Positions 1-64,000 of a DNA stretch of 64,000 bases are shown piece by piece. The stretch is from assembly GCA_964583985.1 (NCBI GenBank), contig CAZOYD010000002.1:94267-158266 (forward strand), read 5' to 3'. The notes beneath the pieces were generated by a model. The model was not told where the DNA came from and did no database searches. It saw only the letters and a list, made by a program, of their open reading frames with translations. A program made the translations under genes and the position numbers. Source of the DNA: an uncultured archaeon. GTDB taxonomy: Archaea; Asgardarchaeota; Lokiarchaeia; Sigyniarchaeales; SOKP01. Numbering within the stretch: the stretch's first letter is position 1; every line of letters starts with the position of its first letter.

Positions 1-729
1 ATACGTTGAAAATCCTGAGTATTGACTATCCCAAAATTGCGAAGAATTTATCAGAAAAAACATCTCTTCAATCGAATTATAGGGATATTGAACTGGATTT
101 GAATTATAAAGGGATGCAATATCAACTCCCATATTTTCAATAAGCATTGAAATTGGCATCAGATTATCAATTAATGATCTTCGATCATCAATGACAAGGC
201 CAGTAGAATTATCGACCGAACTAACAAACCCATATGAAAATTCAGCGGCTCCATCATACCAAAAGAGAGATGTTTTTAATGCTAAATAATTGTCATATAA
301 TTCTTGCCACCCTAAATCATCCCGTAAGAGAGTATTATAGAGCAAAAGAGTATCAATAGGATATACTGTATCATCTGTGATTATTCCTGATGCATCTCCA
401 CTTCTAAAATAGGTATCTACTCCCATATTTAATTCAGTCCTATATTTCCCATTGAAAAATTGCCAGATTTTGTCAAAATTTACTGTGAAGGGATCCTGAA
501 ATAATGAAATCCCCGCTGAAGGATTTAAATCCAATTGATTTTCAGTCTCATCATAAAAATCTTGGTTAGGAAGTTCTGAAATTTGGATTTTATTTTGATT
601 TTTATTACATGAAAAGTAAATGATATTGGTTATCATAAAAATTATTAATACCAGAGATAAAATCTTCCTAAATTTATCTTGTTTTTCATTCCTCCTTAAA
701 TGAGATACAATACTAGCGGTAGATTTCAT
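1..729 (-). CDS. N-terminally membrane-anchored/secreted protein, truncated by the window edge (not in ORF track)
   Basis: Manual translation from ATG at 729: MKSTASIVSHLRRNEKQDKFRKI-LSLVLIIFMITNIIYFSC (basic region plus TM helix), then reads open toward position 1. Confidence 0.7.
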   Translation of the reverse strand, partial: MKSTASIVSHLRRNEKQDKFRKILSLVLIIFMITNIIYFSCNKNQNKIQISELPNQDFYDETENQLDLNPSAGISLFQDPFTVNFDKIWQFFNGKYRTELNMGVDTYFRSGDASGIITDDTVYPIDTLLLYNTLLRDDLGWQELYDNYLALKTSLFWYDGAAEFSYGFVSSVDNSTGLVIDDRRSLIDNLMPISMLIENMGVDIASLYNSNPVQYPYNSIEEMFFLINSSQFWDSQYSGFSTY

Positions 730-838
730 GCTAAACTCTTTATAACTATAATTTTATTTTTTTATACTAAGTATCTTTTTAAAAAATTTTCTTCTCTTTA
801 AAATTTTTTTCTGCAAACTTTAGTTTTTTAGAGATATG

Positions 839-2362
839 TCAATTTGTCTTATTGGTTTTTTCTGATATAAATGCTAAAATTTCTGCAATATCGATACGTT
901 CTTGATCCATTGAGTCGCGATATCTAATGGTAACAGTATTATCTTCAAGTGATTGAAAATCAACTGTAATACAGTAAGGAGTCCCTAATTCGTCTTGTCT
1001 ACGATATAACTTTCCAATTGCTCCTTTTTCATCATAAAAAGAATTGATTCTATTTTCATTCATATTTTTATAGATATTCTTTGCTAGAGTTCTGATTCTT
1101 TCTTCATTCTTTTTTAACGGAAACACGGCTAGCGTGTTTGGAGCTAAATCATAACTTAATTTTAAGACAATCCTTTGATCCCCTTTTTTTTCAGTTTTGA
1201 TTTCTTCAACCTCAAATGATGTCTCAAGTAATGTATAAATAATTCGATCAGGCCCAAAAGCGATCTCAAGAATTTGGGGTATTTCTTTGTTTTTTGGGTC
1301 ATTGCCCATTGCAATTTCAAAATTTTCGTTCGAAAATTTACCATGGCATTTAAGATCATAATTGGTTCTATCATGAATCCCACAAATTTCAACCCAACCG
1401 AATTGGTTTGTCTTAATTTCTAAATCCCACGCATCATCTGCATAATGAGCCCTCTCATTGGGAGAGTGTTGTCTTAATCTTATTACATCACTAGTAAATC
1501 CTAAAATCTTCGTAAGATAGTATCCTAAATACATGCAATAAGCAAATGCAGGTTTTTTCAATGTTCCATCTGATATTGCTCTCTTAAGTGATGTCATTTT
1601 TGGTTCATTCAAATTATCATCTTGCATTTTCCAATCCAAAAGAGGTAAAACGGTATCTTTGACATCTTCGTAGTCTTCAAATTGCATTTCTTGTTCCTTG
1701 CTTATGAATAATTGCAATTCAAACTGATCAAATGCTCTCATGCGAAGAATTTGTTGACGTGGTGAAATTTCATTTCTATATGCCTTTCCATATTGAAAAA
1801 CTTTTAAGGGATATTGCCTCCTTGAGTCTTGATCTAAGCGATTGAAAAGAAGATATGTCGTTGTGGCTGTTTCTGGCCTCAAATAAACCGTAGTTCCTGC
1901 ACCTACTTGCGTTTTAAGCATTAGGTTATATTTCTCAATCTTTCCAAATGGAGTATCGCATTTAGGACAGACAACTTTATTATCTTTAATTAATTGTTCC
2001 ATATTCTCATAAGACATCCCATCAATCATTCGATCTGGGAACAATTCCTGAAGAAATTTATCTGCTCGCAGAAGATTAGCACATTGTGAACATTTTAAAA
2101 TTGGATCGATGAAGCGATCTAAATGTCCAGAGGCCTTCCATACAATTTCAGGCATTATAGTAGGACATTCCACTTCACCAAAGCCAAAATATCTTAACTC
2201 TCTTCTAAATATGGATAATATATTATTTTTCAATGCCACACCCGCAGGACCATAAGAATAAAATCCCGCTAATCCACCGTAAATTTCAGGAGAGGGCCCC
2301 CAAATAAAGCCCCTTCTCTTAATCAAAGAATTGAACGTTTCAATCTTATCTTCTATCTTCAC
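839..2362 (-). CDS. glyS: glycine--tRNA ligase (archaeal/eukaryal alpha2 type)
   Basis: EIYGGLAGFYSYGP, LRPETA, YRNEISPR, R.AHYA..AWD, anticodon domain IGKLYRRQDELGTPYCITVDF. Confidence 0.96.
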   Translation of the reverse strand: MKIEDKIETFNSLIKRRGFIWGPSPEIYGGLAGFYSYGPAGVALKNNILSIFRRELRYFGFGEVECPTIMPEIVWKASGHLDRFIDPILKCSQCANLLRADKFLQELFPDRMIDGMSYENMEQLIKDNKVVCPKCDTPFGKIEKYNLMLKTQVGAGTTVYLRPETATTTYLLFNRLDQDSRRQYPLKVFQYGKAYRNEISPRQQILRMRAFDQFELQLFISKEQEMQFEDYEDVKDTVLPLLDWKMQDDNLNEPKMTSLKRAISDGTLKKPAFAYCMYLGYYLTKILGFTSDVIRLRQHSPNERAHYADDAWDLEIKTNQFGWVEICGIHDRTNYDLKCHGKFSNENFEIAMGNDPKNKEIPQILEIAFGPDRIIYTLLETSFEVEEIKTEKKGDQRIVLKLSYDLAPNTLAVFPLKKNEERIRTLAKNIYKNMNENRINSFYDEKGAIGKLYRRQDELGTPYCITVDFQSLEDNTVTIRYRDSMDQERIDIAEILAFISEKTNKTN

Positions 2363-2541
2363 TTTTTAGTCTACTCTATTGTAATGGTTTTTTAAATAGT
2401 TCATAATATTTCTATTTTAAGAATCCCAATAATTATGGCGTTTATACACAAGTAATAAAATAAATTTTTATATAACTAAAAGATATTATTATAAATATTA
2501 TAATATCATTAGTCAGTTCAAATTAAACTTAAATTAATGAC

Positions 2542-3405
2542 TTGTTAATCATGATACTTCAAGACATCCCATTTCAATTTTTCACTCTCTGGTCAGGAAT
2601 TGAGAGTGGATTGTATTATGCCATAATAGGATTTTATGTGCTAATTTTCTTCTATTTTTTATTAATGCGCTTCAGAACTTCCAAAAAGATGTATTGGTTA
2701 TTCTTTTCATTATTATTTTTATGTTTGGCAGTGGGAAGAATCTTTTTCATTATATATTATTTTTATGCACCAGAATTATATGGAATATTGAGTAATCCAG
2801 AATTAGTTGCTATATTGATGATTTATTATAGATTCGCTACATTATTTACATGGTTTGGAATAGCATGCTTGATGGTAATCTTAGGAATTCTTATATTTCC
2901 ACCTCTAGCTGATAATATTGAGAGGAAGAGTGAAACGAGTTTTAAAAGCAAGTTAAAAGGACTTTTTAGAGAGAAATTTTTGCGCTTAATTTTAAAAATT
3001 GCTTTATTTATTATACCTATTATTATTGGAGTGGCTGCGCTTATTTTACCGGATTCACTTTTCATGGATCCTGATTTTGTTACTAAATATGGAGTTGATC
3101 CTTCAAGTTTAGATTTAACTTTTTTTGGATATCCAGCGGGAAGAGCTGTTCTTAATTTTATATTATTACCAATATTTGTTGCTTTCATTCCATTCTTGTA
3201 CTTATCATTAGCAATGCGAACTTTTGGTGTTTTAAGAAGATCATATGCATTAAATGCTGTTGGATTCTTAATCTACTTTTTGGGTAGAATTTTACAAGGA
3301 TTACTTAGTTCATTTCCACACGTTAGTGCTACGTTACCACCACTTCTAATATTGCTATCGTTATTGATAATAGTTATTGCGAATAACTATGAACAACTTA
3401 AATAA
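2542..3405 (+). CDS. multi-pass (about 7 TM) membrane protein
   Basis: Approximately 7 hydrophobic segments and no cytoplasmic domain. Confidence 0.7.
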   Translation: MLIMILQDIPFQFFTLWSGIESGLYYAIIGFYVLIFFYFLLMRFRTSKKMYWLFFSLLFLCLAVGRIFFIIYYFYAPELYGILSNPELVAILMIYYRFATLFTWFGIACLMVILGILIFPPLADNIERKSETSFKSKLKGLFREKFLRLILKIALFIIPIIIGVAALILPDSLFMDPDFVTKYGVDPSSLDLTFFGYPAGRAVLNFILLPIFVAFIPFLYLSLAMRTFGVLRRSYALNAVGFLIYFLGRILQGLLSSFPHVSATLPPLLILLSLLIIVIANNYEQLK

Positions 3406-3571
3406 TACTCGTATCTAACTTTTTAATTTTTTTTAATTTAAATTTTAAAGATTAAAGCAATAGAATAAAAGTATAATATTTTTAGTAATAATTAACTTGA
3501 TTAATTAAATAATATATTAAATTGAAATACAATTTAGCTCTAAAATAATACATATTCGAGGTGAAAATTTC

Positions 3572-5200
3572 TTGTCTATTCATGGTAGTCAATATCTCTT
3601 GACTTTATTTAATGGCCCATCAAATATCCCCCCAATCAATGAAAATGATGAATTAGCTTTAGCTTTTTATTTATTAACTAAGGATAAAAAAAACAATGAA
3701 AAGATAACCAGTTTTTCACGATTATTATGGCCCTTTTTATGCATTCAAGGAGTTATAAGCACACATATAATACTTGATGGGTTGATGATGTTTTCAAGGA
3801 AGGGAAAATTATCCAATCCTCCCAGACAACCCTTGATTGGCCATTTACTTAGAAATATCGAAAATCGAACGAAAATTGAACAACTTTCAAAGATTTACGA
3901 TGTGTTAACTTATAAGGACGTCGACGCTGAAGAAATAGGAGAAGGAGAAGAATCTGAGTTTCAAAAATTGATAATTGAAGGTCTAATTAATCCCGGATTT
4001 CTTCAAACATTAGCAACTCTTTTACCACTTATTAACTATCAACCAATTACTGAATATATGCCATTAGATTCTGGATTATCTACAGATATAGCTTTAGATC
4101 TCGCTGAAAAATATAGAAAAATGATTGAATACATGAAAGGAAATGCTTTACGTTGGGAAACCCAAATTGATTTGATTGGTAAAGAAGTTGATAAATGGCT
4201 GGTGGAGCTAAATGTTGAATTTAAAGACATTGAATCCCGATATTCTTCACAAATCACTAAAACATCTCAAATAATTGACAATTCTCAAGTACGAGAGCAA
4301 CTTGATTTAGAGGGAGATAAAATTGAGCAATGGAAAGTAAATGAAAAGAAAAAATTGATTGAAGGGATTTCTGTATTATATAAAACAATAGAATACCAAC
4401 TTGAGGGGACACTTAAAAAAAATAAAATGTTTACTCAAAGCGATACTCTCAAAAGTCGAGTATTTGAAGATTTGATCAGCACCTTTGAAAATCATTTTGA
4501 ATTTTTAAAAATGGATGGTCAGAAGTTTTTAGAAACCGTGGAGACATTAAATGATAAATTTATTGAACTCAAGGAACGTGGTCCTTTAATCGATGAACAA
4601 GCAAAAAAGAGATTGGCAGATTTAACGACTCAACTGAATTCAGAGTTAAAAGCCCGTGATGTACATTTAAATAAATTTGAAAGCGAAAAACAACAAAAAA
4701 TCTCTGAAATCAATACGTTTAAAGGACAAATTGAGAATTTATTTTCTCAAATAAAAACTGTTATCAAAACGAAGCAGAATAATTGTTTACAAGAGGCAGG
4801 AGATCTCATAAGTTGGTCTCTAAACGACAATAAAGCAGAAATTTTTTCAAGACCGATCCAATGGATTTACATGCCACTATATGCGATGTTTATAGAAGAC
4901 AATGATACCATGGAAGAAAAATTGCGCATAGTATTTCCTGGAAATGTCATACAAGATCCTAATAACATTTACAATGAAATTTCTGAAGAATTGATAATGC
5001 TAAAAAATCAAATTTATGAGAAGGTAGAAGATGACATGGCTTTAAGGTCTAATTTTGAATTTTCTTGCGAGAACAAGAATATTCTTGAGGATAAAAATCT
5101 TGATAAGAAGATACAGCAAGGTATCTCTATTCTGAGGAATAAGAATATAATCAATGACGATATCGAACGAGATATTCGCAACAATTTAAGCAACTTGTAA
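3572..5200 (+). CDS. hypothetical protein with long central coiled coil
   Basis: 542-aa ORF, GAGGTGA SD before TTG start, E/K/Q/L-rich heptad region. Confidence 0.7.
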   Translation: MSIHGSQYLLTLFNGPSNIPPINENDELALAFYLLTKDKKNNEKITSFSRLLWPFLCIQGVISTHIILDGLMMFSRKGKLSNPPRQPLIGHLLRNIENRTKIEQLSKIYDVLTYKDVDAEEIGEGEESEFQKLIIEGLINPGFLQTLATLLPLINYQPITEYMPLDSGLSTDIALDLAEKYRKMIEYMKGNALRWETQIDLIGKEVDKWLVELNVEFKDIESRYSSQITKTSQIIDNSQVREQLDLEGDKIEQWKVNEKKKLIEGISVLYKTIEYQLEGTLKKNKMFTQSDTLKSRVFEDLISTFENHFEFLKMDGQKFLETVETLNDKFIELKERGPLIDEQAKKRLADLTTQLNSELKARDVHLNKFESEKQQKISEINTFKGQIENLFSQIKTVIKTKQNNCLQEAGDLISWSLNDNKAEIFSRPIQWIYMPLYAMFIEDNDTMEEKLRIVFPGNVIQDPNNIYNEISEELIMLKNQIYEKVEDDMALRSNFEFSCENKNILEDKNLDKKIQQGISILRNKNIINDDIERDIRNNLSNL

Positions 5201-5212
5201 ACCAATTCTGAG

Positions 5213-5872
5213 ATGGTAAAAATTAAACCGGAGTTAAAAAATAGGTTAGATCTGAAAAAAACTACGTTAAGAAATCTTTTTTCACATTTAGAAAGAGAAA
5301 AAGATCATGGGGTTGCTTCCACCTATGAAGAAAAACTTCAGAGCATGGTATATATTCAGATGAGACTACCTATTGAAAAAATAACTAAAGAATTCGAAGA
5401 AAATATTAAAAAGAAGATAGAAGCTAATATTTATCAAGCCAAAATTAGAGAAGCCACTGAAAAAGATCTTGAAATTGTCACAGAAATTTACAACAAGTCA
5501 TGGCTTACATCTAAGACCCCATTTCGGCCAATAGAGAAAGAAACTTTGAAAACAATATTTCATCATCCGGATACTATATTCTTGATTGCAAGAGTCTATG
5601 GAATAGATGGTGGTTTTGTACTCCTCGATTTAGAAGGTGATAATAAAGAATATGGTGTTATAGCAGGACTGGGTATAATTCCCCGATATCAACGAAAGGG
5701 TTTGGGCACAATTCTGGGTTTAGCTGCGTGGAGTCATTTAAAAGAAAAAGGTATTAAAGAGTTACGATGCGAAGTATATAAAGAAAATCAGGTATCATAC
5801 CAATTTATTAAAGGTCTCCAATTTGAAGAGTACGGAGAAAAAACCTACCGAAAAGAAGATTTTGAACCTTAA
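5213..5872 (+). CDS. GNAT family N-acetyltransferase
   Basis: Motif A LGIIPRYQRKGLG, V...N..S..F...L.F. Confidence 0.88.
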   Translation: MVKIKPELKNRLDLKKTTLRNLFSHLEREKDHGVASTYEEKLQSMVYIQMRLPIEKITKEFEENIKKKIEANIYQAKIREATEKDLEIVTEIYNKSWLTSKTPFRPIEKETLKTIFHHPDTIFLIARVYGIDGGFVLLDLEGDNKEYGVIAGLGIIPRYQRKGLGTILGLAAWSHLKEKGIKELRCEVYKENQVSYQFIKGLQFEEYGEKTYRKEDFEP

Positions 5873-5904
5873 TTAATGCTTATAAAAATTGAAGGAGTAT
5901 AATA

Positions 5905-6549
5905 ATGTCAAGCTCAAATAATAGTTTCAAAAAGAAAGCTGTTAGAAGACTATTTTTTTCATACAATAAGGAAGAGAAAACGAAGGATGACATTGACAAT
6001 GAGATTCTAGCTTCGGGAATGAAATATATTCAAATGCGATTACCTGTAGAAAAAATAACCAGTGAATTTGAAGATAAGATACGCAAAAACATAGAACAGG
6101 GTGTTATTAAAGCTAAAATTCGAGAAGCAAGCTCAAAGGATTTAGAAATTGTGGTATATTTATATAATAGAAGTTGGATGACTAGTTGTACTCCCTATAG
6201 TCCAATTGATTTAGAAACTCTTAAAAAGATTGCGAATTACCAAGAGACTGTCATTTTTATTGCCAGCGTATATGGAATCGATGGAGGATTTGTTATTTTA
6301 GATCTTGAAGGTCCTAATAAAGAATATGGGATAATAGCAGGGTTAGGAGTTATTCCTCGTTTTCAACGAAAAGGACTTGGAAAAATTTTAGGAATGGCTG
6401 CTTGGAATCACTTCAAAAAAGTAGGTGTGAAGGAGTTACGTTGCGAAGTGTATCATGAGAATAAAGCATCCTACAAATTTATTTCTTCTTTAGGATTTGA
6501 GGAGTATGATGTAAAGATTTACCGTAGTGAAGATTTTAATATTGAGTGA
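5905..6549 (+). CDS. GNAT family N-acetyltransferase (tandem paralog of 5213-5872)
   Basis: LGVIPRFQRKGLG; shares YIQMRLP.EKIT and VYGIDGGFV.LDLEG.NKEYG with its neighbour. Confidence 0.88.
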   Translation: MSSSNNSFKKKAVRRLFFSYNKEEKTKDDIDNEILASGMKYIQMRLPVEKITSEFEDKIRKNIEQGVIKAKIREASSKDLEIVVYLYNRSWMTSCTPYSPIDLETLKKIANYQETVIFIASVYGIDGGFVILDLEGPNKEYGIIAGLGVIPRFQRKGLGKILGMAAWNHFKKVGVKELRCEVYHENKASYKFISSLGFEEYDVKIYRSEDFNIE

Positions 6550-6563
6550 AAAAGAATTCGATC

Positions 6564-7991
6564 CTATTGACTCTTTTTTATTGAATGTATTTTTTCTTTA
6601 ATTAGGTCTATCTCAGATATATTTTCAATCTCCTCATAGTGCAGTTTTGCACGTTCAAAATACTCTAGTGCGTTTTCTATATCTTTATTAGCTATAGATA
6701 CATCTCCTAACCTTTCAAGAATCATAGCTACTTGTTTAGGAGAATTTAGAAATTCATATAGATTTAACGCTTTTTGATAATATTCGATTGATTTCATTTT
6801 ATTTTGTATGTAATCATAATAAATCTTAGCAATTTTAACTGATAATTCTGCTACTTTTTCTTTATCTCCAAACTTTTCGTAAATTTCACTTGCATAGTTA
6901 TAGTATTCAATTGTACTCTCATCTTCGCCTCTTAAAGCATGTAATCTCGCTATATCTTCTAAAACTAGTCCTTCTTTAATGTGATCTTGAATTTCGAAAG
7001 TTCGGATGGTACTTAAACTCTTTAAAAAGAAATCTTCAGCGTCAGCATCATTGTCCCACATCAGGTTTAATTTTCCTAAGTAAAGGAAACATTCCCACTC
7101 TAAGCGAGCCTTATCATAAATTGAAATTTGGTCTTTTATTCTTTCTACAATCTCTAAAGCTTGATTTAAGAAATGATAGGATTGGTCATAGTAAATTTCA
7201 CCATAAAAATAATATAATTTTCCAAATTTAATTTGTGTTTGAATTAATCCATATGCATTCTCATTTTCTTTGAAGAAACTTTCATTTCTTTTCAGAATTC
7301 TAATGATTCTATCATAATCCTTCAATATAAATAATATTTCAACTAAATTACTTGAAGTTCTCACAGAATCGAATTCATATTCATGTTTTTCGGAAATGTC
7401 TAACGCCTCTTGGTATTTATTATATGCTTCATCCCATTCTTTTAAAACGTAATATATATTGCCCAAATTATTTAAGACTTGAATAATTTTTTGCTGATCA
7501 TCCAATTTTTGTAAGATACAAAGAGCTGAATTAAAATGATAAATAGCTTGTTCAAAGTAACCTCTTTCTTCGTGTAACAATCCAATTTCATTATGTGATA
7601 CGGCGATATTCATTGAATCATCATCCTCACTAAAATTACTCAATGCTAGTTCGAGATTTTTTAACGTGGATTCAAAATCTCGCTTTTTATAATATAAACT
7701 AGCTTTTTTAAGCAAGAGATCTCCAATCGGTTCCCCCATTTGTTCTTTTCCCGATAATTCTTGCTCGATTTTTTTCAATTTTTCTTCAATTTCTTCATTA
7801 TAATAGACGTCTACATCATAATTTTCCTCATCCATCCCTGCTTCAGAATAATAAAAGAGACTTTCATCATGAGATTGTTGAATTCGTTTATTTAAATCAA
7901 TATCTATATTGGTTATTAATGGTTTATTGCAATAATGGCAATATTTCCAATCGGATTCAATTTCACGTTTACAATAATGACAAATTGGCAT
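6564..7991 (-). CDS. zinc-ribbon plus tetratricopeptide repeat protein
   Basis: N-terminal CHYC..CHYC, repeated NNLG..Y / A..YY..AL TPR motifs. Confidence 0.85.
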   Translation of the reverse strand: MPICHYCKREIESDWKYCHYCNKPLITNIDIDLNKRIQQSHDESLFYYSEAGMDEENYDVDVYYNEEIEEKLKKIEQELSGKEQMGEPIGDLLLKKASLYYKKRDFESTLKNLELALSNFSEDDDSMNIAVSHNEIGLLHEERGYFEQAIYHFNSALCILQKLDDQQKIIQVLNNLGNIYYVLKEWDEAYNKYQEALDISEKHEYEFDSVRTSSNLVEILFILKDYDRIIRILKRNESFFKENENAYGLIQTQIKFGKLYYFYGEIYYDQSYHFLNQALEIVERIKDQISIYDKARLEWECFLYLGKLNLMWDNDADAEDFFLKSLSTIRTFEIQDHIKEGLVLEDIARLHALRGEDESTIEYYNYASEIYEKFGDKEKVAELSVKIAKIYYDYIQNKMKSIEYYQKALNLYEFLNSPKQVAMILERLGDVSIANKDIENALEYFERAKLHYEEIENISEIDLIKEKIHSIKKSQ

Positions 7992-8079
7992 GTTTATTTG
8001 GGTACTTTGTTTTTTAGGCTATTTTGAATATAGAAAAACTTTGCTCATTTAAAATTAATTAACTTGAATCAAGGTACTA

Positions 8080-9000
8080 TTATTTTTCACTATAAAGTTT
8101 CAATTCAAGTTCTATATCTTTATCACTCATTCCAAATGATTTTAAGAGGATTTGGATCTGCAAAATAGCATTTTTTGATTTTACTTGTTCTGCTAAATGT
8201 AGTGCTTGGATATATTGATCCTTTGCTTCATTCATTTTTCCTTGATAAAAAAGGCATTCAGCAACATAACTTAAACCTTTTATTATGAATTCAGCAAAGT
8301 TGGACTCAATCGATAGATTAGTTCCCATTTTAAAGTGATATAACGCTTCTTCATAATTTCCTTGATTTCGCTTGATGATTCCTAAATTATAATGTGACAC
8401 TATCATTCCTTTGTTATCTTTTAACTTGGAAAATGATTCTAATGTTTTTTCATAGAGTTCATAGACGATTTCCCATTCTCCTTGTTGCTCATATATTGAT
8501 ATCAGTCTTTCAAGACAATCTAAAATACTATATAAATCATTATTATCTGAAGCAATTGCACTACATTTAAAAAAGATATCAGATGCTTGATCTAATCGAT
8601 TCAAATTTATTAGAGCATCTCCAATCCCTTTTAAACAGGTGATTTGTTCGGGTATTTGTTTTAATTCAATATTTATTTCATTAGCGCTTTGATAATATTC
8701 AATAGCTTTCTCAAACTTTTTTTTTTTAAGAAATAGCGTTCCTAGCAAGCCATATACTGACGCTTGTCCTAATCTATCTTTTAATAATTGAAAAAATTTC
8801 AAACATAACAAATAATTCTTTTCGGATTCCTCAAATAGTTCCAATTGTAGTTGAATTAAAGCAATATCACTAAGTTCTTGGAAATATTCAGATCCCTTTC
8901 CAATTTTTTCTAATCCCTTTAAAATTTCGATTTTTTCGTTAAGGAGAGTTTCTAATTCTTTTTGGGAATAATCGTCGTTATTTTCAACCATAATTATCAA
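8080..9000 (-). CDS. tetratricopeptide repeat protein
   Basis: Multiple TPR units (YNLG....QGNYEEAL..F). Confidence 0.85.
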   Translation of the reverse strand: MIIMVENNDDYSQKELETLLNEKIEILKGLEKIGKGSEYFQELSDIALIQLQLELFEESEKNYLLCLKFFQLLKDRLGQASVYGLLGTLFLKKKKFEKAIEYYQSANEINIELKQIPEQITCLKGIGDALINLNRLDQASDIFFKCSAIASDNNDLYSILDCLERLISIYEQQGEWEIVYELYEKTLESFSKLKDNKGMIVSHYNLGIIKRNQGNYEEALYHFKMGTNLSIESNFAEFIIKGLSYVAECLFYQGKMNEAKDQYIQALHLAEQVKSKNAILQIQILLKSFGMSDKDIELELKLYSEK

Positions 9001-9031
9001 GAGAATAGTCTTATTTTGATTAAATATACAT

Positions 9032-9469
9032 TCATTGTAATAATTCTTCTAAAATTTCTGCTGCATTCTTCACACAATGAACACATTTTTTTTCTAATAA
9101 ATCATTTTGGTTGAAGTAATCCATTCCTTCAGCAGTATTAATATTACAACCAAGTATTTCCTTGCAAATCACTGAACCGTTTTCTTTTTGAAATTTATTG
9201 AAAAATTCATTTATAACTTGATATGTCTTTTCCTTAGCTTCAGCTTCCTTGCTAACCCCCATACCATATTTTAATCCTATTACCATATAAGACCCCGTCA
9301 CAGCGCCACATATTCCACCATTGCGGGCGATTCCTCCTCCAAATCCTGTAGATATTTTCAAAGCTTTATCCAGATCTAATCCATAATGTGGTGCATAAGT
9401 GCTGAAGATAGATTGAGCACAACTGAAATTTTCTTTAAACCTTGATAGAGCTTCCTCAATTCTTGACAT
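9032..9469 (-). CDS. C_GCAxxG_C_C family putative redox-active protein
   Basis: SCAQS, GFGGG, ICGAVTG, SVICKEILG, C-terminal KC. Confidence 0.9.
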   Translation of the reverse strand: MSRIEEALSRFKENFSCAQSIFSTYAPHYGLDLDKALKISTGFGGGIARNGGICGAVTGSYMVIGLKYGMGVSKEAEAKEKTYQVINEFFNKFQKENGSVICKEILGCNINTAEGMDYFNQNDLLEKKCVHCVKNAAEILEELLQ

Positions 9470-9591
9470 TTTAAATAATTCTGTTTTTTTAAAAAAGACA
9501 AATTCTAAATCTATAAGAAATATAAGATTTCTTATCTATTATATATTTAGAGATAAAATGACCATATAATTTCTGAATGAGGTTATTCTAA

Positions 9592-10704
9592 ATGAAAGTG
9601 AAAGCTAGGTTATTTGATAAACTTGATGAAAAAAAAGTTAAGTGCCACGTATGTGCTAATGAATGTATTATCCTACCAGATAAGGTGGGAACCTGTGGAA
9701 CAAGAAAAAATTTTGATGGAGAATTATATTCCTTAATTTATGGATCTTTGATATCATCTGGAAGTTTAGATCCAATTGAAAAAAAACCCCTTTATAATTA
9801 CTGGCCAGGGGCTACTGCTTATTCAATCGCATCAATTGGGTGTTCCTTTAAATGTCAAAATTGCCAAAACTGGTCCATTAGCCAAGCTATTCCAACAGAT
9901 GATGGAAAAGATGGTTTTTATGATATCAAAGGATACGAGAGTCATGAAATGTCATTAGTTGAAATGACGCCCGAACAATTAGTGAAAAAAGTCATTAAAA
10001 GTGGAGCAAAAACATTAGCATACACCTATAATGAGCCACTTATTTGGCATGAATGGATATTGGATACAAATAAATTGCTTAAGAAAGAAGATATTAAGAC
10101 TATCTTAGTAACTAATGGATATTCTACTCCAGAAGCTTCAAAAGAATTAATAGATGCCGGTATAGACGCTGCAAACATAGATATTAAATCAATGTCGGAT
10201 GAGTTCTATAAGAAGATATGTGGAGTTAAATCAGTTCAACCAGTTTTAGATACTGCAAAATTGTTCAAAGAAAATGGAATACACGTGGAAATCACAAATT
10301 TAGTAATCCCTGATCTGAATGATAGCCAAAAAGATATTGAAGACTTATCACGATGGATAGTCAATAATTTAGGACAAAATACACCTACTCATTTTTCTGC
10401 TTACCATCCCGATTTCAAAGCACCTTCCAAGAAAAGAACGCCTCATGATGTTCTCGATCGAGCTTATCACATAGCTCAAAATTCAGGATTATATTATGTG
10501 TATGTTGGTAATTTACCACACGATAAAGGAAGTAATACATACTGCCCAAATTGTAATCATCTAATAATAGGTAGGCGAGGTTATAATTTTACAAAAATAG
10601 ATATTACGAAAGATAAAAAGTGTCCAAATTGCGGGTATGATTTTAAAAATGATATAATTGGGATGATTAATCGAGAAAAGAAATTCGATAGTTCATTTTT
10701 TTAA
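9592..10704 (+). CDS. AmmeMemoRadiSam-type radical SAM enzyme (PFL-activating family)
   Basis: C..C...C....C N-terminal cluster, DPIEKKPL, GCSFKCQNCQNW, YTYNEP, YVYVGN, CPNC. Confidence 0.88.
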   Translation: MKVKARLFDKLDEKKVKCHVCANECIILPDKVGTCGTRKNFDGELYSLIYGSLISSGSLDPIEKKPLYNYWPGATAYSIASIGCSFKCQNCQNWSISQAIPTDDGKDGFYDIKGYESHEMSLVEMTPEQLVKKVIKSGAKTLAYTYNEPLIWHEWILDTNKLLKKEDIKTILVTNGYSTPEASKELIDAGIDAANIDIKSMSDEFYKKICGVKSVQPVLDTAKLFKENGIHVEITNLVIPDLNDSQKDIEDLSRWIVNNLGQNTPTHFSAYHPDFKAPSKKRTPHDVLDRAYHIAQNSGLYYVYVGNLPHDKGSNTYCPNCNHLIIGRRGYNFTKIDITKDKKCPNCGYDFKNDIIGMINREKKFDSSFF

Positions 10705-10748
10705 CAAAAAAGGTGTAAAAATAAATAAAGATTTTTAATTATAAGAAT

Positions 10749-11420
10749 CTATAACAAACCCGTTATTGACATACCAATCACTAACAAGAGAAAACCTTGA
10801 AGCAAGCAAAATATTGCAATGATAAATGCCAACGGTGGCCAGGATATTGCCTTGGAAACTGACATCAAGCTCCCGATATAGAATTTCACCGTTAATGCTA
10901 CAATTGCAAACACCACAATGAACAAAATGATCAGGAATAATTTGGGATCAATAAAGACTGCGATTAATTGCACGGCTGTATCTGGGATTGCTAAAGACGC
11001 AAATATCACAACGAAGGTTGCTAATAAAAGCCCTAATATACTTCCTATTGGGAGATCATTTATTGGCTTTAAAAATGTTAAAACTCCTAATATGATAAGA
11101 AATGCCGAAGTAAAAATGCTCGCTGAATTTTGTGTATTCGTGGCATATGCAACGCTTGGGGGTTGATCAAGAATTAGACCTCCAACACCACAAAGAATGC
11201 TTAATACTCCAACAACAAATCCCAAATAGGTTAGAGCTTTTAAAAACTTTGTAATTTTAAAATTCCAATCCTCAACTTTGCGTTCTTTAAAGGATCCTCG
11301 TCGTTTTGCTTCATAAAAAGCATATATCATCCAAATAACTCCAAGTATTAAAATAAAGAATCCTGCAAATTCTGCTAGTGGTCGTAAGAATGCTTCTGTA
11401 AAATCAATTTGATATAACAC
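10749..11420 (-). CDS. multi-pass membrane protein
   Basis: About 6 hydrophobic helices. Confidence 0.7.
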   Translation of the reverse strand: MLYQIDFTEAFLRPLAEFAGFFILILGVIWMIYAFYEAKRRGSFKERKVEDWNFKITKFLKALTYLGFVVGVLSILCGVGGLILDQPPSVAYATNTQNSASIFTSAFLIILGVLTFLKPINDLPIGSILGLLLATFVVIFASLAIPDTAVQLIAVFIDPKLFLIILFIVVFAIVALTVKFYIGSLMSVSKAISWPPLAFIIAIFCLLQGFLLLVIGMSITGLL

Positions 11421-11968
11421 TTAATTTCACTTTTTATAATTGAATTATTAATTTATTATGATAAATAACACCAATTAAATATTTATATTATATCTAGTCC
11501 AATAATTGTTTTAAATAAAATATGATTAGGATTCTTGTTAGCAAGATCGGTCTTAAACCTAAACTCTTTATATAATATTTTGCACTTAAAGTGTCCTCCT
11601 ACATACCCGTCAATTTCAAGGTTTTATAATTTTAATAGGATTGCAAATTATTACCAAATCTTAAGATCAAGGAATTAAAAAAGAACTACTTTATTAAAAG
11701 ATAATTTAATGGCATGTAAATTATTTTTTGAGAAATTTTATGCCAAGAACAAATTAGAGAGCAATTGAAATTCGAAAAATTTAAATATAATAATTTGTCA
11801 ATCGAAACCTTTAAATAGTTAATTTATGAAAATTTTCCTTTTAATACTTTGTTAATATCCATCCGTTTATATTAATCGAAATCATAAACTTAAAATATAA
11901 TGAATTATTTTAATTTTACATACCCTTTTCTAAAAAATATAAGTTAGATTGAATAGATAAAGTATATA

Positions 11969-14440
11969 GTGATGAATACGTGTATTGAAACTAATTTATT
12001 ACAATCAAATAATGATGAACTAATAAAAACATTATTACAATTATCAACTAAAAAGAATGGTCTTACTTCTTCTCAAGCTTCTGAACGATTACAGGAGATC
12101 GGTCCAAATGAAATCCCAGAGAAAAAAAAGAATCCACTTATTGAATTCGCGAAGAATTTCTGGGGACCTATCCCATGGATGATTGAAGCAGCAGTTATAA
12201 TGTCCGTTTTTGATCAACAGTGGGATGATTTTTGGATCATTTTTTCATTGTTAATGTTAAATGCATTGATTCGGTTTTGGGAAGAACACAAGGCGGATAA
12301 CGCAATTGAATTGTTAAAACAACGATTAGCTATTAATGCCCGAGTAATTAGAGATGGTAAGTGGGGGATCCTGCCAGCAAGAGAATTAGTTCCAGGAGAC
12401 ATTATTCGAGTGCGGCTTGGAGATATTGTCCCCGCAGATATTAAGCTCATTGAAGGAGATTATTTATTGGTAGATGAATCTACTTTAACTGGCGAATCTT
12501 TACCCGCTGAAAAACATTTTATGGATTCGGAATACGCAGGAGCAATTGTTAAGCAAGGAGAAATGGTTGGTGTTGTTTCTGGTACGGGATTAAAAACTTT
12601 TTTTGGAAAAACAACAAAATTAATGAATTCATCAAAAACTAGAAGCCATTTTCAGAATGCAATAATGAAGATAGGTAATTACTTAATTACTTTAGCAATT
12701 GTTATTGTATTAGTAATTTTCGTAATTGCTACTATTAGACACGAAAGTATTCTACAAACCTTACAATTTTCTCTAATCTTAACTGTGGCAGGTATTCCTG
12801 CAGCTTTACCCGCTGTTCTTTCTGTAACAATGGCGATTGGAGCTATGGCATTAAGTAAAAAAGAAGCAATTGTAAGTAAGCTAGTAGCGATCGAAGAATT
12901 GGCAAGCATTGATGTGCTTTGTAGTGATAAGACTGGAACCATTACAAAAAATGAACTTACAATTGGTAAAGTAATTCCATTCTCAAACTATAGTGAAGAA
13001 GATGTCTTAAGATATGCTACGTTAGCATCTAAAGAAGAGAATCAAGACCCGATTGATAATGCAATAATTAATAAATTGAGAACATTTTCTTCTGCAGAAA
13101 ATGACTTAAAGCAATATAATGTATTGAAATTTAAACCGTTTGATCCAATTATCAAAAGAACTGAGGTAGAAATTGAAAAGGTATGTAATATAAAACAAGA
13201 TAGTGAAACTGAAAATGCTGAATGCTTTAAGGTGTCAAAAGGAGCCCCTCAAGTTATATTATCTTTGCTAACAGACAATAGTGATATTGAGACGATAAAT
13301 CATTATGTAGATAGTTTTGCATCTAAAGGATATCGGGCTCTGGGAGTGGCTAAAACTAATGGTCATGATGAATGGAATTATGTTGGTTTAATTTCTTTGT
13401 TCGATCCCCCACGAGAAGATTCAGCTGAAACAATAAAAACAGCTCAGTCTATGGGAATCAATGTCAAAATGATAACTGGAGATCATGTCGCTATTGCGAA
13501 GCAAATTGCCGAACAAGTTAATTTGGGTATGAATATTATAACAGCAAACGATTATTTAGAAAAAGTGAATGGCGAAGTAGAGAACTCCGTTGAGAATGCT
13601 GATGGATTTGCCCAATTCTTTCCTGAACATAAACATAACCTTGTACAGCTCCTTCAGAAAAAAGGACATATTGTTGGCATGACTGGTGATGGGGTAAATG
13701 ATGCACCAGCTTTGAAGATAGCAGATGTTGGAATTGCTGTTGCTGGAGCAACCGATGCTGCGAAATCTGCAGCTGATATTGTACTTACTAAGCCTGGAAT
13801 CTCTGTAACAATTGACGCAATAAAGGAAAGCCGAAATATTTTTCAAAGAATGACTAACTATGCCACCTATCGTATAGCTGAGACAATTAGAATCTTATTT
13901 TTCATTGCTTTATCAATTATTTTCTTTAATTTTTATCCCGTTACTGCTTTAATGATAGTGTTGCTTGCAATTCTCAATGATATTCCTATTATGACAATCT
14001 CTTATGATAATGTTAGATATCAAAATGAACCTCTAACATGGAATATGAAGAGACTATTACTGATGGCCACCTTTTTAGGAATTTTTGGAGTAATTTCTTC
14101 TTTTTTAATTCTTTACATTGGATTAAATGTCTTTCATTTAAGTCCAATCTTACTCCAATCTTTTATTTATTTAAAGCTCTCAGTAGCAGGACACTTGACT
14201 ATCTTTGTCGCTCGTACTAAAGGACCATTCTGGTCAATTAAACCTAAGAGAATTCTATTCATAGCGATAATTGCAACTCAATTAATAGCTACTCTAATCA
14301 CAGTTTATGGATTACTATTACCAGCAATGGGGTGGGGGTTGGCAATTTTTGTCTGGGTTTACGCTCTAGCATTCTTCATAATAACGGATTTCTTAAAAGT
14401 GCGATTGTATAAGTTATTTGATAAGTTGAGAATAATATAA
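11969..14440 (+). CDS. plasma-membrane proton-efflux P-type ATPase (P3A/PMA1-like)
   Basis: TGES, CSDKTGTIT, KGAPQ, DPPR, TGDGVNDAPALK, IAETIR, LAILND. Confidence 0.92.
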   Translation: MMNTCIETNLLQSNNDELIKTLLQLSTKKNGLTSSQASERLQEIGPNEIPEKKKNPLIEFAKNFWGPIPWMIEAAVIMSVFDQQWDDFWIIFSLLMLNALIRFWEEHKADNAIELLKQRLAINARVIRDGKWGILPARELVPGDIIRVRLGDIVPADIKLIEGDYLLVDESTLTGESLPAEKHFMDSEYAGAIVKQGEMVGVVSGTGLKTFFGKTTKLMNSSKTRSHFQNAIMKIGNYLITLAIVIVLVIFVIATIRHESILQTLQFSLILTVAGIPAALPAVLSVTMAIGAMALSKKEAIVSKLVAIEELASIDVLCSDKTGTITKNELTIGKVIPFSNYSEEDVLRYATLASKEENQDPIDNAIINKLRTFSSAENDLKQYNVLKFKPFDPIIKRTEVEIEKVCNIKQDSETENAECFKVSKGAPQVILSLLTDNSDIETINHYVDSFASKGYRALGVAKTNGHDEWNYVGLISLFDPPREDSAETIKTAQSMGINVKMITGDHVAIAKQIAEQVNLGMNIITANDYLEKVNGEVENSVENADGFAQFFPEHKHNLVQLLQKKGHIVGMTGDGVNDAPALKIADVGIAVAGATDAAKSAADIVLTKPGISVTIDAIKESRNIFQRMTNYATYRIAETIRILFFIALSIIFFNFYPVTALMIVLLAILNDIPIMTISYDNVRYQNEPLTWNMKRLLLMATFLGIFGVISSFLILYIGLNVFHLSPILLQSFIYLKLSVAGHLTIFVARTKGPFWSIKPKRILFIAIIATQLIATLITVYGLLLPAMGWGLAIFVWVYALAFFIITDFLKVRLYKLFDKLRII

Positions 14441-14616
14441 AAATAATTTCCTTTTTTTTAAATTTGAATTTAAATTAATTGTATTGATTAAATATTCACT
14501 CCGTTTGAGATCTCATTGAATAGATCGTTTTGTTTTTAAAAAATTAGGTATTAATTCATCAATAATTATCTATCTAAGTCATTATAAGACTTAATAATAA
14601 AATTGTTATTAAGATT

Positions 14617-16311
14617 TTAATGAATAAATGAAACGGTTTTGTTGATATAATCCAAATATTGATTGATCTCGTTAGTTTTAGTGCTATCATTCCAAGAATA
14701 TTCTTTTTGCATGATATTTGCTACTTTTTTAGTTACTTCTGATGCTTTTTTATGATCTATCAATAACGACATCTCAGTTCTTCGACAAAATACGTCAATT
14801 AAATGAGGTGTTAGCTCATATCGTAAAGTATATAAAATTTCTGCTTTGGTAAAGTCATTCTCTTCAATTAGTCTTTCGGTTAATGATTCATCAGCTTTCA
14901 TAAGATCTAATATTTTTTTTGCTCCTTTTCCATATTGCTGATAAAGATGGTCAGTAATATCTTGTTCCAGATATAAACCTGAGTATTCTAAAATTTTTTC
15001 CCATTCTTCTTTTTCAAGCGTGATGATGAACTTTTGTCGACTAAAGTATGATTCTCTATGGATATCTGAAAAGATCTTATTTTTTTCAATTTTTACAAAC
15101 AGATCTTCAGCCATTGCTCTCCATTCTGTTAATTTACCACCAGCTATCGTAAGTAATCCATCACTAGAGAAAAATATTATATGATTTCTAGATACTTCAC
15201 TCTCAGCTTTTCCTTTTTGCATTACTAATGGTCTAATTCCAGCATATGTAGATAAAATATTTTCATAATCTAATTTTGCATTTGGGTAATAAAATTTAAC
15301 AGATTCAATTAAATAATCAGCATCTTCTTTATTACAAAATGGATCTGTCAATTCTCCTTGATAATCGGTATCTGTTGTTCCTACTAATGTGTATTTTTTA
15401 TTTCTCGGAATAACAAAAAGAAATCTATTATCAACATTTGAATTAAGACCATTTGCCATATTATTCCCTATATCTTCACGCTTGTATAAGAGATGAACCC
15501 CCTTAGTCGGTCTAATTAACGGTTTTGGAATCGTGTCCGGATAATTCTCTATAAGATTATCGGCCCATACACCGGTCGCATTTATTACTAATTGAGCTCT
15601 GATTTCAAAATCAGAATCAGTTTCTAAATCTCTGCATTTTATCCCAACAATTTTCCCTTTAATTTTAGTGTAATTGGTGACCTTACAATAATTTATGGAA
15701 TCTGCACCCCTAATATTTGCTTCCTTCAGTGTTTCAATCGTTAAACGCGCGTCATCAATGTTTGTATCATAATATATTATACCACCAGATATACCCTCTC
15801 TTCTAAATTGTGGTTCTAATTTATATATTTCTTCAGCATTGTATGATTCATTTTTTTTATAATTTTTAAATTCTGATTTATCATCGCTTAAAAAATCATA
15901 TATTTTAGCACCACCCAGTAAATCACGCTTTTTATACTTTCCTCCTTCTATAAATGGTATAAAAAATGGAATAGGTCTAACTAAATGGGGTATCTGAACT
16001 CTCATCCAATTTCTTTCACGACAAGCACTCTTAACTAAATCCATTTCTCCATGCCCTACATATCTAATTCCGCCGTGTGCCAATTTTGTACTTCGCGATG
16101 AAGTTCCAGCTGCGAAATCCTGCATATCAAGTAACGCCACTTTTAAATCCCTCATTGAAGCCTCTCGTGCAATCCCTGCTCCAGTAATACCGCCCCCTAT
16201 AATGATTATATCGTAATATGTTTCTTTCAGTCGATTAATGATTTGACCTCTGTTCGATACATTCCAAGTCTGATCAAATAATTTTTTTTCTAAATCTATC
16301 ATTTTAACCAT
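14617..16311 (-). CDS. glpD: FAD-dependent glycerol-3-phosphate dehydrogenase/oxidase (GlpD/GlpA family)
   Basis: GGGITG, GTSSRSTKLAHGGIRY, RPTKGVH, VGTTD, YAGIRPL, SRNH, GGKLT. Confidence 0.9.
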   Translation of the reverse strand: MVKMIDLEKKLFDQTWNVSNRGQIINRLKETYYDIIIIGGGITGAGIAREASMRDLKVALLDMQDFAAGTSSRSTKLAHGGIRYVGHGEMDLVKSACRERNWMRVQIPHLVRPIPFFIPFIEGGKYKKRDLLGGAKIYDFLSDDKSEFKNYKKNESYNAEEIYKLEPQFRREGISGGIIYYDTNIDDARLTIETLKEANIRGADSINYCKVTNYTKIKGKIVGIKCRDLETDSDFEIRAQLVINATGVWADNLIENYPDTIPKPLIRPTKGVHLLYKREDIGNNMANGLNSNVDNRFLFVIPRNKKYTLVGTTDTDYQGELTDPFCNKEDADYLIESVKFYYPNAKLDYENILSTYAGIRPLVMQKGKAESEVSRNHIIFFSSDGLLTIAGGKLTEWRAMAEDLFVKIEKNKIFSDIHRESYFSRQKFIITLEKEEWEKILEYSGLYLEQDITDHLYQQYGKGAKKILDLMKADESLTERLIEENDFTKAEILYTLRYELTPHLIDVFCRRTEMSLLIDHKKASEVTKKVANIMQKEYSWNDSTKTNEINQYLDYINKTVSFIH

Positions 16312-16406
16312 AATTAGAAAATTCTGGAACGTAAATAAGTGTTTCTTAATCTTTTACAGGGATAAATAAATTGATAAAGATGTAATTTATAATTATTTTA
16401 ATTCAA

Positions 16407-16850
16407 ATGGTGAAAAAATTGCTGAATTCAGAATTATTACATGAGATTAAATTAAAATTATCTGATGGAAATGCCAAGGCTGAAGATTGTTCCAAACTTT
16501 TTGAAATATATAAACAAATTTCATTAGAAAATGCGGAATTAAGAGAAGAATTTGATGATATGGGAATGTTAGATATGGACTTCTTAGGACAAATGATCAT
16601 ATCCGATAAAAACAAGAAATTTTGGCTTAAATTCAAAGATGGAAAAGTGGATTATGGAAAAGATGATGCCAATAATCCCTTAATTACCTTTACAACTAAT
16701 ATGAATACGTTTATAGGAATTCTTTTTGGGACTATTGAAATTTCTAGTGCTCATAAAGCCGGAGATGTCAGCTTTAATGGTGATAGTGAAGCTTTAATGG
16801 ATTTTCAAGCAATAACTTCTGTTTTGAATGATTTTTTACAAAATATTTAA
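16407..16850 (+). CDS. SCP2 sterol/lipid-binding domain protein
   Basis: SCP2 pattern F.L...GKV....A..P.IT.....F..I..G......A...G...F.GD. Confidence 0.8.
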   Translation: MVKKLLNSELLHEIKLKLSDGNAKAEDCSKLFEIYKQISLENAELREEFDDMGMLDMDFLGQMIISDKNKKFWLKFKDGKVDYGKDDANNPLITFTTNMNTFIGILFGTIEISSAHKAGDVSFNGDSEALMDFQAITSVLNDFLQNI

Positions 16851-16965
16851 TATAATCTCTTTTTATATCGCATCTAATAGTAATATTTAACATTTTTCCA
16901 TTGTATTTGATTAGGTTTTGAATTGCTCTTTCTAAAATTTGATGATAATTTTATTCTTCCTGCAT

Positions 16966-18147
16966 TCAAGTAAAATTAGAGATATCACTCGTAATAAATT
17001 CCATATATCTTTTTAAAAATGTGGATAATTGGTTAAAATTGGGGGATTCTCCGGTTCTTACAAATATAGCGGTTAGCGCATTTCCCATTAGTATTGCTTC
17101 AGGTGGGGACAGATCGGAAGAAATTCCAAGAACAGTACCAGAATGAAAATGATCTCCCGCTCCAACAGTAAATTTGGGTTTTGATGTAAACCCTTCGGTG
17201 ATCCAATAATGATCTTCTACTGTAGAAATTGTTGCAAAATGAGGAGAGTGAATCACTAAATAAGATAGATTGATTTCTCTATTCATTTTCTTTCCGCCTT
17301 CAATAAATTCAGACAGTCGAGATTTATCTAAATTTTTAATATTAAGCAAGACTCTTGAAAGATAGGAAGCTTCTTGATCATTTGCACTTAACAAGACAGG
17401 GATATGATCATTGATTTTTTGTAGAACCTTAATTAGATCATTTATGTCATTTGCTGAGCGTTTTCTAATATCGGCGATATCTACGAAAAAGAGTTTCTTT
17501 CTTAGATTAGAAATTGACGGAAAAAGATCACTTAAAAAGTGTTTCCAAATATCATTTAAATGAGGCACTAAAGCCCAGTGACCAAATCCCAAGATGTCTG
17601 ATTTATCAACCATTTGAATTATATCATCAACCTTTAATATCTTAGTAAGCGTTTTCCAGCTAATATTTAGGATGGGTTCAAAATCAGTAATCATTATTTT
17701 ACCATCATCAAATTCTAAACCTAGAGTTTGACCTGGATTCGCTATTGGGTAGGATTCTACATCAGGTAAGGGAATGTATAATTCGTTTAACGCTGGATAA
17801 CCTAAAGCAGCTATTAGATAGATTTTCGATCCTAATGCATTAATCGCTCTACATGTATTGGGGGCAAATCCACCAAAAATTCGTTTTTTTAACACTCTCT
17901 CCACATTTGCTGAACTCCCGGCAACGTCTATTAGCAATTCTCCAAAATCCTTTAATGTACTCATTTTAGTCCATTCTTCTGCATTTTTTCTACTCTGAAC
18001 GAGTGAATAAAGTGAATCAATATATCCGTCAAATCCTAAAAAACAGGATTTACTCTTAATTAAATTTTCTAAATCCCCTAATTTCGTAATTATGCTATTA
18101 CAGGATTCTAATGTATAATCATAATTATTCTGTGGTTTATATTTCAT
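16966..18147 (-). CDS. PfkB/ribokinase-superfamily carbohydrate kinase-like protein
   Basis: GFDGYID, NDQEA, anion-hole motif TVGAGDHFHSG. Confidence 0.75.
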   Translation of the reverse strand: MKYKPQNNYDYTLESCNSIITKLGDLENLIKSKSCFLGFDGYIDSLYSLVQSRKNAEEWTKMSTLKDFGELLIDVAGSSANVERVLKKRIFGGFAPNTCRAINALGSKIYLIAALGYPALNELYIPLPDVESYPIANPGQTLGLEFDDGKIMITDFEPILNISWKTLTKILKVDDIIQMVDKSDILGFGHWALVPHLNDIWKHFLSDLFPSISNLRKKLFFVDIADIRKRSANDINDLIKVLQKINDHIPVLLSANDQEASYLSRVLLNIKNLDKSRLSEFIEGGKKMNREINLSYLVIHSPHFATISTVEDHYWITEGFTSKPKFTVGAGDHFHSGTVLGISSDLSPPEAILMGNALTAIFVRTGESPNFNQLSTFLKRYMEFITSDISNFT

Positions 18148-18273
18148 AAGATCACCTTAAACTATCTTGGATATAATAAATAATATCTTTAATTATTTTA
18201 AACCAAAAATAATTGAGATAATAAATTGAGATCTCCTTTTATAATTAAAAAAATTTAGGTTAAAAAAAAAGAG

Positions 18274-18756
18274 TTAATTATAGGTATAAATTGCTAATAC
18301 TCCTTCATTAATGTATTCACTAACTCCGACACCAAATGCTTGTACTTCTATTTCATATGTACCTGCTGCTAAACCATTAATTAAAACATGTGTTGTTATA
18401 CTATAACCCATAAGTGCTCCACCAGAAGTTTCTATATTGAATTCTCTCCTAGAGCTTGGGATTTCGACGTTATCCCTCATTAATCGTACCCCACCTATAA
18501 GAACCCCTATATTAGCTGTAAATTCACCATTGAACAAGATCATAACCTTTTCTCCTGTATTTACAGTGATAGTTAGATCCATATCAGGTATATCAGCGTA
18601 GCTTCCGGAAGTATAATAAATTGTTGGTTGTTCAATTGTCCAAATTTGCACAATTGCAGGTTCTGGTGTAAAAAAAACTGAATAAACACCAAGACCTAAA
18701 CCCCCAAGACCAACTAGCAAAGCTAAGACTGCTAATCCATTATTTCTACTGCTCAT
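18274..18756 (-). CDS. N-terminally anchored beta-sandwich hypothetical protein
   Basis: N-terminal TM helix, then beta-rich region ending GL.AGTYEIEVQ. Confidence 0.65.
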   Translation of the reverse strand: MSSRNNGLAVLALLVGLGGLGLGVYSVFFTPEPAIVQIWTIEQPTIYYTSGSYADIPDMDLTITVNTGEKVMILFNGEFTANIGVLIGGVRLMRDNVEIPSSRREFNIETSGGALMGYSITTHVLINGLAAGTYEIEVQAFGVGVSEYINEGVLAIYTYN

Positions 18757-18891
18757 ATTCTCATATCACATCTTTTTCTAATTAAATCTTAAATTATATT
18801 ACACTATAAACACCAAAATTTAAAATTTATTTTTGCGGGAGATATTAATCATATATGATAATATAAGATAAAACGATTTTAGAATGAAGAA

Positions 18892-19950
18892 TTATTTTTC
18901 TAACAACTTATTAAGAATTAAAGGCATTGAATAGACGTCATAATAATTGTGATCGATGCATTCTTTCATTAATCCAACAAATTTTTGAGGATCTTGAAGG
19001 TATTTTTTATAACTTAACCCAATAAGACCACTAGGCATCTCATTTTCTCTTTTTAAATTTAGTAGTTTTTCTTCCATGTTTGTAAGACTAAATTTTTCAT
19101 AGAGTCCTTTAAATTTCCTGCGACAATTATGATATAAATCAATGTGATGATAAACTGTATTAACTGAATCGTAAAGATTGTCTTGTTCCCTGATCATTGG
19201 GTTGCTATTATAGTAATATATGAACCTTCTTGCCATGTAAGGCAAATCAAATGTTCTACCATTATATGTCACGAAGCTTTTAAAGTTGGGAAATACTCTA
19301 TTCTTTAAATGCTCACATATCGCTATTTCTTCACTTACATCTCTAGCATATAAAATATGAATCTCGAAGGAAGAATTGGTAAAATGGCCTAACCCAATAA
19401 TTATCATCGGACCATCATAGAGATCTAATGTTTCTATATCTAAAAATAAAAAATCTTTTATATTAAAACAGAAGCTGGCATCAATATCATAAATATATTG
19501 GTTATTGAGCAATGCGTTGTAATCTTTTTCTTTTATTAATTTCAATAATTCGTTTGCTGATTTTCCATATTTGATCATGTGTTTTAAATCATGGAGAGAG
19601 TTCACTCCGCGATCTTTTAAACGCTTTTCAATATATTCGCCTATGTAATAAATTGTCTTTAGATTGTAAATAATGGAATTTTTAGACGAATTCAAGTTGA
19701 GATTATGGGGAATGTCAACGTTTTCCCAGATTATTTCCATGAATTGCCCCATATCATTTGATACAATTTGATAATTGGGATAGAGCTCTTCAATTGTTAA
19801 TCCTTTATATTGCTCTATGAATGGAGTGATGTTAAAGCGGTCAAAAACTTGATAATAGTCCATTTTCAATATATAATCTGTAACTATATTTAATAATTTA
19901 ATCGGTGAAGAATTATAATAACTCTGTATTAAATAAAAACACCTTTTCAA
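18892..19950 (-). CDS. YprB-like ribonuclease H-like domain protein
   Basis: FLDIETL, VTYNGRTFDLPY, HIDLYH, HNYYD. Confidence 0.85.
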   Translation of the reverse strand: MKRCFYLIQSYYNSSPIKLLNIVTDYILKMDYYQVFDRFNITPFIEQYKGLTIEELYPNYQIVSNDMGQFMEIIWENVDIPHNLNLNSSKNSIIYNLKTIYYIGEYIEKRLKDRGVNSLHDLKHMIKYGKSANELLKLIKEKDYNALLNNQYIYDIDASFCFNIKDFLFLDIETLDLYDGPMIIIGLGHFTNSSFEIHILYARDVSEEIAICEHLKNRVFPNFKSFVTYNGRTFDLPYMARRFIYYYNSNPMIREQDNLYDSVNTVYHHIDLYHNCRRKFKGLYEKFSLTNMEEKLLNLKRENEMPSGLIGLSYKKYLQDPQKFVGLMKECIDHNYYDVYSMPLILNKLLEK

Positions 19951-19998
19951 CTTATCTTAATTTTTGGAATTAAGATAGAAAACGTGTTTCTTTTTGAT

Positions 19999-21333
19999 CT
20001 AATAATCAATTCGAGGAATGGAATCATCCAGTTCATTGCGTGATGGTTTAAACTTGAAAAACCTCCTTGATTCACTATCTTCTAAGACGTAATTGCTTCC
20101 TCCACCATGTACCATACAATACGGGTCCATTAGCCCTATTTCATTAGCATATTGCCTTGTAAATCCCCTACCACCTAAAGTTCTGAAGCAGTGTATAGCA
20201 CTTTCAAAACCGAGTTCTGTTGAACTGATTTTTAATCCCATTGCGTTAGCCGCCATTAATTTTGAACCTGCTAATTCTGGATTTTTATCTAATTGTCGTA
20301 CATACTGAATAAGCGCAGAAAACAATAAATTTAATTCTCTAATTTTGGATGAGATTGGAAATCGAATCACTTGATATTGATGGAGCCTGCGTTCGAACTG
20401 TATTCTTTGTAACGCATAAGCATGAGAATAGAGCAACTTTTTCATGGTATCACCTAAAGCTTCCGCACTAATTACTAAACGTTCTTCAGTCAATTGGTGA
20501 AATGCAATATCCAACCCATGTCCTCTCAACAAGTTTTCCTTAGGAATTTCTACCCTATCAAATATCAATCTACTCACGAACGCATCTGTCATTCCATAAG
20601 TGCTGATTCTAGTGCTCCTAAAATCTTTAAGCTGTTGATGTTCAGTGTCAACTACAATTGCACTTAGCTGACCATTGTTTAAGCGACCATACAAGATGAT
20701 ATAATCAGCTATCATCCCATTAGTAATGAAGAGTTTCTTTCCCTTTGCAATGATTTTATCATCTCTCTCATGGAGTGCTAGTTCCATTCGGAAAATGTCT
20801 GAACCGGCATTGAATTCGGTCATGGCTGAAGCTCCTATTTGACCATTCTTGGCAACAGGAACGAGAAATTTTTCTTTTTGAAACTCATTTGATGCATAAT
20901 TTACAGGATTGCAATATAAAGTACCCCCTGCAAGCCTTCCCATTTCAATGCTATAATTGCCTGCTATGTACCTCTCACTATACTCGCTCCACCTACCACC
21001 ACATAATGCATAAGCAATTAAAGCATTCCGAGTAATTCTACCAACTTCATAATCATCTTCATTTAGCACAGTTGAATAATATCCTTTGTCAGATAATTTT
21101 TTCATTATATTGACGACGAGGTCTCTCTTTTTCTCCTGGGTAGGTTCCTCAACAATGTAATTTAGTTCCTCTAATTTTCTAAGTTCTGTATCAAGCTCTT
21201 TTTCAATAAATTCATATAATTCAGCTAGAAATTCTTTTTCTTTTGCATTCAAGACGGGATTATTTAATAAATCCAATTCAGGGACGTATTTCGAAATGCG
21301 TATCTTGCTGAATTCAGCAATTCTAGTATCCAT
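19999..21333 (-). CDS. acyl-CoA dehydrogenase family protein
   Basis: AMTEFNAGSD, GKKLFITNG, RIQF, LGGRGF. Confidence 0.88.
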   Translation of the reverse strand: MDTRIAEFSKIRISKYVPELDLLNNPVLNAKEKEFLAELYEFIEKELDTELRKLEELNYIVEEPTQEKKRDLVVNIMKKLSDKGYYSTVLNEDDYEVGRITRNALIAYALCGGRWSEYSERYIAGNYSIEMGRLAGGTLYCNPVNYASNEFQKEKFLVPVAKNGQIGASAMTEFNAGSDIFRMELALHERDDKIIAKGKKLFITNGMIADYIILYGRLNNGQLSAIVVDTEHQQLKDFRSTRISTYGMTDAFVSRLIFDRVEIPKENLLRGHGLDIAFHQLTEERLVISAEALGDTMKKLLYSHAYALQRIQFERRLHQYQVIRFPISSKIRELNLLFSALIQYVRQLDKNPELAGSKLMAANAMGLKISSTELGFESAIHCFRTLGGRGFTRQYANEIGLMDPYCMVHGGGSNYVLEDSESRRFFKFKPSRNELDDSIPRIDY

Positions 21334-21515
21334 ACTAGATCATACATTTTTTTGTAATAATAAATTTACCTTGATACGGATGTTGGAATTTATTCCCACT
21401 TATAATTCGTAATTTATTGGTAAGTTTTAATCATAAAGCTTCTTAATAATAAAATATCAAATCTTTTAGTAAAGAGATTTAAATATACTTCTAAAATAAA
21501 CTTAGAGTGTAAAAA

Positions 21516-22937
21516 ATGATAAAATTTAGCGATAAACAATTAAAAATTCCTAAATTGATGCGCCCAGTATATTTAGCTACTGTAGGAATGTCAAAATTTG
21601 ATAGAGCATTCCCTGAAACCAGAACAGAAGAATTATGTATTCAAGCATTCACCGCTGCTGCTGATTTTGTTAACATGACCCCTTCGGAACTAAAAAGTTA
21701 CATCCATACATGTTATTATGGTCATTTTGCAGATCATTTTGGAGATCAACTTCTTGGAGAAGCAGTGATCCATGATAGACTTGGCTTGGATCCCTTAGGG
21801 AACATAGGTGTGAAAACAGGGGGAGCTACTGGAGGTTCTACCATGTGGGAAGCTGTAAAAACTGTAGCTTCTGGATATAGTGACTGCGCACTCGCACTTG
21901 GTTGGGAACGCATGGATGAGGTACCAACAGATGAGGGCAACCATCTAATTTCTGCTGCCGCAGATAAGGATTGGGAAACTCCTTTAGGACATATTTACAC
22001 GGGTTATTATGCAGTAATGGCTCAAAGGTATTGGAAAATATTTGGAAAGGAAGAAGATTCTTTTCGGGATACAATGTCAGAAATTGCTGTAAAAAATCGT
22101 GGATATGCCCGTATGAACCCCTATGCTCAAGGACCAATGAAAATAACTGTTGAAGATGTCAATAACTCGCCTATTGTGGCCTATCCACTTCGTGTATTAG
22201 ATTGTTGCTTGATGAGTGTAGGTTCTGCTTGTGGTATTGTATGTGATGAAAAAACGGCTTATGAGATCACGGATCATCCACTTAGAATTTATATTGGAGC
22301 GGGAAGTCATACCTTAAGAGTTGCTGACCGGAGAGACATGACAATTCCGCTATTACCAAACGAAACACCAGAAACCTATAAAGATCTAGGCACGAGATTC
22401 CCTGGATCAGATAGGTATCCAGGATTCACCGGGTTTTTAGCAGCTAGGATGGCATCGTATTATGCATATAGAATGGCAGGAATTGAGGAACCAATTGAAG
22501 ATCTTGATGTAATTGAACTTCATGATGCGTTTACTATTAGTGATATTCAATCTTATGAAGATGTAGGATTGCGTCACTATGGTGAGGGGAGAGATTATAT
22601 AGAATCTGGAGATGCGTATCTCATCAATCCACGCACTAAAAAACAAGGTAAACTCCCAAGTAATTTAAGTGGAGGATTAATAGGATGCATGCATGCTGTA
22701 GGAGCTACGGGATTAATGCAAATTGCAGAGATTGGATACCATATATGGAATCGTTGGGATGAAATACATGAACCTCAAGAGAAATGGAATGCATTTGGTC
22801 GTGAAAAACCAGATGATTGGACTAGCTTGCAAGTAAAGAATGCTAAACGAGGCTTAGCAATTAGTCACGCTGGAGTTGGTTCGCATGTTACAGCAACAAT
22901 ATTAATGGACCCAAATAACTTACTTAAGGAGGATTAA
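21516..22937 (+). CDS. SCP-x/Ltp-type thiolase-family protein (uninterrupted; no nucleophilic Cys)
   Basis: TGGATGG at the usual Cys site, ELHDAFT, SGGLIGCMHAVGATG. Confidence 0.88.
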   Translation: MIKFSDKQLKIPKLMRPVYLATVGMSKFDRAFPETRTEELCIQAFTAAADFVNMTPSELKSYIHTCYYGHFADHFGDQLLGEAVIHDRLGLDPLGNIGVKTGGATGGSTMWEAVKTVASGYSDCALALGWERMDEVPTDEGNHLISAAADKDWETPLGHIYTGYYAVMAQRYWKIFGKEEDSFRDTMSEIAVKNRGYARMNPYAQGPMKITVEDVNNSPIVAYPLRVLDCCLMSVGSACGIVCDEKTAYEITDHPLRIYIGAGSHTLRVADRRDMTIPLLPNETPETYKDLGTRFPGSDRYPGFTGFLAARMASYYAYRMAGIEEPIEDLDVIELHDAFTISDIQSYEDVGLRHYGEGRDYIESGDAYLINPRTKKQGKLPSNLSGGLIGCMHAVGATGLMQIAEIGYHIWNRWDEIHEPQEKWNAFGREKPDDWTSLQVKNAKRGLAISHAGVGSHVTATILMDPNNLLKED

Positions 22938-22940
22938 AAG

Positions 22941-23540
22941 ATGCCAAAAACAAAAGATGAAAAAGGATTTGTTGATATAGTGAATGGAAGATATAAACCA
23001 AGAGGCGTTTTTCACATTCCAGAGGCAAATCAACCGATATTTAACAAGGATACTGGGAAATTAGCGGGTGTTACGAACCCTCGTGACATGACATACATCC
23101 ATTCTTACGGAGGAGAAGCTCCTTTCTTCGAAGGTTTAGGAAAGGGAAGATTGATGGCAACCCGATGTGATAATGAGAAATGTAGTACAAAAGGATCAAT
23201 TTATCAACCTTTCAGGATTTATTGTCCAGATTGTCTGAGGAAAAACATTGTCATCGATATGACGGATTTAGCAAAGAAAACCGCAAAAATTCATTCCTAT
23301 ATTATCACTCATAGGTCTGGTGCATTTAATTCACTTCCAATACCTATAAAATTCATAAATGTAGAGTTTGAAGGAGTAGTGACAATCCTCATGAGCGTAT
23401 TAGCAGTAGGAGAGCCTGAAATTGATAAAAGAGTAGTACCCATTTTTAATACTAAATCACCCACTTATACAATTATGGATCTTAGATTCGTGGTTGAGGG
23501 TACAACAGAATCAGAACTTCCTGAAGGATTTACCTATTAA
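22941..23540 (+). CDS. DUF35-like Zn-ribbon/OB-fold thiolase partner
   Basis: FFEGL..G.L.ATRC....C.....PFRIYCPDC; directly follows a thiolase gene. Confidence 0.85.
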   Translation: MPKTKDEKGFVDIVNGRYKPRGVFHIPEANQPIFNKDTGKLAGVTNPRDMTYIHSYGGEAPFFEGLGKGRLMATRCDNEKCSTKGSIYQPFRIYCPDCLRKNIVIDMTDLAKKTAKIHSYIITHRSGAFNSLPIPIKFINVEFEGVVTILMSVLAVGEPEIDKRVVPIFNTKSPTYTIMDLRFVVEGTTESELPEGFTY

Positions 23541-23723
23541 TATTATTCCATTTTCTTTTTTTTTAGTTAAATATAGATTATTTTATGAAATAGATAATTA
23601 ATTTACCGTCTATTAACTTATCTTTTGATAAAAAAGAGAAGAGTCATTGTAAATTAGTAAAAATTAGATAACTTTTAATTAAAGAATAATGTATATTTTT
23701 TAAGATGTACAAATGGTGATTTA

Positions 23724-24239
23724 ATGGTTTTTATTGTTGAAGCTATCAAAGAGATTCCCGTGGATTTTAACATATTTTTCGAGCAATTTATTAAGAATTT
23801 CACGTCAAAAACATTTTCGGAAGGAGGCACCGATATAAAGATTATTGAAATAGGTCCTCGTGAAGAAAAGCAAACTAGGTTTCAGTTATTACCCGCAACG
23901 AGCATGGAAGTAAAATTTCCCGTACTTTTTGAACAGAAACCGTATGGTATGGAAGTATCGTTAAATCTTGATATCGAAATGATTACTGCAGGTAAAAAAA
24001 TGGGAGGTAAATTAGCGAAAAAAATGTTAAACGCAAAACTTGAAGTTTTTGAAGCGGGATTAAACAATCAGTTGAGCATGCTAATAAAGATGTCCATCGC
24101 TGAATCATTGAAACAATCTGAAGGAGGATTAGGAAAAACAAGCGATGAAGATCCATTGAAAATTCTTAAACTCCAATTTGTTAATGGTGAAATTTCAGAA
24201 GACGAATATAAACACAAAAAAAAATTATTAGAAAACTAA
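23724..24239 (+). CDS. SHOCT domain protein
   Basis: C-terminal DPLKILKLQFVNGEISEDEYKHKKKLL. Confidence 0.8.
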   Translation: MVFIVEAIKEIPVDFNIFFEQFIKNFTSKTFSEGGTDIKIIEIGPREEKQTRFQLLPATSMEVKFPVLFEQKPYGMEVSLNLDIEMITAGKKMGGKLAKKMLNAKLEVFEAGLNNQLSMLIKMSIAESLKQSEGGLGKTSDEDPLKILKLQFVNGEISEDEYKHKKKLLEN

Positions 24240-24524
24240 TTTTATTTCTTATTTTTATTGCTTTCCTCAAAATTTGAATGATATGAAGCTTTCTCTTTAC
24301 TTTTTTATTATATTCAACATTTTTATACTTCTGATAATGTTTTCATATTTATCCCGATTTTTATTAAGAATATCAATCTATGCGGAATGTAAAATGACTA
24401 AATTCATCAAAATATAATTTCTATTTACATACATTTATATGTATTTACAATTCAATTTTAATAGAAAATAGTTAAAATTATTTCTAATTAGCATTCTAAG
24501 TAATAATTTGGTGTTATATTACAA

Positions 24525-25256
24525 TTGGTTTTAGATAATACTGATATTATGAATGGGTTTTTGTCTTTAATTTTCATTATAATTTCAATTTTTGTTGGAT
24601 TATTATTTTTCTTTAAATATCGAAAATATAGGATAAAGGATTTAATATTTGTTGGAATAACTTGGATTATAATGAGTGAACCCTGGTGGGGGCATACTAT
24701 ATCGCTTTTTGTCGCATTTTCAACAGGGGAAGGTCTAAATATACAAATAATTTATTTTATTTCAACAACATTTGTTCCTATCGGTTTAGTGTCGTGGATA
24801 GCTGTCTATATAGATTTCCTATATAGGAAACACAAGAAAACGATTTTAATAATCGCAATTATGGGTCTAATCATTTTTGAAATAATTTTTCAATATTTTT
24901 TATTCACAAATCCATCCATAATAGCGATAAAACAAAGTGCTGTGGATTCAATAAATCAACCGTTTATATTATTATTTTTTCTTAGTGTTTTAATAACTTT
25001 TTTGATTACAGGGATTTTATTCGCAAATTCAGCTATAAAATCTAATGATAAAGAATCTAAACTGAAAGGCAAGATCTTGCTTTTAGCAATTCTTTCATAT
25101 GCAGTAGGTTCGGTTTGGGATGGTGTTTTCGCTTCTACAGGTTCACTTTTAATAGTTAGCAGAATAATCCTAACTATAAGCAGTGTCTTTTTTTATTATG
25201 GATTTTTTTTACCTAATTGGATGAAAAGGATCATTTTACATTCGAATAGAGCTTAA
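24525..25256 (+). CDS. 7-TM membrane protein (paralog of 45642-46373)
   Basis: About 7 TM; shares K.KGKIL..A.I....G...D and C-terminal Y.GF.LP.W with 45642-46373. Confidence 0.75.
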   Translation: MVLDNTDIMNGFLSLIFIIISIFVGLLFFFKYRKYRIKDLIFVGITWIIMSEPWWGHTISLFVAFSTGEGLNIQIIYFISTTFVPIGLVSWIAVYIDFLYRKHKKTILIIAIMGLIIFEIIFQYFLFTNPSIIAIKQSAVDSINQPFILLFFLSVLITFLITGILFANSAIKSNDKESKLKGKILLLAILSYAVGSVWDGVFASTGSLLIVSRIILTISSVFFYYGFFLPNWMKRIILHSNRA

Positions 25257-25358
25257 AATCATTGTTAAATCCTTGACAAATTAGGTAATTAATAATGAAA
25301 TTTATAAGAAGCTAGTATCAATACCAAGCTTCAGATTATTGATGGATAAAAAAATTGT

Positions 25359-25628
25359 TTACCCCCATTCGCATTTATATCCTGTTCCTCCTAAAGGCCA
25401 GAAGAATTGTATAGCATCCTCAGAACATGCGTACCAGCAAGAAGCGCATTCCATGCATTCATCCAAGCTTATAATTCTCGCAGTCTTTTCAAAAATCTCA
25501 AAACATCCTGCTAAGCATACCCTTATACAGTTAGCACATCCAGAACACTTGTTTTTATCAATTTTTATAAAATCACCAGTACCTTCAATCCATTCTACAC
25601 CAGGAAATTTTTTTGATATTTTAGTCAT
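25359..25628 (-). CDS. 2x[4Fe-4S] ferredoxin (FixX-like)
   Basis: CSGCANCIRVC and CMECASCWYAC, C-terminal P.GG.G; downstream of the FixC-like gene. Confidence 0.88.
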   Translation of the reverse strand: MTKISKKFPGVEWIEGTGDFIKIDKNKCSGCANCIRVCLAGCFEIFEKTARIISLDECMECASCWYACSEDAIQFFWPLGGTGYKCEWG

Positions 25629-25640
25629 CTGTTTTTCACC

Positions 25641-27302
25641 TCAAATGCTGAATAGTGATGGATTTGCTCCATCCACAAAAGATATCAATTTCTTACTTAA
25701 TTTATTCCGAATCGGATAAGTTAGTTTTAGGAAAAGAGAATATATTGGTTCAAAAATTGGTAATATTATTTCCAAACACCTATTCATAGAATTTGCTAAG
25801 GGGATAACAATTAAATTTTGCATTTTTTTCATCCCTATCAGTTTTTTCGTAATTCTGTCAATAATTCTCAAAAAAAAGAGAAAGCTTGTTTCTTTTTTCG
25901 TGATTTTTTTGTGAGCAATATCATTCTCAGAGTCTTGATGTCCATAATCAAAATTTTCATGAAGCCAATTTTGAAAATATCTAAAATACATTTTTATCCA
26001 TTTAGTTATTATATTTGGATCCTTACGTATGTACAAAAATAGTAATTGCAAAAAGGGAGTGGTAAACGAACTGAGTGTTCCAAGTCCCCAACCATTATGA
26101 ATGTACTTTTTAAGCGTCTTAAAGCTATGTTCTTGTTGAGCTAAACGTAAATTATAGCGATTTATTCCCGAGATTGACCATTGAATAATTGGATGTCTAC
26201 TAATTCTTTCTGTATATCTTTTAAGAAACAATTTAGAAGCATTATTCGCTTTTATTGCTTCAATAGCAACTCCAGCAGCGATTTCAGCAGAAAACCAAGC
26301 TGCTGGAACGCCATCACATAATTCTGTACTCTCAAGACCTGCAACATCCCCGATTAATATCATACCATCCGTGATTTTAGGCAATTTACGAAGATTTTTA
26401 TCCAGCCCAACGTAGATTTCAAAACCTTCCCATGTTCTTGCCCTTAACTTTATTCTCGGTGAAACCAAATCTCTCCACCAAGATAATTTAGATGTTATAT
26501 TATGGTGATATTCATTAAATACCTTCTTCAAATTAGGTACTTTTTTTTCATCCATTCTTAAACATTGATCTTGCATGAAATGAAGACTATTCCTGTAGGG
26601 CCACACCATAAGTCCATTTCCATATCCAAGTGGTGGTGCTATTTTTTGTTCATCCCATCCCCAACACATTTTAACAGAAAATCCAAATATTTTATCGATA
26701 TCTTTTTTTGACATAACATAATCGTATGTATCTGCGAGAGAGATAGTTTCAGGAGGATATTTTTTCCTCATACCAGCTTTTATGGCTAATAATCCTTGTG
26801 AACCTTCAGAATTTATTATGATCTTACTCCTAATATTCTCACCCTTATCTGTTAAGATACCCCGAATAGTTCCATCTTCTTTTATGAAATCTATTACTGT
26901 CGTCGATGTACGTAGTTCAACTCCAGCATCGATGGCTTTTCGGGATAACCACTGACAGAATGGCTTACAATATGTATTATAACCAAAAGAAATGATTGGT
27001 GAGAGTGGTTTTGGGACTTTAAGAGAATTATCAACATAGATATCACCTTTATCAATATCCTTGATGATATAGTTATCAATACCATCAGAAGGACGTTCAA
27101 ATGGTGGATTTCCGTCCCTAATGTAAGTTGGAGCAAATAAAAAACCTTGAAAGGGTATTGTTAATCCCGAAATCACTTTATCACCTACATTTTCTGATCG
27201 TTCAAGTAATAATGTTTTTAAACCCGCGTCTGAGCAAAGCTTTGCTGCTACTGATCCTCCAAATCCAGCACCTATTACAATAACATCAAAATTCTTTTCC
27301 AT
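25641..27302 (-). CDS. FixC/geranylgeranyl-reductase family FAD oxidoreductase
   Basis: DVIVIGAGFGG, LLLER, LIGDVAG; start probably ATG at 27302 (MEKNFD). Confidence 0.82.
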   Translation of the reverse strand: MEKNFDVIVIGAGFGGSVAAKLCSDAGLKTLLLERSENVGDKVISGLTIPFQGFLFAPTYIRDGNPPFERPSDGIDNYIIKDIDKGDIYVDNSLKVPKPLSPIISFGYNTYCKPFCQWLSRKAIDAGVELRTSTTVIDFIKEDGTIRGILTDKGENIRSKIIINSEGSQGLLAIKAGMRKKYPPETISLADTYDYVMSKKDIDKIFGFSVKMCWGWDEQKIAPPLGYGNGLMVWPYRNSLHFMQDQCLRMDEKKVPNLKKVFNEYHHNITSKLSWWRDLVSPRIKLRARTWEGFEIYVGLDKNLRKLPKITDGMILIGDVAGLESTELCDGVPAAWFSAEIAAGVAIEAIKANNASKLFLKRYTERISRHPIIQWSISGINRYNLRLAQQEHSFKTLKKYIHNGWGLGTLSSFTTPFLQLLFLYIRKDPNIITKWIKMYFRYFQNWLHENFDYGHQDSENDIAHKKITKKETSFLFFLRIIDRITKKLIGMKKMQNLIVIPLANSMNRCLEIILPIFEPIYSLFLKLTYPIRNKLSKKLISFVDGANPSLFSI

Positions 27303-27493
27303 TGTTATTAATATTAACACGTTTTAATTTTAATACTTTTATGTGAGAGATTAACAACCATTTAATTTAACATTGGAGATGCTGAATTTAAAATCCATTC
27401 TTTAAATGAATTTGTAAGAGTGGAAGAATTTCTCAATAATATGAAAAGAAAAGAATTGAAAATTGGATTTTAATATAATGTTAATCACGTGAC

Positions 27494-28393
27494 TCAGAGT
27501 TCTACGTGCTCTTTTTTAAGATGGAAAATTTTTCTCGCTTCATCACCCTGTGCAATTTCTCTTCCCGCGAGTTCAGCAACTTTCTTTGCCCAAATTACTT
27601 GCTCATAACTACCTTTAGCTAACTCACCTGTAATAGTACGAGTATTATCTTCTAAACCCACCCGAATATGGCCTCCTAAAGCTGCAGCACATAAACCCGC
27701 TTGAAATTGCTGCTTAGAAACTCCGCAAACACTCCAAGTAGAATCTGGAGGTATTAAATCTAATACCAAGGAGAAATTTCTTGGATTGAAAGGGATTCCT
27801 CCGAGTACACCCCATACAAACTGGAAGTGAAGTGGTTGTGTAAAGTCACCTTGTGATCTATTAAGAAAAAGCATGTTATAAAGGCCTCCTAAGTCATATA
27901 TTTCCATTTCCGGTTTCGTTCCTACTTTCTTCATCTCTTTTGCAAATTTCGTGATTGTTTTGAAAGTATTGGCAAAAATATTATCAGCACCCATGCCAAC
28001 TTTTCCAGTGTGATAATCACCAACCGCAAAATTCATGGACGCTGTATTTAGGGAAGCTAAAGGTGGTTTGAAGGTTTGAACAGGTGCTATTCTTTGCTTA
28101 TCTGTAGCTACCGAACTAATAGCACTACTTAAATTGATAATTACATCCGGAGCTTTTGATTTTATGTTTTGCAGCACAGCTTTTATTAGGTCTAAGTCAT
28201 GTGTTGGATTACCTTTTTCTGGATCTCGTGCATGGATGTGAACTATTGCAGCACCTGCATCATAGCATTTTTTTGCTTCATCTCCAAATTCCTCTGCTGT
28301 ATAGGGAACGCTTGGATTATTAGCCTTGGTTGTAATTGCACCAGCTAGAGCTGCTGAAATAACCAATTTATTTTCTGGATTTGATTCAGACAT
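27494..28393 (-). CDS. beta-keto acid cleavage enzyme (BKACE/Kce, DUF849) family
   Basis: AGAAIVHIHARD, SLN..SMNF, KPEMEIYD, GGHIRVGLED. Confidence 0.9.
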   Translation of the reverse strand: MSESNPENKLVISAALAGAITTKANNPSVPYTAEEFGDEAKKCYDAGAAIVHIHARDPEKGNPTHDLDLIKAVLQNIKSKAPDVIINLSSAISSVATDKQRIAPVQTFKPPLASLNTASMNFAVGDYHTGKVGMGADNIFANTFKTITKFAKEMKKVGTKPEMEIYDLGGLYNMLFLNRSQGDFTQPLHFQFVWGVLGGIPFNPRNFSLVLDLIPPDSTWSVCGVSKQQFQAGLCAAALGGHIRVGLEDNTRTITGELAKGSYEQVIWAKKVAELAGREIAQGDEARKIFHLKKEHVEL

Positions 28394-28611
28394 TTTTATT
28401 TACAACTCATTTGATATTTCAATTTAAATTCATATATAAATATATTGAATTAAAATTAATCTTCTTTCTATTTAAATTTTAAAACAGATCTTATTATAGG
28501 AAGAGTAGATTTTATTAGCAAATTGGTTTAAAACTATTTATATATCATTTAATCAATATTATAATAATTTAATATATAAAATTAACAAATTAAAAAACAT
28601 GGAAATCAAAA

Positions 28612-29745
28612 ATGGATAAAGTAGCAATAGTTGGTTGTGCTCAAACCAAGTATGAAGAAGACAAAATTGACTTAACTATATCAGAGTTAGTTTTTGAAGT
28701 TGTACAACAACTTCACCATGATTTGGGCATAACTAATGATGATATTGGGTGTGTAATAACCAGTTCTAATGATTTCAATGATGGAAGAACGATTGCAAAT
28801 ATGGCGATTCAAGATGCAGTGGGTTCAGTAAGAAAGGGAGAATCTCGTGTTTCTGGAGATGGAGCTTTTGCATTTGTATATGGCGCCATGAGAATTTTAT
28901 CAGGTTCCTATGACACCGTTCTCGTGGTTTCTCATTGCAAATGTTCGGAGGTAAATCAATACCTCGTTAACAATTCGATATTTGATCCATACTATCAAAG
29001 GCATTTGGGATTAGATCAAATCTCATCAGCAGGATTAATGGCAAACATGTACATGAATAAATATGGAATAACTGAAGAACAAGCTGCTAAAGTTGCTGTA
29101 AAGAATAGAAAAAATGCTCTTAACAATCCATATGCTCATTTACAAAAGGAAATATCGATTGATGACGTGCTAAATTCAAAAATGATGGCATACCCATTAA
29201 AGGAGTTGGATCTACCACCTTTTTCGGATGGAGCTGTAGCGATGTTATTGACAAGTGAAGAGAAAGCGAAAAAATTGACAGATACACCAATATGGTTAAA
29301 AGGGTATGGGAGTTGCACTGATGCATACTATTTAGGTCATAGAAATATGACGGATCTCATCGGTTTGGAATTAGCAGCTAAAACAGCCTACAAAATGGCG
29401 GGAGTTGCAAATCCTCTGAAAGAAATAGACGTGTTTGAAGTTTATGATGCATTTTCATTTCATGAATTAATGATATACGAAGCCTTGGGATTATGCGATA
29501 AAGGAAAAGGAGGAAAATTCATTGATGAACATTTTGAAACTCAGCTTCCAATAAATAAATCTGGAGGCGTATTATCTAGTAATCCAACAATGGCAAATGG
29601 TTTAATTCGAGTCGCAGAAATTGCAACGCAACTAAAAGGGGAAGCTGAAAACCGTCAAGTTGATGGTGTCAAGCTCGGTTTAGCACACGGGATGAATGGA
29701 ATATGTTCTCAAGGCAATTGTGTATTAATTTTTGGAGGAGATTAA
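28612..29745 (+). CDS. Ltp4-like thiolase-family protein (uninterrupted)
   Basis: VAIVGCAQT, SGDGAFA, DGAVA, EVYDAF, INKSGGVLSSNP. Confidence 0.85.
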   Translation: MDKVAIVGCAQTKYEEDKIDLTISELVFEVVQQLHHDLGITNDDIGCVITSSNDFNDGRTIANMAIQDAVGSVRKGESRVSGDGAFAFVYGAMRILSGSYDTVLVVSHCKCSEVNQYLVNNSIFDPYYQRHLGLDQISSAGLMANMYMNKYGITEEQAAKVAVKNRKNALNNPYAHLQKEISIDDVLNSKMMAYPLKELDLPPFSDGAVAMLLTSEEKAKKLTDTPIWLKGYGSCTDAYYLGHRNMTDLIGLELAAKTAYKMAGVANPLKEIDVFEVYDAFSFHELMIYEALGLCDKGKGGKFIDEHFETQLPINKSGGVLSSNPTMANGLIRVAEIATQLKGEAENRQVDGVKLGLAHGMNGICSQGNCVLIFGGD

Positions 29746-29749
29746 AAAA

Positions 29750-30946
29750 ATGTCTAAAAATCATGTTGCAGTAGTAGGAATGGGACAAACTAAGTTTAGA
29801 AGTAAACGAAGAGATGTTAATATCCCAGAAATGATCTATGAAGCGGTTGATATGGCTCTTAAGGATGCAAAATTAGAACCTGGAGACATTGATGCTATCT
29901 TAATTGGCAATTTTTGATATCATATCGGTATTAAATGCTAGATGGATCATTTCGAGGGAATTAATTTTTCTGAAATGTGGACGGGTATTGATGCCGCGCC
30001 GGGTTATTTGAAACCAGTGGTAAAAATTGCAACGGGAGGCACCACAGGAAGTTCTTTAGCAATTTGTGGGTATCATAATATTGCCTCGGGAATATATGAT
30101 AAAGTTCTTGTTGTTGGATGGGAAAAATTGAATGAAGGAGGGGCAACGACGGGAATTATCACGGCGTTCGATCCTGTGTGGGAGAGACCCTCATTAGCGG
30201 GAGCTTTAGGTCCACTTGCATTAATGGCGGGAATGTATTCCGCTAAATATGGGATAACTCCAGAACAAGCGGCAAAGGTAACTGTTAAAAATAGAAGTAA
30301 TGCCGCAAATAATCCTTTTGCTCACCTTCAGATGCCAGATATTACGATTGATTATGTGATGAGTTCTCAAGTTATTTCTTATCCCCTAAGATTACACGAT
30401 TGCTGTCCTCAAAGTGAAGGTGCATGTGCTCTAATTTACGCAAATGAAAAAGAAGCCAAAAAGATCACGGATACACCTGCTTGGTTTCATGCAGTAGAAA
30501 CGGCTCATTATTATACGTTTGGGACGGATGATAAGATGTACGATCTTCCTACGGCCACCATCGCATCTAAAAAAGCATATAAAAGAGCAGGAATAAAAAA
30601 TCCTTTAAGAGATTTGGATGTAGCAGAAATATATGAACCCACTTCTTGGAGCGAACTTTCATGGACTGAAGCGTTAGGGTTTTGCAAGCCAGGAGAGGGA
30701 GGTAAATTACTAGATGAAGGGATTACCCAAATGAGTGGAGAATTACCCGTTAATCCATCAGGAGGAGTCTTAAGCACGAATCCCATCGGTGCTACCGCAT
30801 TAGTTAGAGTAGCTGAAGCTGCTATTCAGATTATGGATCGTGGTGGAAAGCGTCAAGTCCCAGATGTAGAAAAAGCGCTTGCTATGGGATTTGGTGGAAG
30901 TTTATGGACGGAAGTAATGATATTAGGAAATGAACCCTTGAGGTGA
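29750..30946 (+). CDS. Ltp3-like thiolase-family protein, two exons: 29750-29911 and 29942-30946 (388 aa after splicing)
   Basis: SD GGAGGAG then ATG 29750; spliced junction DIDAILIGN|MDHFEGI; TGGTTG, EIYEP.SW, VNPSGGVLSTNPIGAT. Confidence 0.85.
29912..29941 (+). other. putative 30-nt BHB/BHL mRNA intron (intron A)
   Basis: GGCA-AT|T-TTTGATATC-ATATC-GGTATTAAA-TGCT-AG|A: 4-bp central helix, two 3-nt bulges, 9-bp intron stem; carries in-frame TGA and TAG. Confidence 0.85.
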
Positions 30947-31446
30947 AAAAATTGAGTAAGAGAAGAAAAAGTAATGAAGAAATTTTTGAAATAAAGTGGA
31001 AAACAGATCTACCATACCGCTATTCAATTGGGAAACTTGCTGTAAAGTTTTTCGAAGAGTTAAAAGAACATAGAAAAATTATGGGAAGTAAATGCAAGAA
31101 ATGCGGAAAAGTACACTTTCCACCAAGAGCTGTTTGCGCCGATTGTTTAGTAAAAATGACTGTTGATGATATGGTAGAACTACCTCCAAAAGGAACCTTG
31201 GAAGGATTTACCGTGGTAAATTATCCTTTTACAGATCCCTCAACAGGTGGTATTCGTCCATTTCCATATGGATATGGTCTTTTCAAATTAGATGGTGCTG
31301 ATACTTATACTATGCATTTTGTAAATGAGACCGATGTTACTAAAATGAAAATTGGACAACGTGTCGAAGCTGTATTTAATGATAAACTCATAGGTGATTT
31401 TACGGCAGATATTCCATATTTTAACATAATCAAAGAGGAGAAATAA
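30943..31446 (+). CDS. DUF35 Zn-ribbon/OB-fold protein
   Basis: GSKCKKCG...FPPR..C..C, PY..G..KLDGAD, IGQRVEAVF. Confidence 0.9.
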   Translation: MKKLSKRRKSNEEIFEIKWKTDLPYRYSIGKLAVKFFEELKEHRKIMGSKCKKCGKVHFPPRAVCADCLVKMTVDDMVELPPKGTLEGFTVVNYPFTDPSTGGIRPFPYGYGLFKLDGADTYTMHFVNETDVTKMKIGQRVEAVFNDKLIGDFTADIPYFNIIKEEK

Positions 31447-31461
31447 AGGAGGAAAAGAAAT

Positions 31462-31911
31462 ATGACAGATGATATAGAGAAAAAAGTGTATCGTGGACGA
31501 ATTAAAGTACCTTACAAGCACACCGCTGGGGCTTATGTAGAAAAATTCATAACTGAAATAGGAAAAAACAACAAAATTTTTGGAGTTAAATGTCCTAAAT
31601 GTGGAGAAGTATCAGTACCTCCAAAAATGATATGTTTTAAATGCTTTGAGAAAATGGAAGAATGGGTAGAAGTAGGAAATCAAGGTACTATCACCGGTTT
31701 TACAGTTGTTTCTCATTCTACACCTGTGATGCCTCTTGAACCTCCTTTTGCTTATGCATTGATTAAACTTGATGGATCTGATACTGATTTCGTTCATATA
31801 ATTAACGAAGGAGATCCGAAAAAGCTAGAAATTGGTGCAAGAGTTGAAGCAGTATTTAAAGAAAAGCCACGAAAAAGAATTTTAGATATAGAATATTTTA
31901 AGTTGATTTAG
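31462..31911 (+). CDS. DUF35 Zn-ribbon/OB-fold protein
   Basis: GVKCPKCG...VPP...C..C, PFAYALIKLDG, IGARVEAVF. Confidence 0.9.
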   Translation: MTDDIEKKVYRGRIKVPYKHTAGAYVEKFITEIGKNNKIFGVKCPKCGEVSVPPKMICFKCFEKMEEWVEVGNQGTITGFTVVSHSTPVMPLEPPFAYALIKLDGSDTDFVHIINEGDPKKLEIGARVEAVFKEKPRKRILDIEYFKLI

Positions 31912-32000
31912 ACATTTTCACTTCAAACTCTTTTTTTTAATTTTTAATTCTTGGAAAATAAAAAATAATCCTTTTAATAATAGAAAGATAATACTTAAGC

Positions 32001-33425
32001 ATGGTCGAACCAAGATATTTAAAGAAGGAAGATATTGATAGACTACTCAAAAATCCTTTAAATGAAGAAGAAATATTATTATGCCGGCGCCATCATCTTT
32101 TAACTAATGCCAGAGAACATATCATTACCGGAAGCACCGAACCTGGTTCAATTTACTTTAAAACGCAAGATGGTCAGGAAATTCTTGATTGTACTTCCCA
32201 AGCTTGGGTTTTAAATTTAGGGCATAACAATCCTGATATTAGTTATGCAATATATCTTCAATCCCAACAAGTAACTCATTCATGGTCGTATTTTTTGAAT
32301 CCTGTACGAGTAAGATTCACTAATAAGATTGCAGAGATCGCTCCAGGTCAATTAAAAGGGGGAAAAGTGAGTGTGAATAATGCTGGGGGAGGTGCTGCGT
32401 TGGAATGTGCTATAAGACTAAGCATGATCAATAACAAAAAGGGGGATCAATTTATTATATTTAGACGAGGATATCATGGTTCTAATTTAGTAATGATGGG
32501 AGCTTCACAACGATTGCCCATGAGATTCGAACCGTGGGGAAAAGAACATTGGATTAAAACTTTCTATCCATATTGTTATCGTTGCCCTTGGAATTATAAA
32601 GAAGGATTTGAAGGGAAAAGAGATAAATCATGCAATTTGGAATGCATAGAGTTTATTCGGGAAAGCATAGAATTGTATCCAACAGGGACTCCAATCGGAT
32701 GTATTATAGAACCAATGCAAGGTCCAGGTGGCATGATTCCCGCCCCAGTTGATTTCTTAGTTGGATTAAAAGAGATCTGTGCTAAAAATAAGATTCTTCT
32801 GACTTATGATGAGGCACAAACTGGATTTGGTCGAACGGGAAAAATGTTTGCTTCTGATTGGTATCAATCGACATATAATAAAGATATATCCCCAGACATT
32901 ATGACGCTGACTAAAGCAGCAGCAGCGGGTATTCCTATTGGAATCACTGTAGCATCTGAAAAGTTAAGAACCTTAACAGAGTTTGAGGAACATTCCACTT
33001 TCTCCTCTCCACCTTTAGCCATGGCAGCTTGTTTGATAAATATTGAAATATTACAGAAAAACAAGATTCCTGAAAATGCTGAAAAGCAAGGTAAGAAAAT
33101 TACATCATACATAAAAGAGCTATCAGAAGATATTCCTGAGATAGGAGATGTCAGGGGACCTGGGTTATTTATAGGAGTTGAGTTTGTTAAAGATAGAGAA
33201 ACCAGAGAACCACATAATAAATTAATAGAATCTTTGATCCATATTGCTTGGAAAAAGTATAATATCCTTTTTGGAGAACAAATGCAACTTATCGCGTCCA
33301 CCGGTGGCTACTTCATTCAAAACATACTTAAAATCAAGCCACCATTAGTAATTAATGATGAAGAAACTGATCAAATATGTGAGCGTTTTGAAAAATCTGT
33401 AAAAGAGACTATTAAAAACCTTTAA
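32001..33425 (+). CDS. class-III PLP aminotransferase
   Basis: NLGHN, YHG, IEPMQG, DEAQTGFGRTG, PDIMTLTK, GDVRG.GL. Confidence 0.9.
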   Translation: MVEPRYLKKEDIDRLLKNPLNEEEILLCRRHHLLTNAREHIITGSTEPGSIYFKTQDGQEILDCTSQAWVLNLGHNNPDISYAIYLQSQQVTHSWSYFLNPVRVRFTNKIAEIAPGQLKGGKVSVNNAGGGAALECAIRLSMINNKKGDQFIIFRRGYHGSNLVMMGASQRLPMRFEPWGKEHWIKTFYPYCYRCPWNYKEGFEGKRDKSCNLECIEFIRESIELYPTGTPIGCIIEPMQGPGGMIPAPVDFLVGLKEICAKNKILLTYDEAQTGFGRTGKMFASDWYQSTYNKDISPDIMTLTKAAAAGIPIGITVASEKLRTLTEFEEHSTFSSPPLAMAACLINIEILQKNKIPENAEKQGKKITSYIKELSEDIPEIGDVRGPGLFIGVEFVKDRETREPHNKLIESLIHIAWKKYNILFGEQMQLIASTGGYFIQNILKIKPPLVINDEETDQICERFEKSVKETIKNL

Positions 33426-33512
33426 TTTTTACCTTTTTTTTAAAATTTTTTAATATTGAATAGTATGCGTTTTCCAAATATTAAAAACAAGAGATAAAAA
33501 AATAAAAGAAAA

Positions 33513-35522
33513 TTACGCGGTATTTCCTAATTTGTAACCTTTAGCAACAGCTTCCATGACCGTTTGAGGATTTAGTACGTCTCCGACTTTCATTACTTCG
33601 AATCCCATTTCTTTGATCTCTTCATAAAGAGCATCATTAGGAACTACTCCCGTTGCATGATATACATAGTCGATATTACTTATGACTTGATCGTTTCCTT
33701 GAGCATCGGTATAATTCACGTAATTTTCACCAATTTCGGTAACATTTGCGTTAGTTACAAATTTAACCCCATAAAAGTCACATTTTCCTAAAAGAACCCA
33801 TTTAGTCGTTTTTCCAAGAGCTGTACCCAACTTAGGTAATTTTTCTAATACTGTTACTTTGTTCCGTTTTTCATGAAGCATATCTAATGCAACTTGAGGT
33901 TCTAAAGCATGATAAAACGTGAGAAAATCGAATGCTTCAGGGCTCATTGCTCCAAATTTTGCCAAATAAATGGCTAATTCAATTCCAGTTGCACCACCAC
34001 CGATAACTACGCTATTTCTCCCAACCGGAGCATTCCCATTAAACACGTCGTTTGCCCAAAAAACATTTGTTCTATCAATTCCAGGGATTGGAGCAATAAT
34101 AGGTTTCGTTCCAGACGCCAAATACACCATATCTGGATTGAAATCCTTTACTAATTGAGAATTAACTTCTTGCTGGAGATGAACCTTGATTTGATATTTC
34201 TGGATCCAATAGTTATAATTATCTATCATCCTTTTAAATTCGTTCCGTCCTGGGGGTATCCAAATTATATTTAATAGCCCGCCAATTTTATTGTCCTTTT
34301 CAAATACATGCACTTCATGGCCTCTCATCGCCGCTACCCGTGCTGCTTCTAGTCCTGCTGGTCCAGATCCGATGATCATGATCTTTTTCTTTTCTTTTAA
34401 TGGTTTTAATTTTGTTCGTGCTTCATTACCGGCTCTAGCATTTCTTAAACAAGTAACTGGCATCATTCGAAATACATTATCGAAACATCCTTGATTACAT
34501 CCTATACAATTCATTATATCTTGTGATTCACCTTTCTGAGCTTTCATAGGGAGGTAAGGATCAGCGATTAATCCTCTACCGATGCAAATTGCATCCGCTT
34601 TCCCAGCCATTAGGACTTGCTCAGCTAATTCGGGATAATTAATTCTATTTGAAGAAAATATTGGAATGGATACATTTCTCTTGATATTTTCTGCTAAATA
34701 GGTATAACATCCGTGAGGTACATCCATTGTTAACTGAGGAGTTTTAGTCTCATGCCATCCGCCAGTAACGTTAAAATAATCCAAGTATTTACCTAATTCT
34801 TTTGCAATTACTGCCTTTTCTTTGTAAGTATTACTTCCGGGAACGAAATCATCTCCAGATATTCGATAACCTACTACTAGATCTTCCGATTTAGCCCGTA
34901 TTCTCTCAATCGTTTCAATTGGAAATCTTAATCGATTTTCTAGTTCTCCACCATATTTATCTTTCCTTTTGTTAGTTTTAGGAGAAATAAACTGATCAAG
35001 TAGATAACCAGCATTAGCGCATATCTCGATTGCATCAAAACCGGCTTTTTTCGCTCGTATAGTAGCATCTTCAAATGCTTGTTGTTCTCGTTCAATATCT
35101 TCCATGGTCATTTCACGAGGTATTGTTTTGCTGAAATTGCTATATACAGCTGAAGGAGCTATGGGCGTTTTTCCGATGATTTGTGGAAATGCATATGCAC
35201 CACCATGATAGAATTGACAACAGACTTTTACATCATCACGAGCATCGTGAATAGCTTTTGTAAATTCTTCTAATTTCGGTAAATATTTATCATCATCAAC
35301 AGCGATCATAGAAGGCAATCCTTTACCATAAATATCCACATAGCATCCACCAACAATCAGCATGCCAGCACCCCCTTTTGCCCTCTCAACATAGAAATCC
35401 ACCAATTTGTTGCTAATAAAGCCATCTTTTGCCAAGTTTAAATGCATAGCTGGCATGATAATACGATTAGAGATGGATAAATTCTTAATTTTCAGCGGTG
35501 TGAATAGTTTAAAATATTTCAA
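33513..35522 (-). CDS. fadH: 2,4-dienoyl-CoA reductase (FadH-like, FMN/FAD/4Fe-4S)
   Basis: OYE domain (NRIIMPAM, YVERAKGG, NKRKDKYGG), CIGCNQGC..C, GSGPAGLEAA, GGGATG. Confidence 0.82.
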   Translation of the reverse strand: MKYFKLFTPLKIKNLSISNRIIMPAMHLNLAKDGFISNKLVDFYVERAKGGAGMLIVGGCYVDIYGKGLPSMIAVDDDKYLPKLEEFTKAIHDARDDVKVCCQFYHGGAYAFPQIIGKTPIAPSAVYSNFSKTIPREMTMEDIEREQQAFEDATIRAKKAGFDAIEICANAGYLLDQFISPKTNKRKDKYGGELENRLRFPIETIERIRAKSEDLVVGYRISGDDFVPGSNTYKEKAVIAKELGKYLDYFNVTGGWHETKTPQLTMDVPHGCYTYLAENIKRNVSIPIFSSNRINYPELAEQVLMAGKADAICIGRGLIADPYLPMKAQKGESQDIMNCIGCNQGCFDNVFRMMPVTCLRNARAGNEARTKLKPLKEKKKIMIIGSGPAGLEAARVAAMRGHEVHVFEKDNKIGGLLNIIWIPPGRNEFKRMIDNYNYWIQKYQIKVHLQQEVNSQLVKDFNPDMVYLASGTKPIIAPIPGIDRTNVFWANDVFNGNAPVGRNSVVIGGGATGIELAIYLAKFGAMSPEAFDFLTFYHALEPQVALDMLHEKRNKVTVLEKLPKLGTALGKTTKWVLLGKCDFYGVKFVTNANVTEIGENYVNYTDAQGNDQVISNIDYVYHATGVVPNDALYEEIKEMGFEVMKVGDVLNPQTVMEAVAKGYKLGNTA

Positions 35523-35683
35523 ATCTTATCCTCTTCTTTTAATTTTATTTTTTAATAATTATGATTATATTTCATTAATTCTCCATAAAAAATTTTCATC
35601 TTATTTCTTACTTTTCATATAGATTTTTTTTTTAATTAAGCGATATAATAATTATAATAATTAAAAAGAAAACATGAAAAAAT

Positions 35684-36508
35684 ATGAGTGAAGATATTGT
35701 CTTAATTGAGGAAAATGAGGATAGAACAATTACTACCATTACTTTAAACCGAATAGATAAAAAAAATGCTTTTAATTATGATCTAATGGTCGGATTACAA
35801 AAAGCAATAGATAAAGTTGAACGAACTGAAGCTAGAGTAGTTATTATTACCGGTGGAAAAGATTTTTTTAGCTCAGGGATAGATCTCAATTTTTTAACAG
35901 GTCAGGAAAGAGATCCCGAAGGAGTGGTTCCTGATTTACGAATTCCTCGTAATTTTCGATATTTTGCGAATACATGGATTCACCCAATTTTTACAAAAAT
36001 TGAAAAGATGGAGAAACCTGTAATTGCGAAAATTAACGGTTATTGTTTTGGAATGGCTTTTGAACTTGCGTTGGCATGCGACTTTCGATTCTGTACGGAT
36101 TCAGCACAGTTCCACATGTTAGAAAGCAAGATCGGAATGAATCCTGATGTGGGAGGAACCATAAGGTTAACACGAATTGTGGGAATCCAAAATACGAAGG
36201 ATATCGTTCTAACGGGTAGAAAATTTGATGGAAATGAAGCTTATCGACTTGGAGTTGTAAATAAAGTTGCTAAAAGCTATGAAGAATTAGAATCAATAAT
36301 AAAATTTTATACAGACGAGCTCATGACGAGTGGTCCATTAGCAGTTGGGCTTGCAAAGAAACTGATTGATGATTGTTATGGTAAAGATACCGCATTAGGG
36401 TTAGAACTAGAAACCCTTGTAAGCTCTCAATTACTTCAAACTAAAGATGCAGTAGGTGGAGCAATGGCTCGTCTAACAAAAACTAAACCAAAATGGAAAT
36501 GGAAATAA
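35684..36508 (+). CDS. enoyl-CoA hydratase/isomerase family protein
   Basis: TLNR..KKNA, FSSGIDL, KPVIAKING...G...ELALACDFR, E.K.G..PD.GG. Confidence 0.9.
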   Translation: MSEDIVLIEENEDRTITTITLNRIDKKNAFNYDLMVGLQKAIDKVERTEARVVIITGGKDFFSSGIDLNFLTGQERDPEGVVPDLRIPRNFRYFANTWIHPIFTKIEKMEKPVIAKINGYCFGMAFELALACDFRFCTDSAQFHMLESKIGMNPDVGGTIRLTRIVGIQNTKDIVLTGRKFDGNEAYRLGVVNKVAKSYEELESIIKFYTDELMTSGPLAVGLAKKLIDDCYGKDTALGLELETLVSSQLLQTKDAVGGAMARLTKTKPKWKWK

Positions 36509-36553
36509 ACTTTTTCTTACTTCTTTTTATTTTAAAAAAAGGAAAATAAAATT

Positions 36554-37741
36554 TTATGTTAAAGTAAGATCTAGGTGAAGATCGGTTAAAGGATATGATA
36601 TACATGGATGAATAAATCCATAATCTTTGTCTATATCCCGAATTGTTACTTCAGGTGGAACAAAAACTTTTCCAGAGATCATTTTCGTTCTACATAATGC
36701 ACATTCACCAGATCGACAACTGTTATCAGGTATAATATCTGGTTTGCCAACCTTTTCAATGCTATTAAGTAAAGGTTCAGTACAAGGTGCTTTAAATATG
36801 AGTTCTTCTACCTTTCCTAATTTTCTGTATTTCAAGGTTACTTGAACTTTATGAGACTTATTCAAATTTTGTGGCCATCCAATCACTTTAGTGATATCAT
36901 CAGGTGCACCAAATGCTTCAAAATAAGTTTTATGTTTAGGAATGCCTAATTTATTAAGTTCACTCTCTATAAAATTATACATTGCACGATTACCAACTAC
37001 ATAGTAATATTTTTTACCTAATGATTTTATTTCACTCGAAATAATTTCTTTCGTTATGAATCCGCATGCACCTCTCCAACTTGGATCTGGTTCAGATAAA
37101 ACATATTTTATGTTAACATTATTCCTTCTGGATTTGATTTCTTCCAATTCATTCTTGAATAGAATTTCAGATTCTGTTAAAGCCCCATAAATCAACCAGA
37201 TATTTATTGGACTCATTCTTTCGGTAATATCTCGTAATAGTGATATAAACGGTGTAATTCCGCATCCTCCTGCTATGAAAACAAGATTATTTCCATGAAA
37301 AAGAGGGTTATAAAATAAATTTCCCATTGGTTCTGTAGCTTCAATGACATCTCCCACTTTCGCATTCTCGATTAAATATGGACTTACAAAACCACCGATT
37401 TTTTTCCGTATTCCTATCTCATAATAAGCAAGTTGGTTAGGAGAAGAAACTAATGAATATGGTCTTGAAGTTCTGATTCCATTAATTTCTATAGTAATAC
37501 CCATGTATTGACCTGCTCGAAATGGTGCTAATGGTTTTTGTGGTTTGGCAGGTACTAATCGGAATAATTTGGTATCATGAGAGAGTTGTATGATGTCAGA
37601 GATTCTTAATGTTTGATTTGTAGGATGGATTCTGTTACATAAGTTCTCTAATCCATCATAATACCAAGGTATTGCTTGTATTTCTTCTCTTTTTTTCTTT
37701 ATTTTTTCTGCATTCTGATATTTCTTAATATCTTCCATCAT
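36554..37741 (-). CDS. FAD/NAD-binding ferredoxin reductase with C-terminal 2Fe-2S domain (PaaE/KshB architecture)
   Basis: FRAGQY, RPYSL, GGFVS, AGGCGITPF, CRSGECALC...PC. Confidence 0.85.
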   Translation of the reverse strand: MMEDIKKYQNAEKIKKKREEIQAIPWYYDGLENLCNRIHPTNQTLRISDIIQLSHDTKLFRLVPAKPQKPLAPFRAGQYMGITIEINGIRTSRPYSLVSSPNQLAYYEIGIRKKIGGFVSPYLIENAKVGDVIEATEPMGNLFYNPLFHGNNLVFIAGGCGITPFISLLRDITERMSPINIWLIYGALTESEILFKNELEEIKSRRNNVNIKYVLSEPDPSWRGACGFITKEIISSEIKSLGKKYYYVVGNRAMYNFIESELNKLGIPKHKTYFEAFGAPDDITKVIGWPQNLNKSHKVQVTLKYRKLGKVEELIFKAPCTEPLLNSIEKVGKPDIIPDNSCRSGECALCRTKMISGKVFVPPEVTIRDIDKDYGFIHPCISYPLTDLHLDLTLT

Positions 37742-37744
37742 TAT

Positions 37745-39298
37745 TTACCATCTCCTCTCGATTTTATCTTTTAGATACATTCCCGCGGCTATTCTTCCAC
37801 CGACTATGCTTGTTGAAAATCCCCCACCAAAATTAGTCCAAGCACCTACTTGATATAGTCCTGGAATTGCACCTCTACTTTTTAATCTCAATAAAGGTCC
37901 ATTTTCCACGGATTGTTCCGTTCCATATATTGCCCCTTCAATATTCTTAGAATAACGATAATATGTTAAAGGACTTGCTGCAACTGCCACTTCTATATGA
38001 TCTCTTATATCTGGGCAAATCGTTTTTTCTACCAACGAGATCATACTATCTGCAATTTCATCTTTTTTTCTAAAGTATTGATCTGGTGCGATATTTTGCC
38101 ATAATTTCCCCATCTGGAGCGTGGTAAGAACTAATTGAGTCGTTCCAAGAGGAGATATTTCCTCATAGATATGATTATAACATGCTGCAACCATGTATTC
38201 TGGTGGTTTCAATTTTCGAAATGTTTCAAAAGCATGATTCATATCATATGTGGAATTAATAAATGTTTCATGCACGGTAAAACCAAGGTCCTTATGAGAT
38301 GCATTCAATCCAATATATACAGAAAATCCCGAAGGTCCTATTCCTGGAGTATATATTTTTCTTTTATAATCATCAGGAACTATTTCTTCAGGTAACATCT
38401 TCATCGCAGTGCAGATTGGATTCACATTGGAAACTACAGCATTACAAAGATAAATATCTCCATTTTGAAGTTCGACACCACAAGTTCTTCCATTTTTAAC
38501 TAGAATTCTCTCAACTAGTGCATTATATCTTACTATACCACCAAATTTTTCAAATGCGTTAACTAATGCATTTGTCAGAGAATGAGATCTCCCCATAGGG
38601 AATGCAGCACCCCATTTCAGATAGAAAATCAACATTGCTACAAAAGCATATGCATTCATTCTATCAGGTGGTAACCCTATATAACCCCATAGCTGAGATA
38701 ATACCGCAATTAACTTCTTATCAGTGAAAAATTTTTCATATAATTCTGAAAGTGTAATTCCTGCGACTCTTGGAAGCCAGGGATGTTCTTTCAGTACCTC
38801 TCCCTGATTAAATTTTCCTCCTTTAGCAGCAATGTATTCAATTCCTGCTAACACGGCCTTACAAACGTCCATGAACTCTTCAATTCCTTTTTGTTCATGA
38901 GGAAAAAGTTCGATTAATTTATTTGTATAATCCTCCATTCCCAGAGGTAAGGTAACGTCATATCCATCAAGATACACACTACGATAAAATTCTGGTACAT
39001 TTTTGAATCTAAGTGTCTCGGGAACGATTCCAAGCCTTTCGAAAAACCTGTATAAAGCTCCCCTATTGCCTTCAGTACCGATATCACTTAATTCGTGTAA
39101 GGCACCCTCAAATTCAAATCTCCCTCTTACAAACGACGTAGCAAAACCTCCCGGTACATTATGTTTTTCTAAGAGGAGAACTTGTACGCCTCGGGCTACA
39201 AGTTGACACGCAGCTCCAAGACCCCCTAGTCCTGCACCTATCACGATAACAGGAAAATTTCCCACTACTCGCTTTTCGTTATAAGTTGAATTAATCAT
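37745..39298 (-). CDS. phytoene desaturase / retinol saturase-like FAD oxidoreductase
   Basis: VIGAGLGGL, LLEKH..PGG.A.SF.RG..EFE, ASPLT..RY...GAIYG, GLYQVG; start probably 39298. Confidence 0.85.
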   Translation of the reverse strand: MINSTYNEKRVVGNFPVIVIGAGLGGLGAACQLVARGVQVLLLEKHNVPGGFATSFVRGRFEFEGALHELSDIGTEGNRGALYRFFERLGIVPETLRFKNVPEFYRSVYLDGYDVTLPLGMEDYTNKLIELFPHEQKGIEEFMDVCKAVLAGIEYIAAKGGKFNQGEVLKEHPWLPRVAGITLSELYEKFFTDKKLIAVLSQLWGYIGLPPDRMNAYAFVAMLIFYLKWGAAFPMGRSHSLTNALVNAFEKFGGIVRYNALVERILVKNGRTCGVELQNGDIYLCNAVVSNVNPICTAMKMLPEEIVPDDYKRKIYTPGIGPSGFSVYIGLNASHKDLGFTVHETFINSTYDMNHAFETFRKLKPPEYMVAACYNHIYEEISPLGTTQLVLTTLQMGKLWQNIAPDQYFRKKDEIADSMISLVEKTICPDIRDHIEVAVAASPLTYYRYSKNIEGAIYGTEQSVENGPLLRLKSRGAIPGLYQVGAWTNFGGGFSTSIVGGRIAAGMYLKDKIERRW

Positions 39299-39399
39299 AA
39301 TGAATAAATTTCTCGTTAGAAATATAAAATTTATCAAATATTGGATTTTGGGTCCGAATTTTTGAATAATAAGTATAATTGGAATTCGCGATGAAGCTG

Positions 39400-40218
39400 T
39401 TATTTCCCTATAAATTTAACATCTTCTTTCTCTTTCAAAGCAGACATTGCTTCTTTAAAATCTTTAGAAGCAAAAGTCTTTCGAAGCGCTTTATTTTCCA
39501 TGTCTAAAGTTTGAGAGAGAATTTCACGAAAGTATGCATGCATAGTTTTTTTCATTAGTTTTAGTGATAAACTAGGACCGTTTGGAGGAATCAATCGCAA
39601 TGCTTGTTCTCGAGCATAATTCATCAATTCTTCATTCGGTAAAACCTTATTTGTTAATCCCAACTCGAGTGCTCGTTGAGAGGAAACCTTTTCCCCCATA
39701 TAACATATTTCTTTAGCTCTCTGAAATCCTACCAGTAAAGGTAAAAGAAAAGTTGTACCAAATTCGGGTACTATGGCTCTTCTTGCAAAATAAAACCCTA
39801 ACCATGCATCCTCTGCCATATAAACTAAATCAGCACCCGCTAATGGCATGGTGACGCCTCCACCTATAGCCATCCCATTAATCGCGACGATTACGGGTTT
39901 TTGAAAATCCCACATCTTTAAACATAGTTTTTTTTGAGCAATATCCATCAAATCGATTTCCGGATATTTTTGCATTTTATGGAACATTTCAGGTTTAAAA
40001 TACCCTCCAGAAGTAAAAGCTTCGCCTTTAGGATCACCAGTTATTATCAATACTTTAGCATTTTTATCTTGCTCCATATCTTCAATGATATAAAAAAGTT
40101 CTAAAAATGTAATGTAGGTTACAGCATTCCTTCTCTCTGGTCTTGAAAACTTGGCAGTACAAATACCGTTTTCTTCCTTTTTATAGATGATATCCTCAAA
40201 TTCTTCGATTTTCATCAA
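39400..40218 (-). CDS. enoyl-CoA hydratase/isomerase family protein
   Basis: RPERRNA, KPVIVAINGMAIGGG, F.RR...PEFG. Confidence 0.88.
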   Translation of the reverse strand: MMKIEEFEDIIYKKEENGICTAKFSRPERRNAVTYITFLELFYIIEDMEQDKNAKVLIITGDPKGEAFTSGGYFKPEMFHKMQKYPEIDLMDIAQKKLCLKMWDFQKPVIVAINGMAIGGGVTMPLAGADLVYMAEDAWLGFYFARRAIVPEFGTTFLLPLLVGFQRAKEICYMGEKVSSQRALELGLTNKVLPNEELMNYAREQALRLIPPNGPSLSLKLMKKTMHAYFREILSQTLDMENKALRKTFASKDFKEAMSALKEKEDVKFIGK

Positions 40219-40294
40219 TTAATCCCAAAAATTAATTAGTTTTGAATAAAAATTAAAAAAAACAAAAAAAGTATTTGAATTATGATATCTCAAA

Positions 40295-41986
40295 TTATTC
40301 TCTTAATTTCTTCTTTTCAACCTTCCCAACTAGAGTAAGCGGAATCTCTTCACGAAACTCCCAAATCTTTGGAATTTCATATTTTGAGAGATTTTCTTCA
40401 GCGAATTTCTTTATACTTGTTTTAACTGCATCATCTTCTATTACTCCTTCTTTTAATTGGACAACTGCTTTTACAATTTCAGCACCAGGTCTATCTGGAT
40501 TTGGGATTCCAATTATCGCCAAAATTGCAATATCTGGATGTTTCGTCAGTATTTCCTCTACATGGACACTATAGACTTTAAATCCACTAACTATTAGCAT
40601 ATCTTTAGTCCTATCGACAATCTTTAAATATCCATCTTCATCAAATACCCCAACATCACCAGTATGGAAATATCCCTCACTATCAAATGCAGCTTTAGAT
40701 TCTTCGGGTTTATTATGATATCCTTTTGTTACTTGAGGCCCTTTTATTAAAATCTCCCCAGGTTCTCCGATTCCCAATTCCTTCCCCGTATCAATATCAA
40801 TAATTTTAACTTCAGTATCAGGTAGAGGTAAACCGACTGTTCCTATCTTTTTTGTTCCAAAGGCAGGATTCGCAGTAGCTAGAGGAGATGTTTCCGTCAT
40901 CCCGTAGACTTCGACAAATTTATTTTCAGTGTGAAATAGTTTTTCAAATTCTCTTATTGCTTCAGCTGGAAACGGAGCGGCACCACTAACATATAAAGTG
41001 ATATGATCCAATATTTCTATAGGAATTTCTAGGGCTTTCGGATTATTTTGTATCATCAAAAATAGTGTGGGAACATTTCCAAAACTTGTCGGTCTCTTAT
41101 CAATAATCTCTGCGATGATATGGTCTGTATCTCTAGGATTAGCAATTAGGGTTTGTGTTCCAGAAATAAAGGGAAGAAATAGACCTATCAAATATCCCGC
41201 GATATGGAAGAATGGAAATGCTGAGAGTAACACCTCTTTACCATGTTCTCGACCAAGCCATGCATCGAATTGCGTTAAATTTGCTAACAAATTCGAATGA
41301 GTTATAATTGTTCCTTTAGGACGTCCTGTAGTTCCACCAGTATACTGAATCAATGCTGCATCTTCTTTAATGTTGATATTTATTTTTTTAATGTCAATAT
41401 CAGTCTTTAATGCCTTTAGAAAAGGAACTACTGTTTTTCCTGGCCATGGAGCCATTTTTCCTTTTGGAATTTTTTTAATTAATTTACCCATAAAAACCTT
41501 GAACCCACTAAAACCCATAAATTCAGAGATGTTTGTTGGGATGATTAATTTTAGATTCGGTAATTTATCTAAAAATTTCGATAAAACTTTTTCATAGATC
41601 ACATCCATAGTAACAATTGCCTTAGATCCGGAGTCTTCTAATTGGTACATAATTTCTGGAGGACTTAATAACGGAGAGCATCCAGAAACGGTTCCTCCTG
41701 CCATATAAGTTCCGTATACTGCAAATAAATATTGAGGCGTGTTAGGGAGGGATATTGTAACCACATCACCTTTCTCAATACCATTTTTTTGTAAAAAAGT
41801 AGCAAATTTTTGCGAATATGCTAATACTTCTTTATAGGTAAGAGCAGCATCCATGAAATAGATCCCAATTTTTTCCGGAAATTCCATCATATTTTTTGTT
41901 AAAATGGTTCCAAGATCTTCAGTTGGATACTGTAGATTTGGTTTAACATGATCATCATAAGATTTCAACCAAAATTTTTCAACCAT
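40295..41986 (-). CDS. long-chain acyl-CoA ligase
   Basis: YTGGTTGRPKG, YGMTETSP, FHTGD, DRTKD, GKV. Confidence 0.92.
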   Translation of the reverse strand: MVEKFWLKSYDDHVKPNLQYPTEDLGTILTKNMMEFPEKIGIYFMDAALTYKEVLAYSQKFATFLQKNGIEKGDVVTISLPNTPQYLFAVYGTYMAGGTVSGCSPLLSPPEIMYQLEDSGSKAIVTMDVIYEKVLSKFLDKLPNLKLIIPTNISEFMGFSGFKVFMGKLIKKIPKGKMAPWPGKTVVPFLKALKTDIDIKKININIKEDAALIQYTGGTTGRPKGTIITHSNLLANLTQFDAWLGREHGKEVLLSAFPFFHIAGYLIGLFLPFISGTQTLIANPRDTDHIIAEIIDKRPTSFGNVPTLFLMIQNNPKALEIPIEILDHITLYVSGAAPFPAEAIREFEKLFHTENKFVEVYGMTETSPLATANPAFGTKKIGTVGLPLPDTEVKIIDIDTGKELGIGEPGEILIKGPQVTKGYHNKPEESKAAFDSEGYFHTGDVGVFDEDGYLKIVDRTKDMLIVSGFKVYSVHVEEILTKHPDIAILAIIGIPNPDRPGAEIVKAVVQLKEGVIEDDAVKTSIKKFAEENLSKYEIPKIWEFREEIPLTLVGKVEKKKLRE

Positions 41987-42105
41987 TTATATCAACTTTT
42001 CAAATTTGAGTTTTTAATATTTAATTACTCGTTTATTATTTTTATAGTTTATAATAAAATATTTAAAAAAAAGTTTAGATAGAAAATGAAAAAGATAAAA
42101 ACAAG

Positions 42106-42477
42106 TTATTTTACATGTAAAACAATGGTAATAGCTCTAGTTAATCGGATTACATCCATTACTTTTCCTTTATTGACAGTTATTTGCTCACGTGATATAG
42201 CATGAGTAAAATCTCCTTTTCCTTCACAAATTCTCACAATTGCATTAGGATCCCCAGACAATATTATATCAGCATTAGGTTTTGTTCCTTCTGATAAATA
42301 GACTTTTTTGTTTTTTATCTCCAGATAGAAACCTTTTTCGTTATCAAGATTAAATTGGAAAGACATTTCCCAATAGGCATCTTCCCCCGCAATATTTGTC
42401 ACAAAAACAGCTTGAGCTTTTGGATTATTGTTTATTTTCTCGACAATTTTCATCAATTTTTCTCTTGCTTGTCCCAT
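42106..42477 (-). CDS. SCP2 sterol/lipid-binding domain protein
   Basis: SD AGGAGG before ATG 42477; SCP2 pattern FQF.L...FYL.I.....EG....D. Confidence 0.8.
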   Translation of the reverse strand: MGQAREKLMKIVEKINNNPKAQAVFVTNIAGEDAYWEMSFQFNLDNEKGFYLEIKNKKVYLSEGTKPNADIILSGDPNAIVRICEGKGDFTHAISREQITVNKGKVMDVIRLTRAITIVLHVK

Positions 42478-42479
42478 TT

Positions 42480-42974
42480 TTACACTCCTCCTTCGTATTC
42501 TGGTTTTGAAATCCAATTTTCATACTCATCCTCGGGAACAAAGAAAAAGTCGGTCATCTTTCCTTCTCTTTGTTTATTAAATACTGCTTTAACTCTTTTG
42601 CCCTTTTTAATTTTAGAAGGTACGAGATTTTCTGAGAAAATCCCTTGAAATATAGCAGTTTCAGCACCATCGAGTTTAATGAATCCTATCCCATAGGGTA
42701 CTGCTTTGATAAAAGCTGAAGTTGTATACCACACGATCGTGCTTACTTGTATCGTTCCAGCTTGATTAAGTTCTACCCAATCTGCAGGTTCGTAACAATC
42801 AGAACAATTTATTCTTGGAGGCATCCATATCTTTCCACATTTGGTGCATTTCGTACCAAATAGCTTTTTATTTTTCATCACTTCGATAAAGAATTTGGAT
42901 TGACCACCCATCGTATAACGATATTCTATTTTTATTCGATCACGTATTTGATGATCTTGGAATTTTTCTGTCAT
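42480..42974 (-). CDS. DUF35 Zn-ribbon/OB-fold protein
   Basis: GTKCTKCG...MPPR..C..C, PY..G.IKLDGA; translationally coupled to the upstream thiolase. Confidence 0.9.
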   Translation of the reverse strand: MTEKFQDHQIRDRIKIEYRYTMGGQSKFFIEVMKNKKLFGTKCTKCGKIWMPPRINCSDCYEPADWVELNQAGTIQVSTIVWYTTSAFIKAVPYGIGFIKLDGAETAIFQGIFSENLVPSKIKKGKRVKAVFNKQREGKMTDFFFVPEDEYENWISKPEYEGGV

Positions 42975-51600: not shown

Positions 51601-53658
51601 TCACATAAATTTCATATTAAGGTTATGAATTTTTTTTCTATTTTCTGTTTTAGAATCGATTATATTTTGAATATATTTAGAAATTTTATTCCGCATATCA
51701 TAATCAGAGGGAATAGGCAAAATTACATCCATTATCCTGTTCCCTATGGTAGCAATTGTGCCTTGTATGAAGGTTATTGCTTCAATCTGTCTTTGCACTA
51801 TATCCATATTAAGAAGATATATTAGAAGAAAAGAATCAATCGCTTTCTCGTTTTTTAATACTTTTAACTGGAAAATATGACTCTGGATAATAATCTTGGT
51901 ATCTAATTCACTAACATAAGCAGTTTTTCCTATCAGATTAGAGCCACCATCTTTTACTAATAGAATATCCCCAATCTCGATGTTTTGCTTTTCCTTGTAT
52001 TTTATATACACTTCTTCTGAAGATCTTTTATTTGAATTAAGGTTGATTTCCCAATTATTAATTTCACTAGTTCTTATGAATGGTATTTCTCCTAAACCGT
52101 ATAATTGAGAGCCTATTTCATCTCCACGAGGGATATATCCATTTTTATTTGTATAAATGATTTTTTCTTCTGATAGTTGCTGAATAGATTTCAATTCAAA
52201 ATTTTTGTCCTTCTCAAGAAGTTTTAAGGTCTTTTCTACTCCTGTATAATAATTGGGGATATAAATGTGATTCTTTATCTGATTCTTCATTATCTTAAAT
52301 ATTTTTTGATCCTTCTGATAATTAAACCCCTCAGCTTTAAGCAATTTAAGATGCAAATCGATTAAATCATCATTCACTAGTGGATTCCGATTAATATCCA
52401 GTTGTTTTGAACCATCTTGATTCAATTTAAACGAGACCTTTCCATCCTTATCATGACCTACATTATCTACTATTGAAAAATCGATTTCATAATCCTTGGG
52501 AACATTTTTTAATTTTTGATAAAATAAAATACTCGTTTTATTGCATGTATAAGGTTGAAACGTATTTTGGTCTAATGAAATCACCCCCAATATCTTTCCA
52601 TTATGCTCCAGATATTCCCATATATAACGATCTGAAGGGTTACCAAAAATTCCTTCAGGTAATATTATACCAAGTTTACCTCCATCACGAAGTAATTGTA
52701 TGCATCTCTCTATGAAAAGAATTTGTGGAGATTGTTTCTTTAACAATTTATCTTCTTGTTTCCAGTGAGTGGTGTCCAAATTTTTCCATACATATCCAAA
52801 GGCATAATTCTTGAGAGTTTCTTTTTTATCAATGGGTATTCGCGCTCCAAAAGGAGGATTGGTAAAAATATAATCGAATTGATCGTTTCTCACCATACTT
52901 TTTGAATCAATTCTATAGCTTTTAGGATCTAAAGAATCTTCACAAAAGATGTTTGCCTTTTTACCACTAAGAATTTCAAGATATAATCGACAGATCTTGA
53001 CTAAAAATGAATCTTTATCCATTCCGAAAAGATTGCTTACAATATCTGAATCTTTTAGAGATTTTCCTTTGAAGTTTAACTTTGATAATAATAAATCTTT
53101 CACTTCTAACAAAAATCCACCATGACCGCAAGCAGGATCCATTACTTTTGCCTCAACCTCAGGATTCAGATAATTTACCATGAAAGTAATGATATTAATA
53201 GGAGTAAAAAATTGACCTCCTTCATCTTTTAAAATTTTACTTACAAATACCTCAAATGCATCTCGTAAAATATCTTTTGATGACTCTATTAGAGAAATGT
53301 TCTCTAACTCACGCACAACAATAAAAACAAGTTCCTTATTCATGCTAATTTGTTCATTTTCATCAATAATTTCTTTATATCTTTTTTTTACTCTTTCATT
53401 GAAGAAATTTTGAATTCGACCGAACAAATCTTTTTCTGTTTCTTTCTGTTTGATTGAAAAATCCAATTGATCATCCGAGTTTTTTTCGATCTCATCCACT
53501 AACTTGCATAACAACAAGTTAATTATCTCTTTTGATCTCGTTCTTGTATCAGTATCCATGTATTTTAATTTTCCATAAAGATGTTGATTTATATTTCCAA
53601 AAACAACTTTCAAATTAGGAATTTGAATAAGATCTTTTTTTCTCACCAATAAAATCAC
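51601..53658 (-). CDS. N6-adenine DNA methyltransferase (HsdM-like) fused to an HsdS-like target recognition domain
   Basis: GQFFTP, motif I MDPACGHGGFL, motif IV TNPPFG; C-terminal IPFIR...GDILL.K.G...G and LPIP....I TRD-like region. Confidence 0.85.
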   Translation of the reverse strand: MILLVRKKDLIQIPNLKVVFGNINQHLYGKLKYMDTDTRTRSKEIINLLLCKLVDEIEKNSDDQLDFSIKQKETEKDLFGRIQNFFNERVKKRYKEIIDENEQISMNKELVFIVVRELENISLIESSKDILRDAFEVFVSKILKDEGGQFFTPINIITFMVNYLNPEVEAKVMDPACGHGGFLLEVKDLLLSKLNFKGKSLKDSDIVSNLFGMDKDSFLVKICRLYLEILSGKKANIFCEDSLDPKSYRIDSKSMVRNDQFDYIFTNPPFGARIPIDKKETLKNYAFGYVWKNLDTTHWKQEDKLLKKQSPQILFIERCIQLLRDGGKLGIILPEGIFGNPSDRYIWEYLEHNGKILGVISLDQNTFQPYTCNKTSILFYQKLKNVPKDYEIDFSIVDNVGHDKDGKVSFKLNQDGSKQLDINRNPLVNDDLIDLHLKLLKAEGFNYQKDQKIFKIMKNQIKNHIYIPNYYTGVEKTLKLLEKDKNFELKSIQQLSEEKIIYTNKNGYIPRGDEIGSQLYGLGEIPFIRTSEINNWEINLNSNKRSSEEVYIKYKEKQNIEIGDILLVKDGGSNLIGKTAYVSELDTKIIIQSHIFQLKVLKNEKAIDSFLLIYLLNMDIVQRQIEAITFIQGTIATIGNRIMDVILPIPSDYDMRNKISKYIQNIIDSKTENRKKIHNLNMKFM

Positions 53659-53810
53659 TATATATTTTTATGCCAAGAGTAAAATTTCTTTCTATTAATC
53701 TATAATTATTGTGAAAATTTGATTAGAAACTATAAAAACATTGAGAGCTAATAATACTTAATTTATTACTATGAAAATAGAATTTAATTTAATGATTACT
53801 ACAATTGTGA

Positions 53811-55403
53811 ATGGATATGAGCAATGATAAAAAGACTATAAAAGAATTGGAGAAGCTTACTGGAAAAGAATTTAAACAAAAGTTATCTCTAATTGAAAGA
53901 GATTTCAGTTTTGCATATAAAATTGAAGGCGAGGACATCGTTGAACTTGGTGTAGATTTAACGTTATTAGATCTAGACTCTGAAAAGATAAAGATCGTAG
54001 AAGATTCTATTAAACAACTAAAGAACTTAAAAAGATTAAACATTAAAGTTGCAAAGGATGAACTTCCCGGTTGGATTCAGGATTTAAATAACTTAGAACA
54101 TCTCGGTTTAAGCCAAAATAAATTCAAAGTTTTGCCTGATTGGTTAGACGGATTAAAACACCTTAAATCTATTGATCTTACATCTAATGAGATTCAAAAC
54201 TTACCGGATTCATTATTAAATTTATCTAATCTCAAGGAACTCAAGATAGAACATAATTATAATCTAGAATGGAATCAAAAGAATTTAGATCTCCTTAAAA
54301 CACTATTTAAAAGAAAGGTAGATATTAAGGCTCCAAGGTTATTTAAATTTCAATGTCAAGTTGATCTTCCAAAAGAACAAATAGAGATAATTAGAGAATT
54401 AGAAAAAGAAAATACTGAAAAAGAGAAGGTTCGTATATACGTCAATCCGATTAATATGAAAATTGAGGATGGAAAAGTTGTTGAATGGCGAATGGTTTAT
54501 TATCTGTTTAAATCCCTACCTGAAAATTTTAATCTATTTAAGGATCTAAAGTCATTAACAATTACTGAAACATCCCTTGAAAGTCTCCCTGATTCTTTTG
54601 GAGACTTATCTAATCTTATTAATCTTGATTTATCGAAGAATAAACTTGACAAGCTACCCGAATCATTTATCAATTTGACCTCGATTAAAAATTTAAACTT
54701 AAGCAACAACCAATTTGCTGAGATTCCTACAGTTTTATGGGCCCTTAAAGATTTGACCGAATTAAACCTGTCTAATAATCCATTAAATGACGAAGAAAAA
54801 ATTATTATTCAAAAAAGTCCAGACGCCATCAGAAAATACCTAAGAAAAAAAGCCACGATCACAATATTTATTTCCCATGCTGTCATTGATTTTGAACCTT
54901 ATAGGGTAGAACAACTCGTGAACTTCTTGAAAAGCCAAAAAGAAATATCTGAAGTATATTTCTGTGAAGAGGACCTTGCCGGTAATATCGATGAATGGAT
55001 GCTAGATACCGTACAAAAAAGTCAACTGCTACTTTTCATTGGAACACGGAAATCCGTCTTAAATTCAGTAGATTGCGATAATGAATTACAACTTGCTAAT
55101 AAATTTTCAATCCCGGTGATCCCTCTAAAAGGGGATGATATTGATTGGGCTGCCTTGGCAGAAAAAAATCTCTCTCGTGAATTAGGTTTAGAATATGATA
55201 AGGATAATTTCGAAGAATTTTGCGATGATCTTTACAAGTACATCTGTAATTTTAAGCGAGAAATTGATTTAATGGGAGAAAAAGAACGGCAAAAAGGAAT
55301 TATTGATATCTATGAAAGATTCCGTCTCATGCTAGATGAAAGGTTCAGTGATTTCGACAGAAAATTGACCGAATTAGATGAAAGGATCAAAAAACTCGAA
55401 TAA
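53811..55403 (+). CDS. leucine-rich repeat plus TIR domain protein with C-terminal coiled coil
   Basis: L..L.L..N....LP repeats; TIR: IFISHA, S..C..EL..A, IPVIPL; C-terminal heptads. Confidence 0.85.
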   Translation: MDMSNDKKTIKELEKLTGKEFKQKLSLIERDFSFAYKIEGEDIVELGVDLTLLDLDSEKIKIVEDSIKQLKNLKRLNIKVAKDELPGWIQDLNNLEHLGLSQNKFKVLPDWLDGLKHLKSIDLTSNEIQNLPDSLLNLSNLKELKIEHNYNLEWNQKNLDLLKTLFKRKVDIKAPRLFKFQCQVDLPKEQIEIIRELEKENTEKEKVRIYVNPINMKIEDGKVVEWRMVYYLFKSLPENFNLFKDLKSLTITETSLESLPDSFGDLSNLINLDLSKNKLDKLPESFINLTSIKNLNLSNNQFAEIPTVLWALKDLTELNLSNNPLNDEEKIIIQKSPDAIRKYLRKKATITIFISHAVIDFEPYRVEQLVNFLKSQKEISEVYFCEEDLAGNIDEWMLDTVQKSQLLLFIGTRKSVLNSVDCDNELQLANKFSIPVIPLKGDDIDWAALAEKNLSRELGLEYDKDNFEEFCDDLYKYICNFKREIDLMGEKERQKGIIDIYERFRLMLDERFSDFDRKLTELDERIKKLE

Positions 55404-55461
55404 GGTACAACTTTTTTGATAAATCACATTATTTTTTTAGTTTAACAGATTTTTTAAGTTC

Positions 55462-56247
55462 ATGTCAGAAAATCATTTTGATTTTGGAGATTATATTGAT
55501 TTTTATGTGAATAGGCATTTTGGAATAATAACGCTCAATAGAATTCATCGATCCAACTCATTTACCATTGAACAACTAAAACACTTGAAAAATGCGATTG
55601 AGTTTTGCCAAAGTAATGATAAAGTTAAAGGAATTATTTTGACCGCCAAGGGTAATTCTTTTAGCACGGGGATGGATTTAGGAGAAATAACAAAATATGA
55701 TTATAAAGATGTGAAGGAATTGGAACATCTTGCTGCTTTCATTTGTCAATCATTATATAATGGAAAGCCAGCGATATGTGCAATTAACGGTCGAACCTTG
55801 GGTGAAGGAGTGGTATTTTTAGTATGTTGTGATTATCGAATCGCAGTAAAGGAGAGTTTTTTTCAAATGCCAGAAATCAATTCTGCGATTTTCCCAGGTA
55901 CTGGTTGCGTCACCCTTTTCTCTAAAATTATCGGAATTCCTTGGACAAAAAAACTCCTCTTATTTGCTGAGAAAGTGGATGCTATAAAAGCGTTACAAAT
56001 AGGGTTAATAGATGAGATTGCAGAAAATCAAGATGAACTCATGAAAGTTGCGTTAAAGAAAGCACAATTCATTAATACTAAGAACTCAACTGTAATGCAT
56101 TCAATAAAAATTTTAAGCAACCATCTAATGGATAAAAGTTTTTCTGATGCGTATCCAATGGAAACAATTGCTTCAGATTGGTATAAATTCACGGATAAGA
56201 AAAAAATGGTGAAAGATTTTCAAAAGTCACTAAATTGGATCGAATAA
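55462..56247 (+). CDS. enoyl-CoA hydratase/isomerase family protein
   Basis: ITLNR..RSNS, FSTGMDL, KPAICAING, CDYRIA, PEI. Confidence 0.88.
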   Translation: MSENHFDFGDYIDFYVNRHFGIITLNRIHRSNSFTIEQLKHLKNAIEFCQSNDKVKGIILTAKGNSFSTGMDLGEITKYDYKDVKELEHLAAFICQSLYNGKPAICAINGRTLGEGVVFLVCCDYRIAVKESFFQMPEINSAIFPGTGCVTLFSKIIGIPWTKKLLLFAEKVDAIKALQIGLIDEIAENQDELMKVALKKAQFINTKNSTVMHSIKILSNHLMDKSFSDAYPMETIASDWYKFTDKKKMVKDFQKSLNWIE

Positions 56248-56470
56248 TACCAGTTAGACTCTCAAATCAAACCTCTCGTTTTTCTTCAGATACGTTTCTG
56301 TCTCATGCTCGCAATAAGATAAGAAAAATTGCAAAATGTTTATATGATTAATTAGGTTTATACAAAATAGCGAACATTGCTTTTTCGTTTAGCTTAAAGG
56401 ATGACTCGGAAGAGTTAAAAGCAGAAAGTAAAGGAAAGATCTAATTACTGAATAATATTTGGTGAATGAA

Positions 56471-56746
56471 ATGAGAAATAAAGATGATTCAAAAGTGTTT
56501 ATTGGTAATAAAAAATCAATGGCTTACGTGATGGCAGCCATGGTTGTGCTCAATGAAAAACCAGTAAGACTACTTGCTCGTGGAAGGTCGATCTCAAGAG
56601 CTGTTGACGTAGCTGAAATTACCATCAATAAATTTGTAAAGGGAAGCAGTTACGGTGAAATTAAATTAGGGACTGAAACATTGAAAAATACCGATGGAAC
56701 CATTACTAATGTTTCCTCAATAGAAATTGAAATTCTTCCAGCATAG
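56471..56746 (+). CDS. albA: DNA/RNA-binding protein Alba
   Basis: VFIG.K..M.YV, ARGRSISRAVDVAEI, I.LGTE, VSSIEI; SD GGTGA before ATG 56471. Confidence 0.92.
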   Translation: MRNKDDSKVFIGNKKSMAYVMAAMVVLNEKPVRLLARGRSISRAVDVAEITINKFVKGSSYGEIKLGTETLKNTDGTITNVSSIEIEILPA

Positions 56747-56775
56747 ATATAACACAACTAAAGACTATTTTAATG

Positions 56776-56808
56776 GAGAAAATCAGGAGACTTTCTCGCT
56801 TTTTTTTT
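56776..56808 (+). terminator. putative terminator after alba
   Basis: GAGAAA...TTTCTC stem followed by a T9 tract between convergent genes. Confidence 0.45.
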
Positions 56809-56816
56809 AATTTTAA

Positions 56817-57680
56817 TTAATCTTTCTGTTCAAATTTATATTGATCTATGTCAATTATGGGTCGATACCCAATTTTTTGATAAATGCTATTGGACGTCGG
56901 ATTCGTTAAATCAGTAAACAAGAAACAGAATTTGTTCCCCTCGTCAAGCAAGAGCTTACTCAATTCTGCAACGCATTTAGTAGCGTACCCCTTTCGTCTC
57001 AAAGACGGAGGCGTGTACACTAAGTTAACTTTGTTACCATTAGGCGTTTTCCCTGCTTTTCTCGCCATCGAAACGGGTAAATCATTATCTAATAGCAAAT
57101 AAATTCTCCCTTCATCCACCGATCTTTGTAAACTATTTATCCAATTATCCCGAATTTTCAATTCATTCTCTGAAAACACCTCCACTATGAATTCTCGCCC
57201 CCATTTAAATACTAATTCGGTAAATGAGTCATCAGCTTTTATAAATTCTTTATTTCCTAACGTATCTTGAGCAACTTCTGTTAATTGGTAAATCCGTTCA
57301 TTCATAGCTAATTTAGCTTCTAATTTTTTTCCTTTACACCATAATTTCGCGAATTTTTCAACACCCTTCTTAATACCCATTACTCCCGGTAATTCAATGT
57401 TTTGCTTATTCAAGGCATCAACTAATGCATTTATTGATCTTAAATGATTTGTGTATGATAAAATTTGATTGAATGGAGGAGTTCTAAGAGATATTAGCAT
57501 GATTTGATTACCATCCAATACTGATATTAATTCGGGTTTAAAGTCTCCATATCGATACGGATCGTCTCTAATTGCATCTAAGATCCCTAAAAGATGATTA
57601 TTTTCTGCCTCGTGCTCAAGTAAAAATGGAGTCGCTAAATCATAAAATTCGGAAATATCATCATAAAATCTTACTTCCAT
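56817..57680 (-). CDS. GNAT family acetyltransferase (FR47-like C-terminus)
   Basis: VYTPP.LRRKGYA, LFTD..NPTSN.IY.KIGY. Confidence 0.88.
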   Translation of the reverse strand: MEVRFYDDISEFYDLATPFLLEHEAENNHLLGILDAIRDDPYRYGDFKPELISVLDGNQIMLISLRTPPFNQILSYTNHLRSINALVDALNKQNIELPGVMGIKKGVEKFAKLWCKGKKLEAKLAMNERIYQLTEVAQDTLGNKEFIKADDSFTELVFKWGREFIVEVFSENELKIRDNWINSLQRSVDEGRIYLLLDNDLPVSMARKAGKTPNGNKVNLVYTPPSLRRKGYATKCVAELSKLLLDEGNKFCFLFTDLTNPTSNSIYQKIGYRPIIDIDQYKFEQKD

Positions 57681-57741
57681 GTAAAACTATTAGATAATAG
57701 TCCCTAAAAACTATTTCCCATCTGAAATATCTTGTTTACCT

Positions 57742-58035
57742 TTAGGACTTGAGTTTTGCCAATTTATCACTAAACTCTTCAATGTCGGAATTCGTCAGTT
57801 CATTGGCTTTTATTTTTGTTAAAAGGTTCATGAAACCTTTGATTAACGGGTGCTCTAAAACTTCACATTTCTGATTCAAGGTGTTCACACTCATTATCAT
57901 GGCTGATTCCATGGATTCCCCCATTCCTAATACATCTTTGAATAATAATTCATTATTATCCGTGTAATTTAAAACTACAATATCCTCTAATATCTGAGAT
58001 CCATCATTTTGCTTGATTATTTTAAATTCGCACAT
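57742..58035 (-). CDS. CooT-family nickel-binding CODH accessory protein
   Basis: N-terminal MCE, .ILED......L...DVLG; divergent from cdhB/cdhC. Confidence 0.65.
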   Translation of the reverse strand: MCEFKIIKQNDGSQILEDIVVLNYTDNNELLFKDVLGMGESMESAMIMSVNTLNQKCEVLEHPLIKGFMNLLTKIKANELTNSDIEEFSDKLAKLKS

Positions 58036-58188
58036 CGCTTTAATTCACTTTAATTCAATTCTACTCTTCAAAAAGTTTGGCATGTTTCTCTAAAACCAAA
58101 TTTTTTAAAATACGCTTAATAAATTAAAATATAGCAATTATTTTAAAACTTATAAATCAAAACTCAAACAAAGGAAATTGATGAAAAA

Positions 58189-58719
58189 ATGGCAAGACCT
58201 TATCAGAAAGCAAACATTCCTGGTCCAGAAATGGGCACTTCTGTCTATGACCCAAAAGTAATGGCTAATCTTTTAAAAACACCTAAACGAAAAATAATGG
58301 TAATTGGTGCTGAATCCATTAATTGGGAGCTTGATGGAAAGAAGGTCGCTGACTATTACATTGAGATCGCAAACAAATTGGATTGCCAAGTGATTTCAAC
58401 TGGACACGTCTATAAGTATTTGAAAGATAAAATTAACAAGGACAAGCTCTATGACATGTCACTAATTAATATTACTGGAAGATTAGTCGATAAAGATTGG
58501 AAAGGAATTGATGGAAATGGTCAATACAACATGGCAATCTTTGGCGGACATATAGTCTACTACGTATCACAAACAATGAGCAGAATTAAAAATTTCTCTA
58601 ATTGGGTAAGAACAATTGATTTAGATAAATTTTCTCACCCGAATGCTCGTTTTAGTTTACCAAACCTCAGCGATGACGATTGGAAACGATTTTTAGAAGA
58701 ATTAATTGAAAATTTATAA
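58189..58719 (+). CDS. cdhB: CODH/ACS complex epsilon subunit
   Basis: PYQ.ANIPGP, L.D.DW.GIDG.GQY, F.G...Y...Q.....KNF, HPNARFSLPN. Confidence 0.88.
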   Translation: MARPYQKANIPGPEMGTSVYDPKVMANLLKTPKRKIMVIGAESINWELDGKKVADYYIEIANKLDCQVISTGHVYKYLKDKINKDKLYDMSLINITGRLVDKDWKGIDGNGQYNMAIFGGHIVYYVSQTMSRIKNFSNWVRTIDLDKFSHPNARFSLPNLSDDDWKRFLEELIENL

Positions 58720-58762
58720 AACTAATAAATAAAATTATAAAATAAATGAGGAGTAAAAAGAT

Positions 58763-60172
58763 ATGAGTTTTAGTGACATTCCTGTAGATGTTGGACCGGT
58801 TTATGAGGGGGAGCGCATTCGCGCGAATCAAATGTATGTAGAACTTGGGGGGCCTAAGGTTGAAAAACACTTCGAGCTCGTGAGGGTCGTTTCTCCTAAG
58901 GATATTAAAGATGGCTCCGTAATGCTTTATGGTCCGGATCTTAAAGATATGGAAAAGGGTTCTAGACATCCAATAGGAATTTTTGTGGAAGTTGCGGGAC
59001 CTGAATTGGAAGAAGATCTAGAGGCTGTTTTTGAACGCAGGGTTCACGAATTTTGCAATTTTGTGAATGGAATCATGCATCTCAATCAGCGCTACACGAA
59101 CTGGTTACGTCTCTCTATAGCAGCATACGAAAAAGGATTTAATTCCCTTAACATGCTTGGTACTGTTCTCATTAGACTCTTTAAAGCAGAATTACCCATC
59201 ATAGAACAAGCACAAGTCACGATTTATACGGATCCTAAAGCTATTGAAAAGCCTTACGAAATAGCCATGGGAATTTATGATAAAAGGGATGAACGAGCCA
59301 GAACCATCCATGATTCTGATGTGGACATGTTTTATGGCTGCGTTTTATGTCAATCTTTTGCACCAACCCATGCTTGTTGTATAACACCTGATAGAACGAG
59401 TTTGTGTGGTTCTATCAATTGGTTCGATGCTCGAGCAGCAGCAAAAGTTGATCCAAAAGGTCCGTTATTCGAGGTACCCCCCGGAAAGTGCTTGAATGTT
59501 GAAGCAGGAGAATACACTGGCGTTAATGAGATGATTAAAAAACGATCCCTTGGAGAAATTGAGAGAATTTATCTTTATTCCGGTATGGAATTCCCGCACA
59601 CTTCATGTGGGTGTTTTGAAGCGATAGATTTCTACATTCCTGAAGTGAATGGACATGGAATCGTGGATCGAAACTTTGGTGACGTGGCAATTAACGGCTT
59701 ACCTTTTAGTGCCATGGCTAATCAGACTGGTGGGGGCAAGCAGATGCCCGGATTTAATGGTATCAGCATCCAATACATTACCAGTCCAAAATTCCAACAA
59801 TATGATGGTGGTATCAGCCAAACCGTTTGGATGAATAGCGGTGTAAAGGAACGCGTGGCAGAACTTCTCCCAGCAGACCTCGTAGCAAAAATCGCGACGG
59901 AAAAAGAAGTCCAAGACATTAACGCTTTAAAGACATGGTTACAGGAAGTGGACCATCCCGTTGTAGCAACGTGGGGAGCATTAGAAGAAGAGGAGGAAGA
60001 AGAAGCGGGAGAATACGAGGAAGCGGGTGCCATGATTCCAATGGGGACTCAATCATTCACGGTTCCGGGAGTAGGTGGTGCTGGCGGATTTAAGATCATT
60101 CTTAAGAACTGTAAGGTGCATGCGGAAGCAATAATCATCAAGAAATTAGAGCCATCTCGCAAAAAGAAATAA
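58763..60172 (+). CDS. cdhC: acetyl-CoA synthase beta subunit of the CODH/ACS complex
   Basis: YEGERIR, ERRVH, GCVLCQSFAP.H, LCG, PHTSCGCFE, acidic linker, C-terminal IILKN.K..AE.III. Confidence 0.95.
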   Translation: MSFSDIPVDVGPVYEGERIRANQMYVELGGPKVEKHFELVRVVSPKDIKDGSVMLYGPDLKDMEKGSRHPIGIFVEVAGPELEEDLEAVFERRVHEFCNFVNGIMHLNQRYTNWLRLSIAAYEKGFNSLNMLGTVLIRLFKAELPIIEQAQVTIYTDPKAIEKPYEIAMGIYDKRDERARTIHDSDVDMFYGCVLCQSFAPTHACCITPDRTSLCGSINWFDARAAAKVDPKGPLFEVPPGKCLNVEAGEYTGVNEMIKKRSLGEIERIYLYSGMEFPHTSCGCFEAIDFYIPEVNGHGIVDRNFGDVAINGLPFSAMANQTGGGKQMPGFNGISIQYITSPKFQQYDGGISQTVWMNSGVKERVAELLPADLVAKIATEKEVQDINALKTWLQEVDHPVVATWGALEEEEEEEAGEYEEAGAMIPMGTQSFTVPGVGGAGGFKIILKNCKVHAEAIIIKKLEPSRKKK

Positions 60173-60338
60173 TTATTTTCTGTTTTTTCTTTTCTTATTA
60201 TTTTCATTATGTATTGTTATATTTAGCATTAGTTCATAAAAGAGTGAATATCCTTCCAACCATAAATTAGTAGAGTCTATCATGTTTTATCAATGGCGTG
60301 GGGTTTAGAATCGAATGATGAACCTCTGTTAAGCTGGA

Positions 60339-62114
60339 TCATTCTTCCCGGTCATCTTCCTCTTGAATTTCAAGAACCAGCTCTTGTCTTTTTATTTCAC
60401 GTGCACGTAAAATATCGCGTTTGGTGATAATTCCTAATAGTTTATTAGGATTTATAGGATCTATGACAGGTAGTCTTCCATAACCGTAATTTTCAATCTT
60501 ATCTAATACATCAAAAGCAGCATCGTCCGGAAATACGGTGATGACATCCTTCGTCATGCAACTTTCGATTGAGGTGGATTCCATTTTCTCGGGTGTTACT
60601 TTAAACAAATCTCTATAGACTATTATGCCGATGAATTGCCCATTATCGACGACAGGAAATCCAGATCTGCCTGAACTATTTATGAGTTCAAATAGATCCT
60701 TGATGGTTTGTTTTGGACTCACGGTGATGAAATTCGCATTCATTATTTCTCGAGCTTTTAAATTTTCGAGAATATCCTTGATATATTTGCCCCTGTGGAT
60801 GGGGGAATAACTTTGAGACAGAACTTGGCTTTCGTAAATCGTCCATTTTTGGCTGAAGATGTATGCAACGGTACAAGCGAGCATTGCTTGAACAAGGAGG
60901 GAATACGTATCGGTCATTTCAGAGACCATGATTATGGACGCAATGGGGACATTGGCGACAGCCGTGATAAAAGCGGCCATTCCTACAACAGCAAAGGGAG
61001 CCACTGTAATATTGAATAATGGAAATATCAATTTGAGTAGCAGTGCTAAAAAAGCCCCAATTGTTGATCCAATTACGAGAGAAGGAGCAAAAACACCACC
61101 ACTCCCACCAGATCCGATGGTAAATGAGGTCGCAACAATTTTAGTAAAGATAAGAACGAGTAAGAGGAGTAAAGTGAATCTCGATTCAATTGCTAATTGG
61201 ATAATCCCATAGCCCGGACCAAGGATATCAGGAACGATCAATGCTATCATTCCCACAATGCCACATCCAATCGCGGGTTTTAACATTCTGGGGATTTTTA
61301 ACTTATTAAAAGCTTTATCTTTGATAAGATAAAAAAATTTTATAAAGATTATCGCAAAGCCTGCACACATAAGACCGAGGATGATAAAAAAGGGAAGGTT
61401 TTGGATATGTAAACTGAATTCGGGAGTGACGAACATTGGATTGAATCCAAAAAATAATCCGAATGTTGAATATGCCACGATGGAAGATATAAAGGAGGGT
61501 AATAGGGCCTTCACTTCAAGATCGCGTCTATATAAAACTTCAATTGCAAAAATTGCCCCTCCTAATGGTGCTTTAAATATTGCACCAATTCCTCCCGCAG
61601 CACCGCAAATAATCGCTGTTCTTCGATCGTTGGTGCTTAGATTGATCCTTTTTATGAACCATGATCCAAATCCCGCACCAATTTGTGCAATTGGTCCTTC
61701 TCTTCCAGCGCTTCCCCCAGATCCAATGACAAGCGAGGATGCGATTGTTTTTATTAGTGGTACGCGTTCTCGAACTTCACCATTTTTATAATGAAATGCT
61801 GAGATGTATGCATCCGTTCCATGCCCTTCGGCTTCTGGAGCAAATTTGTAGACGATAAATCCCGAAAGTAACCCTCCAAAAATTAAAACGAGTGGAATGC
61901 GCCAAGACACCATGCTTGATGTCGTAAACGAAAAAAAAGAGATCTCTCCACCTGAGGATGGAAGAGTAAACCCACCAAGGTACCCTAATAAAAATGCGGT
62001 GCTTAATTGTATTAAAAGATATAATAATACTGCCCCAAGACCAGATATGATCCCTATTATCGTCCCTAGAATGGACCATCTTGAAAAATATTTTAATTCT
62101 TTTAAGGGTTTCAT
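60339..62114 (-). CDS. ClC chloride channel/H+ antiporter with CBS pair
   Basis: GHG, GGSAGREGP, GGSGGVFAP, two C-terminal CBS domains. Confidence 0.92.
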   Translation of the reverse strand: MKPLKELKYFSRWSILGTIIGIISGLGAVLLYLLIQLSTAFLLGYLGGFTLPSSGGEISFFSFTTSSMVSWRIPLVLIFGGLLSGFIVYKFAPEAEGHGTDAYISAFHYKNGEVRERVPLIKTIASSLVIGSGGSAGREGPIAQIGAGFGSWFIKRINLSTNDRRTAIICGAAGGIGAIFKAPLGGAIFAIEVLYRRDLEVKALLPSFISSIVAYSTFGLFFGFNPMFVTPEFSLHIQNLPFFIILGLMCAGFAIIFIKFFYLIKDKAFNKLKIPRMLKPAIGCGIVGMIALIVPDILGPGYGIIQLAIESRFTLLLLLVLIFTKIVATSFTIGSGGSGGVFAPSLVIGSTIGAFLALLLKLIFPLFNITVAPFAVVGMAAFITAVANVPIASIIMVSEMTDTYSLLVQAMLACTVAYIFSQKWTIYESQVLSQSYSPIHRGKYIKDILENLKAREIMNANFITVSPKQTIKDLFELINSSGRSGFPVVDNGQFIGIIVYRDLFKVTPEKMESTSIESCMTKDVITVFPDDAAFDVLDKIENYGYGRLPVIDPINPNKLLGIITKRDILRAREIKRQELVLEIQEEDDREE

Positions 62115-62215
62115 GAATTCAGTTCTTTTGACAAGTTTAATTTTTCTAAAATATTATTTTAAAGTAAAATCATGTATAAATAATTAATTTATGGGTTCTA
62201 CCGAAGAACTAATAG

Positions 62216-62794
62216 TTAATGATTAGTTTTTAATTTCTTCATTCTTGCGACGATATTCCACTCCTTAATTAATTTTTCAGTACTCGGTGGAACGTGTTGT
62301 TCCCAAAGCTGATCATGAATCATGGCTTCTCGAATGTCATATCCGCTTAATCCTTTTTTTTCTAGCGGTACATCCCATAGCACATGCACTTTAAGCCCTA
62401 AAGATTCGAGAATGCTTTTCTTTCGCCTGCCCCACTCATCATAAATGCTTAAGAAAAAAACAGCATTCATTGGCACGTAAAATTTAATAAGCTCTGGAAA
62501 GTTTATTGGAAATGGAACGATGGAAAATTCGCTCAGAGTCAATCCTTTTTCAAGCAATGCATCTCTAATCATAACATAACGTTCATAATAGGTAAGGGGA
62601 TTTGAACTCGTCATATTCCGATGCGGATTTGTTTCAGTATACTTTGCTAATGTTGGATCTGGATTAGTGATACCAACAATGAGATGAGAGCATAATTCCT
62701 TGCCTGCCATGAGATATTTCATATGATCATCATGAAGGATTTGAAAGCGCCCATGAATGACTCCAATATTAAAGGGTTTATCTTTAATTGTCAT
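62216..62794 (-). CDS. nucleotidyltransferase (NMN/NaMN adenylyltransferase-like)
   Basis: HGRFQILHDDH (HxGH-like), VGITNPD, NPLTYYER, S...IR.......W...VP. Confidence 0.82.
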   Translation of the reverse strand: MTIKDKPFNIGVIHGRFQILHDDHMKYLMAGKELCSHLIVGITNPDPTLAKYTETNPHRNMTSSNPLTYYERYVMIRDALLEKGLTLSEFSIVPFPINFPELIKFYVPMNAVFFLSIYDEWGRRKKSILESLGLKVHVLWDVPLEKKGLSGYDIREAMIHDQLWEQHVPPSTEKLIKEWNIVARMKKLKTNH

Positions 62795-62980
62795 AATCTT
62801 TCATTGGGAATGATATTTGCATATGATTCGAATAATTCAAAAAAGATTAATAATTTTATTATGCACTTCAAATTTCAGGGCAAACTTGCATGATATTATA
62901 ATTTAATAAATGCCTTTTTACATGATTTTAAGTCATATTACGCAATTTTTGCAGGATTTTGACAAAAAGCTTATGGTGTA

Positions 62981-64000
62981 TTATTTCGCTGGAATTAATA
63001 TTATAAAATTGCATCCTTGGGTATAATCATTTGGAACTCTGTCTTCAACCCAAATTTGTCCGTTATAGCTATCAATAATCCTCTTTACTAGTGTCAAACC
63101 AATCCCCATTCCTTTAGTATATTTATCTCTATCATGTCCTTCTTGAAAGATCTTCTCTTTTCTAGAATCCATGATCCCCATACCATTATCACTAAATTCT
63201 AATTTTACATAATTATTGTTATTTTTTTTAATTTTGGATATTTTAATGGAGATTTTCAAAATGGGTTTATCATTATATTTTATTGCATTATTCAATATAT
63301 TTTCAAAAACATTGTGCAGTAGATCGTTTGCAGACACAATAAATTGATTAGAGCTGGCATCCACATTTATTTCATTGGCATTTTCTTTGTAACTTTCTTT
63401 GAAGTAGTTAATGCTTTTTGTTAATGACGTGTATACATCAATGGATTCAAATAATGGTTCCTTGCCATCTATTTCTGAGATTATTTGGATATTTTTAATT
63501 AATAAATTTGCTCTTGTAACTTGTTCTTTGATTCTATTTTGGATAACTTTTACGTCTTCTATTTTTTCTGGATCTTCTAAAAGAAAAGAACATAATTGGG
63601 AAGATCCACTAATAACAAGAAGAATATTCGAGAAATCGTGAGTAACTAACTTTTTATAAAAATCAGCTTGATCGTATGCGATTCTATATTTTTTTTCTGA
63701 TTCAATTAACTTTTGTTTGATATTTTTACTTTCTGTTATATCTCGAATTATACTTCCTAATAATAATCCTTTTCTTGTTCTGATTGGGAAATTTAACTGT
63801 TGTAAATATCTCTGAGAGCCATCAGAGCTTTGAGTGGTAATTTCTTGGAATCTATTAAGCCATGGAGCTTTCCCTGTTTTAAAAAAAGGTTCTATTGTGG
63901 ACCTTAGAGTATTATATTTCGTATCAGTTTTATCTTCCTCTGGTATAGTCAAGTAAAAAGCGTCCCAAACAGGACATCCTATCATATCTGATTTTTTAAC
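62981..64000 (-). CDS. PAS-domain sensor histidine kinase, 5' end beyond the window
   Basis: PAC ...IRDITE, H-box THDFSN, N-box ENILNNAIKY, DNGMG, GMGIGL; frame stays open to the window edge. Confidence 0.88.
   Translation of the reverse strand, partial: VKKSDMIGCPVWDAFYLTIPEEDKTDTKYNTLRSTIEPFFKTGKAPWLNRFQEITTQSSDGSQRYLQQLNFPIRTRKGLLLGSIIRDITESKNIKQKLIESEKKYRIAYDQADFYKKLVTHDFSNILLVISGSSQLCSFLLEDPEKIEDVKVIQNRIKEQVTRANLLIKNIQIISEIDGKEPLFESIDVYTSLTKSINYFKESYKENANEINVDASSNQFIVSANDLLHNVFENILNNAIKYNDKPILKISIKISKIKKNNNNYVKLEFSDNGMGIMDSRKEKIFQEGHDRDKYTKGMGIGLTLVKRIIDSYNGQIWVEDRVPNDYTQGCNFIILIPAK

What the first reader, a model, noticed from the sequence alone, without database searches (positions are those of the whole stretch)
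29905..29948. Intron A: 30-nt in-frame poison intron in the Ltp3-like thiolase
Seen: GGC AAT [TTT TGA TAT CAT ATC GGT ATT AAA TGC TAG] ATG GAT CAT. The insert is in frame but carries TGA and TAG, so the unspliced mRNA gives a 55-aa stub. Fold: GGCA/TGCT central helix, bulges AT|T and AG|A, 9-bp stem TTTGATATC/GGTATTAAA with a 5-nt loop. The outer exon-exon helix is weak (BHL-like). Spliced DIDAILIGNMDHFEG matches the spacing of paralogs here (YGHFADHFGDQ, YGIYNELFERQ) and, from memory, Ltp3-type DIDAVVVGKAPDFFEG. Inference: splicing gates the thiolase and possibly the translationally coupled DUF35 gene downstream.
Basis: partly seen in the sequence, partly recalled or inferred. Interest (0 to 1): 0.9.

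Follow-up and report, generated by a model that had tools for sequence, protein, structure and literature searches.

The report
tRNA-type mini-intron in Asgard thiolase gene
A 30-base hairpin carrying two stop codons interrupts a thiolase gene of a Loki-type Asgard archaeon. It has the shape cut by the tRNA-splicing enzyme and is kept with compensating base changes in 24 related sequences, so the mRNA is almost certainly spliced, which the papers I could search report for the coding region of only one archaeal gene (cbf5).

Summary
The thiolase gene 29750-30946(+) carries exactly 30 extra bases (29912-29941) with in-frame TGA and TAG. Orthologs of 388 aa read ...IGN|MDHFEG... with an exact 10-residue gap there.

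The same insert sits at the same site in 24 distinct alleles (20 distinct intron sequences) from Promethearchaeota MAGs and metagenomes. It is absent from 16 congeneric species.

Of all pair cells, 97% are paired (32-41% when slid), and 5 of 13 pairs show double compensatory changes. The junction set by protein homology falls after the 2nd nucleotide of each bulge, which is the EndA rule. The outer exon-exon helix is essentially missing, so the motif is relaxed (HBh'/BHL).

Exon 2 is under strong purifying selection (dN/dS 0.02-0.06). The genome encodes an alpha/beta EndA with the crenarchaeal-type loop, and RtcB.

No spliced RNA was found, so splicing is inferred.

Earlier notes of this scan report the same class on other Asgard genomes. 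In the papers I could search it is described only for cbf5, plus one Haloferax 5' UTR.

The parts
29750..29911 (+). Exon 1 of the thiolase-domain gene (54 codons, ends ...ATT GGC AAT). An SD-like GGAGGA lies upstream.
   Evidence: tblastn of exon 1 against relatives.
29912..29941 (+). 30-nt intron (phase 0, 27% GC) with in-frame TGA (29915-29917) and TAG (29939-29941).
   Evidence: Exact 10-aa gap in orthologs. Absent from 16 congeners. Present in 24 distinct alleles. Single copy in the genome.
29906..29909 (+). 5' strand of the central 4-bp helix H (exon GGCA), followed by bulge A29910 U29911 | U29912. The predicted 5' cut is after 29911.
   Evidence: columns 15-18 with 45-48: 96.9% paired; C-G / U.G / U-A covariation. 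The Gly codon's third base is a pyrimidine in 24/24 intron alleles against 4/18 intron-less ones.
29913..29935 (+). Intron hairpin h': 9-bp stem (29913-29921 with 29927-29935) and 5-nt loop (29922-29926).
   Evidence: 97.7% paired; 4 of 9 pairs with double compensatory changes.
29936..29942 (+). 3' strand of helix H (UGCU, 29936-29939), then A29940 G29941 | A29942. The predicted 3' cut is after 29941. No closing outer helix.
   Evidence: outer helix 41.7% paired, near background.
29942..30946 (+). Exon 2 (334 codons plus stop). It starts at the conserved Met of NMDHFEG and has no SD-like motif upstream.
   Evidence: the NCBIfam PRK08313 match starts at profile position 57. dN/dS 0.02-0.06 among intron-bearing alleles..
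30943..31446 (+). DUF35/ChsH2-type (zinc ribbon plus OB) gene overlapping the thiolase stop by 4 nt. A second copy lies at 31462-31911.
28612..29745 (+). Intact paralogous thiolase-domain gene directly upstream in the same operon.

Best explanation
The 30 nt at 29912-29941 are an archaeal endonuclease-type intron of the relaxed bulge-helix-bulge kind (HBh'/BHL) inside the coding region of an SCP2-type thiolase-domain gene. In the pre-mRNA, the last exon bases GGCA pair with the intron's UGCU to form the 4-bp central helix. A 3-nt bulge (AU|U) separates that helix from a 9-bp intron hairpin. The 3' site (AG|A) lies two bases beyond the helix in an essentially unpaired stretch. The heteromeric (alpha-beta)2 splicing endonuclease of this genome cuts after the second nucleotide of each bulge, and RtcB joins the exons, giving ...ILIGN-MDHFEG... 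and a normal 388-aa protein. Shown here: the insert, its exact junction, its conservation and covariation, selection on both exons, and the presence of the enzymes. Inferred: the cutting and joining themselves. The intron is old in this gene lineage and has been lost precisely, or moved by recombination, several times.
For: (1) Orthologs from Promethearchaeota, Hodarchaeota, Freyarchaeota and deltaproteobacteria are 388-390 aa and show an exact 10-residue gap between N and M. Shifting the 30-nt excision by one base in either direction would give K or L instead of the conserved N and M. The homology-defined junction therefore equals the cut after the 2nd bulge nucleotide, the rule used for cbf5 (PMC2738675).
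(2) A pattern that left the 30 inner bases free found 20 further loci, all with a homologous insert. Together this gives 24 distinct alleles and 20 distinct intron sequences.
(3) RNAalifold predicts exactly H + bulge + 9-bp stem. Cells are 97.4% paired against 32-41% when slid, 5 of 13 pairs have changes on both sides, and 0/500 shuffles reach the covariation score.
(4) The exon base that pairs with the intron (third base of the Gly codon) is C/U in 24/24 intron alleles but in only 4/18 intron-less ones (Fisher p = 6e-8, not corrected for relatedness).
(5) Exon 2, which lies behind two stops, has dN/dS 0.02-0.06 with saturated synonymous sites (pS 0.72). The intron differs by only 0.195 per site. 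All complete alleles keep 334-336 open codons.
(6) The genome has a catalytic EndA alpha. It matches Aeropyrum 3p1z_B at 1e-36, keeps the Tyr/His/Lys motifs, and aligns to the crenarchaeal-loop region without gaps. A second EndA paralog has lost Tyr and His (beta-like). RtcB is also present. Asgard EndA is reported as (alpha-beta)2 with the L1 loop that allows relaxed motifs (PMC5829648).
(7) The same geometry and cut rule restore LeuRS, DnaG and a PurM-like gene elsewhere in this genome. In these cases the phases and lengths rule out a simple two-ORF reading. Two inserts of 35 and 31 nt in the neighbouring thiolase are absent from congeners.
Against: I found no spliced RNA. Near-identical intron-less sequences are DNA alleles of related strains (96% nt identity), not transcripts. 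The outer exon-exon helix is at most U.G plus A-U, and in the window only U.G, so the 3' site is not in a closed bulge. The single-sequence folding energy is unremarkable (z = -1.5). Because the insert is in frame and is followed directly by ATG, this one case alone cannot exclude translation as two polypeptides. Two structure-first genome scans showed no excess over controls.
Confidence: 0.85

Rival explanations
1. Split gene. The mRNA is not spliced. Ribosomes terminate at TGA 29915 and re-initiate at ATG 29942, with the hairpin bringing stop and start together. This gives a 55-aa and a 334-aa chain that assemble into a thiolase.
For: The insert is in frame. A conserved ATG follows the last stop directly. 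A conserved bulged hairpin would also suit such coupling. Gene callers already annotate two ORFs.
Against: No SD-like motif lies before ATG 29942 in any allele, whereas operon-internal genes here have AGGAGG. The Met is conserved in intron-less orthologs too, so it is not a new start. The cut would fall inside the N-terminal thiolase core. This reading does not explain why the junction coincides with the 2nd/3rd bulge positions around a 4-bp helix. Sister inserts in this genome are 31 and 35 nt long, or lie in phase 1 or 2 with no start codon after them.
Confidence: 0.06
2. Regulated 'poison' intron. Splicing happens but is conditional, so retention of the stop-bearing intron switches off the thiolase and the coupled DUF35 gene. 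This adds to the best explanation and is not exclusive of it.
For: All 20 intron variants keep an in-frame stop at codon 2, and 19 of 20 keep one at codon 10. The DUF35 start overlaps the thiolase stop by 4 nt.
Against: Both stops are by-products of the paired and bulged bases. About 63% of AT-rich 10-codon strings would contain a stop anyway (my estimate from base composition). Sixteen congeners run the same operon without the intron. No sensor or alternative fold is conserved.
Confidence: 0.12
3. Dead gene: the insert is a disabling insertion and the thiolase is a pseudogene.
For: There are two in-frame stops.
Against: Exons on both sides stay intact with dN/dS 0.02-0.06 across alleles whose synonymous sites are saturated. 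The insert itself is conserved and covaries.
Confidence: 0.02
4. Recoding or bypass: the stops are read through (Sec/Pyl/suppression) and 10 residues are kept, or the ribosome hops over the insert as in T4 gene 60.
For: The insert is in frame, and a hairpin follows the first stop.
Against: The stops vary among TGA, TAA and TAG between alleles. No ortholog has the 10 residues. Changes follow base pairing, not codons. No matching take-off and landing codons would resume the frame at ATG (read from the sequence).
Confidence: 0.01
5. Assembly artefact or a repeated mobile element (MITE-like hairpin).
For: It is a short AT-rich palindromic insert.
Against: There are 24 distinct alleles from independent assemblies. 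It is single copy in the genome at up to 6 mismatches. It is always at the same site with no target duplication.
Confidence: 0.01

Closest known systems
cbf5 pre-mRNA intron of Crenarchaeota (Aeropyrum, Sulfolobales, Desulfurococcales; Watanabe 2002, Yoshinari 2006, Yokobori 2009 = PMC2738675)
   Same: An endonuclease-type intron inside a protein-coding region. The BHB motif is unconventional or relaxed and needs the heteromeric EndA. Cuts fall between the 2nd and 3rd bulge residues. Lineage-specific loss is seen (for the paper; here).
   Different: A different gene (a thiolase-domain protein, not cbf5) and a different phylum (Promethearchaeota, Asgard). It is only 30 nt, in phase 0, and in frame with stops. 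Here splicing is inferred, whereas cDNA and in vitro cleavage exist for cbf5. Several other genes of the same genome carry similar inserts.
Non-canonical (HBh'/BHL) tRNA introns of Crenarchaeota and Asgard archaea (Marck & Grosjean 2003; PMC5829648; bioRxiv 10.64898/2026.10.13.758758)
   Same: The same motif logic (4-bp helix, 3-nt bulge, intron hairpin), the same presumed enzymes, and a similar size range. Thirteen of the 22 tRNA genes ARAGORN finds in this genome have introns.
   Different: The host RNA is an mRNA. The exon strand of the helix is a Gly-Asn codon pair, so coding and pairing constraints overlap. There is no tRNA body to help recognition.
BHB intron in the 5' UTR of HVO_1309 mRNA, Haloferax volcanii (PMC7714728)
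   Same: An mRNA substrate of the archaeal splicing endonuclease.
   Different: That intron is in the untranslated leader. This one interrupts the reading frame.
HAC1/XBP1 unconventional mRNA splicing (IRE1 plus RtcB/Trl1) in eukaryotes
   Same: A small intron is removed from an mRNA by a protein endonuclease that recognises stem-loops, and the exons are joined by a tRNA ligase. Removal changes the protein made. (From general knowledge.)
   Different: A different nuclease and motif. That system is a proven regulatory switch, and no regulation is shown here.

Membership tests
Archaeal endonuclease-type (BHB / relaxed HBh') intron | Central helix of exactly 4 bp between the two cut sites | tested here: met
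   Columns 15-18 with 45-48 of A3: 96.9% of cells paired, with C-G / U.G / U-A covariation. Predicted independently by RNAalifold.
Archaeal endonuclease-type (BHB / relaxed HBh') intron | 3-nt bulge at the 5' site closed by helix H and an inner helix h' | tested here: met
   The bulge is A-[U/C]-[A/U], between H and a 9-bp stem that is 97.7% paired with 4 double-compensatory pairs.
Archaeal endonuclease-type (BHB / relaxed HBh') intron | 3-nt bulge at the 3' site closed by an outer exon-exon helix h (strict hBHBh' form) | tested here: not met
   Only U.G (24/24) plus A-U (14/24, not in the window). The 4-pair test is 41.7% paired, near the slid controls. It therefore fits only the relaxed HBh'/BHL form, not the strict one.
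Archaeal endonuclease-type (BHB / relaxed HBh') intron | Exon junction lies between the 2nd and 3rd nucleotide of each bulge | tested here: met
   Ortholog proteins and intron-less DNA alleles fix the junction at AAT|ATG, which is AU|U and AG|A. The rule is as stated in PMC2738675.
Archaeal endonuclease-type (BHB / relaxed HBh') intron | Host encodes a splicing endonuclease able to cut relaxed motifs, and an RNA ligase | tested here: met
   Two EndA-domain genes are present. The alpha matches Aeropyrum 3p1z_B at 1e-36, with the loop region aligned without gaps. The second copy lacks the catalytic Tyr and His. RtcB scores 557 bits. The (alpha-beta)2 plus L1 type is reported for Asgard in PMC5829648.
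Archaeal endonuclease-type (BHB / relaxed HBh') intron | The intron is actually excised and the exons ligated (spliced RNA, circular or linear intron) | not testable with these tools
   No transcript data are available. The search for a spliced-looking near-identical contig found only diverged DNA alleles.
cbf5 intron (orthologous intron family) | Located in cbf5 at the codon of the catalytic Asp | tested here: not met
   The host gene is a thiolase-domain protein. It works like the cbf5 intron but is not a member of that intron lineage.
Self-splicing group I/II introns or any curated RNA family | Match to a curated covariance model; ribozyme-sized RNA | tested here: not met
   No Rfam match in the window at gathering scores. 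At 30 nt it is far too small.
Repeated mobile hairpin element (MITE/REP-like) | Multiple similar copies in the genome | tested here: not met
   Single copy at up to 6 mismatches. The only other hit, at 8 mismatches, looks like chance.

The most novel reading that the evidence does not exclude
Intron A is one of a population of tRNA-endonuclease-spliced mini-introns in the mRNAs of Promethearchaeota. They affect metabolic and essential genes: two thiolases here, and LeuRS, DnaG and a PurM-like gene elsewhere in this genome. They are gained, lost or exchanged between close relatives. If so, routine protein-enzyme mRNA splicing exists in the archaeal relatives of eukaryotes, and their gene annotation is systematically wrong at these sites.
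Probability: 0.7. Interest if true: 0.85.

Novelty: new member of a known kind. Interest (0 to 1): 0.68.

Why it matters
In the papers I could search, endonuclease-type introns inside archaeal coding sequences are described for only one gene, cbf5 in Crenarchaeota, plus one 5' UTR case in Haloferax (PMC7714728, PMC2738675). This case adds a well-supported example in Asgard archaea, with 24 alleles, covariation that includes an exon codon, and clear presence/absence between sibling species. That makes intron gain and loss in a prokaryotic mRNA directly measurable.

It also has a practical consequence. Public annotations split this gene into a 55-aa ORF and a 'thiolase C-terminal domain' ORF. 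The same happens to essential genes such as LeuRS in this genome. Proteomes, pathway reconstructions and phylogenies of Asgard archaea therefore contain truncated proteins.

The case gives a simple substrate (about 70 nt) for testing what the Asgard (alpha-beta)2 endonuclease accepts.

Tried and rejected
(1) Structure-first genome scans. A rigid H + bulge + stem pattern gave 15,483 hits with a flat length distribution and no enrichment for bulges starting with A. Combining it with an ORF-rescue test gave the same counts when both cut sites were shifted together. A relaxed pattern with a frame control, moving the 3' cut by 1, 2 or 4 nt, gave 296 rescues against 268-328 in the controls. Boundaries between same-strand genes swamp the signal, so I claim no genome-wide number. 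Only individually checked cases are reported.

(2) Search for RNA-derived spliced contigs. Spliced translations of all intron alleles were compared with the 120 database proteins. The nearest intron-less ones (P0031, P0006) come from contigs that are only 86-96% identical in DNA to intron-bearing contigs, so they are alleles, not transcripts.

(3) The alternative outer helix in the MFE fold (CUAUCU/AGAUGG) was rejected because it is not conserved.

(4) Rfam and ARAGORN found nothing in the window.

(5) A gene-60-type bypass was rejected because there are no usable take-off and landing codons.

(6) G015 looked as if its ortholog might be broken at the same site. The contig simply ends 5 nt upstream and reads GGAAT|ATG, so it is intron-less.

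Full report
**What is in the sequence.** The window is part of a 3.8-Mb, 138-contig genome (G000, contig C2) of about 32% GC. Its nearest database relatives are labelled Promethearchaeota / Lokiarchaeota.

At 28612-31911(+) lies an operon of two thiolase-domain genes and two DUF35/ChsH2-type genes. The second thiolase starts at ATG 29750, behind an SD-like GGAGGA. It reads ...DIDAILIGN, then F, TGA, YHIGIKC, TAG, and then MDHFEG... to the stop at 30946, all in one frame.

- The extra stretch is 29912-29941: 30 nt, phase 0.
- The unspliced product would be 55 aa.

**Is it an insertion relative to the family?** A database search with the read-through translation found thousands of relatives. The closest 75 or so are 386-394 aa. 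The query without the 10 extra residues would be 388 aa.

In the alignment, orthologs from Promethearchaeota, Hodarchaeota, Freyarchaeota and deltaproteobacteria all show a clean 10-column gap.

In 16 other species of the same genus the DNA reads GGN AAT|ATG GAY with nothing between. This includes the closest relative, G006, at 96-98% protein identity.

Removing 30 nt one base to the left or right would give Lys or Leu instead of the conserved Asn or Met. Homology therefore fixes the junction to the base.

**It is not private to this genome.** The protein search also returned 334-336-aa 'thiolase C-terminal domain' proteins that begin at MDHFEG. Their contigs show the same layout: a 55- or 60-aa ORF, 24 nt, then the 334-336-aa ORF. 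They carry a homologous 30-nt insert.

I then scanned metagenome and species-representative contigs with a pattern that fixed only the exon flanks and left the 30 inner bases free. All 20 matches carried a homologous insert. Together this makes 24 distinct alleles and 20 distinct intron sequences. This rules out an assembly artefact.

The sequence is single copy in the genome, so it is not a repeat element.

**Structure.**
- exon GGYA pairs with intron URCU (4 bp);
- a 3-nt bulge follows;
- then a 9-bp stem with a 5-nt loop.

Counting pairs on that structure gives:
- 97.4% of cells are standard pairs, against 32-41% when the 3' partners are slid by 1-3 columns.
- 5 of 13 pairs have changes on both sides: C-G to U-A in the central helix; C-G to U-A, A-U to G-C or U.G, and U-A to C-G in the stem.
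- No shuffle out of 500 reaches the covariation score.

The exon base in the central helix is the third base of the Gly codon. It is C or U in 24/24 intron alleles, but A or G in 14/18 intron-less alleles. Fisher p is 6e-8, with the caveat that relatives are not independent. So a synonymous site is held by pairing with the intron.

The first base of both bulges is an invariant A.

The outer exon-exon helix is at most U.G plus A-U, and the A-U is missing in the window.

**The gene is alive.** All complete intron-bearing alleles keep both exons open. Among them exon 2, which lies behind the stops, has pN 0.09 against pS 0.72. This gives dN/dS of 0.02-0.06 where dS can be computed. The intron differs by only 0.195 per site, far less than synonymous sites. 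Both the protein and the intron sequence are under selection, which excludes a pseudogene.

**Distribution.** In DNA and protein trees the intron-bearing alleles are scattered among intron-less ones. The best protein tree needs 7 changes, and well-supported branches force at least 2.

The window groups with intron-bearing L038, and their sister G006 lacks the intron. Because the intron sequences are homologous, the simplest reading is an old intron with repeated precise loss, or replacement by intron-less alleles through recombination. The cbf5 intron shows a comparable loss pattern (PMC2738675).

**Machinery.** The genome has two EndA-domain genes.
- One matches the catalytic subunit of the Aeropyrum heterotetramer (3p1z_B, 1e-36). 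It keeps the Tyr, His and Lys motifs and aligns without gaps through the region of the crenarchaeal-specific loop.
- The other has Phe and Ser at the Tyr and His positions, like a structural beta subunit.
- RtcB is present.

Kaneta et al. report that Asgard archaea have the (alpha-beta)2 type with the L1 loop, which permits relaxed motifs (PMC5829648).

**Mechanism proposed.**
1. The pre-mRNA folds into H + bulge + hairpin.
2. EndA cuts after 29911 and after 29941.
3. RtcB joins the exons.
4. The ribosome then makes the 388-aa protein.

The first step is supported by covariation. The cut positions are supported by the coincidence of the homology junction with the 2nd/3rd-bulge rule. The enzymatic steps are inferred.

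**Rivals.**
- *Two-polypeptide reading (termination then re-initiation at ATG 29942).* This cannot be excluded from this intron alone. However, there is no SD-like motif before that ATG, while operon-internal genes here have AGGAGG. The Met is ancestral, not a new start. The 4-bp/3-nt geometry would be unexplained.
- *Read-through or bypass.* This fails because the stops vary (TGA/TAA/TAG) and no ortholog keeps the 10 residues.
- *Regulated 'poison' intron.* This is possible but has no support. The stops are consequences of paired and bulged bases, and sibling species lack the intron.

**Context in the same genome.** The second thiolase of the window (42974-44293, minus strand) carries 35-nt and 31-nt inserts around a 16-nt micro-exon. 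Intron-less congeners read ...SADMTY-EYPMG-MMAASSY....

A rigid scan for the same geometry plus ORF rescue picked up further cases:
- a 30-nt insert in LeuRS, between ...DPNYY and WDQWFF..., where Pfam tRNA-synt_1 positions 1-134 lie before it and the editing domain after it;
- a 31-nt insert in DnaG;
- a 30-nt insert in a PurM-like gene, where exon 2 starts at position 43 of the AIRS domain;
- a 30-nt insert in a CoxE-like VWA gene.

The LeuRS, DnaG and PurM-like inserts lie in phase 1 or 2 and are not followed by a start codon, so they need removal at the RNA level. However, my genome-wide scans showed no statistical excess over controls, so I give no count.

**Literature and earlier notes.** The papers I could search describe endonuclease-type introns in archaeal mRNAs only for cbf5 and for the 5' UTR of Haloferax HVO_1309 (PMC7714728; PMC2738675). 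Four searches found none for Asgard protein genes. A 2026 preprint treats only Asgard tRNA introns.

Earlier notes of this scan report the same class on this genome and on other Asgard genomes. I used them as leads and re-tested what I cite.

**Verdict.**
- The interpretation as a BHL-type intron is supported.
- The gating idea is untested.
- It is a new member of a known kind, of clear interest because of the lineage, the quality of the comparative evidence, and the consequences for annotation.

Noticed in passing
window 43849-43815 and 43798-43768 (minus strand), micro-exon 43814-43799: The second thiolase-domain gene (42974-44293, minus strand) has a 35-nt and a 31-nt insert around a 16-nt micro-exon. 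Intron-less orthologs in G006, G008 and G002 read ...SADMTY EYPMG MMAASSY... Neither length is a multiple of 3. Exact boundaries may slide by a base or two.
   Followed up: partly
L061:2381-2410 (= G000:C64:4237-4266, minus strand): A 30-nt insert with the same 4-bp helix, 3-nt bulges and 9-bp stem splits the leucyl-tRNA synthetase gene in phase 2, between ...DPNYY and WDQWFF.... Pfam places tRNA-synt_1 positions 1-134 before it, and the LeuRS editing domain and the rest after it. This is an essential gene.
   Followed up: partly
L064:129-159 (C26:12729-12759, +); L062:918-947 (C123:4513-4542, -); L063:293-322 (C31:34232-34261, -): Further candidate mini-introns of 31, 30 and 30 nt in DnaG, a PurM/AIR-synthase-like gene and a CoxE-like VWA gene. 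All were found by the same geometry plus ORF rescue. Only Pfam on the exon halves was checked.
   Followed up: partly
L055, L057, L058, L059 (G005, G003, G004 orthologs of the second thiolase): In these congeners the ortholog shows other in-frame stops and length differences (for example +30 nt in G005). This suggests different or additional inserts in different species.
   Followed up: no
L066 versus L045: The intron-less contig L066 is 96.2% identical to intron-bearing L045 downstream of the intron site, but only 84.6% identical upstream. The alignment breaks at the site. This may be a recombination breakpoint linked to intron loss or gain, or it may just reflect different divergence of the two thiolase genes.
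   Followed up: no
whole genome G000: ARAGORN finds only 22 tRNA genes in a genome rated 100% complete, and 13 of them have introns. Many tRNA genes are probably hidden by non-canonical or multiple introns. The 64-kb window has no tRNA and no Rfam match.
   Followed up: no
L020-L025 and public records behind them (e.g. GCA_030620005.1): Public gene calls split this thiolase into a 55-60-aa ORF with no family and a 334-336-aa 'thiolase C-terminal domain' protein. This is an annotation error caused by the intron.
   Followed up: yes
window 27494-28393 (minus strand) and 32001-33425 (+): The thiolase/DUF35 operon is flanked by a divergently oriented 299-aa gene that is probably a BKACE-type beta-keto-acid cleavage enzyme. 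This is inferred only from the PF05853 gene in the same position on L065; the window gene itself was not scanned. Downstream lies a 474-aa gene that I did not scan.
   Followed up: no
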